From Nitrospirota bacterium (GTDB taxonomy: Bacteria > Nitrospirota > UBA9217): a stretch of DNA of 64,000 bases. Shown one piece after another: positions 1-64,000 of the stretch. The translations under genes and the position numbers were made by a program. The stretch is taken from NCBI GenBank assembly GCA_963818475.1, contig CAWFSF010000006.1:64001-128000 (forward strand). The letters run 5' to 3'. The notes beneath the pieces were generated by a model. It was not told where the DNA came from. It saw only the letters and a list, made by a program, of their open reading frames with translations, and did no database searches. Position 1 is the first letter of the stretch; every line of letters starts with the position of its first letter.

Positions 1-613
1 GAAGCCGACCGCATTGGCGCTGAACATCATCGTTGCCCTGGTCACGACGATCCGGTTTGCCATGGCGGGCCATTTTTCCTGGCGGCTGTTCTGGCCTTTT
101 GCCCTGGCATCCGTTCCCATGGCTTTTCTCGGCGGCGGAATGCACGTAGACGCGACGATCTACAAAATATTGGTGGGCATTGCACTGGTGTTCGCGGCCG
201 GACATCTTATCATCAGGAGCAAAGTCGCCCCCGATGATGGCGGACGAGTATCGTACCCGGGAATCGGCCCGTCGCTGGCGGTAGGCGGTGGACTCGGATT
301 CCTTTCCGGCCTCACCGGGGTCGGCGGCGGCATCTTTCTGAGCCCGGTCCTGATCATTCTGCAATGGGCGGGACTTCGGAGAACGGCTGCAGTGGCTGCG
401 GCATTCATTTTGCTGAACTCGATCTCCGGGCTGGCAGGTTATCTTCAGAAAGGCGGCGCTTTCCCGGAGCATATCGCCTTCTGGTCCGTTGCCGTGCTTT
501 CCGGAGGGTTCATCGGTTCGACGCTGGGGGCAACGAAGTTCAACAGTCCGGTGTTGAGGGTATTGCTTGGTATTATGCTGGTTTTTGCCGGGTTGAAAAT
601 GGTCGTGATCTGA
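1..613 (+). CDS. Sulfite exporter TauE/SafE (TSUP) family membrane protein, 5'-truncated by window edge
   Basis: Hydrophobic ORF with GFLSGLTGVGGGIFLSP motif typical of TSUP transporters. Confidence 0.85.
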   Translation, partial: KPTALALNIIVALVTTIRFAMAGHFSWRLFWPFALASVPMAFLGGGMHVDATIYKILVGIALVFAAGHLIIRSKVAPDDGGRVSYPGIGPSLAVGGGLGFLSGLTGVGGGIFLSPVLIILQWAGLRRTAAVAAAFILLNSISGLAGYLQKGGAFPEHIAFWSVAVLSGGFIGSTLGATKFNSPVLRVLLGIMLVFAGLKMVVI

Positions 614-635
614 GATTGATGAGCGCAAGAGCTAT

Positions 636-771
636 CACACGGAGACACGGAGACACGAAGAGCGCTTCTGAGCGACACGGAGAACGGCAGAGAGCGTCAA
701 AAGCCTTAGCTTTGTTTTTTAAACAAAGATTAAAGCATTTGACTCTCTCCGTGCCTCCGTGTCTCCGTGGT
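636..771. repeat. Inverted nonamer-repeat palindromic element (CACGGAGA(C) arms / CTCCGTG arms)
   Basis: cacacggagacacggagacacgaag at 636-660 is mirrored by ctccgtgcctccgtgtctccgtggt at ~747-771. Confidence 0.8.
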
Positions 772-808
772 AAAAAAGGTTTAAAGATTGTTGAATAAAG
801 GTGATCCC

Positions 809-2251
809 ATGATAACGACGATCGACAAATTGACGGCAGACGGCTGCTCCACCGACGACAAGCACAAGGTCTGCCGCTCCCGCGGGGGAGAATCCTGCGC
901 CTTCGACGGCGCCATGATCGTGCTGCAGCCCATCGCCGACACGGCCCATATCGTCCACGGACCGATCGCCTGCTGCGGGAACACCTGGGAAGGCAGGGGA
1001 ACGCTTTCTTCCAAGGGTGAACTGCATACCATGGGGTTCACCACCGACATGAGCGAGATCGATATCATCTACGGGTCGGAAGAAAAGCTGCTTGAACGCC
1101 ATCAGGCGGACTTATCGAGGCGGTCAAACCGAAGGCGATCTTCGTGTACGCAACGTGCGTGAGCGGAATGACCGGAGAAGACATCGACGCCGTATGCAAA
1201 CGGGCTGAAGACGAACTGGACATCCGCGTGATCCCGGTGAACGCGCCGGGGTTCGTGGGGCCCAAGAACCTGGGGAACCGCATCGCCGGCGAGGTTCTGC
1301 TGGAGCACGTGATCGGAACGGGCGAGACGCCGGTCATGACGCACACCGATATCAATCTTATCGGCGAGTACAACATCGCCGGCGATCTCTGGTTCGTGGA
1401 GCCGCTGCTCGCCCGGTCCGGGATCCGGGTCCTTTCACGGATCACGGGCGACGCGACGTTCGAACAGATCACCTGGGCGCACCAGGCAAGACTGAACGTG
1501 GTCGTCTGCGGCAGGGCGCTTATCAACGTTGCCCGCGAGATGGAGCGGAAATACGGCATCCCCTATGTGGAAGTATCCTTCTTCGGCAGCACCGAGACAG
1601 CAAAGGCTTTGCGGGCCATTGCGGGGAGAACTTCAGGGTTCAGGGGCCGGGGGCCAGGGTCCGGGAGATGTCGACATAATCAAAAGTCGGTAGAAACGCT
1701 GATCAAGAGTGAAGAGAAGAAGCTCAAAGAAGCGCTTAAGCCGTATCATGCATCTGCGCGGGAAAAAAGCGGTGCTCTATACCGGCGGGGTCAAGAGCTG
1801 GTCCTTCATCTCCGCACTGCAGGACCTCGGCATCGAGGTCGTGGCGGTGGGCACCAAAAAGAGCACCATCGAGGATGAGGAAAAAATGAAGGCGATCCTC
1901 GGGCCTGACGCCCCGCTGGTGGAGGACGTGACGCCGAAGAACCTGCTCAAACTTCTGAAAGAACGGAACGCGGACATGCTGATCGCGGGAGGACGGAACC
2001 AGTATCTTGCGATCAAGGAAGGGTATCCCTTCGTGGATGTGAACCAGGAACGGCATACTGCCTATGCGGGATATGCGGGGCTCGTGAACCTGGCGGAGCA
2101 GATCAGCAACGGCCTTCGCTTCTACGCGAAGAAGTTCGAAGCAGGATTTCGGATTGCGGAGTTTCGGATTGCGGATTTAAACCAAAGGATCCAACTACGT
2201 AAAATCCGAAATCATCAATCCGAAATCCGCAATTACTTATTGATCCGTTGA
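809..2251 (+). CDS. nifE: Nitrogenase FeMo-cofactor scaffold NifE (frameshifted; probably N-terminal half of a NifEN fusion)
   Basis: ESCAFDGA, HIVHGPIAC, YATCVSG, GPKNLGNRIAGE, YTGGVKSWS and DVNQERH motifs spread over three frames (788, 1144 and 1709 ORFs). Confidence 0.92.
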
Positions 2252-3505
2252 AGCATTCTCCCTCGATCGGCGCTGCCATGGCGCTCCAGGGGATAGACAG
2301 GGCGCTGCCGATCATTCACGGAGCGCAGGGTTGCACATTCCTCGGCAAGGTGCTTCTGACCAAACACTTCCGCGAACCCATCGCCCTGGCTTCGAGCAAG
2401 CTCTTTGTCGAAGAAGTGGTCATGGGGAGCGAAGATAAATTGTCCGCCGTGATCGACGGGTTTATCGAAAAGAACGATCCTGCACTTGTCGGTGTGCTCA
2501 CCTCTGGCCTGTCGGAGGTGAAGGGGGATGATGTCAAGGCAGTGGTCAGGAGCCAGGAGTCAGGAGTCAGGAATAACGGCGCAAAGACCAAGTTCATCCA
2601 TATAGCGACACCGGATTATGACGGCGGGCTGGAGACCGGGTATGCGCGGGCGGTGGAAGCGATCGTTCAGATTGCGGAATCCCCCCTCACCCCGTCCTCT
2701 CCCCGAGGGGAGAGGGGTAATGAGAAGAAACAAATAAGCATCCTCGCGGGGTCGCATCTTACTCCGGCGGATTTTACGGAGATCAGGGAGATCGTCGCGG
2801 ACTTCGGCATGAGTGCGATCATTCTTCCGGACCTCTCCGCACTTGATGGGAGCAGACGGGATTTTTCACCGCTTGCAGCCGGAGGTACGCTCCTGGAAGA
2901 CGTGCGCCGGATGGGGCAGTCGGACCTGACGATTGCGCTCGGCATGAGCATGGAGCCGGCAGCAAGGTTGCTGCAGCAGAAGTTCGGGATCGGGTACCGG
3001 GTGTTCGAGAGTGTTGCAGGGCTTGCTGATTCGGATCGCTTGCTGGAGACCCTGTCGGCGCTCAGCGGAAAGCCTGTTCCAGCCAAGCAGGAGCGGCAGC
3101 GCAGGGTTCTGCAGGACGCCATGCGGGATGCGCACTTTTTCTTTGGAGGAAAGAAGATCTGTCTCGCACTGGAGCCCGACCTGGCGGCGCAGACCTCGAA
3201 GTGGCTCGATGAAATGGGGGCAGCGCCGGAACTGGCGGTCATCCCGACCCTTTCTCCGGCAGCCGATCATATCCGTGCACAGGACGTGCAGATCGGCGAT
3301 CTGTTCTCCATTGCGGGAGAACTTTGATCTTCTTATCGCAAGCTCCCATGGAGAGAGTGCGGCAAAGCGGCTCGGGGTCCCGCTGTATGAGATGGGATTC
3401 CCGGTATATAAGACCCTGGGATATACGTCGAAGGTCTTGATCGGTTATCGCGGGACGACGACGCTGATCAATGAGGTCGGCAGTCTGTTGATGAAACGAC
3501 ATTGA
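2248..3505 (+). CDS. nifN: Nitrogenase FeMo-cofactor scaffold NifN (frameshift near 3320; probably C-terminal half of a NifEN fusion)
   Basis: (I)DPLKHSPSIGAA, HGAQGCT, HFREPIAL, TPDYDGGLE; C-terminal GFPVY..GYRGT in the 3011 ORF. Confidence 0.9.
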
Positions 3506-3513
3506 AAGACTGC

Positions 3514-3609
3514 TCACCCTCCCCAACCCCTCCCATCGAGGGAGGGGCTACGGATAAGGGCATTTTAGTCCCCTCTCCCCTTGTGGGAGAGGGCGGAGGG
3601 TGAGGGGGC
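3514..3609. repeat. REP-like inverted pair (CCCTCACCC..CCTCTCCC..GGGAGAGGG family)
   Basis: Two hairpin units in inverted orientation between nifN and nifX; same family at 2681, 5472-5585, 6098 and 22897. Confidence 0.8.
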
Positions 3610-3622
3610 GAAGGAGATTACT

Positions 3623-4015
3623 ATGAAGGTCGCATTTGCAACGACGGACAATACGAATGTCGACGAGCATTTCGGCAGGGCGGGTTCGTTCGCTGTTTAC
3701 GATATGACCGAGGACGGATACCGGTTCGTGGAGATACGGAAGTTCGCTGACGGTATGGACAGGACGGTGATGGACTCCCGGGACACGGGCCCGCTCCATG
3801 AAAGCGCGGTCCAGAACAAGGTCGACCGTCTTGCGGACTGCAAGCTCATCTACCTTACGGAGATCGGCGGACCGTCGGCGGCGCGGCTGGTCAAAAAGGG
3901 CATCATGCCGATGAAGGTGAAGGAGCCGATGGCCATCGAGAGCGCGCTGAAACAGCTTGCCGAGACCATCAAAACATCGCCGCCGCCGTGGCTTAAAAAA
4001 GCGATGAACCGATGA
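3623..4015 (+). CDS. nifX: Nitrogen fixation protein NifX
   Basis: MKVAFATTD..VDEHFGRA..DCKLIY..IGGPSAARL; AAGGAG RBS. Confidence 0.92.
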   Translation: MKVAFATTDNTNVDEHFGRAGSFAVYDMTEDGYRFVEIRKFADGMDRTVMDSRDTGPLHESAVQNKVDRLADCKLIYLTEIGGPSAARLVKKGIMPMKVKEPMAIESALKQLAETIKTSPPPWLKKAMNR

Positions 4016-4081
4016 AGCATTGCGGATTTCGGATTGCGGATTTCGGATTTAAAATACACAGCAGCTTGAGGAGGAATAAAA

Positions 4082-4401
4082 ATGAAGATGATCAGAGCGT
4101 TCATCAGACCCGAGAAGGAACAGGAAGTGGTGTTGGCTTTGGAAGGCGCGGGGTTTCCGTCGCTTACCAAGGTGCCGGTATTCGGGAGGGGAAAACAGAA
4201 GGGCTTGACCGTCGGGCCGGTGCATTATGACGAGCTGCCGAAGGTGCTTATCATGACGGTCGTGGACGACAATGACCTCGACAAGGTCATGAAGGTGATA
4301 CAGGACAAGGCCCGGACGGGTTTCATCGGCGACGGCAAGATCTTCATCAGCCCGGTGGAGAGCCGCCTATACGGTCAGGACCGGAGAAGCGAGGCTTGTA
4401 G
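4082..4401 (+). CDS. nifI1: PII-family nitrogenase regulator NifI1 (frameshift near 3' end; expected end ..AYTVRTGE..)
   Basis: [36 protein letters not shown]; followed by a second PII gene. Confidence 0.85.
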
Positions 4402-4490
4402 TGGCATTGCGGATTTCGGATTGCGGATTGCGGATTGCGGAATAAGAACCGTTAAAAAAGGCCGCAGTAGAGCAATAATAAACATTGTTC

Positions 4491-4562
4491 GTCATTCCCG
4501 CGAAAGCGGGAATCCAGGGTCTATCTTAGCTTCACTGGATTCCGGGTCAAGCCCGGAATGAC
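4491..4562. repeat. REP-like pair GTCATTCCCGCGAAAGCGGGAATCCA / CTGGATTCCGGGTCAAGCCCGGAATGAC
   Basis: Two hairpins in inverted arrangement; the first has an ATTCCC-N8-GGGAAT (dRS3-like) core. Confidence 0.8.
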
Positions 4563-4580
4563 GGCTAGAAGGGGTACTAC

Positions 4581-4997
4581 ATGAAAGAGATCACCGCCAT
4601 CATACGCCGGGACAAGCTCCCGGAAACGAAAACAGCACTCGATAACCTCGGCTATCCGTCGCTCACGATCCAGAGCGTTGAAGGCCGGGGAAAGCAGCGG
4701 GGCGCCATGTGCGCTGAAATGGATTCTGAGATGCCGGACAGCTATTGCACAGCCGTGAAGCTGAAGCCCACGCCCTCCGCCTATGCATTGGACCATACCC
4801 TGCCGAAGGTCGCGCTCTTTGTCCCGAAACGGCAGCTCACGATCGTGGTGCCCGACGACGTGGTGACCACGGTCGTCAAAGCCATCATCAAGGTGAACCA
4901 GACCGGCAAGGCGGGCGACGGGAAGATCTTCGTATCACCCATCGAGGGCGCGCTGCGCGTGCGGACGGGGGAGAAGAACGGGGAAGCGATTTCTTAG
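4581..4997 (+). CDS. nifI2: PII-family nitrogenase regulator NifI2
   Basis: MKEITAIIR..GRGKQRG with long T-loop, VPKR, NQTGKAGDGKIFV, RVRTGE. Confidence 0.85.
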   Translation: MKEITAIIRRDKLPETKTALDNLGYPSLTIQSVEGRGKQRGAMCAEMDSEMPDSYCTAVKLKPTPSAYALDHTLPKVALFVPKRQLTIVVPDDVVTTVVKAIIKVNQTGKAGDGKIFVSPIEGALRVRTGEKNGEAIS

Positions 4998-5157
4998 AAG
5001 TGAGAAGAGTGAAGTGAGAAGAGTGAAGTGTGAAGAGTGAAGTGAGAAGAGTGAAGTGTGAAGAGTGAAGTGTAGAAGAGTGAAGTGTGAAGGGCGAAAG
5101 GGAAACGCTGTTTCAAACTTCAAACTTCCCGCTTCTTACTTCTCATTTCACCCTTCA
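4997..5157. repeat. Heptamer tandem repeats (GAAGTGA/GAAGAGT) with a partial inverted arm
   Basis: Run of gaagtga/gaagagt/gaagtgt units at 4997-5091 and cttcttacttctcatttcacccttc near 5132-5156. Confidence 0.8.
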
Positions 5158-5179
5158 AACTTTTTAAAACGGAGGCACC

Positions 5180-5596
5180 ATGTCCCCCATCATCGGACTT
5201 AACCGGGGCGGCAAGCCCTGGACACCGAAATTCATCGATGCGATCGAGATCGACAAGTGCATCGGCTGCGGCCGCTGTTACAAGGTCTGCGGTTTCGATG
5301 TGCTTGAATTGATCGAGAAGCCCTTCGAGGGCGAGGACGAATACGGCGACGACATGGGCAACAAGGTCATGTCCGTTGCGCGGCCCGAGAACTGCATCGG
5401 GTGCGAGGCCTGCGCGCGCACCTGCACCAAGAAGTGCCATGTGCATGTTTCGGATTTGGGAATGCGGAATGCCCCTCACCCTACCCTCTCCCGCAAGGGG
5501 CGAGGGAGTAAAAAAAATCCTTTCTCATGGGTTAGGACGCTTTGTCCCCTCTCCCCCTGTGGGAGAGGGCGGAGGGAGAGGGGGACAGTACCCTGA
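5180..5596 (+). CDS. fdxB: Nif-specific ferredoxin III (2x[4Fe-4S]) with repeat-derived C-terminal extension
   Basis: WTPKFI..CIGCGRCYKVC..CIGCEACARTCTKKC; GGAGG RBS. Confidence 0.85.
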   Translation: MSPIIGLNRGGKPWTPKFIDAIEIDKCIGCGRCYKVCGFDVLELIEKPFEGEDEYGDDMGNKVMSVARPENCIGCEACARTCTKKCHVHVSDLGMRNAPHPTLSRKGRGSKKNPFSWVRTLCPLSPCGRGRRERGTVP

Positions 5597-6055
5597 ATAC
5601 CACGAACATCACCATCCGTCACGCCCGGCCCGAGGACATCCCGCGCATGTGCGACCTCCTGGCCGAGCTCTTCTCCATCGAGTCCGACTTTGTCCCGGAC
5701 CGGGAAAAGCAGGTCCAGGGCCTCAGTGCGCTGATCGCCCATCCTCCGGGAAAAGTGCTGGTGCTCGTCGCGGTCATTGACGGGCTGGTCGTGGGCATGG
5801 CAACGGTGCAGACGCTCATTTCCACGGCGGAAGGCGGCCGGGTCGGTCTTGTCGAGGACGTGATCGTGGACCGGAAGTTTCGCTCGCAGGGGATCGGTAC
5901 GCTCCTGCTTGAAGGGATCATGACCTGGAGCAAGAGCGCGGGGCTTAAGACGGCTGCAGCTTCTTGCGGACCGCGATAATCAACCGGCGCTGGATTTCTA
6001 CTCTGCCCGGGGATTAATCCGCACGCGTCTCACCTGTCTCAGGAAAATGCTCTAA
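5593..6055 (+). CDS. GNAT family N-acetyltransferase (frameshift near 5950; start uncertain)
   Basis: VEDVIVDRKFRSQGIGTLLL acetyl-CoA motif; RLQLLADRDNQPALDFY in the shifted frame. Confidence 0.8.
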
Positions 6056-6213
6056 TACAAACGTATTTAGACTTGTTACTGCTTCGCTCTTTTATATCCT
6101 CTCCCCTCTGTGGGAGAGGGTAGGGTGAGGGGGATCCCTCCAAGGGACGTAACAGTTTTTAATTCGTTTGCATTAATAACGTGCAGAGGATTATCGTCAG
6201 GTTTCACCTTGTT

Positions 6214-6996
6214 CTACCCGACAAACTGCCAATAGAGTTGTTTCAGATACCTCGGAAAGTTTATCCCATGTTTAGCCTGCAGGTCGCGGGCTCCGCGGCG
6301 GTAATCGGGCAGGTTTCGGCAGGTTTCGGAGTTTTCGAACCCGAAAACGATCGCATTTTGGTATGATTCGGCGAGGAGGAGCTTCAGTACATTGCCATGA
6401 AAGGCTTCGCAAATCGTATTGTACCGCGCCGTGAAATCATACCCGGGACTGTTCCAGAGATTCATGACGAATACGCCGCCCTGGTTCAGGCGATTGCGGC
6501 AGGCGGAAAGAAAGTCCTTTTCCAGAAGGGAAGCGGCAGGGCCGGATTCATCGAAGGCATCGACAAGGATCATATCGTAGCTCCCGGGATGCGCCCGGTC
6601 CTTCATGAAGTCGCTCCCTGATGCATGAAATATCCTCAAATGCTTGTCCGACCGGGGAAGAAAGAAAAACTCCCGGGAAAGATCGATCACCTGTTGCCTG
6701 ATTTCGACGACATCGATGGCGCAATCGGGCAACGCCTTCAGCAGAAAGTGGACCTGCGAGCATCCACCGAGGCCGACCAGGAGGACCGTGCGGGGATCGC
6801 CGAAGAGCAGCGCGGCCATCATGGCTTCTGTGTAATCTTCCAGAAGAAGATCGGGTTGGTCGATCTGTATCGTGCTTTGCAGCATCCCGTTGCCGAAGTA
6901 GAGCGAGCGCATATTGCCTTCTTCTGCGACGACGAGTTCCCCATACTCATCCCGGTTGCGGCAGAGTAGGTTGCCATTTATTCTCTGGTCCGGCAT
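6214..6996 (-). CDS. Spermidine synthase-like SAM-dependent methyltransferase-fold protein
   Basis: VLLVGLGGCSQ, DVVEI, YDMILVDAFD and GGVFVMNLW motifs. Confidence 0.8.
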   Translation of the reverse strand: MPDQRINGNLLCRNRDEYGELVVAEEGNMRSLYFGNGMLQSTIQIDQPDLLLEDYTEAMMAALLFGDPRTVLLVGLGGCSQVHFLLKALPDCAIDVVEIRQQVIDLSREFFFLPRSDKHLRIFHASGSDFMKDRAHPGSYDMILVDAFDESGPAASLLEKDFLSACRNRLNQGGVFVMNLWNSPGYDFTARYNTICEAFHGNVLKLLLAESYQNAIVFGFENSETCRNLPDYRRGARDLQAKHGINFPRYLKQLYWQFVG

Positions 6997-7022
6997 TTGT
7001 TTTTTATGGCCTCGTCAAGATC

Positions 7023-7083
7023 CCATCACGACGCGGGTGACGCGCCGCCTTTCGGCGCGTCGCTGTGGACCGGCATGTTGGCT
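7023..7083 (-). other. attC site with degenerate R' (end of two-cassette array)
   Basis: Minus strand AGCCAAC ..CAGCGACGCGCC-GAAAGGC-GGCGCGTCA.. GTGATGG just downstream of the HEPN ORF; same family as the attC at 19274. Confidence 0.65.
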
Positions 7084-7096
7084 TTCAAAGATGTTT

Positions 7097-8539
7097 CTAT
7101 TTTATGAAATTTTTCTTCAAAAAATAATCATCTGGCAGAGGTCGATCTGGTATTGTCCTAAAAGGACGCTCAGAAAAATTTAATATCCGTAGTAATATTC
7201 TTTCAAACAAAATCCTCAACCGTTCTTTTTCCAGTATTATCTGTTGACTTTCTTTAAAATCGATTTTACCTTTATGAAAAAGCTCATTTCTGATCGGTAT
7301 AAAGTCAAACAGCTTGTCAGGCTCTAAATCGCCAGTGGTAAGATGCAAGTCTGATAGGAGAGATAAAAGAATAGATTTAAATGATGGATTGTAAAGGTCG
7401 GGAATCTTATCGCTTATGTTATTGATAATTCCGCTATCAATATCATTTTTATTTCCGAATGAATTAATTGTCTCATTTAATAGTGTACGGAGTTTCTTCT
7501 GCTGATTAGCGCTGAGTTTAAATCTCTCTCTATTGTTATCGAGATAAGAATCTTTAATCGCTTCAAGTGCCGTACATAATGACATGAAACTCGATTCAAA
7601 TGTTTCTCGTTCTATGGCAGATATGTACATCCAAATTGATTCATAAAGATTGTATTTATTCTTTATTGAAAGATAAACAGGAAACGATTTTTGAATAAAG
7701 AAATGCCAGTCCTGAAACCGCTCAAAAATAGTATCCCTATAATCGCTTTTATAGAGGACCCTTTTTTGTCCGTTTAAACATTCTCCGTGATAAACAATCT
7801 TATCGTCTTGTCCGTTTTGATTTGCACCGAAAACCAAATATTTATATTTATAGCAATTAATTCTCTTTTTGGACGAGAACGACAATAATGTTCTAAAATC
7901 TTCGATCAGATCAATTGCTCTTTTGATGTCCGCTTCGATATTTGTAGGCTTGTTGATTGTTACAATGAGCGTCTGTTCAATAAATTCGAACGAACCTTTT
8001 ATCGATTCAAGCTCATGTTCGATGTAATCAAAATTAAGATCTATCTCGATTTTCTGGCCATCTTCTTCATATAATTTCAAGATGCCGTCGCTATCTTTTC
8101 TATATCGGTTGCCATTCCAATGCGGTTCTAGCCAAATAGGGGGATAGAATATGTTGTGATAATTTATGTAGAAGTAGAAAATTACAGATTTAATCTCTTC
8201 GGCTTGTGGAATCGGATCATCAGCATTGTCTTCAAATATATTAGCTTCAAAGTAAAATTTTCTTACTTCTCCACCGTGATGGCCCTGAAGGCGGCATTTG
8301 GTAATTCTGTAACTGTTTGCATATTTTCTCTGGAATACTGGTTCGAGATTAAAGTAATAACTGAATATACTCTTGTCTTCTCTAAGGTTTTTTTCAGTCG
8401 CATCATCGCATATAAAATAACCTTTAATCGGCCCATGGGATAACAAGTCAATCTCAAGAAAGCATTTGACATTAGGTACGGTTTTGTCAGGCCAAATAGC
8501 ATTTCCCTGAAAATCTATTTTTCTTATTCTCATGTTCAT
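7097..8539 (-). CDS. ApeA-like HEPN domain protein (candidate anti-phage RNase), integron cassette
   Basis: AT-rich 480-aa ORF with LCTALEA and C-terminal RNELFH (Rx4H) HEPN motif; bounded by GTTAGCT..AGCCAAC. Confidence 0.7.
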   Translation of the reverse strand: MNMRIRKIDFQGNAIWPDKTVPNVKCFLEIDLLSHGPIKGYFICDDATEKNLREDKSIFSYYFNLEPVFQRKYANSYRITKCRLQGHHGGEVRKFYFEANIFEDNADDPIPQAEEIKSVIFYFYINYHNIFYPPIWLEPHWNGNRYRKDSDGILKLYEEDGQKIEIDLNFDYIEHELESIKGSFEFIEQTLIVTINKPTNIEADIKRAIDLIEDFRTLLSFSSKKRINCYKYKYLVFGANQNGQDDKIVYHGECLNGQKRVLYKSDYRDTIFERFQDWHFFIQKSFPVYLSIKNKYNLYESIWMYISAIERETFESSFMSLCTALEAIKDSYLDNNRERFKLSANQQKKLRTLLNETINSFGNKNDIDSGIINNISDKIPDLYNPSFKSILLSLLSDLHLTTGDLEPDKLFDFIPIRNELFHKGKIDFKESQQIILEKERLRILFERILLRILNFSERPFRTIPDRPLPDDYFLKKNFIK

Positions 8540-8564
8540 CGATCAACTCGAGTTTGCTTCTTTG

Positions 8565-8633
8565 AGCTAACGATAATTTGTGGGGCGCGAGCCGCATTGT
8601 GGCGAAGCGTCCCATACGAAATTTTTGTTATGC
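8565..8633 (-). other. attC site
   Basis: Minus strand GCATAAC..imperfect palindrome..GTTAGCT, 69 bp, between two co-oriented ORFs. Confidence 0.8.
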
Positions 8634-8654
8634 GGCTCAAGGATGTTGCAAGGT

Positions 8655-9017
8655 TCACTTGCACAACATGCTATCGAAATAGACTAGAAGCTGTGTTACA
8701 CCCTGATCACCCACAGATATCCATTCAAAGCTATTAAGAACGTAAGCGTTTCCGCCGTCTATTCGAACCCATTCGTCAATTCCTGCCGCCCCATTTTGCA
8801 AATCACCTTCAACGGTTAAACCAATTGGAGCGATGTACTTTCGTCCTGCGACTTGTAACTTGCAGCTGCCGTCTCGAACTGCCTCACTCGCCCGTGCCCG
8901 ATCATAAAACCTAGACATTGTTGAGTTGGGGAATTTTTCCATGAATTGACTAGGCGTCATTGACGTTGCACAACTGACGATCGCAAAAGCAAATATGCAC
9001 AGAAATATACGACTCAT
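8655..9017 (-). CDS. Hypothetical lipoprotein, integron cassette
   Basis: GGAGG RBS, MSRIFLCIFAFAIVSC lipobox; cassette ends GTTATGCGGC / GCCGCATAAC are complementary. Confidence 0.7.
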   Translation of the reverse strand: MSRIFLCIFAFAIVSCATSMTPSQFMEKFPNSTMSRFYDRARASEAVRDGSCKLQVAGRKYIAPIGLTVEGDLQNGAAGIDEWVRIDGGNAYVLNSFEWISVGDQGVTQLLVYFDSMLCK

Positions 9018-9399
9018 TTTAAGCCTTCCTCCCGGCTGCGACCCCAACACGTTACTGTAAGCGTGGATTTCCAACGCCCAAATTTTCTTGCCGCATAACC
9101 AGTGTTTATCTAGCCGCAGCTAAGTCGTAAAACACGGAATTTCGTATTTTACCAGCCTAGTAAAAACGATGCCCTAAGCAGTGCTTATATGTGCGGAACT
9201 TTATCATTGAATATATGCAAAGTCAACGATTGACGTTGCTATGTGCTCACTACCGAAAAGTTCTGGCTGGGTGTGGTGTTCTGCGCCTGAACGCGCCCTG
9301 ATCATCTAACCTGTCTGAAAAACATGCAATTGCTTTCGTTTCGAGCAGGGCTTTCTTTTTCCCTTCCTTTATCCTCCTTTAAAAACAACGATCACCCCG

Positions 9400-9415
9400 T
9401 GGCAATCATTTTGCT
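9400..9415 (+). promoter_or_regulatory. Sigma54 (-24/-12) promoter of nifB
   Basis: TGGCAATCATTTTGCT = GG-N10-GC, ~45 bp upstream of the nifB ATG. Confidence 0.8.
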
Positions 9416-9458
9416 ATAGCGTGAGTACGGGAAGATTGCCAGTCCCAGGGAGGAAACC

Positions 9459-10347
9459 ATGAATACCATCAGGCCTATTTGCAAAGATCTTATGAAGGTG
9501 CACCCCTGCTTTTCGGAAGAGGCGCACCATCTGTTCGGCAGGGTCCATCTGCCGGTCGCGCCGGCCTGCAATATCCAGTGCCGCTACTGCGTCAGAAAAT
9601 TCGACTGCGCCAACGAGTCCCGTCCCGGGATCACCAGCCGGGTCCTGACGCCGGACGAGGCAATGGACCGGACCAGGGCGCTCATCGAGCGGAGCGACAG
9701 GCTGAGCGTTGTGGGCATCGCGGGCCCCGGAGACCCGCTTCGTGAACGCGCCGACCTACGTGACGCTCAGGCAGATCAACTGGGAGTATCCCGACCTGAC
9801 GCTCTGCGTTTCAACGAACGGCCTGCTTCTTTCCGACCGGCTTGAGCAGCTTCTTACCTCGGGCGTTCGGAGCCTGACCGTGACGATCAATGCCGTGACT
9901 CCCGAGACCGCGGAGAACGTCTACGCCTGGGTCATTTACCAGGGGCGGCGGTATGAAGGGCAGGAAGCAGCAAAACTCCTGCTGGCCAACCAGTGGCAGG
10001 GACTGGAAAACGCGATCGACGCGGGCCTTATCACCAAGGTCAATACCGTGTTCATCCCCGGCGTGAACGATCACGAGATCCCGCTGATCGCGGAACGCGC
10101 GGGAAAGCTTGGCGCGGACATCATGAACATTCTGCCGCTGATACCGCAGGCCGAGTTCGCTCACCTGACAAGACCCTCGCATGCCGAGATCACCAGGCTG
10201 CGCGAGCAGTGCCGTCCCTTCATCAAGCAGATGACCCACTGCAAGCAGTGCCGCGCCGATGCCTGCGGGATCCTGGGCGAGGACAAGGACATGGAGCATG
10301 AAGTGCTGATGGCGCGCATCGGCGAGGACTACAACGATTCGTTGTAG
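9459..10347 (+). CDS. nifB: Radical SAM nitrogenase cofactor biosynthesis protein NifB (SAM domain only; frameshift near 9742)
   Basis: [30 protein letters not shown] and CKQCRADA NifB signature motifs. Confidence 0.9.
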
Positions 10348-10377
10348 GATTGCAGGCGAATCCTGTGTCAAAAACCT

Positions 10378-10476
10378 TTGACACGGATCAGGCGGATTTA
10401 TTTATGAAAAAGCAGGATAACGTCATGGACTTATCCGCTTTGATCATAGCCTTTATCGGATTTTATCCGTGTCAAA
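10378..10476. repeat. Inverted nonamer-type palindromic element (CACGGAT family)
   Basis: ttgacacggatcaggcggat ... atcggattttatccgtgtcaa. Confidence 0.7.
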
Positions 10477-10510
10477 GATTTGTTCTTTGGTTGTTGCAGG
10501 AGGTCTTCCT

Positions 10511-11273
10511 ATGACTGCACATGAAATGGAGCGATACCGTCGACAGCTCATGCTGCGGGGTTTCACTCCCGACCATCAGCATCGGCTGAGGAACGCCACG
10601 GCGTTCGTCGCAGGCGTCGGCGGACTGGGCGGGACGGCAGCGCTCTATCTGGCCGTTGCCGGCATCGGCAGGCTCATCCTGGTGCACGCCGGGAACCTGA
10701 CGCTGTCGAACATGAACCGCCAGGTCCTTATGAAGCATAAGGCTATCGGCAAGAGCAGGGTCGTCCAGGCGAAGAAGACGCTCCAGGAGCATGAATCCCG
10801 ATGTGGAGGTCGAGATCCTTCGATGAGCGGATCACCGGGGAGCCAATGCCGGCATGCTGATCAGTTCGGCGAAGATCGCGCTGTCCGCACGGCCGAACTT
10901 TCGGCGAGACGACGGATCCTGAATCAGGCCTGTGTTCGAGAAGGGCATCCCCATGGTCGAGGCGGCCATGAACGGCATGGAAGGATATCTGTTTAACGTC
11001 CTTCCCGGAGAAGCGCCTGCCTGCATTGCATGTATCCCGAGGACGACCCGTGCCTGGCAGGAGATGGGGTTCCCGGTGCTCGGCGCAGTGTCGGGCATGC
11101 TGGGCTGCATGATGGCGCTGGAGGCGATCAAGCTGCTCACGGGCTACGGGAAGCCGCTCGTGGGAAAGATGCTGGTCTTCAATACGGTTGATATGGAATT
11201 CAGGAAGTTGAACATACCCCGGAACGACAACTGCGAGATCTGCGGGGACGGTCTTTGCAGAAGTTCGGCATGA
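10511..11273 (+). CDS. hesA: HesA/MoeB/ThiF family adenylyltransferase (frameshifted)
   Basis: ERYRRQ, VAGVGGLGG, SNMNRQ, CIACIP and RNDNCEIC motifs; follows nifB. Confidence 0.8.
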
Positions 11274-11668
11274 ATTTACTGCGGGAGCATTATTTGATCA
11301 ATGCGTCCCAGGGGAGGTCCTTATGATGGTGATCGGAGTTCTCATATTCAGCATTGCGGTCTTTGCAGTTTCCTTCGGGATCGCAAAAGCTCCCCGGTTC
11401 GACCAGGGAAAGCTCGCGGCTTCGCTGGTGCTTGTTGCCTGGGGATCCATGCTGTTCGGATTGTTCCTCTCACGCCTGGCATTTTAGTATTAACATCCGA
11501 CTTTCCCCACTTCAGCTCGGATCTGTGCTCTTCCCATGTTCATATTTTAATCACTTGCTTAATTAATGCCGCAGGGATGTTTCGTGATCAAAATACCAGA
11601 TTTCGCGCCGTGAATAAAATAGCGCATGAAAACAAGCCATTGCAGCATCTGCAGCTTGAGCAATATTA

Positions 11669-11684
11669 TGGCATGGGCCTTGCT
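11669..11684 (+). promoter_or_regulatory. Sigma54 (-24/-12) promoter of the porin-like gene-amtB-glnK operon
   Basis: TGGCATGGGCCTTGCT = GG-N10-GC. Confidence 0.8.
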
Positions 11685-11815
11685 AATAGACAGGCAAGAG
11701 GTTGTTGCATAACAACTGACAGAAGGCTCCGGAGGCTTTCACAGTTTCAAAGAATGTGCACCTGCCCACTGGCAGGAGCGGGAATAAAACAGAGAGATTC
11801 AAGGAGGAGAATACG

Positions 11816-12581
11816 ATGAAGAAGATTATGATGATGTTGGGTTTGGTGCTGATGGCAGCAGGCACGGCACATGCCACGCCGTCCACGCAGATCTGGATCG
11901 CCGATGGTGATCGGACATCCAGGCGTTTATGAAATTGCGCATCTTGGCATCGACAGTTACACACAACAACCAAGAAGTCGGATTCAGATCAGCAGGAGCC
12001 GAATTTCATCACCAACGGCATCACCGTCGGTGTGCTTCCGTTTGAGAAGATCCAGATGGAATGGGCATCGACAGCGCACTGCATCGACCTCGGACTCAGC
12101 ATCCGTATCTATTTCAATGCGAAGCTCGGCACTCCTGAAGGTTAGTTGTTTACGGCGTCGCCGGCAATGCCGATCGGCGGGTATGATTTCGGCACCAGGA
12201 AGTACAGGCAGGTCCGCTGGGGCACCGACTAGAATATCGTCTACGGCATGTGGCAAAGACGTTAGGCGCCGTGTCGGGACGTGTCTCGGTCGGTCTATTA
12301 TCAGGGCAACGACAAGATGCTGCTCGACAAGAACGGTAAGAAGGAGAACACCGGCGTGCTGGTCGCATCGATCGGGACCGGACCATACCGAGGATCTGCG
12401 GGGAACAAGCTCTGGGTTGTTGTCGACGGACATGGGCGGCGAGAACGCTATGGCGCGCGGAGCTACGGCGTTCCTGGAAATTCGCACCGAACGTGGGCGT
12501 CTCCTCGGCCAGGCAAGTATCAAGAAAAGGTGATCAACGGCGCCCGACGTGGACACGCTGCAGCTCGATATCGATTTCTAA
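11816..12581 (+). pseudogene. Outer-membrane beta-barrel-like secreted protein, heavily frameshifted (error or pseudogene)
   Basis: AAGGAGG RBS, signal peptide MKKIMMMLGLVLMAAGTAHA-TPSTQIWI, ends ..LQLDIDF* (C-terminal Phe); not recovered as a single ORF. Confidence 0.6.
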
Positions 12582-12656
12582 CAGATCGGGAGGCCTGCCG
12601 TATGCATCGGTATGCGGCAGGCGCTCTCATAATATTTAACGCAGGGAGGAATTATC

Positions 12657-13999
12657 ATGAAAAAGTTTATCAGCATCATTATGCTTATGGCTGCACTGTT
12701 GTGCATGAGCTTCCCGGCATTTGCCGAGGAGGCCCTGGCCCCGGCAGCTGCTGTTGCGGAGGCGGCTCCTGCAGCGCCGGCAGCGGCTCCGAAGCTTGAC
12801 ACCGGCGACACGGCCTGGATGATCGTGGCAACGGCCCTGGTCATGCTCATGTCCATACCCGGCCTGGCCCTGTTCTACGGCGGCCTGGCAAAGACCAAGG
12901 ATTCGCTGAACACGATGGCCATGACCTTCGTGACCTTCTGCATCGCGAGCCTGCTCTGGGTCATCTACGGGTATCCGCTGACCTTCGGCACGGACATCGG
13001 CGGCTTCATCGGGAGCACGGAGAAGATGTTCCTGAAAGGGCGTTGGTTCGAACAGCCTCTTCGGCACCATCCCCGAGTATATCTTCATCGTGTATCAGCT
13101 TACCTTCGCCGCGATCACCGTGGCCCTGGCGAGCGGCGCCTACATCGAGCGCATGAAGTTCTCGGCATGGGTGCTCTTTTCGATCTTCTGGATGACCCTG
13201 GTCTATATCCCGGTGGCGCACTGGGTCTGGGGCGGCGGGTTCCTGGCAAAGCTCGGAGCGCTTGACTTCGCCGGCGGGACCGTGGTGCATGTCAATGCCG
13301 GTATTGCGGCGCTCGTGGGCGCACTGGTCCTGGGCAAGCGGCACGCTAAAGGCGATCATGCCGAGCAACCTGACCCTGGTCATCACCGGCGCCGGACTCC
13401 TGTGGTTCGGGTGGTTCGGGTTCAATGCCGGATCGGCCCTCGCAGCGAACGGCCTGGCAGGCGCGGCCTTCATCAACACGAACACGGCGGCAGCGGTCGC
13501 GGCACTGGCCTGGATGTTCGTTGAGTGGAAGCATTCCGGCAAGCCCACGGTGCTCGGCCTGGCCTCGGGCGCGGTCGGCGGTCTGGTCGCCATCACCCCG
13601 GCGGCAGGCTTCGTGAACATCATGGGCGCCATCGTCATCGGTCTCGCGGCAGGCATCATCCCGTTCTATGCAGTGGCGAAGCTCAAGCCCCTGCTCGGCT
13701 ATGACGATACGCTCGATGCCTTCGGCATTCACGGCATCGGCGGCACCCTCGGCGCGATCCTGACCGGCGTGTTCGCGGACCCGGCCATCAACCCGGCGGG
13801 CACCGGGCTGCTCTACGGCAATCCCGGCCAGCTCTGGACGCAGATCGTCGCCGTCGGCGTAACGCTCGTGTACAGCGGCATCATGACCTTCATCATCTTC
13901 ATGGTCATCAAGGTCGTTGTCGGGATCCGGGTCGATGCAGAGGAAGAGTCGGTCGGGCTTGACGAGAGCCAGCATGGTGAGCGGGCGTATAATCTGTAG
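12657..13999 (+). CDS. amtB: Ammonium transporter AmtB (frameshifted)
   Basis: [64 protein letters not shown]. Confidence 0.95.
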
Positions 14000-14009
14000 C
14001 CGTTGACGC

Positions 14010-14038
14010 GTAGGGGCGGGTTTAAAACCCGCACCTAC
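14010..14038. repeat. GTAG-family REP
   Basis: GTAGGGGCGGGTTTAAAACCCGCACCTAC palindrome between amtB and glnK. Confidence 0.75.
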
Positions 14039-14043
14039 AATAA

Positions 14044-14391
<348 letters not shown>

Positions 14392-14414
14392 CCCTCGTCG
14401 TTTATCCTCCCTGG

Positions 14415-14447
14415 GCCGGCATGTTCATCGCATGCCGGCTTTTTTTT
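14415..14447 (+). terminator. Intrinsic terminator after glnK
   Basis: GCCGGCATG-N7-CATGCCGGC followed by T8. Confidence 0.85.
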
Positions 14448-14556
14448 ATTCAGGAGGGGGGGAGAGGCTGAACTCGCGCGGAGCCAGAAGTAGGCGCTTC
14501 TAAGCGACGCGGAGGCGCAGAGAAAGCAAAAGATTTAAACCGAAGATCTATTTTTT

Positions 14557-14691
14557 TAACAGGCTGTTGAAAAAGTATTTTATGGTGTCATCCTGAACGA
14601 AGTGAAGGATCTGAGGTTGTAAAACCGAGATTCTTCGCTGCGCTCAGAATGACAAATCCTGCGGAATTTCGATTTTTTCAACAACCTGCTA
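14557..14691. mobile_element. MITE-like element with TIRs (TAACAGGCTGTTGAAAAA / TTTTTCAACAACCTGCTA) carrying an internal REP pair, nested in a nonamer palindrome (14473-14724)
   Basis: Terminal inverted repeats; second similar copy in reverse orientation at 41828-41965. Confidence 0.75.
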
Positions 14692-14765
14692 AGCTTTCTC
14701 AGCGGCTCAGCGCCTCTGCGCGAGATAATGTTGGTAGGTTTAAAGTACGTCGATAGCGGCTGTTT

Positions 14766-15146
14766 TTATTTCCGGGCAGCATCGACGCTCCAGATCCCGC
14801 CGCCCTTTGTGGAGATGTACAGAAAGACGAAGCAGTACAGCACCGCGAGTTCTCCGCCGTTCTGGATCGGCAGCACTGCCTTCGTTCCGTGCGCTATCCA
14901 ATAGGCAAAGGCCATCTGACCGCTTGCGAGAAAGGCCGACCAGCGAGTAAACAGCCCGATCATGACCAGGATGCCCGCGACCAGTTCGATCGGACCGGCG
15001 CCATAGAGTATGAAGCCGGGGACTCCCGCAGGCATCGCGCTCGGGATGCCGAACAGCTTCTGCGAGCCATGCCACAAAAACAGGAATCCAACGACGATCC
15101 GCATCAATGCGTAAGCCTGGGAATTGTAGCTCGACAATGATTTCAT
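14766..15146 (-). CDS. DoxX family membrane protein
   Basis: LMRIVVGFLFLWHGSQKLFG..IELVAG..GLFTR..NGGELA..GGGIWSVD. Confidence 0.9.
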   Translation of the reverse strand: MKSLSSYNSQAYALMRIVVGFLFLWHGSQKLFGIPSAMPAGVPGFILYGAGPIELVAGILVMIGLFTRWSAFLASGQMAFAYWIAHGTKAVLPIQNGGELAVLYCFVFLYISTKGGGIWSVDAARK

Positions 15147-15335
15147 GGGAGCACCTCCGGTGAATTGTGGCGGAAAGATGTTCAACCCCGTTTAATCCGA
15201 TAGCATGGTTTGCGGCAATGTCTTGGTTACCAAACCTATTTGCGGCATCCGCGAGTTCAATATGATGGATTGTGATCAGTACTACCTGCAGGTTCGAGCT
15301 GATGCAACAACCAACGGATACGGCATGTAACTTAC

Positions 15336-15391
15336 ACATAACGACGAGTTCACACGCCGCGAAGCGGTCGGCGTGGAACGACGTGTTATTG
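15336..15391 (-). other. attC site (family A)
   Basis: Minus strand CAATAAC..TTCCACGCCGACCGCTTCGCGGCGTGTGAACTC..GTTATGT. Confidence 0.85.
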
Positions 15392-15447
15392 TCTTTTTCA
15401 CCTTTCTCGACTGCGGGTTCCTATGAAACGGGATAATGTCCGCCAAC

Positions 15448-15945
15448 TTAAAGAACTTTTAAAGAACCAAAAATATCAGACTTATTTGGGTTGTATGTCG
15501 GAACAATTTTGCCCCATGTTGAGGCATACTTGAATCGATGAATGCTTCTTGCAGCACTGTTCGGATAAAATATTACTTTTTCTGATGTGTTGGGAATCGG
15601 TTTGCGCAATTGAAGTAATAGGCCATCGCCGGACAGATTTGTTATAACTTCGAGAACTGTACCTTGACTCGAATCGTTCGCTTGCCAGCGAATGTCCCAA
15701 TCAAGCCAGACAGTTTTATTAACCAGTTGTTCTAATTCTGCTGATGTTGCTTGATGACCAAGGATTTTAGCGTATATCGAAATAGGCAGAGTCAGCATAC
15801 CCTTTATCAAAATGATTATAGGAGTAGGCGCATTTTGTTGTTTTAGTTCCCGTAAGTCGGATACGAAATTAACGGAAATCAGCAGTAAAAGAATACCAGC
15901 TGTACAGCCAACCACAAGTATTAACCATTGAACAAAGAGAGGCAT
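15448..15945 (-). CDS. Hypothetical membrane protein, integron cassette
   Basis: AT-rich ORF with N-terminal TM segment, GGAG RBS, flanked by attC sites. Confidence 0.7.
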   Translation of the reverse strand: MPLFVQWLILVVGCTAGILLLLISVNFVSDLRELKQQNAPTPIIILIKGMLTLPISIYAKILGHQATSAELEQLVNKTVWLDWDIRWQANDSSQGTVLEVITNLSGDGLLLQLRKPIPNTSEKVIFYPNSAARSIHRFKYASTWGKIVPTYNPNKSDIFGSLKVL

Positions 15946-15986
15946 GTATTACTCCAAACCACTTAAAAGTCATTTTCGTATTTCTT

Positions 15987-16037
15987 AAATAACGACGAGT
16001 TCACACGCCGCGAAGCGGTCGGCGTGGAACGACTCGT
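15987..16037 (-). other. attC site (family A) interrupted at R'' by a group II intron
   Basis: Same 36-bp core as 15336 and 20341; the expected GTT on the plus strand stops after GT, where the intron begins. Confidence 0.85.
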
Positions 16038-16485
16038 GTACGCCCGGCACGGGCGTGAACTTATGGGGTGCAAGTCCCCTGTACGAGAACCAACAGTAGC
16101 ACAAGTACTAGCCCAAGGCAAGGGCGGAAGGGCGACCGACCGTCTGAAGGAAGCCTAAGGCGAACGTGCGAGCCGACGAACAGAAACCGCATACAAGGCT
16201 CAGTCCCTGAAGCAAGTCAGCACTACATGACGAAGCCCACCGGTTCAGGGGATAGGGCAAATGCGGCGGTTGTGCACGGAAAGTTCACGTTCTTATCCGG
16301 GGAGATCTGCGCGACGTGCGATAGGATCGTTATGAGAGAATCCGGGACGGGTCAACCCGGCAACCAAGGCCCAGGCATATCCGTTCGCTGTCAGCGGATA
16401 TGAGTCCCTACAGGGGAAACACGCATGGCAGCGGGTCAAAGCAAACATGGTAAGGAGCAGCCGGCATCGATGAAATGTCGATAAC
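16038..16485 (+). mobile_element. Group IIC-attC intron, 5' ribozyme fragment (no RT ORF, no domain V/VI)
   Basis: Starts GTACGCCCGGCACGGGCG..GGGGTGCAAGTCCCCT; contains AAATGCGGCGGTTGTGCACGGAAAGTTCACGTTCTTATCCGGGGAGATCTG; inserted in the attC bottom strand, antisense to the cassettes. Confidence 0.8.
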
Positions 16486-17458
16486 GGAGCATACAGGGTC
16501 AGGAGCATACAGGGTCAGGAGCATACAGGGTCAGAGCATACAGGTCTTGAATTATCACTTTTCCTCAAAATTCTTTATTGCCTTGCTTACCGTAGTATAG
16601 TGAATTCCGAGATGGTCCGCAATCTCTTTCAGGGTATATCCATGTTTAACAAAGGCAGAATGCATGCATTTGTTTCTTCTGCTCGCGCTGTCCTGTTTGC
16701 AAGCAATTTAGACAGGCTGGGTCTGCTCACATATCGCTGGGACCTCGGAATCTCCTTTACCTGCTCTTTATCGCTCAAAAGGTCTTTATACTTATCGATG
16801 AAGCCTTCTTCTCCTAAGAGCACCTGTCCCTGAAGATCAGCCCACGGCGAACCCTTTTGGATTCCTTCACTGACGAACTGGCGGTAGCGTTTTTGCGCCT
16901 CTGCTTTTTTCCTGCTGAAAAGGCCGAGTACCCAGTCTACGGTAAGACAGCCGGGCACTTTTATGAGGCCCGCAGTGGCTCCATAACTGCTCCATTTCCA
17001 TTCTTCAGGCTTATCAACCATATTAGCTCTCACCGGATTCAATACCACATACCGGCACAGTTCTAAAAGGTAGTTCTCTTTTTCCACGAGAATGGCCTTG
17101 TATCGTCCCTGGAAGATGTGACCGGTCTTGCTGTGCCACCAGTTGTATTTCTGGGTATAGACGCCGTTGAGTTGCCGCATGCCACGGGACAGATTGGCAT
17201 CCGGGGTCTCAATCATAAGGTGGTAGTGGTTGTCCATGAGGCAATAGGCATGACACAGCCAGTTGTACCGCTTCACGACAGAATCGAGGACCGACAGAAA
17301 ATTCTCTCTGTCCTGATCGCCGAGGAATATCTTGCCTCGTGCATTGCCACGGGAGGTAACATGATAAACGGCATTTGGGTATTCAATTCTCAGTGGTCTT
17401 GTCATAATGTTACCTTACTATTTGCTCCTGCTATTTGCTCCCTGACCCTATTTGCTCC
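16486..17458. mobile_element. RAYT/Y1-HUH element bounded by reiterated imperfect inverted repeats
   Basis: Left end (GGAGCATACAGGGTCA)x3; right end reverse complement GGAGCAAATAGGGTCAGG with three CTATTTGCTCC copies. Confidence 0.7.
16555..17405 (-). CDS. REP-associated tyrosine transposase (Y1 HUH) with C-terminal HTH; frameshift near 16670
   Basis: MTRPLRIEYP..YHVTSRGN, AYCLMDNHYHL, FQGRY, YVVLNPVRA, WSSY; shifted frame GYTLKEIADHLGIHYTTVSK. Confidence 0.9.
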
Positions 17459-18355
17459 CTAAGGGCGTTCATCCGGCAAAACCTGTTTTTCTCCCGGTGG
17501 GGCCGTCGCGGCAGTTTCTTTATTTCCATGGAAGATATACCAGGCAAGATTCGAAGCCAGTCGACCGATCGCAACATCCATTTCAGCCTGCACCGCCGCC
17601 CATTGCCCGGCTGACCAGGCATCGAGGCTTCTGGTTGATTCGCCGTTCTCGCACCGTTCCGCCTGGTACAAGACGCTGTTGTCACGAGTGTCCGTCAGTT
17701 TCACCTCCGCGCATGCCTTGAGCGCCAGTTCCGATTCGAGATTCTTTCCCGACAGCGCGACCACGAAACGATCGACTTCCAGAACGGCATCCGCTCCCTT
17801 TGCCGCAAGATCGCGATAGTCTCCCTCGGGCCGCCGGTCGATCAGCCGAATTCCTTCCCGCTCCTGAACGCATGACCGGCGATGCCTTCCTGGGGCGCAT
17901 AGAGCTTCTGCTCAAAAAGCGCGACGGTGCGGTCCCGCTCGGGAAGGTACTGCGCAAGCCCTTTCTTCGCGCGGTCCACATCTTCCGCCGAAGGCGAGCC
18001 GACAGCACCTGCTATGGCTCCGCCGATCCCGACGACCGGCGTAAGTGCCGCACAGACTAGGATAACTCCTATACCAACGATAGCACCTAGATCAGAACTT
18101 CCAAGAGACCCCGCCTGGTGCACCAGACCATAAACTGCCGACCGCCGATCCGGCGCTCTTGCCCGCGCCTTCGCCTTTGCTGCCCGGCATTCCCCGTATC
18201 CCGCTTGCCACGGGTGACGACGCAATGACCACTGCCACGATGTGAGGACTGCGTTCGTACAGGGTCGGTCCATGAGGAACGCACCCGGAAGGGAAGATGA
18301 GCAATAGAATGAGTATGGGAAAGATAGTTAGCCCAACAATGCTTCGATGATCCAT
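17459..18355 (-). CDS. Hypothetical lipoprotein (several frameshifts)
   Basis: GGAGG RBS, MDHRSIVGLTIFPILILLLIFPSGC lipobox; continues through the 17842 and 17459 ORFs. Confidence 0.55.
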
Positions 18356-18370
18356 TCGGCCTCCTGTGGC

Positions 18371-18404
18371 TCCTGGCGCGTCGGACTCGACCCGCAGGTT
18401 AAAA
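18371..18404 (-). other. Partial attC site (R'' and left arm only)
   Basis: Minus strand TTTTAAC-CTGCGGGTCGAGTCCGACGCGCC; R'' is complementary to the GTTAAAA that opens this cassette. Confidence 0.55.
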
Positions 18405-19264
18405 TCCCGCATTAATCAGCGGGAAAAAGAACGGCCCTTGTCCGGGAATCTGTTCGTCACAATATTAAACAAACCAATCTGCACTCCAGAAAGAGAGTCA
18501 CAGACATTAAGAATGAGTCCCACCTGGATGCCGTGCATGTCTGCTGCATAATTTCCGAACCCTATTTGAACGCCATGTACGGCTCCGTCACCTTGGTTTA
18601 AAAAACCTACCTGCAATCCAGTTATATTCTCGGCACCGTTTACAAAAAAAGCTTGGATGCCAGTGACATTCTCCCCAACATTTAATGCGCCTATCTGCAA
18701 ACCATTGACATTCTCTCCGGCATTTATAAAGCCTAGTTCCAAACCACTGACATTCTTCCCGCCATTTAAGAAGCCCAGCTGAGCGCCGTTAGTTTCACCT
18801 AAATTGATATTTGCTGCAGCTGCTTGGATACCGGTTATGGAAGCCTTAGAAGATCCTGCATTAAGAACACCTATCTGGCCCCCGCTAAAAGTAGAATTGC
18901 CCGCATAGTTTATACCTGCTATTTGAATTCCCCATGATTCCTTTCTCTCGTGTCCTGAGAGCCAGTTGACCCCGCCGATTTCAATGCCCTTTAGCGACTC
19001 TGTAACATTCACAAGGCCAGCGTCGATTCCCATAACAGAGGTATTTTCCCCCCACAGAAGGTTCAGACGGGCGCCACAGATCGAATTTTCCTTTAGAATA
19101 AGTTGAACAGACGGCAATAGGCTTACCTGGAGTGGATTGCAATCTTCGGCACGCGACGATTTCGATAGAAAGACAATGGCAAGGCAAAGCATGCTGAGGA
19201 AGACGTTCTTTGTGCAAAATATTTTAAAAAATAGCGGCGTCCGAAGAGTGTTTTGCATCGACAT
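18399..19264 (-). CDS. Secreted repeat protein (LA_2272-like GxQxGxxN repeats), integron cassette
   Basis: Signal-like N-terminus, many G(L/I/V)Q(I/V)GxxN units; a one-base correction gives ..PLINAGF* with the stop inside the attC R''. Confidence 0.7.
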
Positions 19265-19273
19265 GATTACCTC

Positions 19274-19332
19274 TTTTAACGCGGCGCTGACGCGCCGACT
19301 TTGGCGCGTCGCTGTCGAGCGCCAGGTTGTGA
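19274..19332 (-). other. attC site (family B)
   Basis: Minus strand TCACAAC..CAGCGACGCGCC-AAAGTC-GGCGCGTCAG..GTTAAAA, 59 bp. Confidence 0.85.
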
Positions 19333-19356
19333 CTGATCCTATTACAATCTCTTCAC

Positions 19357-20316
19357 TCAGTTGGCACTCCACTGTTTCGGAGTTGCGTTTGGATTTGCGA
19401 GATCTAACTTGGTTTCTACAAGTTCAACGTCGCAACCGCTTTCACTCAGCAAGAACTGATTCGCCATATATTTAAATTTCGTATAAAGAACGATTTTCTC
19501 TGAAGTAACCCACTCTCCAAAGTAAACATAATCGTCGTAATCAGAGCCAATGTATACATTTCCTAGGCTCGGCATTGTCTCGCCCTTTTTAATAACGGAA
19601 ATATGAAGTTGACCTCTGTTTTTACCATTTCTATATCTGTACGCGACAAGTTCTTTGCTCCCATCAGGTGAAAGCGAACGATGTTCGACGAAAAGAGGTG
19701 AGGAAGTATCAAATCCCTTCGTACGAGCAATAACTTTTATGTCGCTTATCTGAGAAACATCCTGCTTGAAGTTCTTCTTCTTTGCTTGATATCCACGAAC
19801 ATCTACTTCAACTTCCACAGAATCATTACTGAGCCATTTAGCGTGTCTGTATTCATTCGGCAGTTTAAACCGTGACAAGTTCTTGGACTCGTCCTTTACG
19901 GCGATTAATGCGGTAAATGTTGTCGTATAACCCAAAGCGCCGATGTCATAGGCATATTCAATAATTTCATGTTTTTCGTCGGGAGAAAGCACCTTGCTGT
20001 GGATTACAATATCTTTGTCAGTCAGATATTGAGCCGAGTCAAGGTTGGCAAAAATTAATACCACTATTACCGAAAGAAGGTTAATTGTAAGTGGGATACT
20101 TGATTTTATATATCCGTCCTTTTTGTTCCGAAAAAGGCTCACAATGGAAGCGATGACTAGCACGCACCAAAGGACAACAAATAGCAGGCCAGCCTCTATG
20201 AAGAGAAAAACAGCGGCTAACGGATTTGCGTGTGCAAAAAAGAAAATGCCTATCAGAACCAGTAGAAATACAACTGATAAGCTATTAAGAACAACGCTTG
20301 ATTTCGAGGCTGCCAT
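19357..20316 (-). CDS. Hypothetical membrane-anchored protein (3 TM plus extracytoplasmic domain with two SPD repeats), integron cassette
   Basis: AT-rich ORF between attC sites; LSPDEKHEIIEYAY / LSPDGSKELVAYRY internal duplication. Confidence 0.7.
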   Translation of the reverse strand: MAASKSSVVLNSLSVVFLLVLIGIFFFAHANPLAAVFLFIEAGLLFVVLWCVLVIASIVSLFRNKKDGYIKSSIPLTINLLSVIVVLIFANLDSAQYLTDKDIVIHSKVLSPDEKHEIIEYAYDIGALGYTTTFTALIAVKDESKNLSRFKLPNEYRHAKWLSNDSVEVEVDVRGYQAKKKNFKQDVSQISDIKVIARTKGFDTSSPLFVEHRSLSPDGSKELVAYRYRNGKNRGQLHISVIKKGETMPSLGNVYIGSDYDDYVYFGEWVTSEKIVLYTKFKYMANQFLLSESGCDVELVETKLDLANPNATPKQWSAN

Positions 20317-20340
20317 ACGATTACATTGCCCCTCTAAGAT

Positions 20341-20396
20341 AGACAACGCGGAGTTCACACGCCGCGAAGCGGTCGGCGTGGAACGATTTGTTATTA
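20341..20396 (-). other. attC site (family A)
   Basis: Minus strand TAATAAC..same 36-bp core..GTTGTCT. Confidence 0.85.
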
Positions 20397-20427
20397 ATTA
20401 ATTTATTTACTCTAGTTCTCTAAATAT

Positions 20428-21396
20428 TTAACCTTTTACAGTTTTAATTTTCTCTAATTTATTTAATAATTCATTTTTACTGTTATTGTACCTATCTGGA
20501 ACTTCTTTTATGACGTTAATTGCTTCTTCTTTAGATGACGAATCTATTTGAGATAACTCGCCTAATGTTTCGGATATCTGTTCTAAGTAAGTATCGTAAT
20601 CCCTATCTTCATCTGGATGTTTCAACAGAAGCTCTAATTCCTCTACCTGTGCGGACAGGGCATTTTCCATTATCCCGCGAAACTTCCAAGTATAGAACTC
20701 GTTTCTTGCAACGTTCCGGCTGACCATGTCGATTCTTTTAGATATAAGATTTCTTAATTTCTCTTCAGTACTTTTAATCTTATTGTTGACGTTATCAATT
20801 TGATTTTTAATATTATCACTTAGTGTCGAAACTTCTTGTCGATAGCTTTTATTGAATGACTCAAGTTGCGTTTGATAATTATTTAATAGCGACTTATTGT
20901 CTTCTTTTATTTCTGCTCTTACTTTTTCGTGAAATTCACTATTTTTTGCGGTCAAATCCGCAATACTTGCGGACATCTCACCTTGAAGTTTAATTTGTAG
21001 CTCATTTAGTAACGCTGTTTTTTCGGCTGCAAAGGCACTCATTCTCATTGCCACTTCATTAAGTGCCGCATTCTTTGCTTCATTTATTTGTGCATTAATT
21101 CCATTTCGCATGTCAACCACTTTCTTTTCATTGAACCACCAGTTACTTGCAAACACCAAAACAATTGCCGTGGCAAGCCCCCCTAAGGCATAAAATATAG
21201 TTTTGAGAATCGCATCGTTTGATTTAACCTGATTATCATAAAGCATGCGATATGCTTTGGCTTCATTAAGGCCATTAGGATCGTTAAGTTGAGTAGAGGA
21301 ATTGGGCAGTTTGTCCTTGTTAGCATAAACAGGATTATTGACACCGATGATGATTGAGAAGACCAAGAACGTAAATACGTAGACGGTATATTTCAT
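20428..21396 (-). CDS. Hypothetical membrane-anchored coiled-coil protein, integron cassette
   Basis: AAGGAG RBS, signal peptide, one TM segment, long heptad-rich region; AT-rich. Confidence 0.7.
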   Translation of the reverse strand: MKYTVYVFTFLVFSIIIGVNNPVYANKDKLPNSSTQLNDPNGLNEAKAYRMLYDNQVKSNDAILKTIFYALGGLATAIVLVFASNWWFNEKKVVDMRNGINAQINEAKNAALNEVAMRMSAFAAEKTALLNELQIKLQGEMSASIADLTAKNSEFHEKVRAEIKEDNKSLLNNYQTQLESFNKSYRQEVSTLSDNIKNQIDNVNNKIKSTEEKLRNLISKRIDMVSRNVARNEFYTWKFRGIMENALSAQVEELELLLKHPDEDRDYDTYLEQISETLGELSQIDSSSKEEAINVIKEVPDRYNNSKNELLNKLEKIKTVKG

Positions 21397-21409
21397 ATTC
21401 ACTCCTTCA

Positions 21410-21464
21410 GAATAATGTTTAGGCTTCTTTCTGAACGCATTATTCAGAAAGAAGCTGGTTGGAC
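21410..21464 (-). other. attC-like hairpin at the end of the IS91-like element (R' reads ATTATTC)
   Basis: Minus strand GTCCAAC-CA-GCTTCTTTCTGAA-TAATGCG-TTCAGAAAGAAGC-CTAAAC-ATTATTC; perfect 13-bp stem. Confidence 0.6.
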
Positions 21465-21742
21465 TAAGCCGGTACGCGCTAACCGGCTATGGGATTTCTA
21501 AAGATTGGTCCTGCTTTTTAGAATTATGCTGAGAGTTCTGGAAGGGGCTTGGAGACAGTTGCGGGATTGATTTCAGTGAAAAGCGGCGATTCCGGACAGT
21601 TCCGCAAGCCCCTATTTGTCACGACTATACAGGAAACAGGACTCTCGGGCAATAGGATATCGTTGCGAAAAACAAGTCTGTTTTCGGTCAGGGTTGGCGT
21701 TACTCTTTTTTTCTCTTTCATGTCGTTCATTCTATTCCGGCA

Positions 21743-22410
21743 TCAAGGCCCGTTGCATCGCGCGGGCCGGAGTATTTCCCTCGTTTGCATTTTGCCTTCT
21801 TTGCAGACGGGGCATTTGGTGATATCTATGCCGGTGAACCTTAACAACGCTTCCTGCCAGGTCTCCTTGATTTTGTCGTCCTCTTTGGGTGTGCAGGCAA
21901 GAAACTGACGACAGGCGGCAAGTTTCTCCTTGCGGCAGCGATTGCCCAGAAGGCCGTAATGTCTGATTTTCACGAACCGGTCAGGAAGGACGTGAAGTAG
22001 GAACCGCCGGATGAACTCCTCGGCTTTCAGGGGCATGATTTTGGTTTTGTTCCCGTCCGAGTAGTCGCGCCACCGGAAAGAGACTTCATCGTCTTCGAAC
22101 TTCATAATTCGGTGATTGCTGATCGCGATCCGGTGAGTGTATCTGCCGAGATACTCCAGAACGTCCTTGGTATGCTTGAAAGGCGTTTTGCAGTAGACGA
22201 CCCAGTTCTTCTTGTACAGGTCTGAGATCAGGGCATTAAAGGCCCCCGGCGACGCAAGGTGGCTTACGGCGCCGGGGTAAATGAGTTTGTTCTCAGCACG
22301 GAGCTTTTTCAGATAAGCGATAAACTTCCCTCGAAAGAGCTTCGACATCACCTTGACGTGGACGAAGAAGTCCTTCTTGCATGACTTCCATTTCCGTCCT
22401 TCCTTTGCCA
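21743..22410 (-). pseudogene. IS91-family (Y2 HUH) transposase, 5'-truncated
   Basis: LFRGKF, WVVYCK, LEYLGRYTHRIAIS (Y2), FIRRFLLHVLP..IRHYG, CPVC; the HUH motif and N-terminal Zn domain are missing. Confidence 0.88.
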
Positions 22411-22716
22411 TCATGGGTCGCTCCCCTGCATCGCGGCGGGAGAAAGTACAATGAATGGTGGAGTCTGGAGCGGACGAAATCACCTGCATGGGACGAGGTG
22501 ATCGATAAGCTGGCTGATGAGATCAAAACGCGGCATTATTCACGAAAAACACTCAAGGCCTACGCCGACTGGTGCCGCAAGTTTCAGATCCATTTGAAAG
22601 ATAAGTCGCCGGATGATCCTTCCGCGACGGACGTGAAGGCCTATCTTACCTATCTTGCGGTGACGTGCAAGGTATCGGCAAATGCGATAAGGCCGAAAGA
22701 TGTGAATAATCTATAA
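22411..22716 (+). pseudogene. intI: Integron integrase fragment (N-terminal SAM-like domain only)
   Basis: IKTRHYSRKTLKAYADW..DVKAYLTYLAV..KVSA, then diverges before the expected STQNQA; oriented away from the cassette array. Confidence 0.75.
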
Positions 22717-22896
22717 GGAGGATCATTGGGTGAGACATGAGGGGAAAGCGAAGAACCGGTGGATCGAGATCGTGCTGACCGATGGAGTAGACTGTTGCTT
22801 CCCAACAAAACTGAAAACGCAGGAGGATGTCCTCTCCGGCATTTTTTAGCTGTTTAAGATGTCGGATGAACTTCTGATAAAATCTGATGAAACATC

Positions 22897-22944
22897 CCCC
22901 TCACCCTACCCTCTCCCCCAGGGGAGAGGATAAAGGTGAGGGGG
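22897..22944. repeat. REP-like hairpin (CCCCTCACCC..CTCTCCC..GGGAGAGG..GGTGAGGGG)
   Basis: Same family as the nif-region copies. Confidence 0.75.
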
Positions 22945-23031
22945 ATTTATCTGGTAAAATGCCGGCGGAAATGGGGGGAGGTTTCTTCCCGCCGGCATGG
23001 TGAAACCATTCATTTGCACAGCTTCATGGAG

Positions 23032-24345
23032 CTACACTCCGCCTTTTTCGATGCTCACTTTCCTTGTTTCCTTCTGCCAGGTGAAAGCGCCGCTTTCCTT
23101 ATTGCCGAAGGGCAGGTAGATCAGCTCCACATCCACGGTCATATCGTAATCCAGGATGGTTCTCACCATCTTGTCGTCCTTTTTCACGTCCTCGACCGGG
23201 AAGGGGATCTCGAAGCTCTCGTGCACGGGACGATCGGGCGGCAATCCATTGTCACGGATGATGCCGCTCTTTTCATAGGGGCCGCGTCCCATCTTGTCTC
23301 CGCGGCCGAGCTGCTGGGGTATGGGCATGTACACCCGTGTCTGCTTGAACAACTCTTTACCGTTACTGTTTTTAGCGGTCACTTCCAGGACCAGCCGGTT
23401 GGGGGTTGGTCAGCCGTCCGGGATGGAGTGGCCGGACCGGTTGATCATCTCGACCCTTACCAGGGCCTGCGGCATCATCTTCGTGCCGTCGCGCCACTGA
23501 TACCCCAGCGTCTCGACCTTGAAGTCCACGGCCGCCTTGCCCATGGCCGGGTTCTGATAGCTCTGCATGTTGTGGCCGAGCTTGCTCTTTTTCATGTGGC
23601 ATTCCTGGCAGCTTTCCTGCCCGCCCTCGGCGCGGTATGCCCAGAGGTAGCTTCCGTACAGCGTCCCGCACTGGGACGGGTTCTCGAGCTCGAAGTTCGG
23701 TCCGAGCCCGTGGCACTGGCCGCAGAGGATGGACTCGTCCATGATCGGGCTCTTCTTCATCTTCGGATGGCCTGCGTCGGCATGCGCGCCGTCCTTTGAA
23801 CCGTAGACCGTGTCCTTTTCAGGGAACCCGTCAACCCATTTGTGCGTGATGGCATTTCGCTGGTGGCAGATGAGGCAGTTGATGCTCACTGACGAGAGCT
23901 TGGCGCTTGCCTGCTCCCGCGCATTCTCGCTTGCCTTGGGATCGGCAATGATGTAGCAGTATTTTACGATCTCTTTGGCCACGTCGTCTGTTGCGTCAAC
24001 GAGCTGTGGCAGGTGGCACTTGGTGCAGATCATCAGGTGCCTGATCTGGACGTCCTCGGGCTTCTTCACTCCCGAGTATTGCCAACTCATGAGTCCTACG
24101 GCCACAGTGGTCTTTATGGTTGCCGCGGTCCTGCCGGTTCCGTAGATCGAGCGCGCATGGAGCGATTGGTTCCATTCGTTGTAGACGGCCTCGTGGCACT
24201 GTTTGCATCCTGTCGAGTCGTACATCGCTGCGAGTTCGTCGATGGTCTTCGCCTTTTTCGTCTCCGCTGCACAGGCATTGCCGTGCAGATACGCGATGAG
24301 CAGAACGAGGACTGCGAATACTTCCCAGGACCATATCTTCTTCAT
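23032..24345 (-). CDS. extKL: Pentaheme c-type cytochrome selenoprotein (ExtKL-like); in-frame UGA at 23410-23412 read as Sec
   Basis: Signal peptide, five CxxCH motifs; GHSIPDG-UGA-PTPNRLVLEV continues in frame into the 23032..23382 ORF; hairpin immediately after the UGA. Confidence 0.85.
23375..23395 (-). promoter_or_regulatory. Candidate bacterial SECIS element
   Basis: GC-U-GGUC-CU-GGA-AG-U-GACC-GC at +15..+35 after the UGA; G-led apical loop at +24. Confidence 0.65.
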
Positions 24346-24554
24346 GCTGCAGCCTCCTTCCGGGTCATGTTGGAGCTGGTCGGTGAATGAGATCATGATG
24401 TCAGCGCGGAGAGTATAAAACCATGATAAAAATATAGATCAACAAAAGGGACTTTTCAAGTAAAGCAGGAAATTATTACAGGTCATTGATATTGCAGGAC
24501 TATTTTGACTGCGAGGGCGATGATCTTCTTCGGCACAGGAGAGCAGAAAAAAGC

Positions 24555-24585
24555 AAAAAACCGTCAAGGTGATCCTTGACGGTTT
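24555..24585 (-). terminator. Intrinsic terminator after small ORF
   Basis: AAACCGTCAAGG-TGAT-CCTTGACGGTTT with a T-run on the minus strand. Confidence 0.75.
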
Positions 24586-24637
24586 CAGATATGCCTGCGC
24601 ATTGAACTGATTTTGTTTTACTGTTTTACTGCCCCGC

Positions 24638-24817
24638 TCACGCGCTTCCGGTCTTTACAGCGCGTCTCGCATTTTTCAGCCTGTACTGCATGGTGAGATT
24701 ATGCAGGGCAGCGGAGGCCTGGATCGCGGCGCTCCGGTAGGACGGATGCATTGATGCAATAGCAGGTGAGACAGGCACTGAGGGAACAATGACGGTCTTG
24801 CGGGCAATCTCTTTCAT
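24638..24817 (-). CDS. Small hypothetical protein (59 aa)
   Basis: GGAGG RBS 7 nt before ATG and its own terminator. Confidence 0.5.
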   Translation of the reverse strand: MKEIARKTVIVPSVPVSPAIASMHPSYRSAAIQASAALHNLTMQYRLKNARRAVKTGSA

Positions 24818-25232
24818 GGCTTGACCTCCAGCAAAGTTTGATATCACCAGGTGAAAAGCAGCTGCCGCGAAGATGAGGTCAAAGATTAGTGCTAATCCCG
24901 CAAATTGTCAACAGGAAATATCCACTGATACTTTGGTAATAAGTTAAAAATATGCGCATCTGATAAACTCATGTTCCTTCTTAAGGAAACGGTGCGATTT
25001 GCTCCAGGGGCCCGCCTTCCGGCAGGACATGCTGCGCGACCTTGTTTGTACGCGTCTAGAGCATTGTACTTGACTACGTCCGTGATATCGGCAATAATAT
25101 CGGCTGATTCTGTTCCGGGTAAGCCTTATCATCGGCAGAATGCAGGTTGCCGGAATCGGGATCGAGGGCTGCTTCCTCGGCTCAGGGTATTTTGCGAAAT
25201 CGTTAAGAACAAGAGAAAGAGATACTTGAACG

Positions 25233-26045
25233 ATGGCTAAAAAACAAATGGTTCTCAAAAAAAAGAACAGAGACACTGTCGCCATGCCGCGGAAGGTGAT
25301 GGAGCGTGAGACGCCTCCAGGGATCTTTTCACTGCTCCTGATCGCGGCTGTTCTCATCAGTCTGGTGATCACGACGCTTGCCAGAAATGACGTGTATCGT
25401 TCAACGCTATCTTTGTGGAAAAACATTACCGAAACCTCTCCCAGTAAAAGACGGGCACATGAAAATTATGGACAGGCGCTTTCCACGGCGGGACGCCTGC
25501 AGGAGGCGCTGGAGCAGTTCAATACGGTTCTGGCGCTTGAGGACGATGGAAGTGTTCCACTGCGTGATCTCTACCGTGAGATCGGGGTGGTCCAATTCAG
25601 GCTGGAATCGCTCGATGCGGCGGTGGAAGCATGGCAAAAAGGCCTCCTTTATGCCGTTGGCGATCCGGGGCTCCTGAACAATCTGTCGGTTGCCTATATG
25701 CAGCAGAAGCGCTACGATGAAGCCGCGGCAAGCGCCGAGGAAGCATTAAAGGCAAATCCACAGATGCCCCAGTTGCTGAACACGCTGGGACAGGTCAGTA
25801 TGATAAAAAAAGAGTACGACAAAGCGGCAAAGTATTTTCTTGATGCCGCCCACGCTGACCCGGACTCCCCGTCCTACTACGCCAACGCGGCCATGGCCCT
25901 TGCACAGACGGGCAAGTATGACCTGGCATATCAGAACATGAGCATGGCCGAAGCCAGGATGGCCTATCCGCAACAGCGGCAGAATGCCCAGGCCTTCATG
26001 GCGCAGATGAAGTCATTTTCGGCGCGCGGCGCAAAAAGCAAATAG
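25233..26045 (+). CDS. Membrane-anchored tetratricopeptide repeat protein
   Basis: One TM segment, RNxxY..LW motif and multiple TPR helices (AHENYG, LLNNL, LLNTLG). Confidence 0.85.
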   Translation: MAKKQMVLKKKNRDTVAMPRKVMERETPPGIFSLLLIAAVLISLVITTLARNDVYRSTLSLWKNITETSPSKRRAHENYGQALSTAGRLQEALEQFNTVLALEDDGSVPLRDLYREIGVVQFRLESLDAAVEAWQKGLLYAVGDPGLLNNLSVAYMQQKRYDEAAASAEEALKANPQMPQLLNTLGQVSMIKKEYDKAAKYFLDAAHADPDSPSYYANAAMALAQTGKYDLAYQNMSMAEARMAYPQQRQNAQAFMAQMKSFSARGAKSK

Positions 26046-26304
26046 GTTTCAGACTTCGTTCCTTTAATAATGATGTATTGCCTTCTTTTCCTCCTCTTGA
26101 AGTCTCCTCTTGAAGTGACGCACTCTGCAAGTTCCACCTGCTTGTTGTCAGAATATACCCTCCTGGCCGGGTCCTGTTGCCGGTGACTCCTTCGGCTGTG
26201 ATAAAATAGAGATAAAACACGACAAGGAAATGCGAATGGTCAGGCGTTCAGTGATCCCTGCGACCACGGTTATCGCTTTGAGCAATGCGCAGAAGGAGAG
26301 AAAC

Positions 26305-27015
26305 ATAAAAAGGACGCTTGTTATAAGCGATATTCACGGGATGCATGATGCGCTGGTTGCCCTGCTGCAGGCGGTCAGGTACGATCCGTTGGAGGATGAA
26401 TTGGTCTGCCTGGGCGACTATATAGACCGGGGGCCGGACTCGCGGAAGGTTGTGGAGCTTTTCATGGAGCTCAAGGAGCATCATGGACCGCGGGTGACGC
26501 TGCTGAAAGGCAACCACGAAGATATGTGCCTTCAGGCTCATAAGGACGGAATGAGCAGGGAAGGCAAGGCCAGGCTCAGGTGGCGCTTTGACGGCTGTGA
26601 GTCGACGCTCGCATCCTGGGGCGGAACGGTGCCACCCGAGGCGCTCCGGTTCATGGAGTCTTTGCTGCTCTACCATGAGAACCAGGACACGATCTTTGTT
26701 CATGGGGGCGTTGTTCCCGAACTGCCGCTTGAACACTCCGACCCTGATGATCTTTTGTGGAGCAGGAACGTGGCACCGCACTACAGCGGCAAGCTCGTGG
26801 TGGCGGGGCATACGGTCCAGTCGGAAGGCGTGACCTTCGATGCCAAGGCAAATACGCTGTTTATCGACACCGGCGCGTTCTTTGCCGTGCTGGGCATGCC
26901 GGGAAGGCTCAGCATCGTCGATCTGGCTGACAGGATGGTGCATTTCATCAGGACGGACACGGGAAAGCTGGGGCGCAGGAAACTGGTTGCCAAGATGGGC
27001 AGCGGGTCCCGTTGA
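26305..27015 (+). CDS. Serine/threonine protein phosphatase-like metallophosphoesterase
   Basis: SDIHG, LGDYIDRG, LKGNHE, FVHGG, GHT and IDTG motifs; start codon uncertain. Confidence 0.9.
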   Translation: MKRTLVISDIHGMHDALVALLQAVRYDPLEDELVCLGDYIDRGPDSRKVVELFMELKEHHGPRVTLLKGNHEDMCLQAHKDGMSREGKARLRWRFDGCESTLASWGGTVPPEALRFMESLLLYHENQDTIFVHGGVVPELPLEHSDPDDLLWSRNVAPHYSGKLVVAGHTVQSEGVTFDAKANTLFIDTGAFFAVLGMPGRLSIVDLADRMVHFIRTDTGKLGRRKLVAKMGSGSR

Positions 27016-27091
27016 GCGGGGTGTGCTTGCGGTGCTGTGAACAGACGGTGCGCAGCGCAGGATTGACTGCGAAGTGCGGCAGGCTGGCCTG

Positions 27092-29143
27092 TCATGCTGT
27101 CCTGCGTGTTCTTTCGCTGTCATGAAAAACCGCTATCCTGTTCTTTCCGCTTCTTTTTGCGCAATACAGCGCTGTATCGACATTTTTCAGCAGCTGTTCG
27201 AGCGCCAGGCCGTGCTCGGGATAACAGGCGATTCCGATGCTGACGGTGATCCTTTCCTGCTCCCCGCATTCAGGGTCCTGAGGAGGAACCGCACACCGCT
27301 TTTCCAGGCAGGCCCGTATCCTCTCAGCGATATCTCTTGCCAACGCCTCATCGGTCTCGGGCAGGATGATAATGAACTCATCTCCTCCGTATCGTGCCGC
27401 GAGATCAATGGACCGGATGGTATTCACGATGGTCAGCGCCATCTCTTTCAGTACCTGATCTCCGAACGGATGTCCCCGCGTGTCGTTGCAGTGCTTGAAG
27501 CCGTCCAGGTCGAGCATAAGCAGGCTGAGACGATGGCCATGACGTTCAGAGCGGGATAATTCTTCTTTCAGCCGTTCAAAGAGGTATCTGCGGTTCGCGA
27601 GTCCGGTCAGATGGTCCGTGATGGTCAGTTTTTCGAGCGCCTCTGTCCTTTTCAAAAAAACATTCCGCTCCATGACGATCGCAGCGTGGGTCGCAAACGC
27701 CTGAATGAGCTTCAGGTCCTCCTCGTTGAAGACCTCGCCGGTCGTCTTATCGGACAGATTGAGCACGCCGATGACGCGATCGCCGATCTTGAGCGGTATG
27801 CTGATGAAGGACCGGGTCTTATAATGCAGCCTGTTCTTCTGCCGGATCCTCTGGTCCTGTTCAAGGTCTTCGACCAGGAGCGCTTCACCGAATTCGGCCA
27901 CTCTGCCGGCGATCCCTTCGCCGCGATGGATCCGGACCTGATCCGCCAGGCCTTCGACGGTCCCCTTTTTGGCCGACAGGAGCAGATCTTCGGTCTCCTG
28001 GTCGATCAGCATCAGGGACCCCTGCTCAGCCTTGAGCAGGCCGGCGGACTCATCGAGGATCCTCCGCAGCAGCAGGGGATAATTTTGGATGGGCGTTATG
28101 GCCCTGGCCAGCTCCGAGAGCGCAACGAATCCGTCAAATTTGCGGAACAGCTTCTGTCGAAGATGATTGTTCTCGATCGAAAGTGCGGTTTGACGGCAGA
28201 GTGCGGCGATGATATGCGTATCGCCGGTTTTGAAATCGCGGTCCGCGATGCAGAGGACCGCGTCAAGCTGTCCGTGTACGATGATCGGAAAAAAATGAAG
28301 GACGCCCGCGCTCTTGAGGAACCCGGCATCGGACACTGCCGCCGAGTCAGCCGAAAGCATAAACGGCTTGCCGGCAAGAAGGCCTTGTATGATCTCGCCC
28401 GTATCACAGAGGGTGGCGGGGTCGGGTTCGTCACCGTTATGGGAAAGGCGGGACAGATTCGTGTATCCCCCGTGCCGCCGGTCACGGACAAACACCGCGC
28501 AACCGTCGGCATCTATCAGCGAGGGCAGCTCCTGCAGCAGATGCCGATACAGCGCTTCGGGCTCTCCGGTCGGCGCTCCCCCCGCGTGGATGAACTTTTT
28601 CATGCTTTCGAATTCATTTCCAAGGGCGGGGTCCCCACGGCTGCCTAACAGTCTGCGAACCGCATCGGTCGTAAAATCACAGACCATCCAGGCTCTCGAA
28701 TAATTCGTAAACACGGTCGGCGGCGCCAGGGAGGCCACATCGAGTCCGGCGGCGTGCAGGTGCTTCATGCCGTCCTGAAAATCCTCAAGCGATGAGAACG
28801 AACCCTGTCCAAGAATGACCGCCTGTTCCGCTTTGTGCCGAAGAGGAACGACAAAGCTCACGACCTTCAAATAACATTTGAACACGGCAGGTCTTCCCGT
28901 TTCGAACGCGTTTTTCATGAAGAAGCGGCAATGCGTTTCGCAGGACGGGATAAGGCCGGGCGCGGATGAGCTAAGCCGGTGGCACAAGTGGGCCGTGTCG
29001 CGCAGGCTGTACAGCAGTTTTCCGTCACGGGAAAAAATACTCAAGGTAAATCCGAGGCTCTCGGAAAGAGCCGCAACAGAGTCCTGCCAGGAATCAGTTG
29101 CGAAGAGGTCCTGGAGGTTTCCACCGGTGCGATCATGCTGCAT
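27092..29143 (-). CDS. Diguanylate cyclase with PocR-like and GAF sensor domains
   Basis: DHLTGLANRR, LDLDGFK, RSID-LAARY-GGDEF; two GAF-like regions; Cys-containing N-terminal sensor. Confidence 0.9.
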   Translation of the reverse strand: MQHDRTGGNLQDLFATDSWQDSVAALSESLGFTLSIFSRDGKLLYSLRDTAHLCHRLSSSAPGLIPSCETHCRFFMKNAFETGRPAVFKCYLKVVSFVVPLRHKAEQAVILGQGSFSSLEDFQDGMKHLHAAGLDVASLAPPTVFTNYSRAWMVCDFTTDAVRRLLGSRGDPALGNEFESMKKFIHAGGAPTGEPEALYRHLLQELPSLIDADGCAVFVRDRRHGGYTNLSRLSHNGDEPDPATLCDTGEIIQGLLAGKPFMLSADSAAVSDAGFLKSAGVLHFFPIIVHGQLDAVLCIADRDFKTGDTHIIAALCRQTALSIENNHLRQKLFRKFDGFVALSELARAITPIQNYPLLLRRILDESAGLLKAEQGSLMLIDQETEDLLLSAKKGTVEGLADQVRIHRGEGIAGRVAEFGEALLVEDLEQDQRIRQKNRLHYKTRSFISIPLKIGDRVIGVLNLSDKTTGEVFNEEDLKLIQAFATHAAIVMERNVFLKRTEALEKLTITDHLTGLANRRYLFERLKEELSRSERHGHRLSLLMLDLDGFKHCNDTRGHPFGDQVLKEMALTIVNTIRSIDLAARYGGDEFIIILPETDEALARDIAERIRACLEKRCAVPPQDPECGEQERITVSIGIACYPEHGLALEQLLKNVDTALYCAKRSGKNRIAVFHDSERTRRTA

Positions 29144-29241
29144 ACTGCCTCCCTGTGTTGCGTGCCGTTGTTGCAGAACGTGGTACTACCCGGGAGGCAG
29201 GTGCGGAGAAAACGTGCCGTCCATGGGCCGGGACACCGGAA

Positions 29242-29460
29242 TCAAGGCCGGAATTTCCTCATTCGGTGATGAAGGGGCGAGGCCATCTCAGGCTTGAAGT
29301 CCTGGGAAAGTTTTGCGCAGTATCCATCGACAACCTCGCAGTAGAACTCACCGACGTACTCCTGCCACCCGCAGGCGCAGCACATCGAGGATTCCTGGGG
29401 TTCGGTCTTTTTCATATACGTACCGCACTGGGGACAGCGTTTGAACCACATGTCGGCCAT
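29242..29460 (-). CDS. Small zinc-ribbon hypothetical protein
   Basis: AAGGAGG RBS; CPQC..CCAC motifs. Confidence 0.6.
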   Translation of the reverse strand: MADMWFKRCPQCGTYMKKTEPQESSMCCACGWQEYVGEFYCEVVDGYCAKLSQDFKPEMASPLHHRMRKFRP

Positions 29461-29526
29461 GGTGTCCTCCTTTCATCCACATGCTTTTATCAGGTTCATG
29501 AAACGTATGGTCCAGCCCCACCGGGC

Positions 29527-31357
29527 TTACTCGACCGTCACGCTTTTTGCCAGGTTCCTCGGCTGGTCCACATCGCACCCCCGGAGCACCCCGATATGGT
29601 ATGCCAGGAGCTGAAGCGGGACGGCATAGATGAAGGGTGAAAGCAGGGGGTGTGTCAACGGCACCTCGATGATGTCGTCGGCCTTGCCCCGGAGCAATGC
29701 GGGTGCGTCCGTCAGGGCGATGATCCTCCCGCCCCGCGCTTTGACCTCTTCGATATTCGACATCATCTTCTCAAAGAAGTCGTTCGACGGGGCCACCACC
29801 ACCACCGGCAGGCCCTTTTCGATCAGCGCGATCGGTCCGTGTTTCATTTCTCCGGCCGGATATCCTTCCGCGTGCAGATACGATATTTCCTTCAGCTTTA
29901 ACGCCCCTTCGAGAGCGATGGGATAGTTGATGCCCCGCGCCAGGTAGAGCATGCTCTGTGCGTGCACCATGGTTGCGGCAAGCGCCTTGATCTCCTCGTC
30001 TTTCCGCAGCGTTTCCTCAATGAGCGAGGGGATACGGGCGAGCTGCGACCTCAGGGCGTTCATATCGACCCCGTCCACTCCCTGCCGTTCCTGCTCAAGA
30101 CCGATGGCAAGCAGGCACAGGGCGGCAAGCTGTGTGGTAAAGGTTTTCGTCGATGCCACGCCGATCTCCGGTCCGCCCCTGGTATAGAGGACCGCGTCCG
30201 CTTCGCGGGTCGATGTGCTTCCCACAACATTGCAGATCGAGAGGGTCCGCGCGCCCCGGCGCTTTGCTTCACGTTGGGCAGCAAGGGTATCGGCGGTTTC
30301 ACCTGACTGAGTGACCGCAATGAACCGCGTGTCCTGTCCGATGACCGGGAACCGGTAGCGGTACTCTGAAGCGATCTCGACGTCCACGGGTATGCGTGCC
30401 AGCCGTTCGATCAGGTATTTTCCGATCAGGCCCGCATGGTACGAGGAACCGCAGGAAACAATGTGCAGTTTGCCGATCTCCTCTGTTCGCTGCAGCCAGC
30501 GGTCTATATCGGCAACAACGCCCAGGGGATCGCCCAGTCGTTCACCCAGCGTATGGGTGATGGCCTGGGGCTGCTCGCAGATCTCTTTGTGCATGAAGTG
30601 GGCGTGCCCGGCCTTTTCGGCCATTGCAGAGCGACCAGTCGATCTCGACCACGCGGTCCTGGTAAGAGACGACGGCATCCGAGGCAAGATCAGCCAGGTC
30701 CATGGTCGTTCCGCTCAAGGTGCAGATCTGGCCGTCTTCCATAAAAACGATCCTGCGCGTATAGGGGAGTATGGCCGGGATATCCGACGCAAAATACCGG
30801 GTATCATCGCCGATCCCGATCACCAGGGGGCTGCCCTTCCTGACCGCAAAGAGCTTGTTTGGACTGCACTCGCTCATGATGCCGAGAGCGTAGGCGCCCC
30901 GCAACTGCGCAACGGCAGCCTGTATGGCCTCTCTGATCGAATATCCCTGCTGTAAATACCCTGCGATAAGCTGGGGAACGACCTCTGTGTCGGTCTCAGA
31001 GAGGAACTGATGGCCTTTCGCTTCCAGGTCCGACCTCAGTTCCCGGTAGTTCTCGATGATGCCGTTGTGAACGACGGCCACACCACCGGCGCAGTGCGGG
31101 TGCGCGTTCGCCGTGGAAGGTGCGCCATGCGTGGCCCACCGCGTATGGCCGAGGCCGATCGTGATCTGCGGGGACGGCTTCGGAAGCATTTTTTGCAGGT
31201 CCTTGATCTTGCCCCTGGTCTTATATACTTCCAAACCGCGTCCGTTCTGGAAGGCTATTCCTGCGGAGTCGTAGCCCCGGTATTCGAGACTCTTCAGGCT
31301 GTCCACCAGCACCTGGAGAGAACCGGCTGTTCCTATAAAGCCGACAATGCCGCACAT
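29527..31357 (-). CDS. glmS: Glutamine-fructose-6-phosphate transaminase (isomerizing); frameshift near 30625
   Basis: MCGIVG, LEYRGYDSAG, GHTRWATHG, HNGIIEN, QSGETADT, PRNLAKSVTVE. Confidence 0.95.
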
Positions 31358-31874
31358 AGTTTCTGTCTCCTCGTGGTCTTATCACGCTTTATTGTTCATA
31401 GTTGTTGAACGATTCCGGCGCATGGCTGAAATTTCTACGACCAAGGGGTCGGATAAATAAGGATGCACATAAATCGTACCGGGATAATAGCAATAACCGT
31501 ACCTGCCCATTTTCATGCTGTTTCACCGGGGAAGAAAAATCCGATCCGCAGAGATCCGGATGCAAACCGGAGCCGCAAGTACCTGAATATTCAAGGTTGC
31601 GGAACATTCTGTGACTACTTGATACGCTTGAATGGGATCATCATGTTCTCTGGTTAATTGCCATGCAGCCGTACCAGTGATCGAGGGGAGTGTGTTCCCG
31701 TGGGATACAGTGCTCATGATACAAATGGTGAATTTCAAAGGGATGCCGTTTCTGTAACCGCTGTATACAAAATAGTATCCAGAAATCCGGCACGATCTGT
31801 TCCCTGGAGGAACACAGATGTTATTCAGAATCGCGACACAGCTAAAATATCATGAAAAACAACGTGCTTTACTG

Positions 31875-31890
31875 CGGCACCAAACTTGCT
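31875..31890 (+). promoter_or_regulatory. Sigma54 (-24/-12) promoter at the head of the polysaccharide cluster
   Basis: CGGCACCAAACTTGCT = GG-N10-GC. Confidence 0.7.
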
Positions 31891-31916
31891 AATCAATCGT
31901 GATTAGGGAAGGTGAT

Positions 31917-32306
31917 ATGGAAACGATGAAAAAAAAGATACTCATTGTCGATGAAACGCGTTTTTCGCGCATCTGTTCGGCCATCCTTGAAAAAGAAGGG
32001 TATGAAACGAGCTCGGTAACCGACGTTCGTCAGGTTGATTCAAAATTTAACTACCATGAGTACGAGCTGCTGGTCACGAGCTATCCCTTCTGCACGGTCA
32101 TTCTTGAGGACCTGGCGCATGTCGGTATTCCGACCATTATTCTGTCGGACCATATGAACAGGGACCTTATGACAACCCTTGGCCATCTTGACAAGACGCT
32201 CTCACACTGCATGATAAAGCCGATCGATTACAACAAGTTCAGAACCATCGTAAAACAGGTCCTGAGCAGTGATCGATCCGCCAGTGCGGGGTGCCGCACT
32301 CCCTAG
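31917..32306 (+). CDS. Stand-alone receiver-like domain protein (phospho-acceptor Asp apparently absent)
   Basis: KILIVDE, PTIILS and IKP receiver motifs; LLVTSY where D is expected. Confidence 0.7.
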   Translation: METMKKKILIVDETRFSRICSAILEKEGYETSSVTDVRQVDSKFNYHEYELLVTSYPFCTVILEDLAHVGIPTIILSDHMNRDLMTTLGHLDKTLSHCMIKPIDYNKFRTIVKQVLSSDRSASAGCRTP

Positions 32307-32425
32307 GCAGTGCGGCCGTCTTGCCATGGAAACGCGGAGCCCGATATTCAATGCATTCGAGTGACGATCGCGGTCGTGCTCGTTGGCAGGGGTGGGTGGT
32401 GAAGAAAACAACGGTGAGGTCGATC

Positions 32426-33231
32426 ATGAAAACAAAAATTATCATACTCCTCTTCCTTGTGCTCGTGCCGCTGGCCGCCCGGGGAGGCGACTATATCATC
32501 AGTGAAGGCGACATGCTGAACATCTCCGTCTGGGGCAATAAGGAGCTCAGCGCCATTGTGAAGGTCCGGCCTGATGGAAAGATCAGCCTGCCCGCGTTGG
32601 GCGAGGTGCATGCCGCCGACCTGACGCCGCTGAAATTGCAGAACCTGCTCACGGAAAGAATGAAGAGTCTGGTGAAAAACCCGCTCATTACCGTGACCAT
32701 CGATCAGGTCAGCAATAATAAGGTCTATATCTTCGGCGGGGGCGTGAAGGCGACGGTTTTCGACCTGACACGACGAACGACCCTTCTGCAGCTGCTGTGC
32801 GTATTGGGAGACCTTAGCAACTGCCGACCTGCATGAGGCCTATGTCCTCAGGAACGACGACGAAGATAAAAAAAGATTTTTACCGGCTTTTCGTCAAAGG
32901 ACGCGCTGAAGAGGACATCGTCATGAATCCCGATGACGTTGTTTTCATTCCGGCAGTGACCGACAACAATATCTATGTCATCGGCGCGGTCAATACCCCC
33001 AAGCCGATAACGTACCGCGAAGGCATGACGGTGATGGAGGCGATACTGCAGGCCGGGGGGTTTACGAAGTATGCACGGGAGAACGCCACTGAAGTTCGGA
33101 GAAAAGACGGCAGCGGGAAGCAGGTCACGATTCCCGTAAAATTGAAGCGTCTCATTGCCGACGGCGATCTGAACCAGAATCTGGCCTTGAAACCCGGCGA
33201 CTATATCGTCGTTTCGGAAGGATTGTTTTAG
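32426..33231 (+). CDS. Polysaccharide biosynthesis/export protein (Wza-like, SLBB domains); frameshifted
   Basis: YIISEGD.LNISVW..VRPDGKISLP; IYVIGAV..AGGFT..LKPGD. Confidence 0.85.
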
Positions 33232-33240
33232 GAGCTCGCG

Positions 33241-34589
33241 ATGGAATCACCTGAACAGGATATAAAGAAGTACGCACGGCTCATTCTGAGAAAAAAAGGC
33301 CTGTTCTTTGCGGTCGCCGCATCGATCATGGCGGTCTTCGTCATGGCCGGCTATCTCTTGCCCAAAACCTATGAAGCGACAGTGTACGGTGCTTATTGTA
33401 GAAAAGTGTTTACGACGAATATGTCAAAGGCATTGCCATCACGCCATCCGGCGAGCAAAGCCTCGGCAGTCTTTCCTTTGCCCTTAAAAGCAAAAGCCTG
33501 ATCCTCAAGGTCATCAGGGACCTCGGGCTTGTTACGGACACATATGAGCCCGGAGGAGCAGGAAGGCGTGGTCGCGAGCTTCCAGGACAGGACCATGATT
33601 ACGATCCCGAAACGAACAAGGCGAATCCAAAAATGACGGACCTGTTCGTGGTGTCCTACCGCGATACGAATCCCGAGCTTGCGAGGGACTATGTGAACGC
33701 GCTTGTCCGGCGATATATAGAAGAGGACCTCTCGGGGAAAAAGGAGGATACCTCCGAGGCCAGGCAGCTCCTTTCGGGACAGGTGGAATTGTTCAAAAAT
33801 AAGATAGATGCGATCGAGGCGGAGATCGCCGGCTTCAACACCGGGAATAATGTCTATGTGGTCGCCGATGAAGCTAAAATAAATGAAAAATTAATACCGC
33901 TCCAGAACCGGCTGGGTGAGCTGTCCGTTAAGTACACGGATGATTACCCCGAGGTGATCGCGGTAAAGACGGAGATCAGACACCTGCAGAATCAATTGAA
34001 CTATTTGCGGACCAGAGTCGTGCATAAGAACCGGTCAACAGCACAGAAAGGGTCCGGGAAAACAGTTGGAGATGCGAGTAAAAAACTGGATGGATCTGGA
34101 GCGGGAGCGCGATACCTATAAAAAGATCTATGAGGAGCTTGTTCGTGCGGTTAAGCAAATCCGAGGTCTCTCAGCAAATGGGACCTCTGGACAGGTCCGA
34201 GATGTTCAATATCTCGGAGCCGGCTGTTTTGCCCACAAAGCCGGTAAGCCCCGACAGGGTAAAAGTGATCCTTCATGGGGATCATGGCGGGATTGGCGGG
34301 AGGCATCGGCATCGTTGTGGTGCTTGATGCGATGGACCATTCAGTGAAATCATCCAAAGCGATCAGAGGCCTGGGCCTGCCCGTTCTTGCCATCATTCCG
34401 AAGATCCAGAGCGACCAGCAGGTGCAGCGGGAGAAGATGCAGGACAGCATTCTCTATGGCATTGCTGTTCTGTATATGCTGTGTATTCTGGCGATCGTTG
34501 CCGTTGAGGCAATGGGCCTGACTCATTGCGGATACCGTTGCGCATCAGTCGGCCGGGGCTGCAAGGCAGCGGTAAAGGGCATTTTCTGA
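33241..34589 (+). CDS. Polysaccharide chain-length determinant (Wzz/Wzc N-terminal, XrtA-system type); frameshifted
   Basis: N-terminal TM..PKTYEA, VSY.D.NPELA, YTDDYPEV, EPAVLP.KP.SP and C-terminal TM segments across several frames. Confidence 0.8.
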
Positions 34590-34612
34590 CCGCGATTATG
34601 GAGATATCGAGC

Positions 34613-35430
34613 ATGAACAGATTCGAACATGACCGCACCAAAGGGCCCAGTGTCACGAGACAGCACCGGCAGTCCGGGCAGCATCAGCCGGACCGCGACC
34701 GGCAGAACAGGACGGGAGGATATGAATATCGACCATCCGACCATCGTGACTGCCCGCAAGGCTGACGTCACCCGTGTCTGAAGAATATAAAAAACTGAAA
34801 TCCAGGATCGTTGACCTGACCACAAAGAACGGATTTCAGAATACGCTGGCGGTGACCAGTTCGGTAAGCGACGAAGGAAAGAGCATTACGGCGGTGAATC
34901 TGGCGGTCTCTCTTTCTCAGGATTACGATCATGCGGTGATCCTTATCGATGCCGACCTGAGAAGGCCGACGCTCCATACCTATCTCAACAGAAAGCCCGG
35001 CAAAGGATTGTCGGATTGCCTGGCCGGGGGCATTGATCCGGATTCGGCACTTATGCCCATAGGATCAAAAAAACTGTCGTTTTTGCCGGCAGGAAAGAAG
35101 ATAGACGACCCGGTCGAATTCTTTGCTTCCCGCAAGATGCAGGCCTTTATGCAGGACCTGAAAGCACGATATGCCGATCGATACATCATTATCGATACGC
35201 CGCCGGTCCTTCTTTTTGCGGAGACAAAAAAGATAAGCGCTTTCGCCGACGGCACCATCCTGGTGGTCAAGGAAGGGCAGGCGACGCTCGAAAACATCTC
35301 TGAAGCCATCGATATCCTGAAAGGGTCCAATGTCATGGGGATCGTCTACAACAATGCCAGTCTGCAAAACCTGAATGGACGCTCGTATTATCACTATTAC
35401 AGCCACTACTATGGAAAGCGCAAGAAATAA
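34613..35430 (+). CDS. Protein-tyrosine autokinase (CpsD/CapB family); frameshifted at 5' end
   Basis: EEYKKL, VTSSVSDEGKS, LIDADLRRP, IIDTPP and a C-terminal Tyr cluster. Confidence 0.88.
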
Positions 35431-35567
35431 ACGCCCGCCGCAGGAGGCAGGCCAAAGAAGGTATGGTCGTTGAGCAGCAGTGACCGCAGGAAGCACGCGC
35501 AGGTTGCTGTGAACCACCGCTGACGGATCGCGGCGCGGAAGATATTACTTCTTCGGGAGGAACGCCT

Positions 35568-36078
35568 ATGGGAACGGAAGAACAGAACTGGTTCGCTCTC
35601 TCCGTGCGGTCACGGCATGAATTTGTCGTCTATGATGCCCTGCGCCAAAAGGGGATCGAGACGTTCCTGCCGTTCGTAAAAAGGGTGAGGCAATGGAAGG
35701 ACAGGAAAACGTCCGTGGCGTTCCCTCTCTTCCCGGGGTATCTCTTCGTATCTATCTTCCCCCAGTGCGGAGGAATTTATGAAAGTCATCAAGGTCCGGG
35801 GTTCGGTGACCTTTGTCTCTCTGCGGCCCGGGTATCCAACGCCTGTTCCCGCCGAGGAGATCGATTCCCTGAAGATCGTTCTCGATAGCGGTTCTGCCTT
35901 TGATGTTTACCCTCAGTTCAAGGAGGGAGTACGGGTGAGGATTAAAAAGGGCCCCCTTTCCGGCGCTGAGGGTATTCTTGCGAACAAAGAAGATCAGCAG
36001 GTATTTATGGTGAACGTGGAGTTGCTGGGAAGAAGCGTCGGCGTCAAGATACAGGCAGTGGATATCGAGACGGCATAG
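35568..36078 (+). CDS. UpxY/RfaH-like NusG-family transcription antiterminator; frameshift near 35765
   Basis: WFAL.VRSRHE..PLFPGYLFV NGN domain and G.RVRIKKGPLSG KOW motif. Confidence 0.88.
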
Positions 36079-36310
36079 GCAGTGCTCAAAGCTGTACAAT
36101 GGCTGCATTCCCAACCCATTGAAATATGAACGTAAATACGCTTCTCGGTCGATGGTCTGTAACTGAGAAGGCGGAGCATTGCGCTTGATAAAATGCAAAC
36201 GGGTCCTCACGGGACCCTCTGCTTAAAACCGTGAAGGCTGGTCGTCCATCCGATCATAGCCATTGAACCTATAAACGGCAGTTAACCACAAAAAGCACAT
36301 AAGGCTCATA

Positions 36311-36477
36311 AACCTTAAAAAAACATTTGGACACGGATAAACACGGATAAGAGCCGGATAACGGCGGATTATTTCTTTTATAAGAGGTTCACCCAAAAGG
36401 TGAATGCTTTGCTTTGAATTTATCCGAATTTATCAGATGTTTCCGATTCTTCCGTGTCCAAATGCCGCTTTTTGGTT
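36311..36477. mobile_element. ~167-bp MITE-like palindromic element (copy 1)
   Basis: AACCTTAAAA..TTGGACACGGATAAACACGGAT..TCCGTGTCCAAATG..TTTTTGGTT; near-identical copy at 49064. Confidence 0.75.
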
Positions 36478-36526
36478 GAAGACTGCCCGTATCGTTGCTG
36501 CCGGACACATTCTCTCTCTCCTACTC

Positions 36527-37770
36527 GTGAGCGTTCAAACCATACTCCTGGCGTTGGCAAGCATTGCGGTCGTCTCGACGTGTTATTCCGCGAGCGCTCA
36601 TGGTGCTGAATTCAGTCTTCAACCCGCCATAACCGTCAGTGAAGAATATACCGACAATCTGTTCCTGACGACAACGAACAGATCGGAAGACTATATCACG
36701 AGGATCGTTCCGAGCATCCGGTGGACATACAAAGCGCCGCTCTGGGACTGGGATGTCGCGTATGCCTATGACCATCGGTACTATGCCAAATTTCGCGATG
36801 ATCAGGACCTCTATACGCTCGACCTGAAGAACCATACCAGGATACTCGGTGATTTTCTACAGCTTGATGTAGAGGATGTTCATGCCCGGAAGCCGCTCTC
36901 CGTTGTCCGGGACTGGACGCAGGAAAGTCTTTTCCTGAATCAAACAGATATCAATACCTTCATCGTGACCCCCTATATCAGGATGCGACCGTCCCCCGAA
37001 CTCAACCGTAACAGCCGGATATTGGTACCGGAACATCTGGTACCAGGACCCCACCGCGATCGATACGAGCGATCACCGTGTGTATGCAGCCGCAAACTAT
37101 GATCTGTCATCCGACTCTCACCACGAACATGGATGTCAGGTATACCAGCACGGAGGCAGAGAACGATTACCTGCGCAAGATGGAACTCTTTGCAGGTTTT
37201 GACGTATGCCTACGCGATGGATTCCAAAGTCCTGGTTCACGATCGGCAACAGCTGGTTCGCTTTCGGAACAACGGATGACAACGAGCCAGGTGACCTGGG
37301 ATGCCGGCATTGCTCAAAAGTCCGGAAAATATACTTACTCGTTCACCGCGAAATTGACCTATGTAGAGGACCCGTTCGTCATCGTGCGGAGAGAGGACCG
37401 GTATGTGGCAACCATCAATCGGGACACCGAACGGACCTCCCTGGGCATTTCCGCAGGCCGGTATGAGTATCGGAACGTTGCTACGCAACACCTTGAGCAC
37501 ACCCGTTATGCGCTGACCGGAACGATCAGCCATGAATCGTCGCCGACATCAAAGATCATCTACGATCTGAGCATCGGCCGCTATGAGGACAATGTGCTGG
37601 ACCAGTATACGGCACTCTATACGCGGGGGGCTCCGGTTTGAATATATGCCCTCTGAAACCCTCACGCTCGCGCTGCAATACCGGTACGCAAATGCCTATT
37701 CGCCCGATGTGTATGCGGAAAACCACGATAGCAACAGGGTTCATGGTGGAGATCAAAAAAGACATTTTGA
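36527..37770 (+). CDS. Outer-membrane beta-barrel protein, PEP-CTERM/EPS-system associated; several frameshifts
   Basis: Signal peptide, P.ITVSEEYTDN.FL motif, alternating beta-strand pattern, ends ..KTF*. Confidence 0.75.
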
Positions 37771-37860
37771 GTGCCAACGGAGCCTCTGCTGCCGGCTTGA
37801 TGCCTGTTCAGACGGGCATTTCAGGGGCAGATATCACCGGTGTGCACTCGGAGACAGACC

Positions 37861-40458
37861 ATGAAACGATCATACTCAGTTCTGACATTCATGCTTGCAA
37901 CGACGCTGGCGCTCTTCGCATGCGGCTCCAAGGGACCGTTGCCGCCTCCCGACACGATCCCGCCGACGGTCAGCTTTACCATCCCCGCCAACGGGTCGGT
38001 GAATATCCCCGTCAACCTGTCTGGAATAACGATCACCTTCAGCGAGGCAATGGACCGGTCAACGATCAATGACCAAACGATCACCCTGGTAGATCCCAGC
38101 GTTTCCGGCACGGTTCCGTGCTCGGTTACGATCACGGACCTGGCGGGGACAACGGTTGATCTCCTTCCCTCCGTCGGCCTGAACCCAACCACGCTTTACA
38201 GCATCGTGGTCGGCGCCGGCGTAAAGGACAGCTACGGCAATGCCATGAGCGCTCCCTTCACCGCTTCCTTCTACACGAGCACCGTAGCGGACACAATACC
38301 GCCGGTCATAGCGGTCAATTACCCTGAAACGGGGGCAACAGGCGTTCCGGAAAACAGTTCGCCCAGCGTTACGTTCAGTGAGCCGGTGATCCCGCAGACC
38401 ATATCCTTTGTGCTGACCCTGGGAACAACGACCATTCCGGGCACGGTATCGTACAGTGGTACGACCGCTGTTTTTACGCCGACGAATATTCTCGTTGCCC
38501 ACGCGTTGTATACGGCAAGGATCGCAGGCGGACCGAATGGGGTACGAGATCTGGCAGGTAATACGATGTCGGCCGATCATACGTGGACGTTCACAACGGC
38601 GCAAGATGCAGCGCCGCCGAGCGTGACAGCCACGAACCCTGCCGCAGGAGGGAGCAATGTCGGCGTCAATGCCGCCATCAGCACTACGTTCAGTGAACCG
38701 GTCGACCAGGCATCCATTGCCTTTAGTCTCAGTGCAGGGGGCATTCCGGTTTCCTGCAACCAGAGCTACAGCGGCACGACCGCCATCTTCTCGCCGCAGA
38801 ATATGCTGGCATACAGCACCCAGTATACGGCGACGGTGAGCGCGGGGCTTCGGGACCTGGCGGGCAATGCGATGACCGCCGATTATTCATGGAAATTCAC
38901 GACCGGTACGGCTTCGACCTACACCATCACAGCTACCGCGGGCATGAACGGCAGCATCAGCCCCTCCGGACCGGTAACGGTAAATTACGGCGCAGCTCAA
39001 TCGTTCACGATAAGCCCCGCTGCCGGATACCATGTTGCAGACGTGTTGGCGGATGGGGTTTCTATCGGCGCCGTGACTTCGTACACGTTCACCAATGTCA
39101 ACGCCAATCATACGCTCAGTGCGAGCTTTGCGATCAATACCTATACGGTGACGCCGTCAGCCGGCACCCACGGAACCATCAGTCCCAATGCTCCCCAGAC
39201 GGTGAATTTCAACGATACGACATCCTTTACCGTGACGCCGAGCGCCGGATACTACGCGGTCATGGGCGGAACATGCGGCGGTACGCTCAACGGGAACACG
39301 TACACGACGAACGCGGTCACCGGTAATTGCACGGTCACGGCAACCTTTGCAATCGCCAGCTTTACCGTAACGCTGTCGGCCGGACCGAACGGCGGCATCA
39401 GCCCGGATACTCCGCAGCAAGTCAGTTATAACGACACAAAAAAGTTCACGATTACGCCGAATACGGGATACAGTATTGCGGCGGTAACGGGCTGCGGCGG
39501 GACGCTCACGGGGGACAGCTACACAACCGGCCCGATCACGGCAGACTGCATGGTAACGGCGACCTTCGCAAGCACCAGTTTTACCGTGACCCCGTCGGCT
39601 GGGCCGAACGGCGGCATCATTCCGAATACTCCGCAGCCGGTCAGTTACAACGGCACGACCTCATTTACGGTTACGCCGAACACGGGATACGGCATTGCGG
39701 AGGTAAAGGGCTGCGGCGGGACGCTCACGGGGGACAGCTACACAACCGGCCCGATCACGGCAAACTGCACGGTAACGGCGACGTTTGCAATCGCCAGCTT
39801 TACCGTAACGCCGTCGGCCGGACCGAACGGCGGCATCAGCCCGGATACTCCGCAGCAAGTCAGTTATAACGGCACAAAAAAGTTCACGATTACGCCGAAT
39901 ACGGGATACAGCATTGCGGAGGTAACGGGCTGCGGCGGGACGCTCACGGGGGACAACTACACAACCGGCCCGATCACGGCAAACTGCACGGTAACGGCGG
40001 CCTTCGCAACCGCCACTTTTACCGTGACCCCGTCGGCCGGACCGAACGGCGGCATCAGCCCGGATACTCCGCAGCCAGTGAGTTACAACGGCACGACCTC
40101 ATTTACGATTACGCCGAACACGGGATACGGCATTGCGGATGTAAAGGGCTGCGGCGGGACGCTCACGGGGGACAGCTACACAACCGGCCCGATCACGGCT
40201 GACTGCACGGTAACGGCGACCTTCGCAATCGCCACTTTTACCGTAACGCCGCTGGCTGGTCCGAACGGCGGCATCAGTCCGCATACTCCGCAGCCAGTCA
40301 GTTACAACGACACAAAAACATTCACGGTTACGCCGGACACGGGTTACCGCATTGAGACAGTAACGGGCTGCGGCGGGACGCTCACGGGGGACAGCTACAC
40401 AACCGGTTCGATTACGGCAGACTGCACGGTAACGGCGGCCTTTACAGCGATTCTCTAA
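37861..40458 (+). CDS. Large surface lipoprotein with three Big_5-like Ig domains and tandem ~73-aa repeats
   Basis: LFAC lipobox; TFSE..DLAGN.M..FTT Ig motifs; repeated FTVTP.AGPNGGISP..GCGGTL..C.VTATF. Confidence 0.85.
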   Translation: MKRSYSVLTFMLATTLALFACGSKGPLPPPDTIPPTVSFTIPANGSVNIPVNLSGITITFSEAMDRSTINDQTITLVDPSVSGTVPCSVTITDLAGTTVDLLPSVGLNPTTLYSIVVGAGVKDSYGNAMSAPFTASFYTSTVADTIPPVIAVNYPETGATGVPENSSPSVTFSEPVIPQTISFVLTLGTTTIPGTVSYSGTTAVFTPTNILVAHALYTARIAGGPNGVRDLAGNTMSADHTWTFTTAQDAAPPSVTATNPAAGGSNVGVNAAISTTFSEPVDQASIAFSLSAGGIPVSCNQSYSGTTAIFSPQNMLAYSTQYTATVSAGLRDLAGNAMTADYSWKFTTGTASTYTITATAGMNGSISPSGPVTVNYGAAQSFTISPAAGYHVADVLADGVSIGAVTSYTFTNVNANHTLSASFAINTYTVTPSAGTHGTISPNAPQTVNFNDTTSFTVTPSAGYYAVMGGTCGGTLNGNTYTTNAVTGNCTVTATFAIASFTVTLSAGPNGGISPDTPQQVSYNDTKKFTITPNTGYSIAAVTGCGGTLTGDSYTTGPITADCMVTATFASTSFTVTPSAGPNGGIIPNTPQPVSYNGTTSFTVTPNTGYGIAEVKGCGGTLTGDSYTTGPITANCTVTATFAIASFTVTPSAGPNGGISPDTPQQVSYNGTKKFTITPNTGYSIAEVTGCGGTLTGDNYTTGPITANCTVTAAFATATFTVTPSAGPNGGISPDTPQPVSYNGTTSFTITPNTGYGIADVKGCGGTLTGDSYTTGPITADCTVTATFAIATFTVTPLAGPNGGISPHTPQPVSYNDTKTFTVTPDTGYRIETVTGCGGTLTGDSYTTGSITADCTVTAAFTAIL
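39361..40447 (+). repeat. Five tandem 219-bp coding repeats
   Basis: Units start at 39361, 39580, 39799, 40018 and 40237. Confidence 0.9.
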
Positions 40459-40669
40459 GGAAGATATCATTTTTAAAAGTTCCATCCCTGGAACGGTAAT
40501 CGCAAAATTTGCGGGTAACTGACAACGGTGTTTGTGATTCTTCGCTCAGAACGACAAAGTTGTCAGTTTCCGACTCTAGGCCATCAAGTAATAAGCATGT
40601 TTTCTCGCTGTTGTCATCGCGACAGAACCGCAGCCGAGTTCGCAGTCAGTTCAATCGAAGGGGGGAGCC

Positions 40670-41635
40670 ATGGAAAACATATTAGTTACCGGCGGCGCAG
40701 GCTTTATCGGCAGCAATGTTGCGGAGGCGTTGCTTGTCCGGGGATTCCGGGTAGTGATCCTCGATGACCTCAGCACCGGAAAGATGGAAAACATTCTGAA
40801 CTTTGGACAGCAGGGAAACTTTAAGTTTGTAAAAGGAAGCATTCTTGACAGCGGCCTGCTGGCGTCGATACTGGAGTCTGAAAAAATATCGTACATATCC
40901 CATCAGGCAGCGCTATCGAGTGTTTCGAAAAGCATTGCGGACCCCGTTAAAACCATGGAAACAAATGTTGCGGGAACTGCGAATCTATTCCATGTAGCAT
41001 CTGCCTGTGGATGCAAGCGCATCGTGTATGCGAGCTCGTCATCGATCTATGGAGATACCCCCGACCTTCCGAAGCGGGAAACCATGCCGATCTGCCCGCA
41101 ATCCCCCTACGCCATGTCGAAGGCGGCGAACGAACTGCTCGGCAGTGTTTATTCGCATCTGTCCGGCATCGAGATCGTCGGACTCCGCTATTTTAATGTC
41201 TATGGCAGGAGACAGGACCCTGGCTCCGACTACGCTGCGGTGATACCGAAATTCATAAATAAAGCGCTGGCTGACGAGCCCATTCCCATCGAAGGCGACG
41301 GTTGCCAAACGCGCGACTTTATTTACATCGATGACGTGGTAAAAGCGAATATAAGAGCGCTTACGGGGTCGTCGAATCATGGTGCTGTATTCAACATTGC
41401 ATACGGGGTGCAGACGAGCATCATCGAATTGGCCTCCCTTATCCTTGATCTTACCGACTCTGATTCTGAAGTGGTGTTCAAACCGGCACGGAACGGTGAT
41501 GTGCGCGACTCCGTCGGTGACATTGAGCATGCAGCGAAAGAGCTCGGCTACAGCAGAGAATATGACATTAAAAAAGGGCTCGCAGAGACCATTGCGTGGT
41601 TCCGGGATCATTCAGCGCGCCGTTGTGCGGCATAG
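40670..41635 (+). CDS. NAD-dependent UDP-sugar 4-epimerase (WbpP/GalE-like SDR)
   Basis: TGGAGFIG, ASSSSIYG, YAMSK, LRYFNVYG. Confidence 0.9.
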   Translation: MENILVTGGAGFIGSNVAEALLVRGFRVVILDDLSTGKMENILNFGQQGNFKFVKGSILDSGLLASILESEKISYISHQAALSSVSKSIADPVKTMETNVAGTANLFHVASACGCKRIVYASSSSIYGDTPDLPKRETMPICPQSPYAMSKAANELLGSVYSHLSGIEIVGLRYFNVYGRRQDPGSDYAAVIPKFINKALADEPIPIEGDGCQTRDFIYIDDVVKANIRALTGSSNHGAVFNIAYGVQTSIIELASLILDLTDSDSEVVFKPARNGDVRDSVGDIEHAAKELGYSREYDIKKGLAETIAWFRDHSARRCAA

Positions 41636-41827
41636 CAGGCATCAACAACAGATGATCGGTTTCCTGCATGCCCGACACAGCGTCCTCCATTGTACCGATT
41701 CCGACATCGGGGAGGCTTTTCCTGATGTCATATGGCATACGGAGAAACCGGTCATCAAGATTTTCAGTCGCAAAGGCCCTTTCGTATAATAGTGCTTCAG
41801 AAACCCGAAGAAGAACCTTTTAGTACC

Positions 41828-41965
41828 TAACAGGTTGTTGAAAAAGGCGAAAGGTCACTAGCGTTGTCATTCTGAGCGCAACGAAGAATCGCGGTTTTAC
41901 AACAACTTCAGATCCTTCACTTCGTTCAGGATGACCCCTTAAAATACTTTTTCAACAGCCTGCTA
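41828..41965. mobile_element. MITE-like element, inverted copy of 14557-14691
   Basis: TAACAGGTTGTTGAAAAA..TGTCATTCTGAGCGCA..CTTCGTTCAGGATGAC..TTTTTCAACAGCCTGCTA. Confidence 0.75.
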
Positions 41966-42001
41966 AAGAATAAAATTCTTCTCAAAATGGCAAGAAAGTT
42001 T

Positions 42002-42092
42002 ACCACGAAGAACACGAAGCGCGCGAAGTTAAAATCAATATTTTGATTTTGTCTTTTTCAACTTTTTCATGATCTTCGTGCCCTTCGTGGTG
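42002..42092. repeat. Inverted nonamer palindromic element (ACCACGAAG family)
   Basis: accacgaagaacacgaag ... cttcgtgcccttcgtggt. Confidence 0.75.
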
Positions 42093-42202
42093 AAAAGACT
42101 TTTTGGCTCCGCCTTGAGAAGTTCTTGGTCCTGTCTGTGGTGGATTTTGAAATACGTGCACCTGCGCTGATGTACTTTCCGGCCAGGCCCGTATCGAGGG
42201 AC

Positions 42203-43795
42203 ATGATGCTTCACGCTTACTTATCGCAAAGGGCCTCTCAAACGCCGGATACCATATTCATCATTCAGGGAGAACGCCGCGTTACTTATGGGGCGCTCGA
42301 GGTGCAGGTGTCCCGCTTTTCCTCATTCCTGCTTTGCCTGGGGATGGAGAAAGGCGACCGGATCGGCATCATCAGCAGGAATTCTCCGGAATACATCGCA
42401 GCCTACCTCGGCATACAGCGCGCCGGATGCGTTGCCGTTGATGTCAATTACCAGAGCTCGATCCACGAGATCAAGACTATCGTCAATCATTGCGGCATCA
42501 AGATGGTGATCCTGGAAAACAGCTTCACCGGCGAATTTCCCGAGGCGCTCGGCGCCATGCCTTCGCTCCGCGCCGTTATCGGCATAGAGCGAAGGGCGCG
42601 GGGGTTCCAGTCCGTGCGCAGAAGGATCCCGCCCCACATTCACTACGCGGTCCTCGGAGACATTCTGTGCTCCGAGCAGGCGATAAAAACGCCTCCGGCC
42701 GTCACGGGGGAGAACCTGGCCGCTATTGTCTACACGTCGGGCACGTCCGGAAGACCAAAAGGCGTCATGCTGTCCCACGAGAACATCCTGGCCAATGCGC
42801 GATCGATCATAGAATATCTGCGGCTCAGTGAGAACGACCGGACCATGGTCGTGCTGCCCTTCTGTTATTGCTACGGGAAATCCCTCCTCACGACGCATTT
42901 GATGGCAGGCGGTTCGCTGGTCCTGGAAAACAGCTTTCTCTATCCGCAGACGGTGTTCAAAAAGATGATGGAAGAGCAGGTCACGGGTTTTGCCGGAGTG
43001 CCTTCGACTTTCGCCATCATGCTCGAGCGGTCGAATTTCCACGACTTCAGCTTTCCCGCCCTCCGGTACGTGACCCAGGCAGGGGGAGCGATGCCGCCTC
43101 GCCATGCGCAGGAGCTTGCCGGGCTTCTCCCGGGCGCCCAGATCTATATCATGTACGGGCAGACCGAAGCCACCGCGCGGCTCACCTATCTTGATCCCGA
43201 CGATCTCCTGGAACGGCCCGGCTCGATCGGGAAACCCGTGCCGGGCGTGGAGATCATGGTGGTGACGGAAGAGGGAAAAGCTGCGGCTGCAGGCCAGGAG
43301 GGGGAGATCATCGCCCGAGGGAAGAACATCATGGCCGGCTACTGGAACGATCCGGAAGAAACGAAAAAGGTCCTGAAGGAAGGCTGGCTGCATACCGGCG
43401 ATATCGGCACCATGGACAAGGATGGATACCTTACGATTGCCGGCCGGCGAAGCGACATGATCAAACGCGGGACCCACCGGATAAGCCCGAAGGAAATAGA
43501 GGAAGTGATCCACGAGATGGACCCGGTACGCGAGGCCAGTGTCATGGGAACGCACGATGCCATTCTCGGCGAAAAGATCCGGGCCGTGGTGGTCTTGAAA
43601 AGAGGATGTGTCATGGACGCTCAGGCGGTCCAGCGACACTGTCAGGCCAGACTTGCGCCGTTCAAGGTCCCGCAGGAAGTCCTGTTCGTGGATGCCTTGC
43701 CGAGAACGGCCAGCGGAAAGGTCTTGAGATCCGAGCTCAAAGGCAACCTGTTCGCCGGTATGCCCGGGAGCGTGCCGCCGATGGTGCAGCCGTGA
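42203..43795 (+). CDS. AMP-forming acyl-CoA ligase family protein (EPS/exosortase-associated type)
   Basis: YTSGTSGRPKG, YGQTE, TGD, PRTASGK. Confidence 0.9.
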   Translation: MMLHAYLSQRASQTPDTIFIIQGERRVTYGALEVQVSRFSSFLLCLGMEKGDRIGIISRNSPEYIAAYLGIQRAGCVAVDVNYQSSIHEIKTIVNHCGIKMVILENSFTGEFPEALGAMPSLRAVIGIERRARGFQSVRRRIPPHIHYAVLGDILCSEQAIKTPPAVTGENLAAIVYTSGTSGRPKGVMLSHENILANARSIIEYLRLSENDRTMVVLPFCYCYGKSLLTTHLMAGGSLVLENSFLYPQTVFKKMMEEQVTGFAGVPSTFAIMLERSNFHDFSFPALRYVTQAGGAMPPRHAQELAGLLPGAQIYIMYGQTEATARLTYLDPDDLLERPGSIGKPVPGVEIMVVTEEGKAAAAGQEGEIIARGKNIMAGYWNDPEETKKVLKEGWLHTGDIGTMDKDGYLTIAGRRSDMIKRGTHRISPKEIEEVIHEMDPVREASVMGTHDAILGEKIRAVVVLKRGCVMDAQAVQRHCQARLAPFKVPQEVLFVDALPRTASGKVLRSELKGNLFAGMPGSVPPMVQP

Positions 43796-43857
43796 GCGTA
43801 TGTTGGGACCCTGCGGTTAAATTCTAACATTACGCCGGAAGGCGGGGATAGGTGATC

Positions 43858-45006
43858 ATGAGGAAAATGGCGCTCAACAATGCCGAGGACGCACTGCTTT
43901 CTCACGGGGACCACACACCCGAACTGGTATATGGGTTCTCTGCGGCGGAGTATTTTCATCAGGCGTTGTATCTGGAACGGAAGCGGCGCGAGCGGTCGCA
44001 GCGGCCCCTGTATCTACTCCTGCTCGACGTCATGCGGATGACGGAAGAAGAGCAGAATGCGGCGATCAGTCCGATCGCCGCCCAACTCGTCTCCATGACG
44101 AGGGAGACCGATATCAAGGGCTGGTACAGCGAAGGCCGGGTCATCGGGGTGCTCTTTACAGAGATCAGCTCCATCGACAAACAGGAAATAGTGAAAAAGA
44201 TCACGAACGGCCTTGAGAGCAGTCTCACGGCGGACCAGATGGGGAAGATTACCATCTCCATCCATGAATTTCCCGAAAAAGGCGAGAAAGACCAGAGCGA
44301 CCCGCCGGATCCTGTTTTCTATCCTGAGGTGAAGAAGAAATACGGTGCGCACACGGGGCCGTTCCTCTTCAAGCGGGCCATCGATATCTGCGGGAGCATC
44401 GTCGGGTTGATCCTCTTTTTACCGTTGTTCCTGGCAATCGCGTTTCTCGTGAAGCTCACGTCCCCGGGCCCGGTCCTCTTCCGTCAGGAACGCGTGGGAT
44501 TGTATGGAACGAAATTCACGTTTCTCAAGTTCAGAACGATGCAGGTGAACAACGATCCGCGCGTGCATGAGGAGTACGTGAAAAAACTCATCGCAGGGAC
44601 GGTTGACGGCGGCAGCAACGACGGCAACGGCGGAGGCGGCGGAAAGCCTGTGTTCAAGATCACGAACGACAAACGGGTCACGCAGGTCGGCCGCATTCTT
44701 CGCAAGACCAGTCTGGACGAACTGCCGCAGTTCATCAACGTGCTGCTTGGGGACATGTCGTTGGTCGGCCCCCGGCCGCCGATCCCGTATGAAGTGCGGA
44801 ATTACGACATCTGGCACCGCTGCAGGGTCGTCGAGGTCAAGCCCGGCATAACCGGGCTCTGGCAGGTCATGGGACGCAGCACTACGAGCTTCGACGAGAT
44901 GGTGCGGCTGGACATCAGGTATTCACGGGAATGGAGCATCTGGCTGGATCTCAAGATCCTGGCGATGACGCCGTGGGCGGTGTTCAAAGGCAAAGGCGCG
45001 TACTGA
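43858..45006 (+). CDS. Priming sugar transferase (Bac_transf) with N-terminal degenerate GGDEF-like domain
   Basis: KRAID, KFRTM, LRKTSLDELPQ, MSLVGPRP, KPGITGLWQV; N-terminal ERKR.ERSQRPL.LLLLD..RETD. Confidence 0.88.
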   Translation: MRKMALNNAEDALLSHGDHTPELVYGFSAAEYFHQALYLERKRRERSQRPLYLLLLDVMRMTEEEQNAAISPIAAQLVSMTRETDIKGWYSEGRVIGVLFTEISSIDKQEIVKKITNGLESSLTADQMGKITISIHEFPEKGEKDQSDPPDPVFYPEVKKKYGAHTGPFLFKRAIDICGSIVGLILFLPLFLAIAFLVKLTSPGPVLFRQERVGLYGTKFTFLKFRTMQVNNDPRVHEEYVKKLIAGTVDGGSNDGNGGGGGKPVFKITNDKRVTQVGRILRKTSLDELPQFINVLLGDMSLVGPRPPIPYEVRNYDIWHRCRVVEVKPGITGLWQVMGRSTTSFDEMVRLDIRYSREWSIWLDLKILAMTPWAVFKGKGAY

Positions 45007-45024
45007 CGCGGACGAAAAAGCGAG

Positions 45025-46035
45025 GTGGAGGACATGCTCAACATCGGGGTCATCGGATACGGGTATTGGGGGCCGAACATCGTGAGGAACTTCAGCGCCC
45101 TTGACGGGGCAACCGTGGAGTGCATCTGCGACGGCAATGCCCAGTCGCTGGACCGCGCCCGCAAGGCCTATCCGCAGATATGTTTGACCCAGGACTGCGG
45201 CGAGGTCCTCAATGCGACGAACATCGATGCCGTGGCGGTCATTACGCCGGTCTCGACCCACTACGAGCTGGCAAAACGCGCGCTCCTGAACGGGAAGCAT
45301 GTCTTTGTCGAGAAGCCGTTCACGGCTACGGTCGCCCAGGCGGAAGAGCTTATCGAGATCGCGGAGCGCAGGAAGCTCATCATTATGGTTGACCATACGT
45401 TCATCTTCACCGGGGCCGTGCGCACGATCAAGCGACTGGTCCAGGAAAAAGCGCTCGGCGACCTGTACTACTATGATTCAGTCCGCGTGAACCTGGGTTT
45501 GTTCCAGCGCGATGTGAATGTCATCTGGGACCTCGCGCCCCACGATTTTGCGGTCATGGACTATTTGATCGACGAAAAACCGGCGTCCGTGACAGCCTGC
45601 GGAAAGGCCCACGTCAACGGTTTGGAGGATACCGCCTATATAACGGCGCATTTCAGCAACAACATGATCGCCCATTTCAATGTCAACTGGCTTTCTCCGG
45701 TCAAAGTGAGAACGACCCTGATCGGCGGTGAAAAAAAGATGCTGGTCTGGAACGACCTGGAGGCGGATGAGAAAATCAAGATCTACGACAAGGGTGTGGA
45801 GATCAAGAACCGCGAGAGCGATTACAAGCTGCGCGTCAGCTACCGGTCGGGTGACATGTATGCTCCGAAGGTGGAGCATATCGAAGCACTGAAGCGTGAG
45901 GCCGAGTATTTTCTGTCCTGCGTAACAACGGGCGAACGCCCGGATAATGACGGCCAGGCGGGGCTGCGGGTGGTGAAACTGCTTGACGCCTGCAGCCAGT
46001 CTGTGAGGCAGGAAGGGAAAGCGATAGCCGTATGA
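45025..46035 (+). CDS. Gfo/Idh/MocA oxidoreductase (WbpB-like)
   Basis: GYGYWG, HVFVEKP, WDLAPHD. Confidence 0.88.
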   Translation: MEDMLNIGVIGYGYWGPNIVRNFSALDGATVECICDGNAQSLDRARKAYPQICLTQDCGEVLNATNIDAVAVITPVSTHYELAKRALLNGKHVFVEKPFTATVAQAEELIEIAERRKLIIMVDHTFIFTGAVRTIKRLVQEKALGDLYYYDSVRVNLGLFQRDVNVIWDLAPHDFAVMDYLIDEKPASVTACGKAHVNGLEDTAYITAHFSNNMIAHFNVNWLSPVKVRTTLIGGEKKMLVWNDLEADEKIKIYDKGVEIKNRESDYKLRVSYRSGDMYAPKVEHIEALKREAEYFLSCVTTGERPDNDGQAGLRVVKLLDACSQSVRQEGKAIAV

Positions 46036-46511
46036 CCTATCTCTGCATCGCCGACGATGTGAAGCTCGGCGCGAACGTCAAACTGGCGCAGTTCATCAAT
46101 CTCTACGGATGCACGATCGGAGACAACACGCGGATCGGTACGTTCGTGGAAGTGCAGAAGAACGCGTTCATCGGCAGGAACTGCAAGATACAGAGCCACA
46201 CGTTCATCTGCGAAGGCGTGACCATCGAGGACGATGTGTTTGTCGGGCACGGGGTGACGTTCGTGAATGACAAGTATCCGAGGGCGACCAATGGCGGCGG
46301 CGCTTTGCAAAATGAAGCGGACTGGAAGGTCCTGCCGACGATCGTGAAGCGAGGCGCTTCCATCGGGTCGGGGACGACCATACTCGGCAACGTGACGATC
46401 GGGGAAAAGGCAATCGTCGGATCGGGAAGCGTGGTAACCAGGGATGTGCCTCCCGGCACTATCGTCGCGGGAAACCCTGCGAGCGTCTTAAGGAGGATCA
46501 ACCATGAATAG
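46032..46511 (+). CDS. Hexapeptide-repeat N-acetyltransferase (WbpD-like)
   Basis: Hexapeptide repeats, FVNDKYPRA, VAGNPA. Confidence 0.88.
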   Translation: MTYLCIADDVKLGANVKLAQFINLYGCTIGDNTRIGTFVEVQKNAFIGRNCKIQSHTFICEGVTIEDDVFVGHGVTFVNDKYPRATNGGGALQNEADWKVLPTIVKRGASIGSGTTILGNVTIGEKAIVGSGSVVTRDVPPGTIVAGNPASVLRRINHE

Positions 46512-47712
46512 TCAGGTGCCATTTCTGGATCTTGTTGCACCGCACATCGAGGAAGAGGCGGCATTCATCGAGGTGCTGCGGGGCTCCCTGCGGACAGGAA
46601 GGTTTATCGGCGGACCTCTCGTGGAAGGCTTTGAAGAGCAGTTCGCGGCATTTTGCAATACCAAATACTGTGTCGGCGTCGGAAGCGGCACTGATGCGCT
46701 CCGCTTTGCATTGATCGCTGCGGGAGTCAGGGCGCAGGACATCGTGATCACCGTCCCGAACACCTTTATTGCCACGACCGAAGCGATCTCCCAGGCGGGA
46801 GCCGTTCCGGTGTTCGTCGATATCGACCCAAGGACGTATAACATGGACCCGGAACGGTTGCGGGAGTTCCTGGCCGTGCAGTGCGAAACCGCGCGGGAGA
46901 CCGGAGAGACCACCCACCGAACAACCGGACGCAGGGTTTCCTGCGTCATACCCGTGCACCTTTACGGACAAGCCGCGGACATGGACAGCCTCCGGAAGAT
47001 CGCGGAAGACCACCGTCTGATCCTTATCGAGGACGCGTGCCAGGCCCATGGCGCTGAATATTACTCGAAACAAGAGGGACGGTGGCTGAAAGCGGGCAGC
47101 ATGAGCGCCGCGGGCGCGTTCAGCTTTTACCCGGGAAAGAATCTTGGCGCCTGCGGAGAAGCGGGGGCGCTCACCACGAACGACGAAAAGATCGCCAACA
47201 CGGCAAGGATGCTGCGGGACCATGGTCAGGCGCAAAAATATATCCATGATCTGGAAGGATATAACGGAAGGCTCGATGCGATCCAGGCGGGATTTCTTCA
47301 GGTCAAGATGAAACGGCTGTCCGGCTGGAACGAGAGCCGCAGAAAGCACGCCGGGCGCTATGCATTTCTGCTGCGGGACCTTGATGGCGTTACGCTGCCC
47401 TTTGAGCCGGAGTGGAGCAAAGGCGTCTACCATCTCTATGTCATCAGGACGAAGGACCGGAATGCGCTGCAGAAGTTTCTGCTGGAGCGGAACATCAGCA
47501 CTGCGCTTCACTATCCGATACCGCTGCACCAGCAGAAGGCCTATCAGGGATCTGAGTGCAGCCTTGGCGTTTTTCCCGAAGCCGAGGCCGCGGCCCGGGA
47601 AATCCTGTCCCTCCCCATGTTCCCAACGCTGACCGAACAGCAGCAGGACCGCGTCGCCGCCGGAATACGGGAATTCTCCTGCCGGCGCCTCGGCGTTACC
47701 GCTGCGGCGTAG
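46504..47712 (+). CDS. DegT/DnrJ/EryC1/StrS aminotransferase (WbpE-like)
   Basis: SGTDAL, VHLYGQ, EDACQAHG, SFYPGKNLG. Confidence 0.9.
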   Translation: MNSQVPFLDLVAPHIEEEAAFIEVLRGSLRTGRFIGGPLVEGFEEQFAAFCNTKYCVGVGSGTDALRFALIAAGVRAQDIVITVPNTFIATTEAISQAGAVPVFVDIDPRTYNMDPERLREFLAVQCETARETGETTHRTTGRRVSCVIPVHLYGQAADMDSLRKIAEDHRLILIEDACQAHGAEYYSKQEGRWLKAGSMSAAGAFSFYPGKNLGACGEAGALTTNDEKIANTARMLRDHGQAQKYIHDLEGYNGRLDAIQAGFLQVKMKRLSGWNESRRKHAGRYAFLLRDLDGVTLPFEPEWSKGVYHLYVIRTKDRNALQKFLLERNISTALHYPIPLHQQKAYQGSECSLGVFPEAEAAAREILSLPMFPTLTEQQQDRVAAGIREFSCRRLGVTAAA

Positions 47713-47855
47713 TACCGGCGTAATCCCTCGCGGTGGCGGTCTGCGACGTGCGAGTACGATGGGATCCATGATGAGCGAACGATTCCGCTGCGACATCATC
47801 CAGGGGTCGGAACAACAAGTGAAGTTTCTGTTACGGAGCAGGGCGGAGACGACAA

Positions 47856-49064
47856 ATGATTAAACCCTTTGAAAAACCGATCTATGTGACCAAACCGTTC
47901 CTGCCTCCCTTAGACGAGTTCTGCAAGGGCCTCGAAGAGATTTGGGAAAGCCGATGGCTGACCAATAACGGGCCGATTCTCCGGCGATTTACCCGTGAAC
48001 TGTGTAATGCCATGGAAACCGAGAATACCTGCCTCTTCAATAATGGTACGCTCGCCCTGCAGATAGCCCTGCAGGGCATGGGGATATCCGGCGAAGTCAT
48101 TACGACTCCCTACACATTCGTGGCAACGACCCACTCCCTGTTCTGGAACAAGATCCGGCCCGTTTTTGTCGATATCGAACCGGAATACTATACGATCGAT
48201 CCCGACAAGGTCGAGGCCGCGATCACTCCCTGGACGACCGCAATCCTGGCGGTCCATGTATACGGCCATCCTTGCAAGCTGGACCAGCTGGCCGACATCG
48301 CGCGCAGGCACAATATCAGGCTTATTTATGATGCGGCCCACGCCTTTGGCGTAAAAGTGGGCAACAGGCCGATCTCCCACTTCGGCGACCTGAGCATGTT
48401 CAGTTTCCATTCGACGAAACTGTTCCATTCCATTGAAGGAGGCATGCTCGTGTTTCGTGAAGCAGGATTAAAAGGCCTGTTTGATTATCTCAAAAACTTT
48501 GGGATCAAGAACGAGGTTGAAGTGGTCATGCCCGGCACCAACGCAAAAATGAACGAAATGCAGGCACTGATGGGCCTTCATGTTCTTAAATATCTCGACA
48601 GCGCCATTCAAAAGCGGGAAAAGATCACCGCTGTCTATCGCAGCAGGCTCAGGGAAATTCCGGGCATTCGCCTTGCTCCGCCCCTGTCCGGCGACATCCG
48701 GTACAACTACGCGTACATGCCGATCGAAGTGGATGAAAAGGAGTTCGGTATGAGCCGCGATGCGCTGTATGAAAAAATGAAGGAATGGAACGTGTATTCG
48801 CGTCGCTACTTCTATCCCCTGATCTGCGATTACCAGTGTTATCGCAGCATTCCGGTGAACGGTTCCTTGCCTGTCGCGCGTCGAGTGGCCGACCGCATAT
48901 TGACACTCCCGATTTATGACAGTCTTGAACTGTCTGATGTCGAGACCATCTGCGATATCATCATATTTCTTCATACGAGAAGCAGGTCTTTTCCGGAAAG
49001 AGCGTGGGCTCGGAGCGAGTCGGACGCGCTGGTGTCCAAGTGGCCCGACGCAAGAGTCGGATGA
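47856..49064 (+). CDS. DegT family aminotransferase (VioA-like, dTDP-4-amino-4,6-dideoxyglucose)
   Basis: IYVTKP.LP, WLTNNGP, NGTLAL, YDAAHAFG, SFHSTK, NAKMNE, RRYFYP. Confidence 0.88.
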   Translation: MIKPFEKPIYVTKPFLPPLDEFCKGLEEIWESRWLTNNGPILRRFTRELCNAMETENTCLFNNGTLALQIALQGMGISGEVITTPYTFVATTHSLFWNKIRPVFVDIEPEYYTIDPDKVEAAITPWTTAILAVHVYGHPCKLDQLADIARRHNIRLIYDAAHAFGVKVGNRPISHFGDLSMFSFHSTKLFHSIEGGMLVFREAGLKGLFDYLKNFGIKNEVEVVMPGTNAKMNEMQALMGLHVLKYLDSAIQKREKITAVYRSRLREIPGIRLAPPLSGDIRYNYAYMPIEVDEKEFGMSRDALYEKMKEWNVYSRRYFYPLICDYQCYRSIPVNGSLPVARRVADRILTLPIYDSLELSDVETICDIIIFLHTRSRSFPERAWARSESDALVSKWPDARVG

Positions 49065-49230
49065 ACCTTAAAAAAGCACTTGGACACGGATAAACACGGA
49101 TAAGAGCCGGATAACGGCGGATTATTTCTTTATAAGAGGTTCACCCAATAGGTGAATGTTTTGCTTTAGAATTTATCCGCGTTAATCAGATGTTTCCGAT
49201 TCTTCCGTGTCCAAATGCCGTTTTTAGGAT
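49064..49230. mobile_element. ~167-bp MITE-like palindromic element (copy 2)
   Basis: Near-identical to 36311-36477. Confidence 0.75.
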
Positions 49231-49280
49231 GAAGAAGTTTTCTCTGCAAGGGGAACGGGGAGCAGCGAGCGGGGGCGAAA

Positions 49281-49952
49281 ATGAAGAAGGTAGTCGTATT
49301 TGGGAACGGCAGATGGGCTGAGCTGATGTATTGCTATCTTACGCAGGATTCCTCCTTCGAACTTGCCGGTTTTACGGTCGACCCTCAATATATCAGGGAA
49401 AATACGCTATTCGGATTACCCGTTGTGCCCTTCGACCAGGTCGAAGTGGTCTTCCCCCCGACGGAGTACTCAATGCTTGTCGCTCTCAGCTATCAGAGGA
49501 TTAACCGGCTGAGGGAAGAGAAGTACTTTCAGGCCAAGTCCAAGGGATATGATCTGATCAGCTATGTCTCTTCAAAGACGACGACGTGGCCCGACCTGGT
49601 TATCGGTGACAACTGCCTCGTGTCGGAGAATTCCAGCCTCAACCCGTTTGTCAAGATCGGGAACAATGTCACCATCGGCGCGTGCGTCCTGATCGGTCAT
49701 CATTCGGTGATAGGGGACCATTGCTTCATCTCTTCCGGCACCGTGATTCTTGGCAGTGTCACCGTTGGACCATATTGCCTGCTGGGGCCGAATTCTACAG
49801 TCAAGGAAAAAGTCACGGTCGCCAGAGATTGCATCATCGGCTGCGGAGTTACCATCACAAAAGATACCCGGGAAAAGGGAGTGTATGTCGGGCGATCCCC
49901 CGAACTCCTGACGAAACCGAGTGATGCGTTGAAAGCGTGGCTCACGTGGTGA
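49281..49952 (+). CDS. Sugar acyltransferase (NeuD/PglD/VioB-like hexapeptide repeat)
   Basis: N-terminal Rossmann-like VVFG.G plus IGDNC/IGNNV/IGDHC hexapeptides. Confidence 0.85.
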   Translation: MKKVVVFGNGRWAELMYCYLTQDSSFELAGFTVDPQYIRENTLFGLPVVPFDQVEVVFPPTEYSMLVALSYQRINRLREEKYFQAKSKGYDLISYVSSKTTTWPDLVIGDNCLVSENSSLNPFVKIGNNVTIGACVLIGHHSVIGDHCFISSGTVILGSVTVGPYCLLGPNSTVKEKVTVARDCIIGCGVTITKDTREKGVYVGRSPELLTKPSDALKAWLTW

Positions 49953-49989
49953 GCCTGCACATCGTGCTCGAAGAAAAAGGAGAGGGATA

Positions 49990-51147
49990 ATGCCTGCGGA
50001 GTCCTCGGTGGAAGAACGGTTGATCGTAGCCGTGGTGAAAGATTTTGCATCGAAGCGTTTGTCGCTGGTCAGTCAAGATGCAGATGCTCTGGGGACATGG
50101 CCTAAAGAAACGGTGAAGGAAATGGCTCGCCTGGGATTGTTCGGGGCCATCATCCCTCAGGCATATGGCGGGTCCTTCAGCAGCTATCACCTGTACTACA
50201 GGATAATTAACGAAATAGCCAAAGTATGCGCTTCGCATGCACTTATCCTGCTGTCTCATTCCTTCTGTTCCCATGTCATCGCCGCCTTTGGCACGAGTGA
50301 TCAAAAAGAAAAGTTGTTGCCGAAAATGGCAACGGGGGCATATCTCGGCGCGGTTGCGATGACTGAACCCGATTCGGGCTCGGATCTCGCATCGGTCCGG
50401 ACAAGCGCCACGCCCTGTCAGGAAGGGTTTCTCCTGAAGGGTCATAAACAATTTATTACAAACGGCGGCAACGCTGACGTGATCGTGGTTCTCGCATCCA
50501 CCCTTTCCAAAAACCCTCTCTTCAATAAGAGTTTGATCATAGTTGAGAAACCTCTTGCGGGCTGCACGACGGGAATGAGCGAGAGCAAGATGGGTTTTCG
50601 CGCAGTGGATACTACTGAATTATTCTTTGACGATGTGATCGTAAAAAAAGAGGCGCTCCTCGGCAAGGAAGGACAGGGCCTGCTCCTGATTATGAAGGGC
50701 CTTAATTGTTCCCGATTGGCCAGCGCGGCGCTAGCTCTCGGGATTGCCCAGTCGGCGCATGGGGAAGGGGCGCGCTATGCCAGACAGCGCAAACAATTCG
50801 GGAAACCGATCTCCGAATTTCAGGCGATTCAGCAATACCTGGCGGACAATGAAACTGAATTGGAATGCGCGCAGCTCTTGTTGAATAATGCCGCGATCAA
50901 ACAGGATCGTGGAGAGAATACGGAAGCATATTCCGCAATGACCAAGTATTACTGCTCGGAAACCGCGCTCCGCGTTGTGACACGGGCAATGCAGATTCAT
51001 GGCGCCTATGGCTACATCAAGAGGCTCCCCATTGAGAGACACTATCGGGATGTGAGGCTCTGTACGATCATCGAGGGGACCAGTGAGGTCTTGCGCCCCC
51101 TCATTGCGAAGCATGCCTGTGGAAGTATCGCGACAGGTCTTTCATGA
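49990..51147 (+). CDS. Acyl-CoA dehydrogenase family protein
   Basis: MTEPDSGSD, KQFITNG, RKQFGKPI..FQ, QIHGAYGY, IIEGTSE. Confidence 0.92.
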   Translation: MPAESSVEERLIVAVVKDFASKRLSLVSQDADALGTWPKETVKEMARLGLFGAIIPQAYGGSFSSYHLYYRIINEIAKVCASHALILLSHSFCSHVIAAFGTSDQKEKLLPKMATGAYLGAVAMTEPDSGSDLASVRTSATPCQEGFLLKGHKQFITNGGNADVIVVLASTLSKNPLFNKSLIIVEKPLAGCTTGMSESKMGFRAVDTTELFFDDVIVKKEALLGKEGQGLLLIMKGLNCSRLASAALALGIAQSAHGEGARYARQRKQFGKPISEFQAIQQYLADNETELECAQLLLNNAAIKQDRGENTEAYSAMTKYYCSETALRVVTRAMQIHGAYGYIKRLPIERHYRDVRLCTIIEGTSEVLRPLIAKHACGSIATGLS

Positions 51148-51215
51148 ATGCGGACCATCACCTGCACTGAAGATACCGAGCGCTGAAGAGCAGCCGTTTT
51201 ATCAACGAGGCATAC

Positions 51216-52763
51216 ATGGACAAGCGTCTCACATTGCTCTGCCCTAATCTGGACCCGCGCAACGATCAAGCTGCAATCTATGAAAAGGGCCGGACCATAA
51301 CTTTCGGCGAGTTGGCCGGAGGAGTCGGCAACTTATCTGACAATATCGTGAGCGCTGGCGCAGTTCGGGGCAGTCGAATCGCTCTCTGCTACGACAATAC
51401 GGCTGCTTTTGTTTACGGGTATTTGGCTATCCTCGGAGCAGAGTGCATCCCGGTGCTCCTGAGCCCTAACCTCCCCGCCGAGAAGTTATCGTACATTCTC
51501 GCTGATAGTGGCGCAGCCGGCATGATGTGCGAATCCAGAGTAGTGGGCAGGATACCGTCGTACCCCCGCGGCATGAAATTTCTATTTTCCCCTGATGTCC
51601 GTGAGGCTGCAAGTCTGCGCGGGATCGCGGTCTACTCTTTCGACGAAGGAATCAGCTCGAAGAGGATCCCCGTTGACAACGGCGCTGTCCAGGAGCGGTA
51701 CGCTGAAGCGCAGCCTCAAAACGCTCACTCAATTAGTGCAGTTATTTATACGTCCGGGACGACCGGTAAACCGAAGGGAGTTATGCTCAGCGAGGTGAAT
51801 CTGGAACTTGCTACGGCGACGATTATCCGGCACCTGGGTCTTACCTCGGAGGATTCATGTCTTGTTGCTATGAGTTTTGCGCACTGCGCCGGCCTGCTGC
51901 ACATGCTTGCACACTTGCGTGCCGGGGCAAAACTGGTCACCGGTGAAACAGTTGCATTGATCGGACAATTTCTGGCCGCGATAAAAAAACATCGAGTGAC
52001 CATCTTCCCCGCGGTGCCGTCGTTCTTTACGCTCTTGACGAAACATCCCAAACAGAAGGTGAAACCCTATCTGAGCACCGTGCGCGCCGTTGAATCTTCC
52101 AGTGCGATGATAAACAGTTCGTTGATTCGAGAAGTCGCAGATCTTTACCCCTGCGCTACGCTGTTCAACACCTATGGATTGACCGAGGCTCCAAGAACTA
52201 CCTACGCGGTCGTGGATCCTTCCGATGCAACTACCTGTCTCTCTGTGGGGCATGCGACTTCCGGCGTCGCTGTAAAAGTTGTCAATGACCATTCCCAGCG
52301 GTGCCTGCCGTACGAAGAAGGAGAGATTGTCGTGGACGGGGCCAATGTGGCATTGGGGTATTGGAACAATTCTGAGAAGACCTCTGCGGCATTCGGGCCT
52401 CTCGGCTTCAGGACCGGCGATATCGGCTACACGGACCACAAGGGACTTTTGTACCTGAAGGGAAGGCGAGACGATATGATCAAGATCGGCGCCGAAGCCG
52501 TGTCCCCGCATGAGGTAGAAGAGGTCATCGGATCGCATCCGGGTGTTGCGGACGTGTTGGCCTATGGAGTAGAGGATGATATCCGGGGCTCGATAATACA
52601 TGTGCAGGTAGTTCGCAAAGACGGGTCTATTGACGAAGAAGCTCTATTTGATTATTGCTGCGGGAGGCTTGAGAAGCATAAGCTCCCTTCCCATATCAGC
52701 TTCCATGATTCCATCGCCGTGGAAGAATCAGGAAAGCCAAAGAGGAACAAAGCGACAGTATGA
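51216..52763 (+). CDS. Adenylate-forming (AMP-binding) enzyme
   Basis: YTSGTTGKPKG, YGLTE, TGD, SGK. Confidence 0.9.
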   Translation: MDKRLTLLCPNLDPRNDQAAIYEKGRTITFGELAGGVGNLSDNIVSAGAVRGSRIALCYDNTAAFVYGYLAILGAECIPVLLSPNLPAEKLSYILADSGAAGMMCESRVVGRIPSYPRGMKFLFSPDVREAASLRGIAVYSFDEGISSKRIPVDNGAVQERYAEAQPQNAHSISAVIYTSGTTGKPKGVMLSEVNLELATATIIRHLGLTSEDSCLVAMSFAHCAGLLHMLAHLRAGAKLVTGETVALIGQFLAAIKKHRVTIFPAVPSFFTLLTKHPKQKVKPYLSTVRAVESSSAMINSSLIREVADLYPCATLFNTYGLTEAPRTTYAVVDPSDATTCLSVGHATSGVAVKVVNDHSQRCLPYEEGEIVVDGANVALGYWNNSEKTSAAFGPLGFRTGDIGYTDHKGLLYLKGRRDDMIKIGAEAVSPHEVEEVIGSHPGVADVLAYGVEDDIRGSIIHVQVVRKDGSIDEEALFDYCCGRLEKHKLPSHISFHDSIAVEESGKPKRNKATV

Positions 52764-53704
52764 TCATCGACTTCCACAGTCATATCATAGAGGATTCCTG
52801 GCTGCCGGAACGATGGTGGGCATGGCTGACAGAATTCTACAATTCAAGGAGACGGAGTCCGCTGTTGCCGCACTTCAAAACTGCCGCCCTCAGGGAGCAG
52901 CTCTGTGATGGCGACGGGAGCAAGTTGTTGGCTGCGATGGAGGATGCGCAGATCGACAGGAGCATTGTACTGCCTCTGGATTGGGGGCTCTTGTTCGGGG
53001 AGCCTCCTGTGTCTATTGAAGAGCAACACAACCGGATCGCGGAAATAGCGGAGAGAAGCAACGGAAAGATCGTTCCCTTCGTCGGCGTGGATCCCCGAAG
53101 AAAAGGCGCCCTTGAACTGATCAAATATTGCTTGAAGGATTGCAGGATGCAGGGGATAAAGTTATATCCGGCTGCAGGATATGATCCAAGTAATAAGGCC
53201 TATCGCAGCATCTTTGAGGCTGCATTGCAATATGACGTTCCGGTGCTGGTTCACACTGGATATTCATTTGGTCCATTCCAGAGTGAATATTGCGGACCCG
53301 GCGTGTTGGACTGCCTCTGTGCAAGGTATCCTGATATCACCTTTGTTGCCGCGCACCTGGGTTCCGGCAACCTCGAGCAACTCTGCTGGCTGGGATATGC
53401 GAAGCCAAATCTGTATGCTGATTGCTCCCTGATGCAGATAAGGGCACGTCAGAACTATTCGGAGTTTGCCGGCAATCTCCGTCTGGCGTGCGACTTGTTC
53501 GGAAGCCAGCGCATTCTCTTCGGCACGGATTGGCCCTTTTCCCAGAGTGTGATGAAGAATGACGAATATGTGAATGCATTCAGGAAACTGAAGTCCGTAG
53601 ACAGCTCCGGCACGACGTTTGTTGGATACGAAGTGAAGCAGCTCCTGGGAGGAACCGCAGCAAGCTTGCTGTCCAGAAAAAAGGGAGGTTGTGATGACAA
53701 ATGA
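52760..53704 (+). CDS. Amidohydrolase_2 family protein
   Basis: IDFHSH, GIKLYP, VLVHTG, AHLG, LFGTDWP. Confidence 0.88.
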   Translation: MIIDFHSHIIEDSWLPERWWAWLTEFYNSRRRSPLLPHFKTAALREQLCDGDGSKLLAAMEDAQIDRSIVLPLDWGLLFGEPPVSIEEQHNRIAEIAERSNGKIVPFVGVDPRRKGALELIKYCLKDCRMQGIKLYPAAGYDPSNKAYRSIFEAALQYDVPVLVHTGYSFGPFQSEYCGPGVLDCLCARYPDITFVAAHLGSGNLEQLCWLGYAKPNLYADCSLMQIRARQNYSEFAGNLRLACDLFGSQRILFGTDWPFSQSVMKNDEYVNAFRKLKSVDSSGTTFVGYEVKQLLGGTAASLLSRKKGGCDDK

Positions 53705-54038
53705 GAGCTTTGCCAGGGAGGTTGCGATGACGACTGTGCCTCTTGCCAGGGAAGCTGCGATGACACCTAAGCCTCTTGCTCGAGAGGTTGTGGTGCCAAA
53801 TGAGACTCTTGCTGAGGAGATTTTTATCTATATCAAGAACGAATTGAATCATTCAAGTGATTTTGATATTGCGGCAAGTATCGTGAAAGAAGGGATTGTT
53901 GATTCCCTGGGGATACTGACCTTAGTGTCCTTCCTGGAAAAGCGATATCACGTGGAAATCGATTTTGAAGAGATCACCCCGGATAACTTTAAAAATGTTG
54001 ATGCGATCGCACGGTTCATAAAGAAACTGCTTGGATGA
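53694..54038 (+). CDS. Acyl carrier protein with 11-aa N-terminal repeats
   Basis: GIVDSLG phosphopantetheine motif, LE..Y.VEI..EITPDNF. Confidence 0.85.
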   Translation: MTNESFAREVAMTTVPLAREAAMTPKPLAREVVVPNETLAEEIFIYIKNELNHSSDFDIAASIVKEGIVDSLGILTLVSFLEKRYHVEIDFEEITPDNFKNVDAIARFIKKLLG

Positions 54039-54065
54039 GTCGCACCATAGAGCAGAAAGCGGATT

Positions 54066-56048
54066 ATGGAAGCCACAAGAGAAATTTACTGGAACGTAGG
54101 GCGCAGCGTCGCGGGGCCCATGTACCTGGCGACTGTATTGACTGTTGTGTTCTTCGCATGGGGGATAGGGAGGAGGTTGTCGCTCTATCGCATAGGGACG
54201 GCAATCAACCGTTTTGACCGCTGCGACGAACGATTCAGGCGACTCATTGTCGAAGTGCTTGGGCAGAAGAAGGTAGCCCGGGAACGGGACGGCGGACGTT
54301 TCCACGCCCGGCTCTTCTGGACGATGGGCACTCTGTTCGCCGGAACCCTGCTGGTGATGATACAGGATGATCTCCTTGCGCCCTTCACCGGGATAAACAT
54401 TCTCAGCGGCGCATTTTACAAGGTGTTCTCGCTGGTTCTGGATATGGCCGGTCTGGCCGCGTTCCTGACGTTGGGGGGGCTTTCCTACCGACGTTTCATC
54501 AGGAAGCCGGAGGGGTTGGAGACCGTCAGCAAGGATTATGTGGTCCACCTGCTCCTCTTTGCCGTACTTATCACGGGCTTCCTGCTGGAAGGTGCGCGAA
54601 TCGCCGTCACTGAACAGCGACAAAACCCCGGACTGGCACTCTTTTCCCCTGTCGGTTATGCCGCCGCACACCTGTTCACCGGCTTCGATAAACAGTCGAT
54701 CCTCACGACGCATAAAGACCTCTGGTGGGTCCACTTCGCCCTGACCATCGGCATTATCGGTGCCATTCCCTTCACAAAACTGCGGCACGTCGTCACCACC
54801 AGTGCAAACGCCTTCTTCGCACCATTCGAGCCAATGGGATCGATCGCCACTATAAATCTTGAAGCCGAGGAGATCGAGCAGTATGGCGCTGCAGAGGTCA
54901 CCGGCCTCTCCTGGAAAGATATCTTCGATGCCGACGCCTGCACCGGATGCAAGCGCTGCCAGGACCACTGTCCCGTTTCAGCCACCGGCAAGCCGCTGTC
55001 CCCCATGAAACTGATCAAACAAATAGGCGAGGCCGCTGAGAACAATACTGATGCAGGGCTGATAGAAACCATCGGCCGGGAAGCCCTCTGGTCCTGCACC
55101 ACCTGCGGTGCATGCCAGGATATTTGTCCCGCCAATGTAGAGCATGTGAACAAGATCATCGAGATGCGCCGCAACCTGGTCCTTATGCAGGGTGCTTTTC
55201 CCGGCGAAGAGGTGCGCAGCGCGATGAACAACATGGAGGTGAACGGCAACCCCTTTGGTTTGGACTTTACGGGGCGTGGTGAATGGGTCGACGACCTCCC
55301 CGTGATCCTGATGAGAGATAGCGTGGAAGTCGACATTCTCTACTTCGCCGGCTGCTATGCTTCGTTTGACAAACGGAACCAGGAGGTGGCCAGAAACTTC
55401 GTGAGGATCTGCGCCGCCGCAGGGGTCAGGGTCGGCATTCTCGGCAAAGAGGAGAACTGCTGCGGTGAGCCGGTCCGCAAGCTCGGCAACGAATACCTCT
55501 ACCAGATGCTGGCAGCGCAAAACATAGAACTGATCAAGGAGTACGGAGTGAAAAAAATAGTTACCACCTGTCCTCACTGCTTCAACACCCTGGCACGGGA
55601 TTACAAAGACCTGGGGCTCGATCTTCCGGTGGAACACTATTCCACCTTCGTCGCCCGGTTGCTGAAGGAAGAGCGGTTGATGCTTGCCCCTGAGCAATTC
55701 GATTTCACCTACCACGACTCCTGTTACCTGGGCCGCTATCAGGATATTACCGACGAGCCGCGCATGGTGCTCCGGATGGCAGGCGGGAGATTAACGGAAA
55801 TGACGAAGTCCGGCTATGATAGTTTTTGCTGTGGCGCCGGCGGCGGTCGGATCCTTGCCGAGGAGAAGATCGGCGACCGGATCAATGTGAGGCGGATTCA
55901 AATGGCGAAAGAGACCGGCGCTCCGCTCCTCGTTTCCAACTGCCCTTTTTGCCTCACCATGTTCGAGGACGGGATCAAGATGGCTGGTTGCGAAGGGGAA
56001 CTGGTGATAAAAGACCTGGCGGAGGTCGTGGCCGAGAGAATAGCATAA
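54066..56048 (+). CDS. FadF-like membrane Fe-S oxidoreductase (TM/cytochrome b-like, 2x[4Fe-4S], two CCG domains)
   Basis: CTGCKRCQDHCP, CTTCGACQDICP, ENCCG, YHDSCYLGR, CCGAGGG, CPFC. Confidence 0.88.
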   Translation: MEATREIYWNVGRSVAGPMYLATVLTVVFFAWGIGRRLSLYRIGTAINRFDRCDERFRRLIVEVLGQKKVARERDGGRFHARLFWTMGTLFAGTLLVMIQDDLLAPFTGINILSGAFYKVFSLVLDMAGLAAFLTLGGLSYRRFIRKPEGLETVSKDYVVHLLLFAVLITGFLLEGARIAVTEQRQNPGLALFSPVGYAAAHLFTGFDKQSILTTHKDLWWVHFALTIGIIGAIPFTKLRHVVTTSANAFFAPFEPMGSIATINLEAEEIEQYGAAEVTGLSWKDIFDADACTGCKRCQDHCPVSATGKPLSPMKLIKQIGEAAENNTDAGLIETIGREALWSCTTCGACQDICPANVEHVNKIIEMRRNLVLMQGAFPGEEVRSAMNNMEVNGNPFGLDFTGRGEWVDDLPVILMRDSVEVDILYFAGCYASFDKRNQEVARNFVRICAAAGVRVGILGKEENCCGEPVRKLGNEYLYQMLAAQNIELIKEYGVKKIVTTCPHCFNTLARDYKDLGLDLPVEHYSTFVARLLKEERLMLAPEQFDFTYHDSCYLGRYQDITDEPRMVLRMAGGRLTEMTKSGYDSFCCGAGGGRILAEEKIGDRINVRRIQMAKETGAPLLVSNCPFCLTMFEDGIKMAGCEGELVIKDLAEVVAERIA

Positions 56049-56050
56049 AA

Positions 56051-56827
56051 ATGAAGATTCTTATCTGCATTAAACAGGTTCCTGATAGGGAGTCAAGGTT
56101 CAAACCGAACGCCGAGGGTGTCTGGTACGACGAGGCAGATCTTGCCTGGCGGTTGAACGAATACGACGAATACGCCGTGGAACAGGCTGTGCAGCTGAAA
56201 GAACAACTAGGCAATGCTCCCGAGTTGACCGTCCTCTCCATCGGCCCGGACCGGGCGCGGGAGGCTATCAAAAAGGCGCTGGCCATGGGCTGCGACCTCG
56301 GCGTGCATGTCCAGGATCCGGGAGCGCTGCTCAAGGACCCCTGGCAGATCGCCTCAATAATTGCCGCGTACGCAAAAGACCGGGGCTTTGCCCTGATCTT
56401 CACCGGCATGCAGTCCGAAGACGGGGGCTCAGCCCAGGTAGGCGTTACCGTGGCGGAGTTGCTTGGCTATGCCTGCACTACCACCGTGGTCGGTTTCGAC
56501 TATGCCGATGGCACCATCACCGCTAAGCGTGAGCTTGAGGGAGGGACCAAAGGGGTGGTGAAATTGAAGACACCAGCACTGCTCACCTGCGAGTTGGGAC
56601 TCAACGTACCCCGTTACCCGACTCTCCCTAACATCATGAAGACCAGGAAGAAAGAGATTAAGGCAATTCCTGTGTCGTCGCTCTTGGATGACGGGCCGCT
56701 TATGATCACATCGATGTTCTATCCGCCGTTCAAAAAAAGCAGAGGGATCGTCCTCGATGGTGATGTGGCTGCGATGGCAGACCAGTTGGTGGGGATACTC
56801 AAACAAAAGACCCCGGTGCTGCGGTAG
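56051..56827 (+). CDS. etfB: Electron transfer flavoprotein beta subunit
   Basis: MKILICIKQVPD, N.YDEYAVE, ALAMG, G.QSED, PRYPTL. Confidence 0.92.
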   Translation: MKILICIKQVPDRESRFKPNAEGVWYDEADLAWRLNEYDEYAVEQAVQLKEQLGNAPELTVLSIGPDRAREAIKKALAMGCDLGVHVQDPGALLKDPWQIASIIAAYAKDRGFALIFTGMQSEDGGSAQVGVTVAELLGYACTTTVVGFDYADGTITAKRELEGGTKGVVKLKTPALLTCELGLNVPRYPTLPNIMKTRKKEIKAIPVSSLLDDGPLMITSMFYPPFKKSRGIVLDGDVAAMADQLVGILKQKTPVLR

Positions 56828-56835
56828 AGCGTGAA

Positions 56836-57768
56836 ATGAAACTCTTATTAGTTGCAGAATTTCGCGAAGGGAAACTCGTTGAATCAACGTATGAACTATT
56901 GGGTTTTGCACGGCTGTTTGAGGGAGAAGCTGTCATGGTGCTTGTCGGCAGCGACAGCCAGGTTCCTGAATACGGAGGACGTCTTTATCTTGCAGATGCC
57001 GTGAGATACGGCGAATACAACCCTGATCTGCACAAGAAACTGGTTCTCCAGGCAATTGAAATGGAAAAGCCCGACTACGTAGTCTTTCTCCATTCATCCT
57101 ATGGCTGGGATTTGGCGCCACGAGTGTCCGCCAGCCTCAGACTTGGCCAGATTTCGGGGATTATTGGATTGATAAATGGAGAATTCGAGGTGGGGTGCTG
57201 CAACGGAAAGATGCGACGCACTATCAAGCCGGCAAGCGGCAAGGCGGTGCTTACGATCCAAGCCGGGGCATTCCCGGTTATACGGCCGGGCGGCACCCCG
57301 CAGGTGCAGCGGCTGGATGCTGATGGCACGGGCACTGTCGAGTTTGTCGGTTATGAGCCTGCAGAACCAAAAGATGTAGACCTTGCCAAGGCCAGGGTGA
57401 TTGTTGCCGCCGGCCGGGGAGTTGGCGGGAAAGAAAACATGACGGCTATTGCTGCTCTAGCCAGGGCACTCGGCGGCGAATTGGGGGCCAGCAGGCCTGT
57501 CGTTGACGCCGGCTGGGCCGAACACAGCCAGCAGGTTGGTACTACCGGCCAGACAGTCAGTCCTCAGCTTTACATTGCCTGCGGCATCAGCGGCGCCATC
57601 CAGCACGTGGCCGGCATGAAAAAGTCCGAATTCATCGTCGCCATCAACAAAGACAGGGACGCCCCCATCGGCGACGTGGCCGATGTCCTCGTGGTGGCTG
57701 ACGTCATGCAGTTTGTTCCAGCGCTGGCCGCAAAGCTTCAATGCGTTGACTTGTTTTGTAGAGCCTGA
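56836..57768 (+). CDS. etfA: Electron transfer flavoprotein alpha subunit
   Basis: [39 protein letters not shown]. Confidence 0.92.
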
Positions 57769-57832
57769 TCTAGATAATTGACGATCGGTCTGTAGTGAAA
57801 TGACTTGTTAACGCGTAAAAGCGGAGGACAAA

Positions 57833-59125
57833 ATGAAAAGAAATTTCAGCATGAAGTTCGCATTAACCTTGAGTTTCATCGTTATGGTCATGTTTTTATG
57901 GCTGGCAAGCAACGGCTGCAAAGGCCACACTGCACAATCGCCTGGGCAGCCAGATCAGCCGCAAATTGCAGTAAGCAGCCGTCAAATCGTAAACGGCAAT
58001 GTTGTTCTGAATAATATTTCGGAACAGACCGTCTCGCTCCAAAATACCGGATCAATCAGCCTTACTATCGGCCAGATCGCTCAGGCGAATACCCTGGCGC
58101 CTCCTTTCAGCATCGTAAGTGATTATTGCTCCGGGCGGGCAGTGCAGCCGTCGGCGGTATGCAGCTTCAAGGTTCAGTTCATGCCGACAGATCAGGGTTC
58201 TTTTAACGACAGCTTTGACATCCCCTCTAATGCCTCCAATGAAAATTCCGTGACCGTAGACGTTACCGGAAGCGGAAAAGCGCTCAGGGTCGCCATTAAC
58301 CAGGTCAATACCGACAGCTGTTCGACGGGGGTTCTTGAGCTTATAGTCAACGTAACTGATGAAAATAATACTCCCCTGCCAGGGTTGGCAGTCGGCGACT
58401 TTCAATTAAAGGAAAACGGCGTGCCGCAGTTACTCGAAAGCGTTTCACAAGTCCTGACGGCAGTACCAGTGTCAGTGGCTATGGTCCTCGATTACTCGGG
58501 AACCATGGAGAGCCAGGTACCGACCCTTGAAGCCGCATCTATCAATTTTATAGGGGACTTGAATCCGGATGATGAGGCTGCTGTCATCAAGTTTGAGGTG
58601 CTTCCCCAGTTGATGCAGGATTTCACGGGCAATAAGGCTGATCTGATAACGGCGATAAACACCGCGCCATCACAGATCGGAAGCGGCGGAACATATGTAT
58701 ACGACAGCCTCTGGTACGCTATTGAAAAAACATCAGTGAGACAGAAACACAAAGCGATTGTTGTAATTTCCGACGGCAGGGATGAGAACTCTCAGGGGGA
58801 GAAGGACGTTTCCATCAAAACGCTGGATGAGGTCATCGCATATGCAGCGGCAAATGACGTGACAATATACGCGGTAGGTCTGGGCGACGCTGAAGGGGTG
58901 GTCATGAACCGTCTGGCAAGCGAGACCGGAGGACAATATTATTATATGACAAATATCGATCAACTCACCGGTGTTTACCAGGCCATCAGTGACATTCTTT
59001 TCGGCCAATACTCGATAAAATACGTCTCTTCCCTGCATGGCAGCACTCCGATCACGCTGGAAATCAATGTGGCGGGCGGCGCTGATGAGGGCGCGGGCGT
59101 ATTGCAGACCGCAGGGTGCCCTTGA
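57833..59125 (+). CDS. Secreted/lipoprotein with Ig-like (choice-of-anchor D-like) and VWA domains
   Basis: Signal peptide with Cys, LQNTG..C Ig segment, VLDYSGTM MIDAS, ISDG, LASETGG. Confidence 0.8.
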   Translation: MKRNFSMKFALTLSFIVMVMFLWLASNGCKGHTAQSPGQPDQPQIAVSSRQIVNGNVVLNNISEQTVSLQNTGSISLTIGQIAQANTLAPPFSIVSDYCSGRAVQPSAVCSFKVQFMPTDQGSFNDSFDIPSNASNENSVTVDVTGSGKALRVAINQVNTDSCSTGVLELIVNVTDENNTPLPGLAVGDFQLKENGVPQLLESVSQVLTAVPVSVAMVLDYSGTMESQVPTLEAASINFIGDLNPDDEAAVIKFEVLPQLMQDFTGNKADLITAINTAPSQIGSGGTYVYDSLWYAIEKTSVRQKHKAIVVISDGRDENSQGEKDVSIKTLDEVIAYAAANDVTIYAVGLGDAEGVVMNRLASETGGQYYYMTNIDQLTGVYQAISDILFGQYSIKYVSSLHGSTPITLEINVAGGADEGAGVLQTAGCP

Positions 59126-59186
59126 GACGACTAACAGTGATGAACCGCTCGTCAAAAGCTGAAAGAAAAATGGTACAGGCATTTCC

Positions 59187-60666
59187 ATGACGGACAACCT
59201 GCAACAGAAAACAGTTACGGCCCTCTCCTGGAGTTTTGTCGAGTCCATGGCGGCGCGGAGCGCGCAATTCGTCATCGGCATCATCCTGGCCCGGTTGCTG
59301 TTCCCCGAGCAGTTCGGTCTGATCGGGATGCTGATGATCTTCATGGCTGTATCGCAGGCATTTCTCGATAGCGGATTCGGCGCCGCGCTGATCCAGAAAC
59401 AGGAGATAACGCAAACCGACATTTGTTCGGTATTTTATTTTAATATACTGGTGGGATTGGCGGCTGCGGGCCTCTTGAGCCTCGCCGCCCCCTGGATAGC
59501 CGCTTTTTATAAGCAGCCTGTCCTGACCCCCCTGACGAGGGCGCTGTCTTTGACCCTTGTGATTAATTCCTTTGGCCTGATCCAGAATGTGCTGCTTACC
59601 AAGCAGATCAACTTCAAGACGCAGACCAAGGTAACCTTGATTGCGGGCGTATTGTCGGGCATCGTCGGCATTACTCTGGCCGTCCATGGATTCGGCGTGT
59701 GGAGCCTGGCTATCCAGCAGATATCCAGTGCTTTTGTCCGGACCGCTTGTCTCTGGTTCTTTAGTTCCTGGCGGCCGATCCTGATCTTCAGCTTCACCTC
59801 CCTGCGGGAACTGTTCGGTTTCGGATCACGACTGCTTGCTTCGGGCGTGCTTAACCAGACTTTTGACAACATCTATCTCGTGGTCATCGGAAGGCTGTTT
59901 TCGGCTGCTGACCTCGGGTTTTTTACGCGCGCCAAGACCTTGAATGATGTTCCTTCGCAATCGTTGTCGCAAATGGTGGGACGCGTCACCTTTCCCGTGT
60001 TCTCCACCATCCAGGACGATCGCGTGCGATTGAAAAGGGGATTGAAAAAGGCCCTGACCACGCTGGTTCTGGTGAATTTCCCCATGATGATCGGCCTGGC
60101 GATCGTCGCCCGTCCCCTGGTGCTGGTATTGTTGACGGATAAATGGGCACCCTCCATTCCCTATTTGCAGCTGCTCTGTGTTGCCGGCTTGTTGATTCCG
60201 CTCCAATCGATGAACCTGAATGTGCTGCAGGCCCTGGGACGGTCCGATCTGTTTCTCCGTCTGGAGATCGTCAAAAAAAGCTCTCATATGCGTCAACATC
60301 GCCATTACCTGGCGATGGGGCATATCCGCGATGATCTCCGGTATGATCGTCACTTCGATTATCTCGTATTATTTGAACAGTTATTACAACGGCATGCTGA
60401 TCGATTACTCCATCAAAGAACAGGTGCTTGACCTGCTCCCTTACCTCAGCATGGCCTCGCTGATGGGCTTTGCGGTTTATGCAGCCGGGTTGCTGCAGTT
60501 CCCCAGCCGGTGGTCCTTGCTTCTGACGCAGATTACCGCGGGCATCGTTGTTTATGTTTTCCTGTGCCGTGCATTTCGTTTAAAGGCTTTTATGGAGATC
60601 TGGCAAGCGGGTTTTAATATGATAAAAAAATCGGGATTCAAGATGATGGTTCAGGGGTTCAAGTGA
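59187..60666 (+). CDS. wzx: Wzx-family polysaccharide flippase; frameshift near 60280
   Basis: WS..LARLL.PEQFG, D.GFGAALIQ, FGVWSL, multi-TM profile. Confidence 0.88.
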
Positions 60667-60735
60667 AATCTTTGAGCATCGGACCCCTTGAACGTGCAAC
60701 TCCCCGTAGCCAGCTACGGTCAGAGAGGTGAGTGC

Positions 60736-61815
60736 GTGAATAAAATTATGATTACCGGAGCGGCCGGTTTTATCGGATTCCATCTATCGCGAAAATTGCT
60801 CGAACAAGGCGTTGAGGTGACCGGCATCGATAATTTAAACGATTATTACGATGTGAATCTCAAGCGAGCACGACTGTCGACCCTCGAAGAGCATAAGAAT
60901 TTTACATTCATGCGGGCCAGCGTGTCGGACCGGATGGCCGTAGATGAGCTGTTTAGAAAGGGCAGATTCGATTGCGTGGTGAATTTGGCGGCCCAGCCTG
61001 GTGTTCGTTACTCCTTAAAGAACCCTTATTCCTACATCGACAGCAACATTGTCGGTTTCACGAACATTCTGGAAGGCTGCCGGCACAATCATGTCAAACA
61101 TCTCGTTTTCGCCTCTTCAAGCTCGGTCTACGGAGCCAATGCCAAAATACCCTTCTCGGTCAGTGATAATGTGGACCATCCTTTTTCACTCTATGCAGCG
61201 TCCAAAAAAGCGAACGAGCTGATGGCGCATACCTATGCACATTTATACGGTCTGCCGTGCACCGGCCTCAGGTTCTTTACGGTCTATGGTCCCTGGGGTC
61301 GTCCGGATATGGCCTATTTTTCCTTCACCAAGGCTATTCTGGAGGGAAAACCCATCGACGTATTCAACAACGGCGACATGAAGCGTGATTTCACCTATAT
61401 CGATGACATTGTTGAAGGGGTCATACGCGTCATGGATAAAATCCCTCGGCCAAATGCCGGCTGGGACAGGATAAAGTCCGATCCGGGGTCCAGCCATGCT
61501 CCTTACAAATTGTACAACATCGGCAACAATAACCCTGTTGACCTGTCGAAATTTATCGCGGTATTGGAGTCGAATCTCGGCAAAACTGCAGTAAAGAACA
61601 TGCTTCCCATGCAGCCCGGAGACGTCCCCATTACCTACGCTGATGTGAATGATCTTATACGCGACGTGGGTTTTAAACCATCGACTCCTATCGAGGAGGG
61701 CATTCAAAAATTTGTGGTATGGTTCAAGGAGTATTACGGCTATGGCCTGGATGCTGCAGAAGATACTTTCCACACAGCTCCGATACAGGAACCTGTTCGA
61801 CAACGTGCAGCTTGA
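60736..61815 (+). CDS. UDP-glucuronate 4-epimerase
   Basis: [49 protein letters not shown]. Confidence 0.9.
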
Positions 61816-61930
61816 GTATGTGATCTTTTCCTCGAGTGTATAATTGTGCAGTTTTTTCACATGAACTTTCCTCTGTTCGAAATTGCTTATCTCAAACGAC
61901 TGCAATTATTCAAAATGATAGGGGATCGCA

Positions 61931-62311
61931 ATGAAATATCATCTTCTTGACCTGCTCTGTTGTCCCTCGTGTGGAAATCAATTAATACTGAATCCATTTG
62001 AAGAAGGTACCAATGAATCGGGTAATTCAGAGCAGTCGATGACCTCGCCTCGATGCAGCAAATATTGCGGATTAAAAAACATTTCGATAGAAGGTGAAGA
62101 TGCCGGCAGGAAACAGTTCAGGTTTGATTGCATAACATGTTATAAAAAAGAAATCTTGGAAGGGATAATGTCATGCACATGTGGAAACGTGTTTCCAGTA
62201 ACCGGCTGCGTACCGCGCATGGTAAGCGGCAACTTAGAGGCTTATCCGGAGTTTGTTGAGAAAAACAAAGATAAGCTGATGGGTTTATCTTCACGAATAG
62301 GAGTTCATTAA
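61931..62311 (+). CDS. Trm112-like Zn-binding protein (possibly the truncated N-terminus of a methyltransferase)
   Basis: LLDLLCCP.C..L..EI.EG.M.C.C..FPV...VPRM. Confidence 0.6.
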   Translation: MKYHLLDLLCCPSCGNQLILNPFEEGTNESGNSEQSMTSPRCSKYCGLKNISIEGEDAGRKQFRFDCITCYKKEILEGIMSCTCGNVFPVTGCVPRMVSGNLEAYPEFVEKNKDKLMGLSSRIGVH

Positions 62312-62312
62312 C

Positions 62313-63308
62313 ATGCAAGCACCTCTGGTAAGCATCAAAATGATCACTTACAACCACGCGCCTTTCATCGCCCAGGCGATCGAGGGGGTTTTGCAGCAAA
62401 AGACGAACTTCCCTTTCGAGCTGATCATCGGGGAGGACTGTTCCACCGACGGCACACGGGAGATCGTTCTTGAATATCAAAAAAAGTATCCTGATATTAT
62501 TCGCATGGTGACGTCTGATAAAAACGTCGGAATGAAAAAAAACAGCCTGCGCACCATGAAAGCATGCCAGGGGAAGTATATCGCCTATTGTGAGGGCGAT
62601 GATTATTGGCAGCGTCCAGACAAATTGCAAAAACAGGCGGATTATCTTGACAACCACCCCGAATGCGGACTGGTGTATTCCAGTTATGACGTATACCATG
62701 TCGCATCCGGGGAAAAGATAAGCGATTTTATAAAATACCGGAAAATAAAGATGGTGGTGAATCCCAATATATCCGACATTGTTGATGGCAAAAACAACCC
62801 TCAAACCTGTACCGTTATGGCTCGACGGAATCTTTGTGAGCAGATTATTGAATCGGATGCTTACCTTCACAAAAGCGAGAATTTCCTCATGGGCGACACC
62901 CAACTATGGGCGGAAATGGCAACGAAAGCTCGACTCTATTGTATTCCAGAGTCACTGGCGACTTATAATATTACAGAAGAATCAGCAACGAGAAGCAGTG
63001 ATGTGACGAAGACGATACGGTTTTCAATTTCAAATGCTAAGCTTATGCTTTATCTTTGCTACAAATACAATCTTCCTCAACCGATGGTATATAAGTATGA
63101 AAAATATTATGAAATATGCTCCTTGAAACTAGCATTCCATACAAGAAATACGAAGTTTGTAGATGAGATGCGCAGAAAGAACAAGACATTTACGTGCGAG
63201 GAGTGGCTTCTCTATTGGGGGGCGAAGAATTCGATGATTTATTATCCTGTTCAGCTAGCAGCCGTATTCCGCAACTTATTTAGAAAGAAGCATGATCAAT
63301 GGAGTTGA
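62313..63308 (+). CDS. Glycosyltransferase family 2
   Basis: PLVSI..TYNH, EDCSTDGT, CEGDDYW..KLQKQ. Confidence 0.9.
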   Translation: MQAPLVSIKMITYNHAPFIAQAIEGVLQQKTNFPFELIIGEDCSTDGTREIVLEYQKKYPDIIRMVTSDKNVGMKKNSLRTMKACQGKYIAYCEGDDYWQRPDKLQKQADYLDNHPECGLVYSSYDVYHVASGEKISDFIKYRKIKMVVNPNISDIVDGKNNPQTCTVMARRNLCEQIIESDAYLHKSENFLMGDTQLWAEMATKARLYCIPESLATYNITEESATRSSDVTKTIRFSISNAKLMLYLCYKYNLPQPMVYKYEKYYEICSLKLAFHTRNTKFVDEMRRKNKTFTCEEWLLYWGAKNSMIYYPVQLAAVFRNLFRKKHDQWS

Positions 63309-63445
63309 AATGGTGAGTTATTTGTGACTTTCAGAGCTTAAAAGGTCCGCTCTCTCGGACCAGCATAGATATATCTTTGGTGTCTCTTGGACTTCGAGTT
63401 GAAAACCTAACATTTGACTTATTCCAATCAGGAAACTGGTAAGAA

Positions 63446-64000
63446 ATGCAGCTATCAGACCAAAAGAGCGTCAACTCGAAAAGAGCCTGCATGCTTGCTT
63501 ACTCATTTTATGAAAGTGATAATCGAGTGAGAAGATATGCGGAAACTCTTGTCCGGCGTGGATATCGGGTCGATGCTGTTTCGCTCAGAAAAAATGGCCA
63601 ACCCCGTTATGAAAATATAAATGGTGTAAGAGTTTGCAGAATACAAGGCAGAATCCGTGACGAAAAAAATAAATTTTCATATTTGTATAGACTACTGAAA
63701 TTTTTTGTCAATTCAGCTTTCTTCATATCGAAGCGGCATCTGCACCGGCGGTATGATCTCATCCATGTGCATTCCGTTCCCGATTTTGAGGTCTTCGCGA
63801 CGTTTATTGCAAAAATGACAGGTGCCAGGATCATTCTCGATATTCATGATATCGTCCCAGAGTTCTATGCCAGCAAATTTAAAGTAAGCAAGGATTCTAT
63901 TGTCTTCAAGGCATTAACAATGGTCGAAAAGACATCTATTGCGTTCTCCGATCATGTGATCATTGCTAACCATATCTGGGAGAAAACACTTACCGCTCGC
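63446..64000 (+). CDS. Glycosyltransferase family 4, 3'-truncated by window edge
   Basis: Read manually: CMLAYSFYESDNRVRRYAETL..YDLIHVHSVPDF..ILDIHDIVPEFY. Confidence 0.85.
   Translation, partial: MQLSDQKSVNSKRACMLAYSFYESDNRVRRYAETLVRRGYRVDAVSLRKNGQPRYENINGVRVCRIQGRIRDEKNKFSYLYRLLKFFVNSAFFISKRHLHRRYDLIHVHSVPDFEVFATFIAKMTGARIILDIHDIVPEFYASKFKVSKDSIVFKALTMVEKTSIAFSDHVIIANHIWEKTLTAR

Follow-up and report, generated by a model that had tools for sequence, protein, structure and literature searches.

Integrons recombine folded single-stranded attC DNA, and IS91 elements move as single-stranded circles. Two groups of mobile elements are specialized on integron recombination sites, the IS1111-attC group, which has a DEDD transposase, and the group IIC-attC introns, which have a reverse transcriptase and a ribozyme. 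Both are inserted in one orientation, as is the element described here, but inside attC and not at the crossover, and neither mimics a cassette. Within the IS91 family, the members that ISfinder groups with ISShvi3 have an integrase gene upstream of the transposase gene, and we take this to be the same two-gene plan as that of the element reported below.

An excerpt of PMC13181058 gives the plan of the IS91 family as a pair of subterminal palindromes at oriIS and a single one at terIS, with a bottom-strand GTTC near the left end. The comparison with IS1111-attC elements and group IIC-attC introns is also mentioned in the ISShvi3 paper (PMC9229058), which in its excerpted text gives one passing remark and a supplementary figure and states no target rule, junction analysis or attI insertions. 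The remark on ISCR28 in sul4 modules in the excerpted text of PMC12772301 is likewise a passing one, whose data are not shown in that paper. Apart from these remarks on ISShvi3 and ISCR28, a target rule of G|TT or attI (the bar marking the junction) was undescribed in the literature searched, as far as these excerpts extend.

The IS91-type remnant and the neighboring integrase remnant

In the window, by which we mean the whole 64,000-nucleotide stretch of Nitrospirota DNA that was analyzed, the remnant of an IS91-family element lies at positions 21416-22399 of the minus strand, the strand on which all window features were read unless marked otherwise. It represents the 3' 0.98 kb of a 2.57-kb element. 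An earlier note on this DNA had placed a Y2 transposase gene here correctly, but the gene is not intact. Its ORF (21743-22489, 248 codons, stop codon 21745-21743) holds the 3' part of a Y2-HUH transposase gene (21743..22399), which a Y2_Tnp match and alignment to an intact relative identified as a pseudogene fragment. The fragment scored 173.6 bits on the Pfam Y2_Tnp profile, over profile positions 29-181 of 183 only, and corresponds to residues 172-394 of a 397-aa intact relative, with 73% identity. A Pfam profile search found no Zn_Tnp_IS91 match in the fragment, and the window copy is without the recombinase gene, the zinc-binding domain and the HUH motif.

The structure of the complete element was apparent from other genomes. 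A DNA search of 41 genomes (the source genome and 40 relatives) identified matches in nine. In one of these, G016, seven matches spanned nearly the whole query, and the copies were alike over ~2.57 kb, with flanks that diverged at TTGAAC on the left and at AACATT on the right. The intact element has an IntI/Xer-like tyrosine recombinase gene upstream of the Y2-HUH transposase gene, and the window element belongs to the IS91 subgroup with this gene order. A second copy in the source genome, on contig C3, is truncated at its 3' end and encodes a 285-aa tyrosine recombinase followed by the transposase; it is 99% identical in DNA to the window copy, only over ~21893-22396 (~500 bp). The transposases of intact relatives scored 471-474 bits on NF033538 (IS91 family transposase; cut-off 125), and Zn_Tnp_IS91 was present in the source C3, G016 and G011 copies. 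The upstream recombinase scored 204 bits on TIGR02249, below the cut-off of 265, in two matching stretches that skip the middle of the model. An IntI-like recombinase is always carried by the element family. Solo 275-bp ends were also considered as a separate small element, a candidate that was rejected because, where examined (genome G010), they were the ends of diverged or truncated copies.

Approximately 25 nt beyond the end of the IS remnant (~22399) is the start (~22423) of a remnant of intI on the plus strand (22423..22683), both ends of which gene are missing. It is 67% identical to residues 84-170 of a 422-aa IntI from locus G074:C79, a protein that scored 344.5 bits on TIGR02249. The remnant itself matched positions 1-63 of that model with 42.9 bits and also matched the Phage_int_SAM_4 domain. 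The likeness to IntI is carried by residues 15-101 of a plus-strand ORF (22381-22716) that lies outside the IS. No attI adjoining intI was found at the window locus. In addition, profile searches detected no IntI above the TIGR02249 cut-off in the source genome, which is 91% complete, and no full IntI was found in the other five genomes of the source genus. IntI above the cut-off was present in 26 of the 61 genomes of the bacterial family. All six relatives with a near-complete element end have a true IntI, as against those 26 of 61 overall, a comparison in which kin genomes are not independent.

Public sequencing runs were also compared with the locus. A 151-nt contig from one run, which may be the source sample, bridges positions 22379-22529 without differences. 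Contigs of relatives in other runs diverge from the window at 21412-21414 and at 22399. The best share of window words in any run was 0.24, and none of the runs holds half of them.

The right end of the element and the adjoining cassettes

The non-coding right end of the IS (21416..21742), presumed to be the oriIS region, is kept in the family. Its homology with the seven full G016 copies and 30 other ends stops at window position 21416, so that the last base of the window element is the A at 21416 and the crossover lies between this A and the T at 21415. The features described in the earlier note were all confirmed at their positions: 240 nt past the transposase stop comes the motif TTTAGAAATCCCATAG (21487..21502; family consensus TTTGAAATCCCATAG), followed by a first, small subterminal palindrome, GCCGGT..ACCGGC (21468..21487), which forms a 7-bp hairpin in the predicted fold. 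Next are the heptamer GTCCAAC (21458..21464), which by its sequence is like an inverse core (R''-like) and terminates an internal inverted repeat, the dinucleotide CA, and the second palindrome (21423..21455), which has a perfect 13-bp stem (arms 21455-21443 and 21435-21423) and a 7-nt loop. The hairpin is followed by CTAAAC, ATTATTC (21416-21410), and then the ribosome-binding site and the start of the ORF of the first cassette. The note had assigned the hairpin to the end of an IS91-type element, and this was borne out, as it is part of a kept right end downstream of the transposase gene.

A search of a species-level genome collection with a 20-nt right-end pattern, for which we estimated ~9 matches by chance, gave 47 loci, with 37 complete ends, six unrelated matches, two ends cut by a contig end and three degenerate ends. 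Together with that of the window this made 38 complete ends, almost all of them in Nitrospirota metagenome-assembled genomes (MAGs). The 38 ends read ...AACATT, three of them with a substitution just before ATT. Over the 22 distinct ends, 98.3% of the cells of the 13-bp stem were paired, and three of its pairs had changed on both sides. The region of the TTTAGAAATCCCATAG motif was nearly invariant in 22/22, and GTCCAAC was kept in 21, the remaining one having GCCCAAC. The register of the small palindrome was not conserved (50.8% of cells paired in the same 22 ends). As single-stranded DNA, the window end was predicted to fold into two hairpins (-20 kcal/mol, z = -5.5). Since none of 200 shuffles folded as well, and since the end is conserved in 37 further ends, this fold is not a product of chance. 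These data showed that the right end is structured and under selection. A search of Rfam with the hairpin gave only two sub-threshold chance matches (RF02262).

The base before TT was A in all 38 ends, and TT was followed by a purine in 37. Based on this uniformity, the A of ATT is a trait of the family rather than a mutation that froze the window copy, as the earlier note had proposed; the seven identical, evidently recent G016 copies all have this A, and the death of the window copy is attributable to its 5' truncation. Aligning homologs downstream of the transposase, as the note had suggested, did reveal the motif, the AAC-hairpin and, in 16/38 ends, cassettes beyond it, although with ATT in place of the anticipated GTT.

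Next to the remnant there is a real array of attC-bounded cassettes, extending on the minus strand from 21415 down to 15336. The attC sites were scored with a covariance model, R1, that was built from 19 local attCs (three from the window and 16 from related loci) located from structure alone. An energy-density heuristic for attC was tried as well and dropped, as it missed real sites and gave false ones. The array contains four matches of 35.6-72.7 bits and one weak one (10.1 bits), all in one orientation, between 15336 and 20396. Its first gene cassette (20347..21415) starts with TTATTC, has an ORF of 324 codons (20428-21402) and ends in its own attC (20341..20396; 53.7 bits, E 1.9e-13, a seed of the model), which reads TAATAAC ... 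GTTGTCT from 20396 to 20341. The TAATAAC at the end of the cassette that the note had reported is thus real and begins this attC; as an R'' box it complements G+TTATTC at six of seven positions. The attC of cassette 2 is at 19274..19332 (72.7 bits, model seed). Cassette 3 opens with GTTAAAA, and the R'' box TTTTAAC of its attC is complementary to this; the site itself (18331..18404), recognized by eye, is degenerate or truncated and matched weakly (10.1 bits, E 3.8). The array continues with a non-seed attC at 15987..16041, whose R'' box ends in CAC (35.6 bits, E 6e-8), and its last attC is at 15336..15391 (47.5 bits, model seed). Further matches to the model were found at 8633-8565 (22.9 bits) and 7083-7023 (38.8 bits). 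On the minus strand of the window, two weak model matches were found beside six stronger ones. Apart from its attC, cassette 1 had no relatives in the 61 genomes of the bacterial family.

The abutment of element end and cassette recurred in other genomes. The end abutted the first base of a cassette exactly in the window and at least 15 other loci, and a same-strand attC model match was present downstream of 16 of the 38 ends. In the 22 ends with no detected downstream attC, six flanks were shorter than 700 nt; two more attC-like sites, at loci L070 and L073, were found only by a structural finder or by eye. Many 3' flanks open an ORF with a ribosome-binding site within 15-35 nt. The model matched 30 attCs in 41 loci, of which 26 were downstream of the IS end and on its strand, one followed a degenerate end, two were on the opposite strand (both in L047), and one immediately preceded a 5' end. 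The R'' box of the nearest attC complemented the start of the flank at 36/64 variable positions, as against 322/960 for non-cognate pairs, and the complementarity was 7/7 in L082, L070 and (by eye) L073, and 6/7 in the window. Based on this complementarity, the A|TT boundary of the element is also the boundary of a cassette. The layout of the family is therefore G|TTGAAC ... GTCCAAC - 13-bp hairpin - CTTAAC-A|TT followed by the next cassette.

The likeness of the right end to an attC was partial. GTCCAAC conforms to the inverse core RYYYAAC, and the next cassette starts at TT, as at an attC crossover, according to both the R'' complementarity and the 5' junctions. The core GTTRRRY is absent, with ATT in all 38 ends, and the stem of the hairpin is perfect, without the bulges or extrahelical bases of the imperfect palindrome of an attC. 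The best score of the hairpin on model R1 was 5.8 bits for a partial match, a weak negative from a model of 19 local attCs. A reading of the hairpin as an attC was not supported; its arrangement also matches the published two-palindrome plan of IS91 oriIS.

Insertion of the element family at G|TT

The left ends of the elements were studied at 10 distinct 5' flanks, in which three G016 loci that share their last 60 nt were counted as one. The base before TTGAAC was G in nine of these flanks and A in one. When the three G016 attI loci were counted separately there were 12 junctions, seven of which were of attI type, one at an attC, and four elsewhere, at other G|TT sites. At G016:C6, a divergently transcribed intI lies ~210 nt away from the start of the IS. 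Homologous attI regions that are free of the IS (G074:C79, which adjoins the IntI of 344.5 bits, G074:C55 and source C2) are kept up to ...AACT(G/T)G and diverge from the TT onwards, and it is at this TT that the IS starts in G016. Three attI copies in G016, which are only 94% and 84% alike, are occupied at this same base, indicating that the three insertions were independent. The C6 and C1 elements of G016 match the 2,574-nt reference letter for letter; C3 gave no exact match. Attachment-site-like flanks of the attI type were also present at the source-genome C3 copy and at L059, weakly at L080, and at L073 by eye over the last ~20 nt. The attC junction was at L072, where an attC of 30.3 bits ends ...GCCGTG|TTGAAC.

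At G016:C3 the element lies inside a gene. With the element taken out and a single TT kept, the reading frame is open for at least 909 codons (265 on one side and 644 on the other, in both cases as far as the end of the locus); with no TT or two TTs it is broken. The restored frame at this one locus thus indicates a net insertion of 2,572 bp at G|TT with no target duplication. At L034, L036, L051, L087, L072 and L073, comparable tests opened no long frame, whichever variant was used. Together, these junctions showed that members of the family enter G|TT, where integrons have their crossover, in a single orientation and without duplicating the target. Most of the genomes are MAGs, in which misassembly at repeats is possible, and kin genomes are not independent.

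The ends of the element are complementary to one another. In the G016 copy, the left end with the four preceding flank bases (24 nt) is 88% complementary to an internal stretch near the right end, and this internal inverted repeat stops 48 nt before the right boundary, leaving the hairpin outside it. The small palindrome belongs to this internal repeat, and the element has two palindromes at its right end and a single one at its left. In a circle, GTCCAAC would complement A+TTGAAC at the junction at five of seven positions; in integrated copies it pairs weakly with the flank (65%; two of the six pairs are fixed). The joined ends of a circle were predicted to fold into one long imperfect hairpin (-33 kcal/mol; shuffled sequences gave -12.3 +/- 2.6), in which 25 pairs join one end to the other; the structure includes an asymmetric internal loop and is topped by a 14-bp hairpin. 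This predicted structure resembles a large attC.

Mechanism, rival explanations and known systems

We consider it probable that the window remnant is a dead, 5'-truncated IS91-type element that was once the first "cassette" at attI, and that its family, which inserts at G|TT, most likely does so through an HUH-generated circle and a tyrosine recombinase. The element would have been situated at the attI of a chromosomal integron in which intI was read from the plus strand and both the IS and the cassettes from the minus strand. A single deletion of ~2 kb may then have taken away the recombinase gene together with attI, 171 codons from the start of the transposase gene and 83 from the start of intI, and the 3' part of intI would also have been lost. 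The contig that bridges 22379-22529 gives this history weak support, as it may come from the source sample. The attI position of the window copy, whose attI is deleted, is deduced from an orientation and geometry like those of the intact copy at G016:C6. As to movement, the HUH transposase would produce a single-stranded circle by rolling-circle replication, in which the left end and the internal inverted repeat may pair around the hairpin to give the large attC-like fold. A tyrosine recombinase, either the element's own or the host IntI, could then exchange a single strand, at [A/G]|TT, between the circle and attI, attC or a secondary GTT site. The earlier suggestion that the element is packaged as a cassette is consistent with this in so far as its boundaries and attI or attC position fit the anatomy of a cassette, but its hairpin fails the local attC model. 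Such a division of labor between HUH transposase and tyrosine recombinase is favored by the repeated, exact hits on the attI crossover in diverged copies, by the constant presence of an IntI-like gene in the family, and by the true IntI in 6/6 relatives with near-complete ends compared with 26/61. The integrating enzyme would be the element's own recombinase, the host IntI or the HUH transposase.

Several points count against this explanation: 4/12 of the 5' junctions are outside recognizable att sites, 22/38 ends have no detected attC downstream, the ends follow the published IS91 plan, the hairpin did not match the attC model, and cleavage of the bottom strand after YAA by an HUH enzyme alone would give the same junctions. 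A serious rival, which we regard as possible though not probable, is that the elements are ordinary rolling-circle IS91 elements, with the palindromes as oriIS and a transposase that itself cuts and joins at bottom-strand YAA|C, which corresponds to top-strand G|TT. The link to integrons would then arise from the shortness of the target, or from single-stranded attC and attI being good HUH substrates, and the recombinase would have its role elsewhere. This would account for the lack of target duplication, the bottom-strand GTTCAA at the left end with YAA at the right flank, and the four insertions outside att sites, one of them inside a gene. The excerpt of PMC13181058 describes two palindromes at oriIS and one at terIS in published IS91 ends, target and ter cleavage tetranucleotides that are alike, and bottom-strand single-stranded circles as a functional intermediate. 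In addition, 3/10 distinct flanks have CTTG, which is the classical target of IS91, immediately before the left end. However, the IS91 tetranucleotide adjoins oriIS, 3' of tnpA, while the CTTG found here is at the other end and belongs to the attI consensus. The target letters that are shared are only G|TT and a purine, too little for 7/12 exact attI crossovers, and the family always has an IntI-like recombinase.

The remaining alternatives concern the right end. It is quite unlikely, in our judgment, that the A|TT end is a portable equivalent of attI, at which the element's own recombinase or IntI captures cassettes, thereby seeding a CALIN away from an integron. This reading draws on G016:C14, where the IS adjoins a histidine-kinase gene, no IntI match was reported on the contig, and an attC-bounded cassette (72.5 bits) starts exactly at the A|TT of the IS. 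It also draws on G016:C1, where the A|TT end of a diverged resident IS abuts a second IS that has part of an attI with it, and on the predominance of attC matches downstream of IS ends (26/30) over those upstream (1/30). The same pictures would result, however, from IS insertion at attI, or if IS and cassette had entered a secondary site together, as one circle of two cassettes. The 15 nt that precede the C14 copy look, by eye, like the end of an attI, so that this locus may be a decayed integron. No locus showed an array that had grown at an IS end. A combined scheme seems rather doubtful, namely that an HUH single-stranded circle with attC-like folded ends is integrated at G|TT by its own recombinase and that its A|TT end then captures cassettes, giving rise to CALINs. 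If it were correct, the elements would seed CALINs outside integrons, and the long-unexplained integrase gene of some IS91 members would be accounted for. It is very unlikely that the hairpin module is foreign to the IS, being either the remainder of a target attC into which an IS91 core, extending from one inverted repeat to the other, had inserted, or a true attC frozen by a G>A change. The inverted repeat does end 48 nt short of the right boundary, with the hairpin outside, and the letters CCAACCAGC are, by eye, common to local attCs. For present-day copies this reading is already contradicted, as the hairpin is identical in seven G016 copies whose flanks differ, occurs in 38 ends, varies with the lineage of the IS and not with the locus, has the A in 38/38 ends, and did not match the attC model.

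An IS91 lineage that has an IntI-like recombinase, and cassette-like ends located on the attI crossover, suggests a mechanistic coupling of the two systems and gives the integrase gene that some IS91 members carry a function that can be tested. An element at attI parts the cassette array from intI and the promoter region and so can silence an integron or lead to its decay, as seems to have happened at the window locus. In annotation, it is easy to take such ends for attC or attI sites and their recombinases for integron integrases.

In comparison with known systems, the element is most like the IS91 family (IS91, IS801 and IS1294, with the ISCR relatives) in having a Y2-HUH transposase with an N-terminal zinc domain. 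It also shares with that family the lack of target duplication, the one upstream and two downstream palindromes, the bottom-strand GTTC at the upstream end and the decayed copies that keep only the downstream end. It differs in its additional IntI/Xer-like recombinase gene, in its use of G|TT at attI, attC or secondary sites and not of CTTG/GTTC next to oriIS (the right flanks are TT plus a purine in 37/38 ends), and in a 48-nt hairpin module beyond the inverted repeat, with circle ends that are predicted to pair over 25 bp. Unlike this element, ISCR elements do not carry their own recombinase gene, and they are usually without terIS. The ISShvi3-type members belong to a different lineage from the Nitrospirota element described here.

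The likeness to a gene cassette with its attC is also considerable. Both start with TT+RRRY after a G, have RYYYAAC, a palindrome and a crossover before TT at the 3' end, and may occupy the first position at attI. In contrast to a cassette, the element has ATT for GTT, a perfect stem and no match to the local attC model; it carries its own mobility genes, and its ends are complementary over 20 nt, compared with seven in cassettes. These elements represent a third class of integron-specialized parasite, in addition to the IS1111-attC elements and the group IIC-attC introns.

Element copies and attI-like sites in the source genome

The genome from which the window derives carries a second copy of the IS91-family element on its contig C3, at about 50300-52424 (loci L002 and L043), where it is located at an attI-like site. 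In this copy the recombinase gene is intact and the N-terminus of the transposase is present, but from about transposase residue 350 onward a 149-codon ORF of low GC content has taken the place of the 3' end. The window and C3 copies complement each other as two halves of the element, with about 500 bp present in both. An attC match of 45.7 bits, as scored on the covariance model built from local attCs, lies about 1.4 kb downstream of the C3 copy.

An attI-like site free of the element was identified on another contig of the same genome, C2, at about 440845-442413 (L116), and is followed on its own strand by three attC matches (29-64.5 bits). Together, the site and its three attCs constitute an integron platform. 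No intact IntI was found in the genome that holds this platform.

Integron integrases and attC cores of related genomes

True IntI genes from the same Nitrospirota family had open frames of about 440-560 codons (loci L102-L111 and L035:3606-4310), and the proteins are therefore extended at the N-terminus by some 100-190 residues. Within this extension, the IntI of the related genome G016 had a second, weak match to Phage_int_SAM_4 (25.8 bits, below the cut-off). On contig C6 of G016, where the attI site is occupied by the IS, the adjoining intI gene is interrupted by about 120 bp of inserted DNA (L035, about 4240-4365) that, from reading of the sequence, has terminal inverted repeats and is MITE-like.

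The core of a bona fide attC in the array of a second related genome, G010 (L053, 2519-2571; 39.5 bits), reads ...GCGCG-A-TTCTCC; therefore, among the ordinary attCs of these arrays, at least one has an A immediately before TT. A neighboring attC-like site reads CTT.

Other cassette-associated features of the window

A small second cassette cluster is present on the minus strand at 7023-9074, with attC model matches at 8633-8565 (22.9 bits) and 7083-7023 (38.8 bits), both on that strand. Between them is a low-GC ORF of 480 codons, for which a Pfam search identified no family, and a further orphan ORF of the cluster occupies 8655-9074 (minus strand). A weak attC model match (61365-61417, minus strand; 13.5 bits, E 0.34) lies in low-GC surroundings close to the end of the window.

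Located within the main cassette array is a homologue of IS200-like Y1 transposases (16629-17405, minus strand; Pfam Y1_Tnp, 49.8 bits). Short tandem repeats were seen by eye on both sides of it, near 16500-16560 and 17420-17465, and the homologue and these repeats possibly represent a REP-associated tyrosine transposase with its own repeats.
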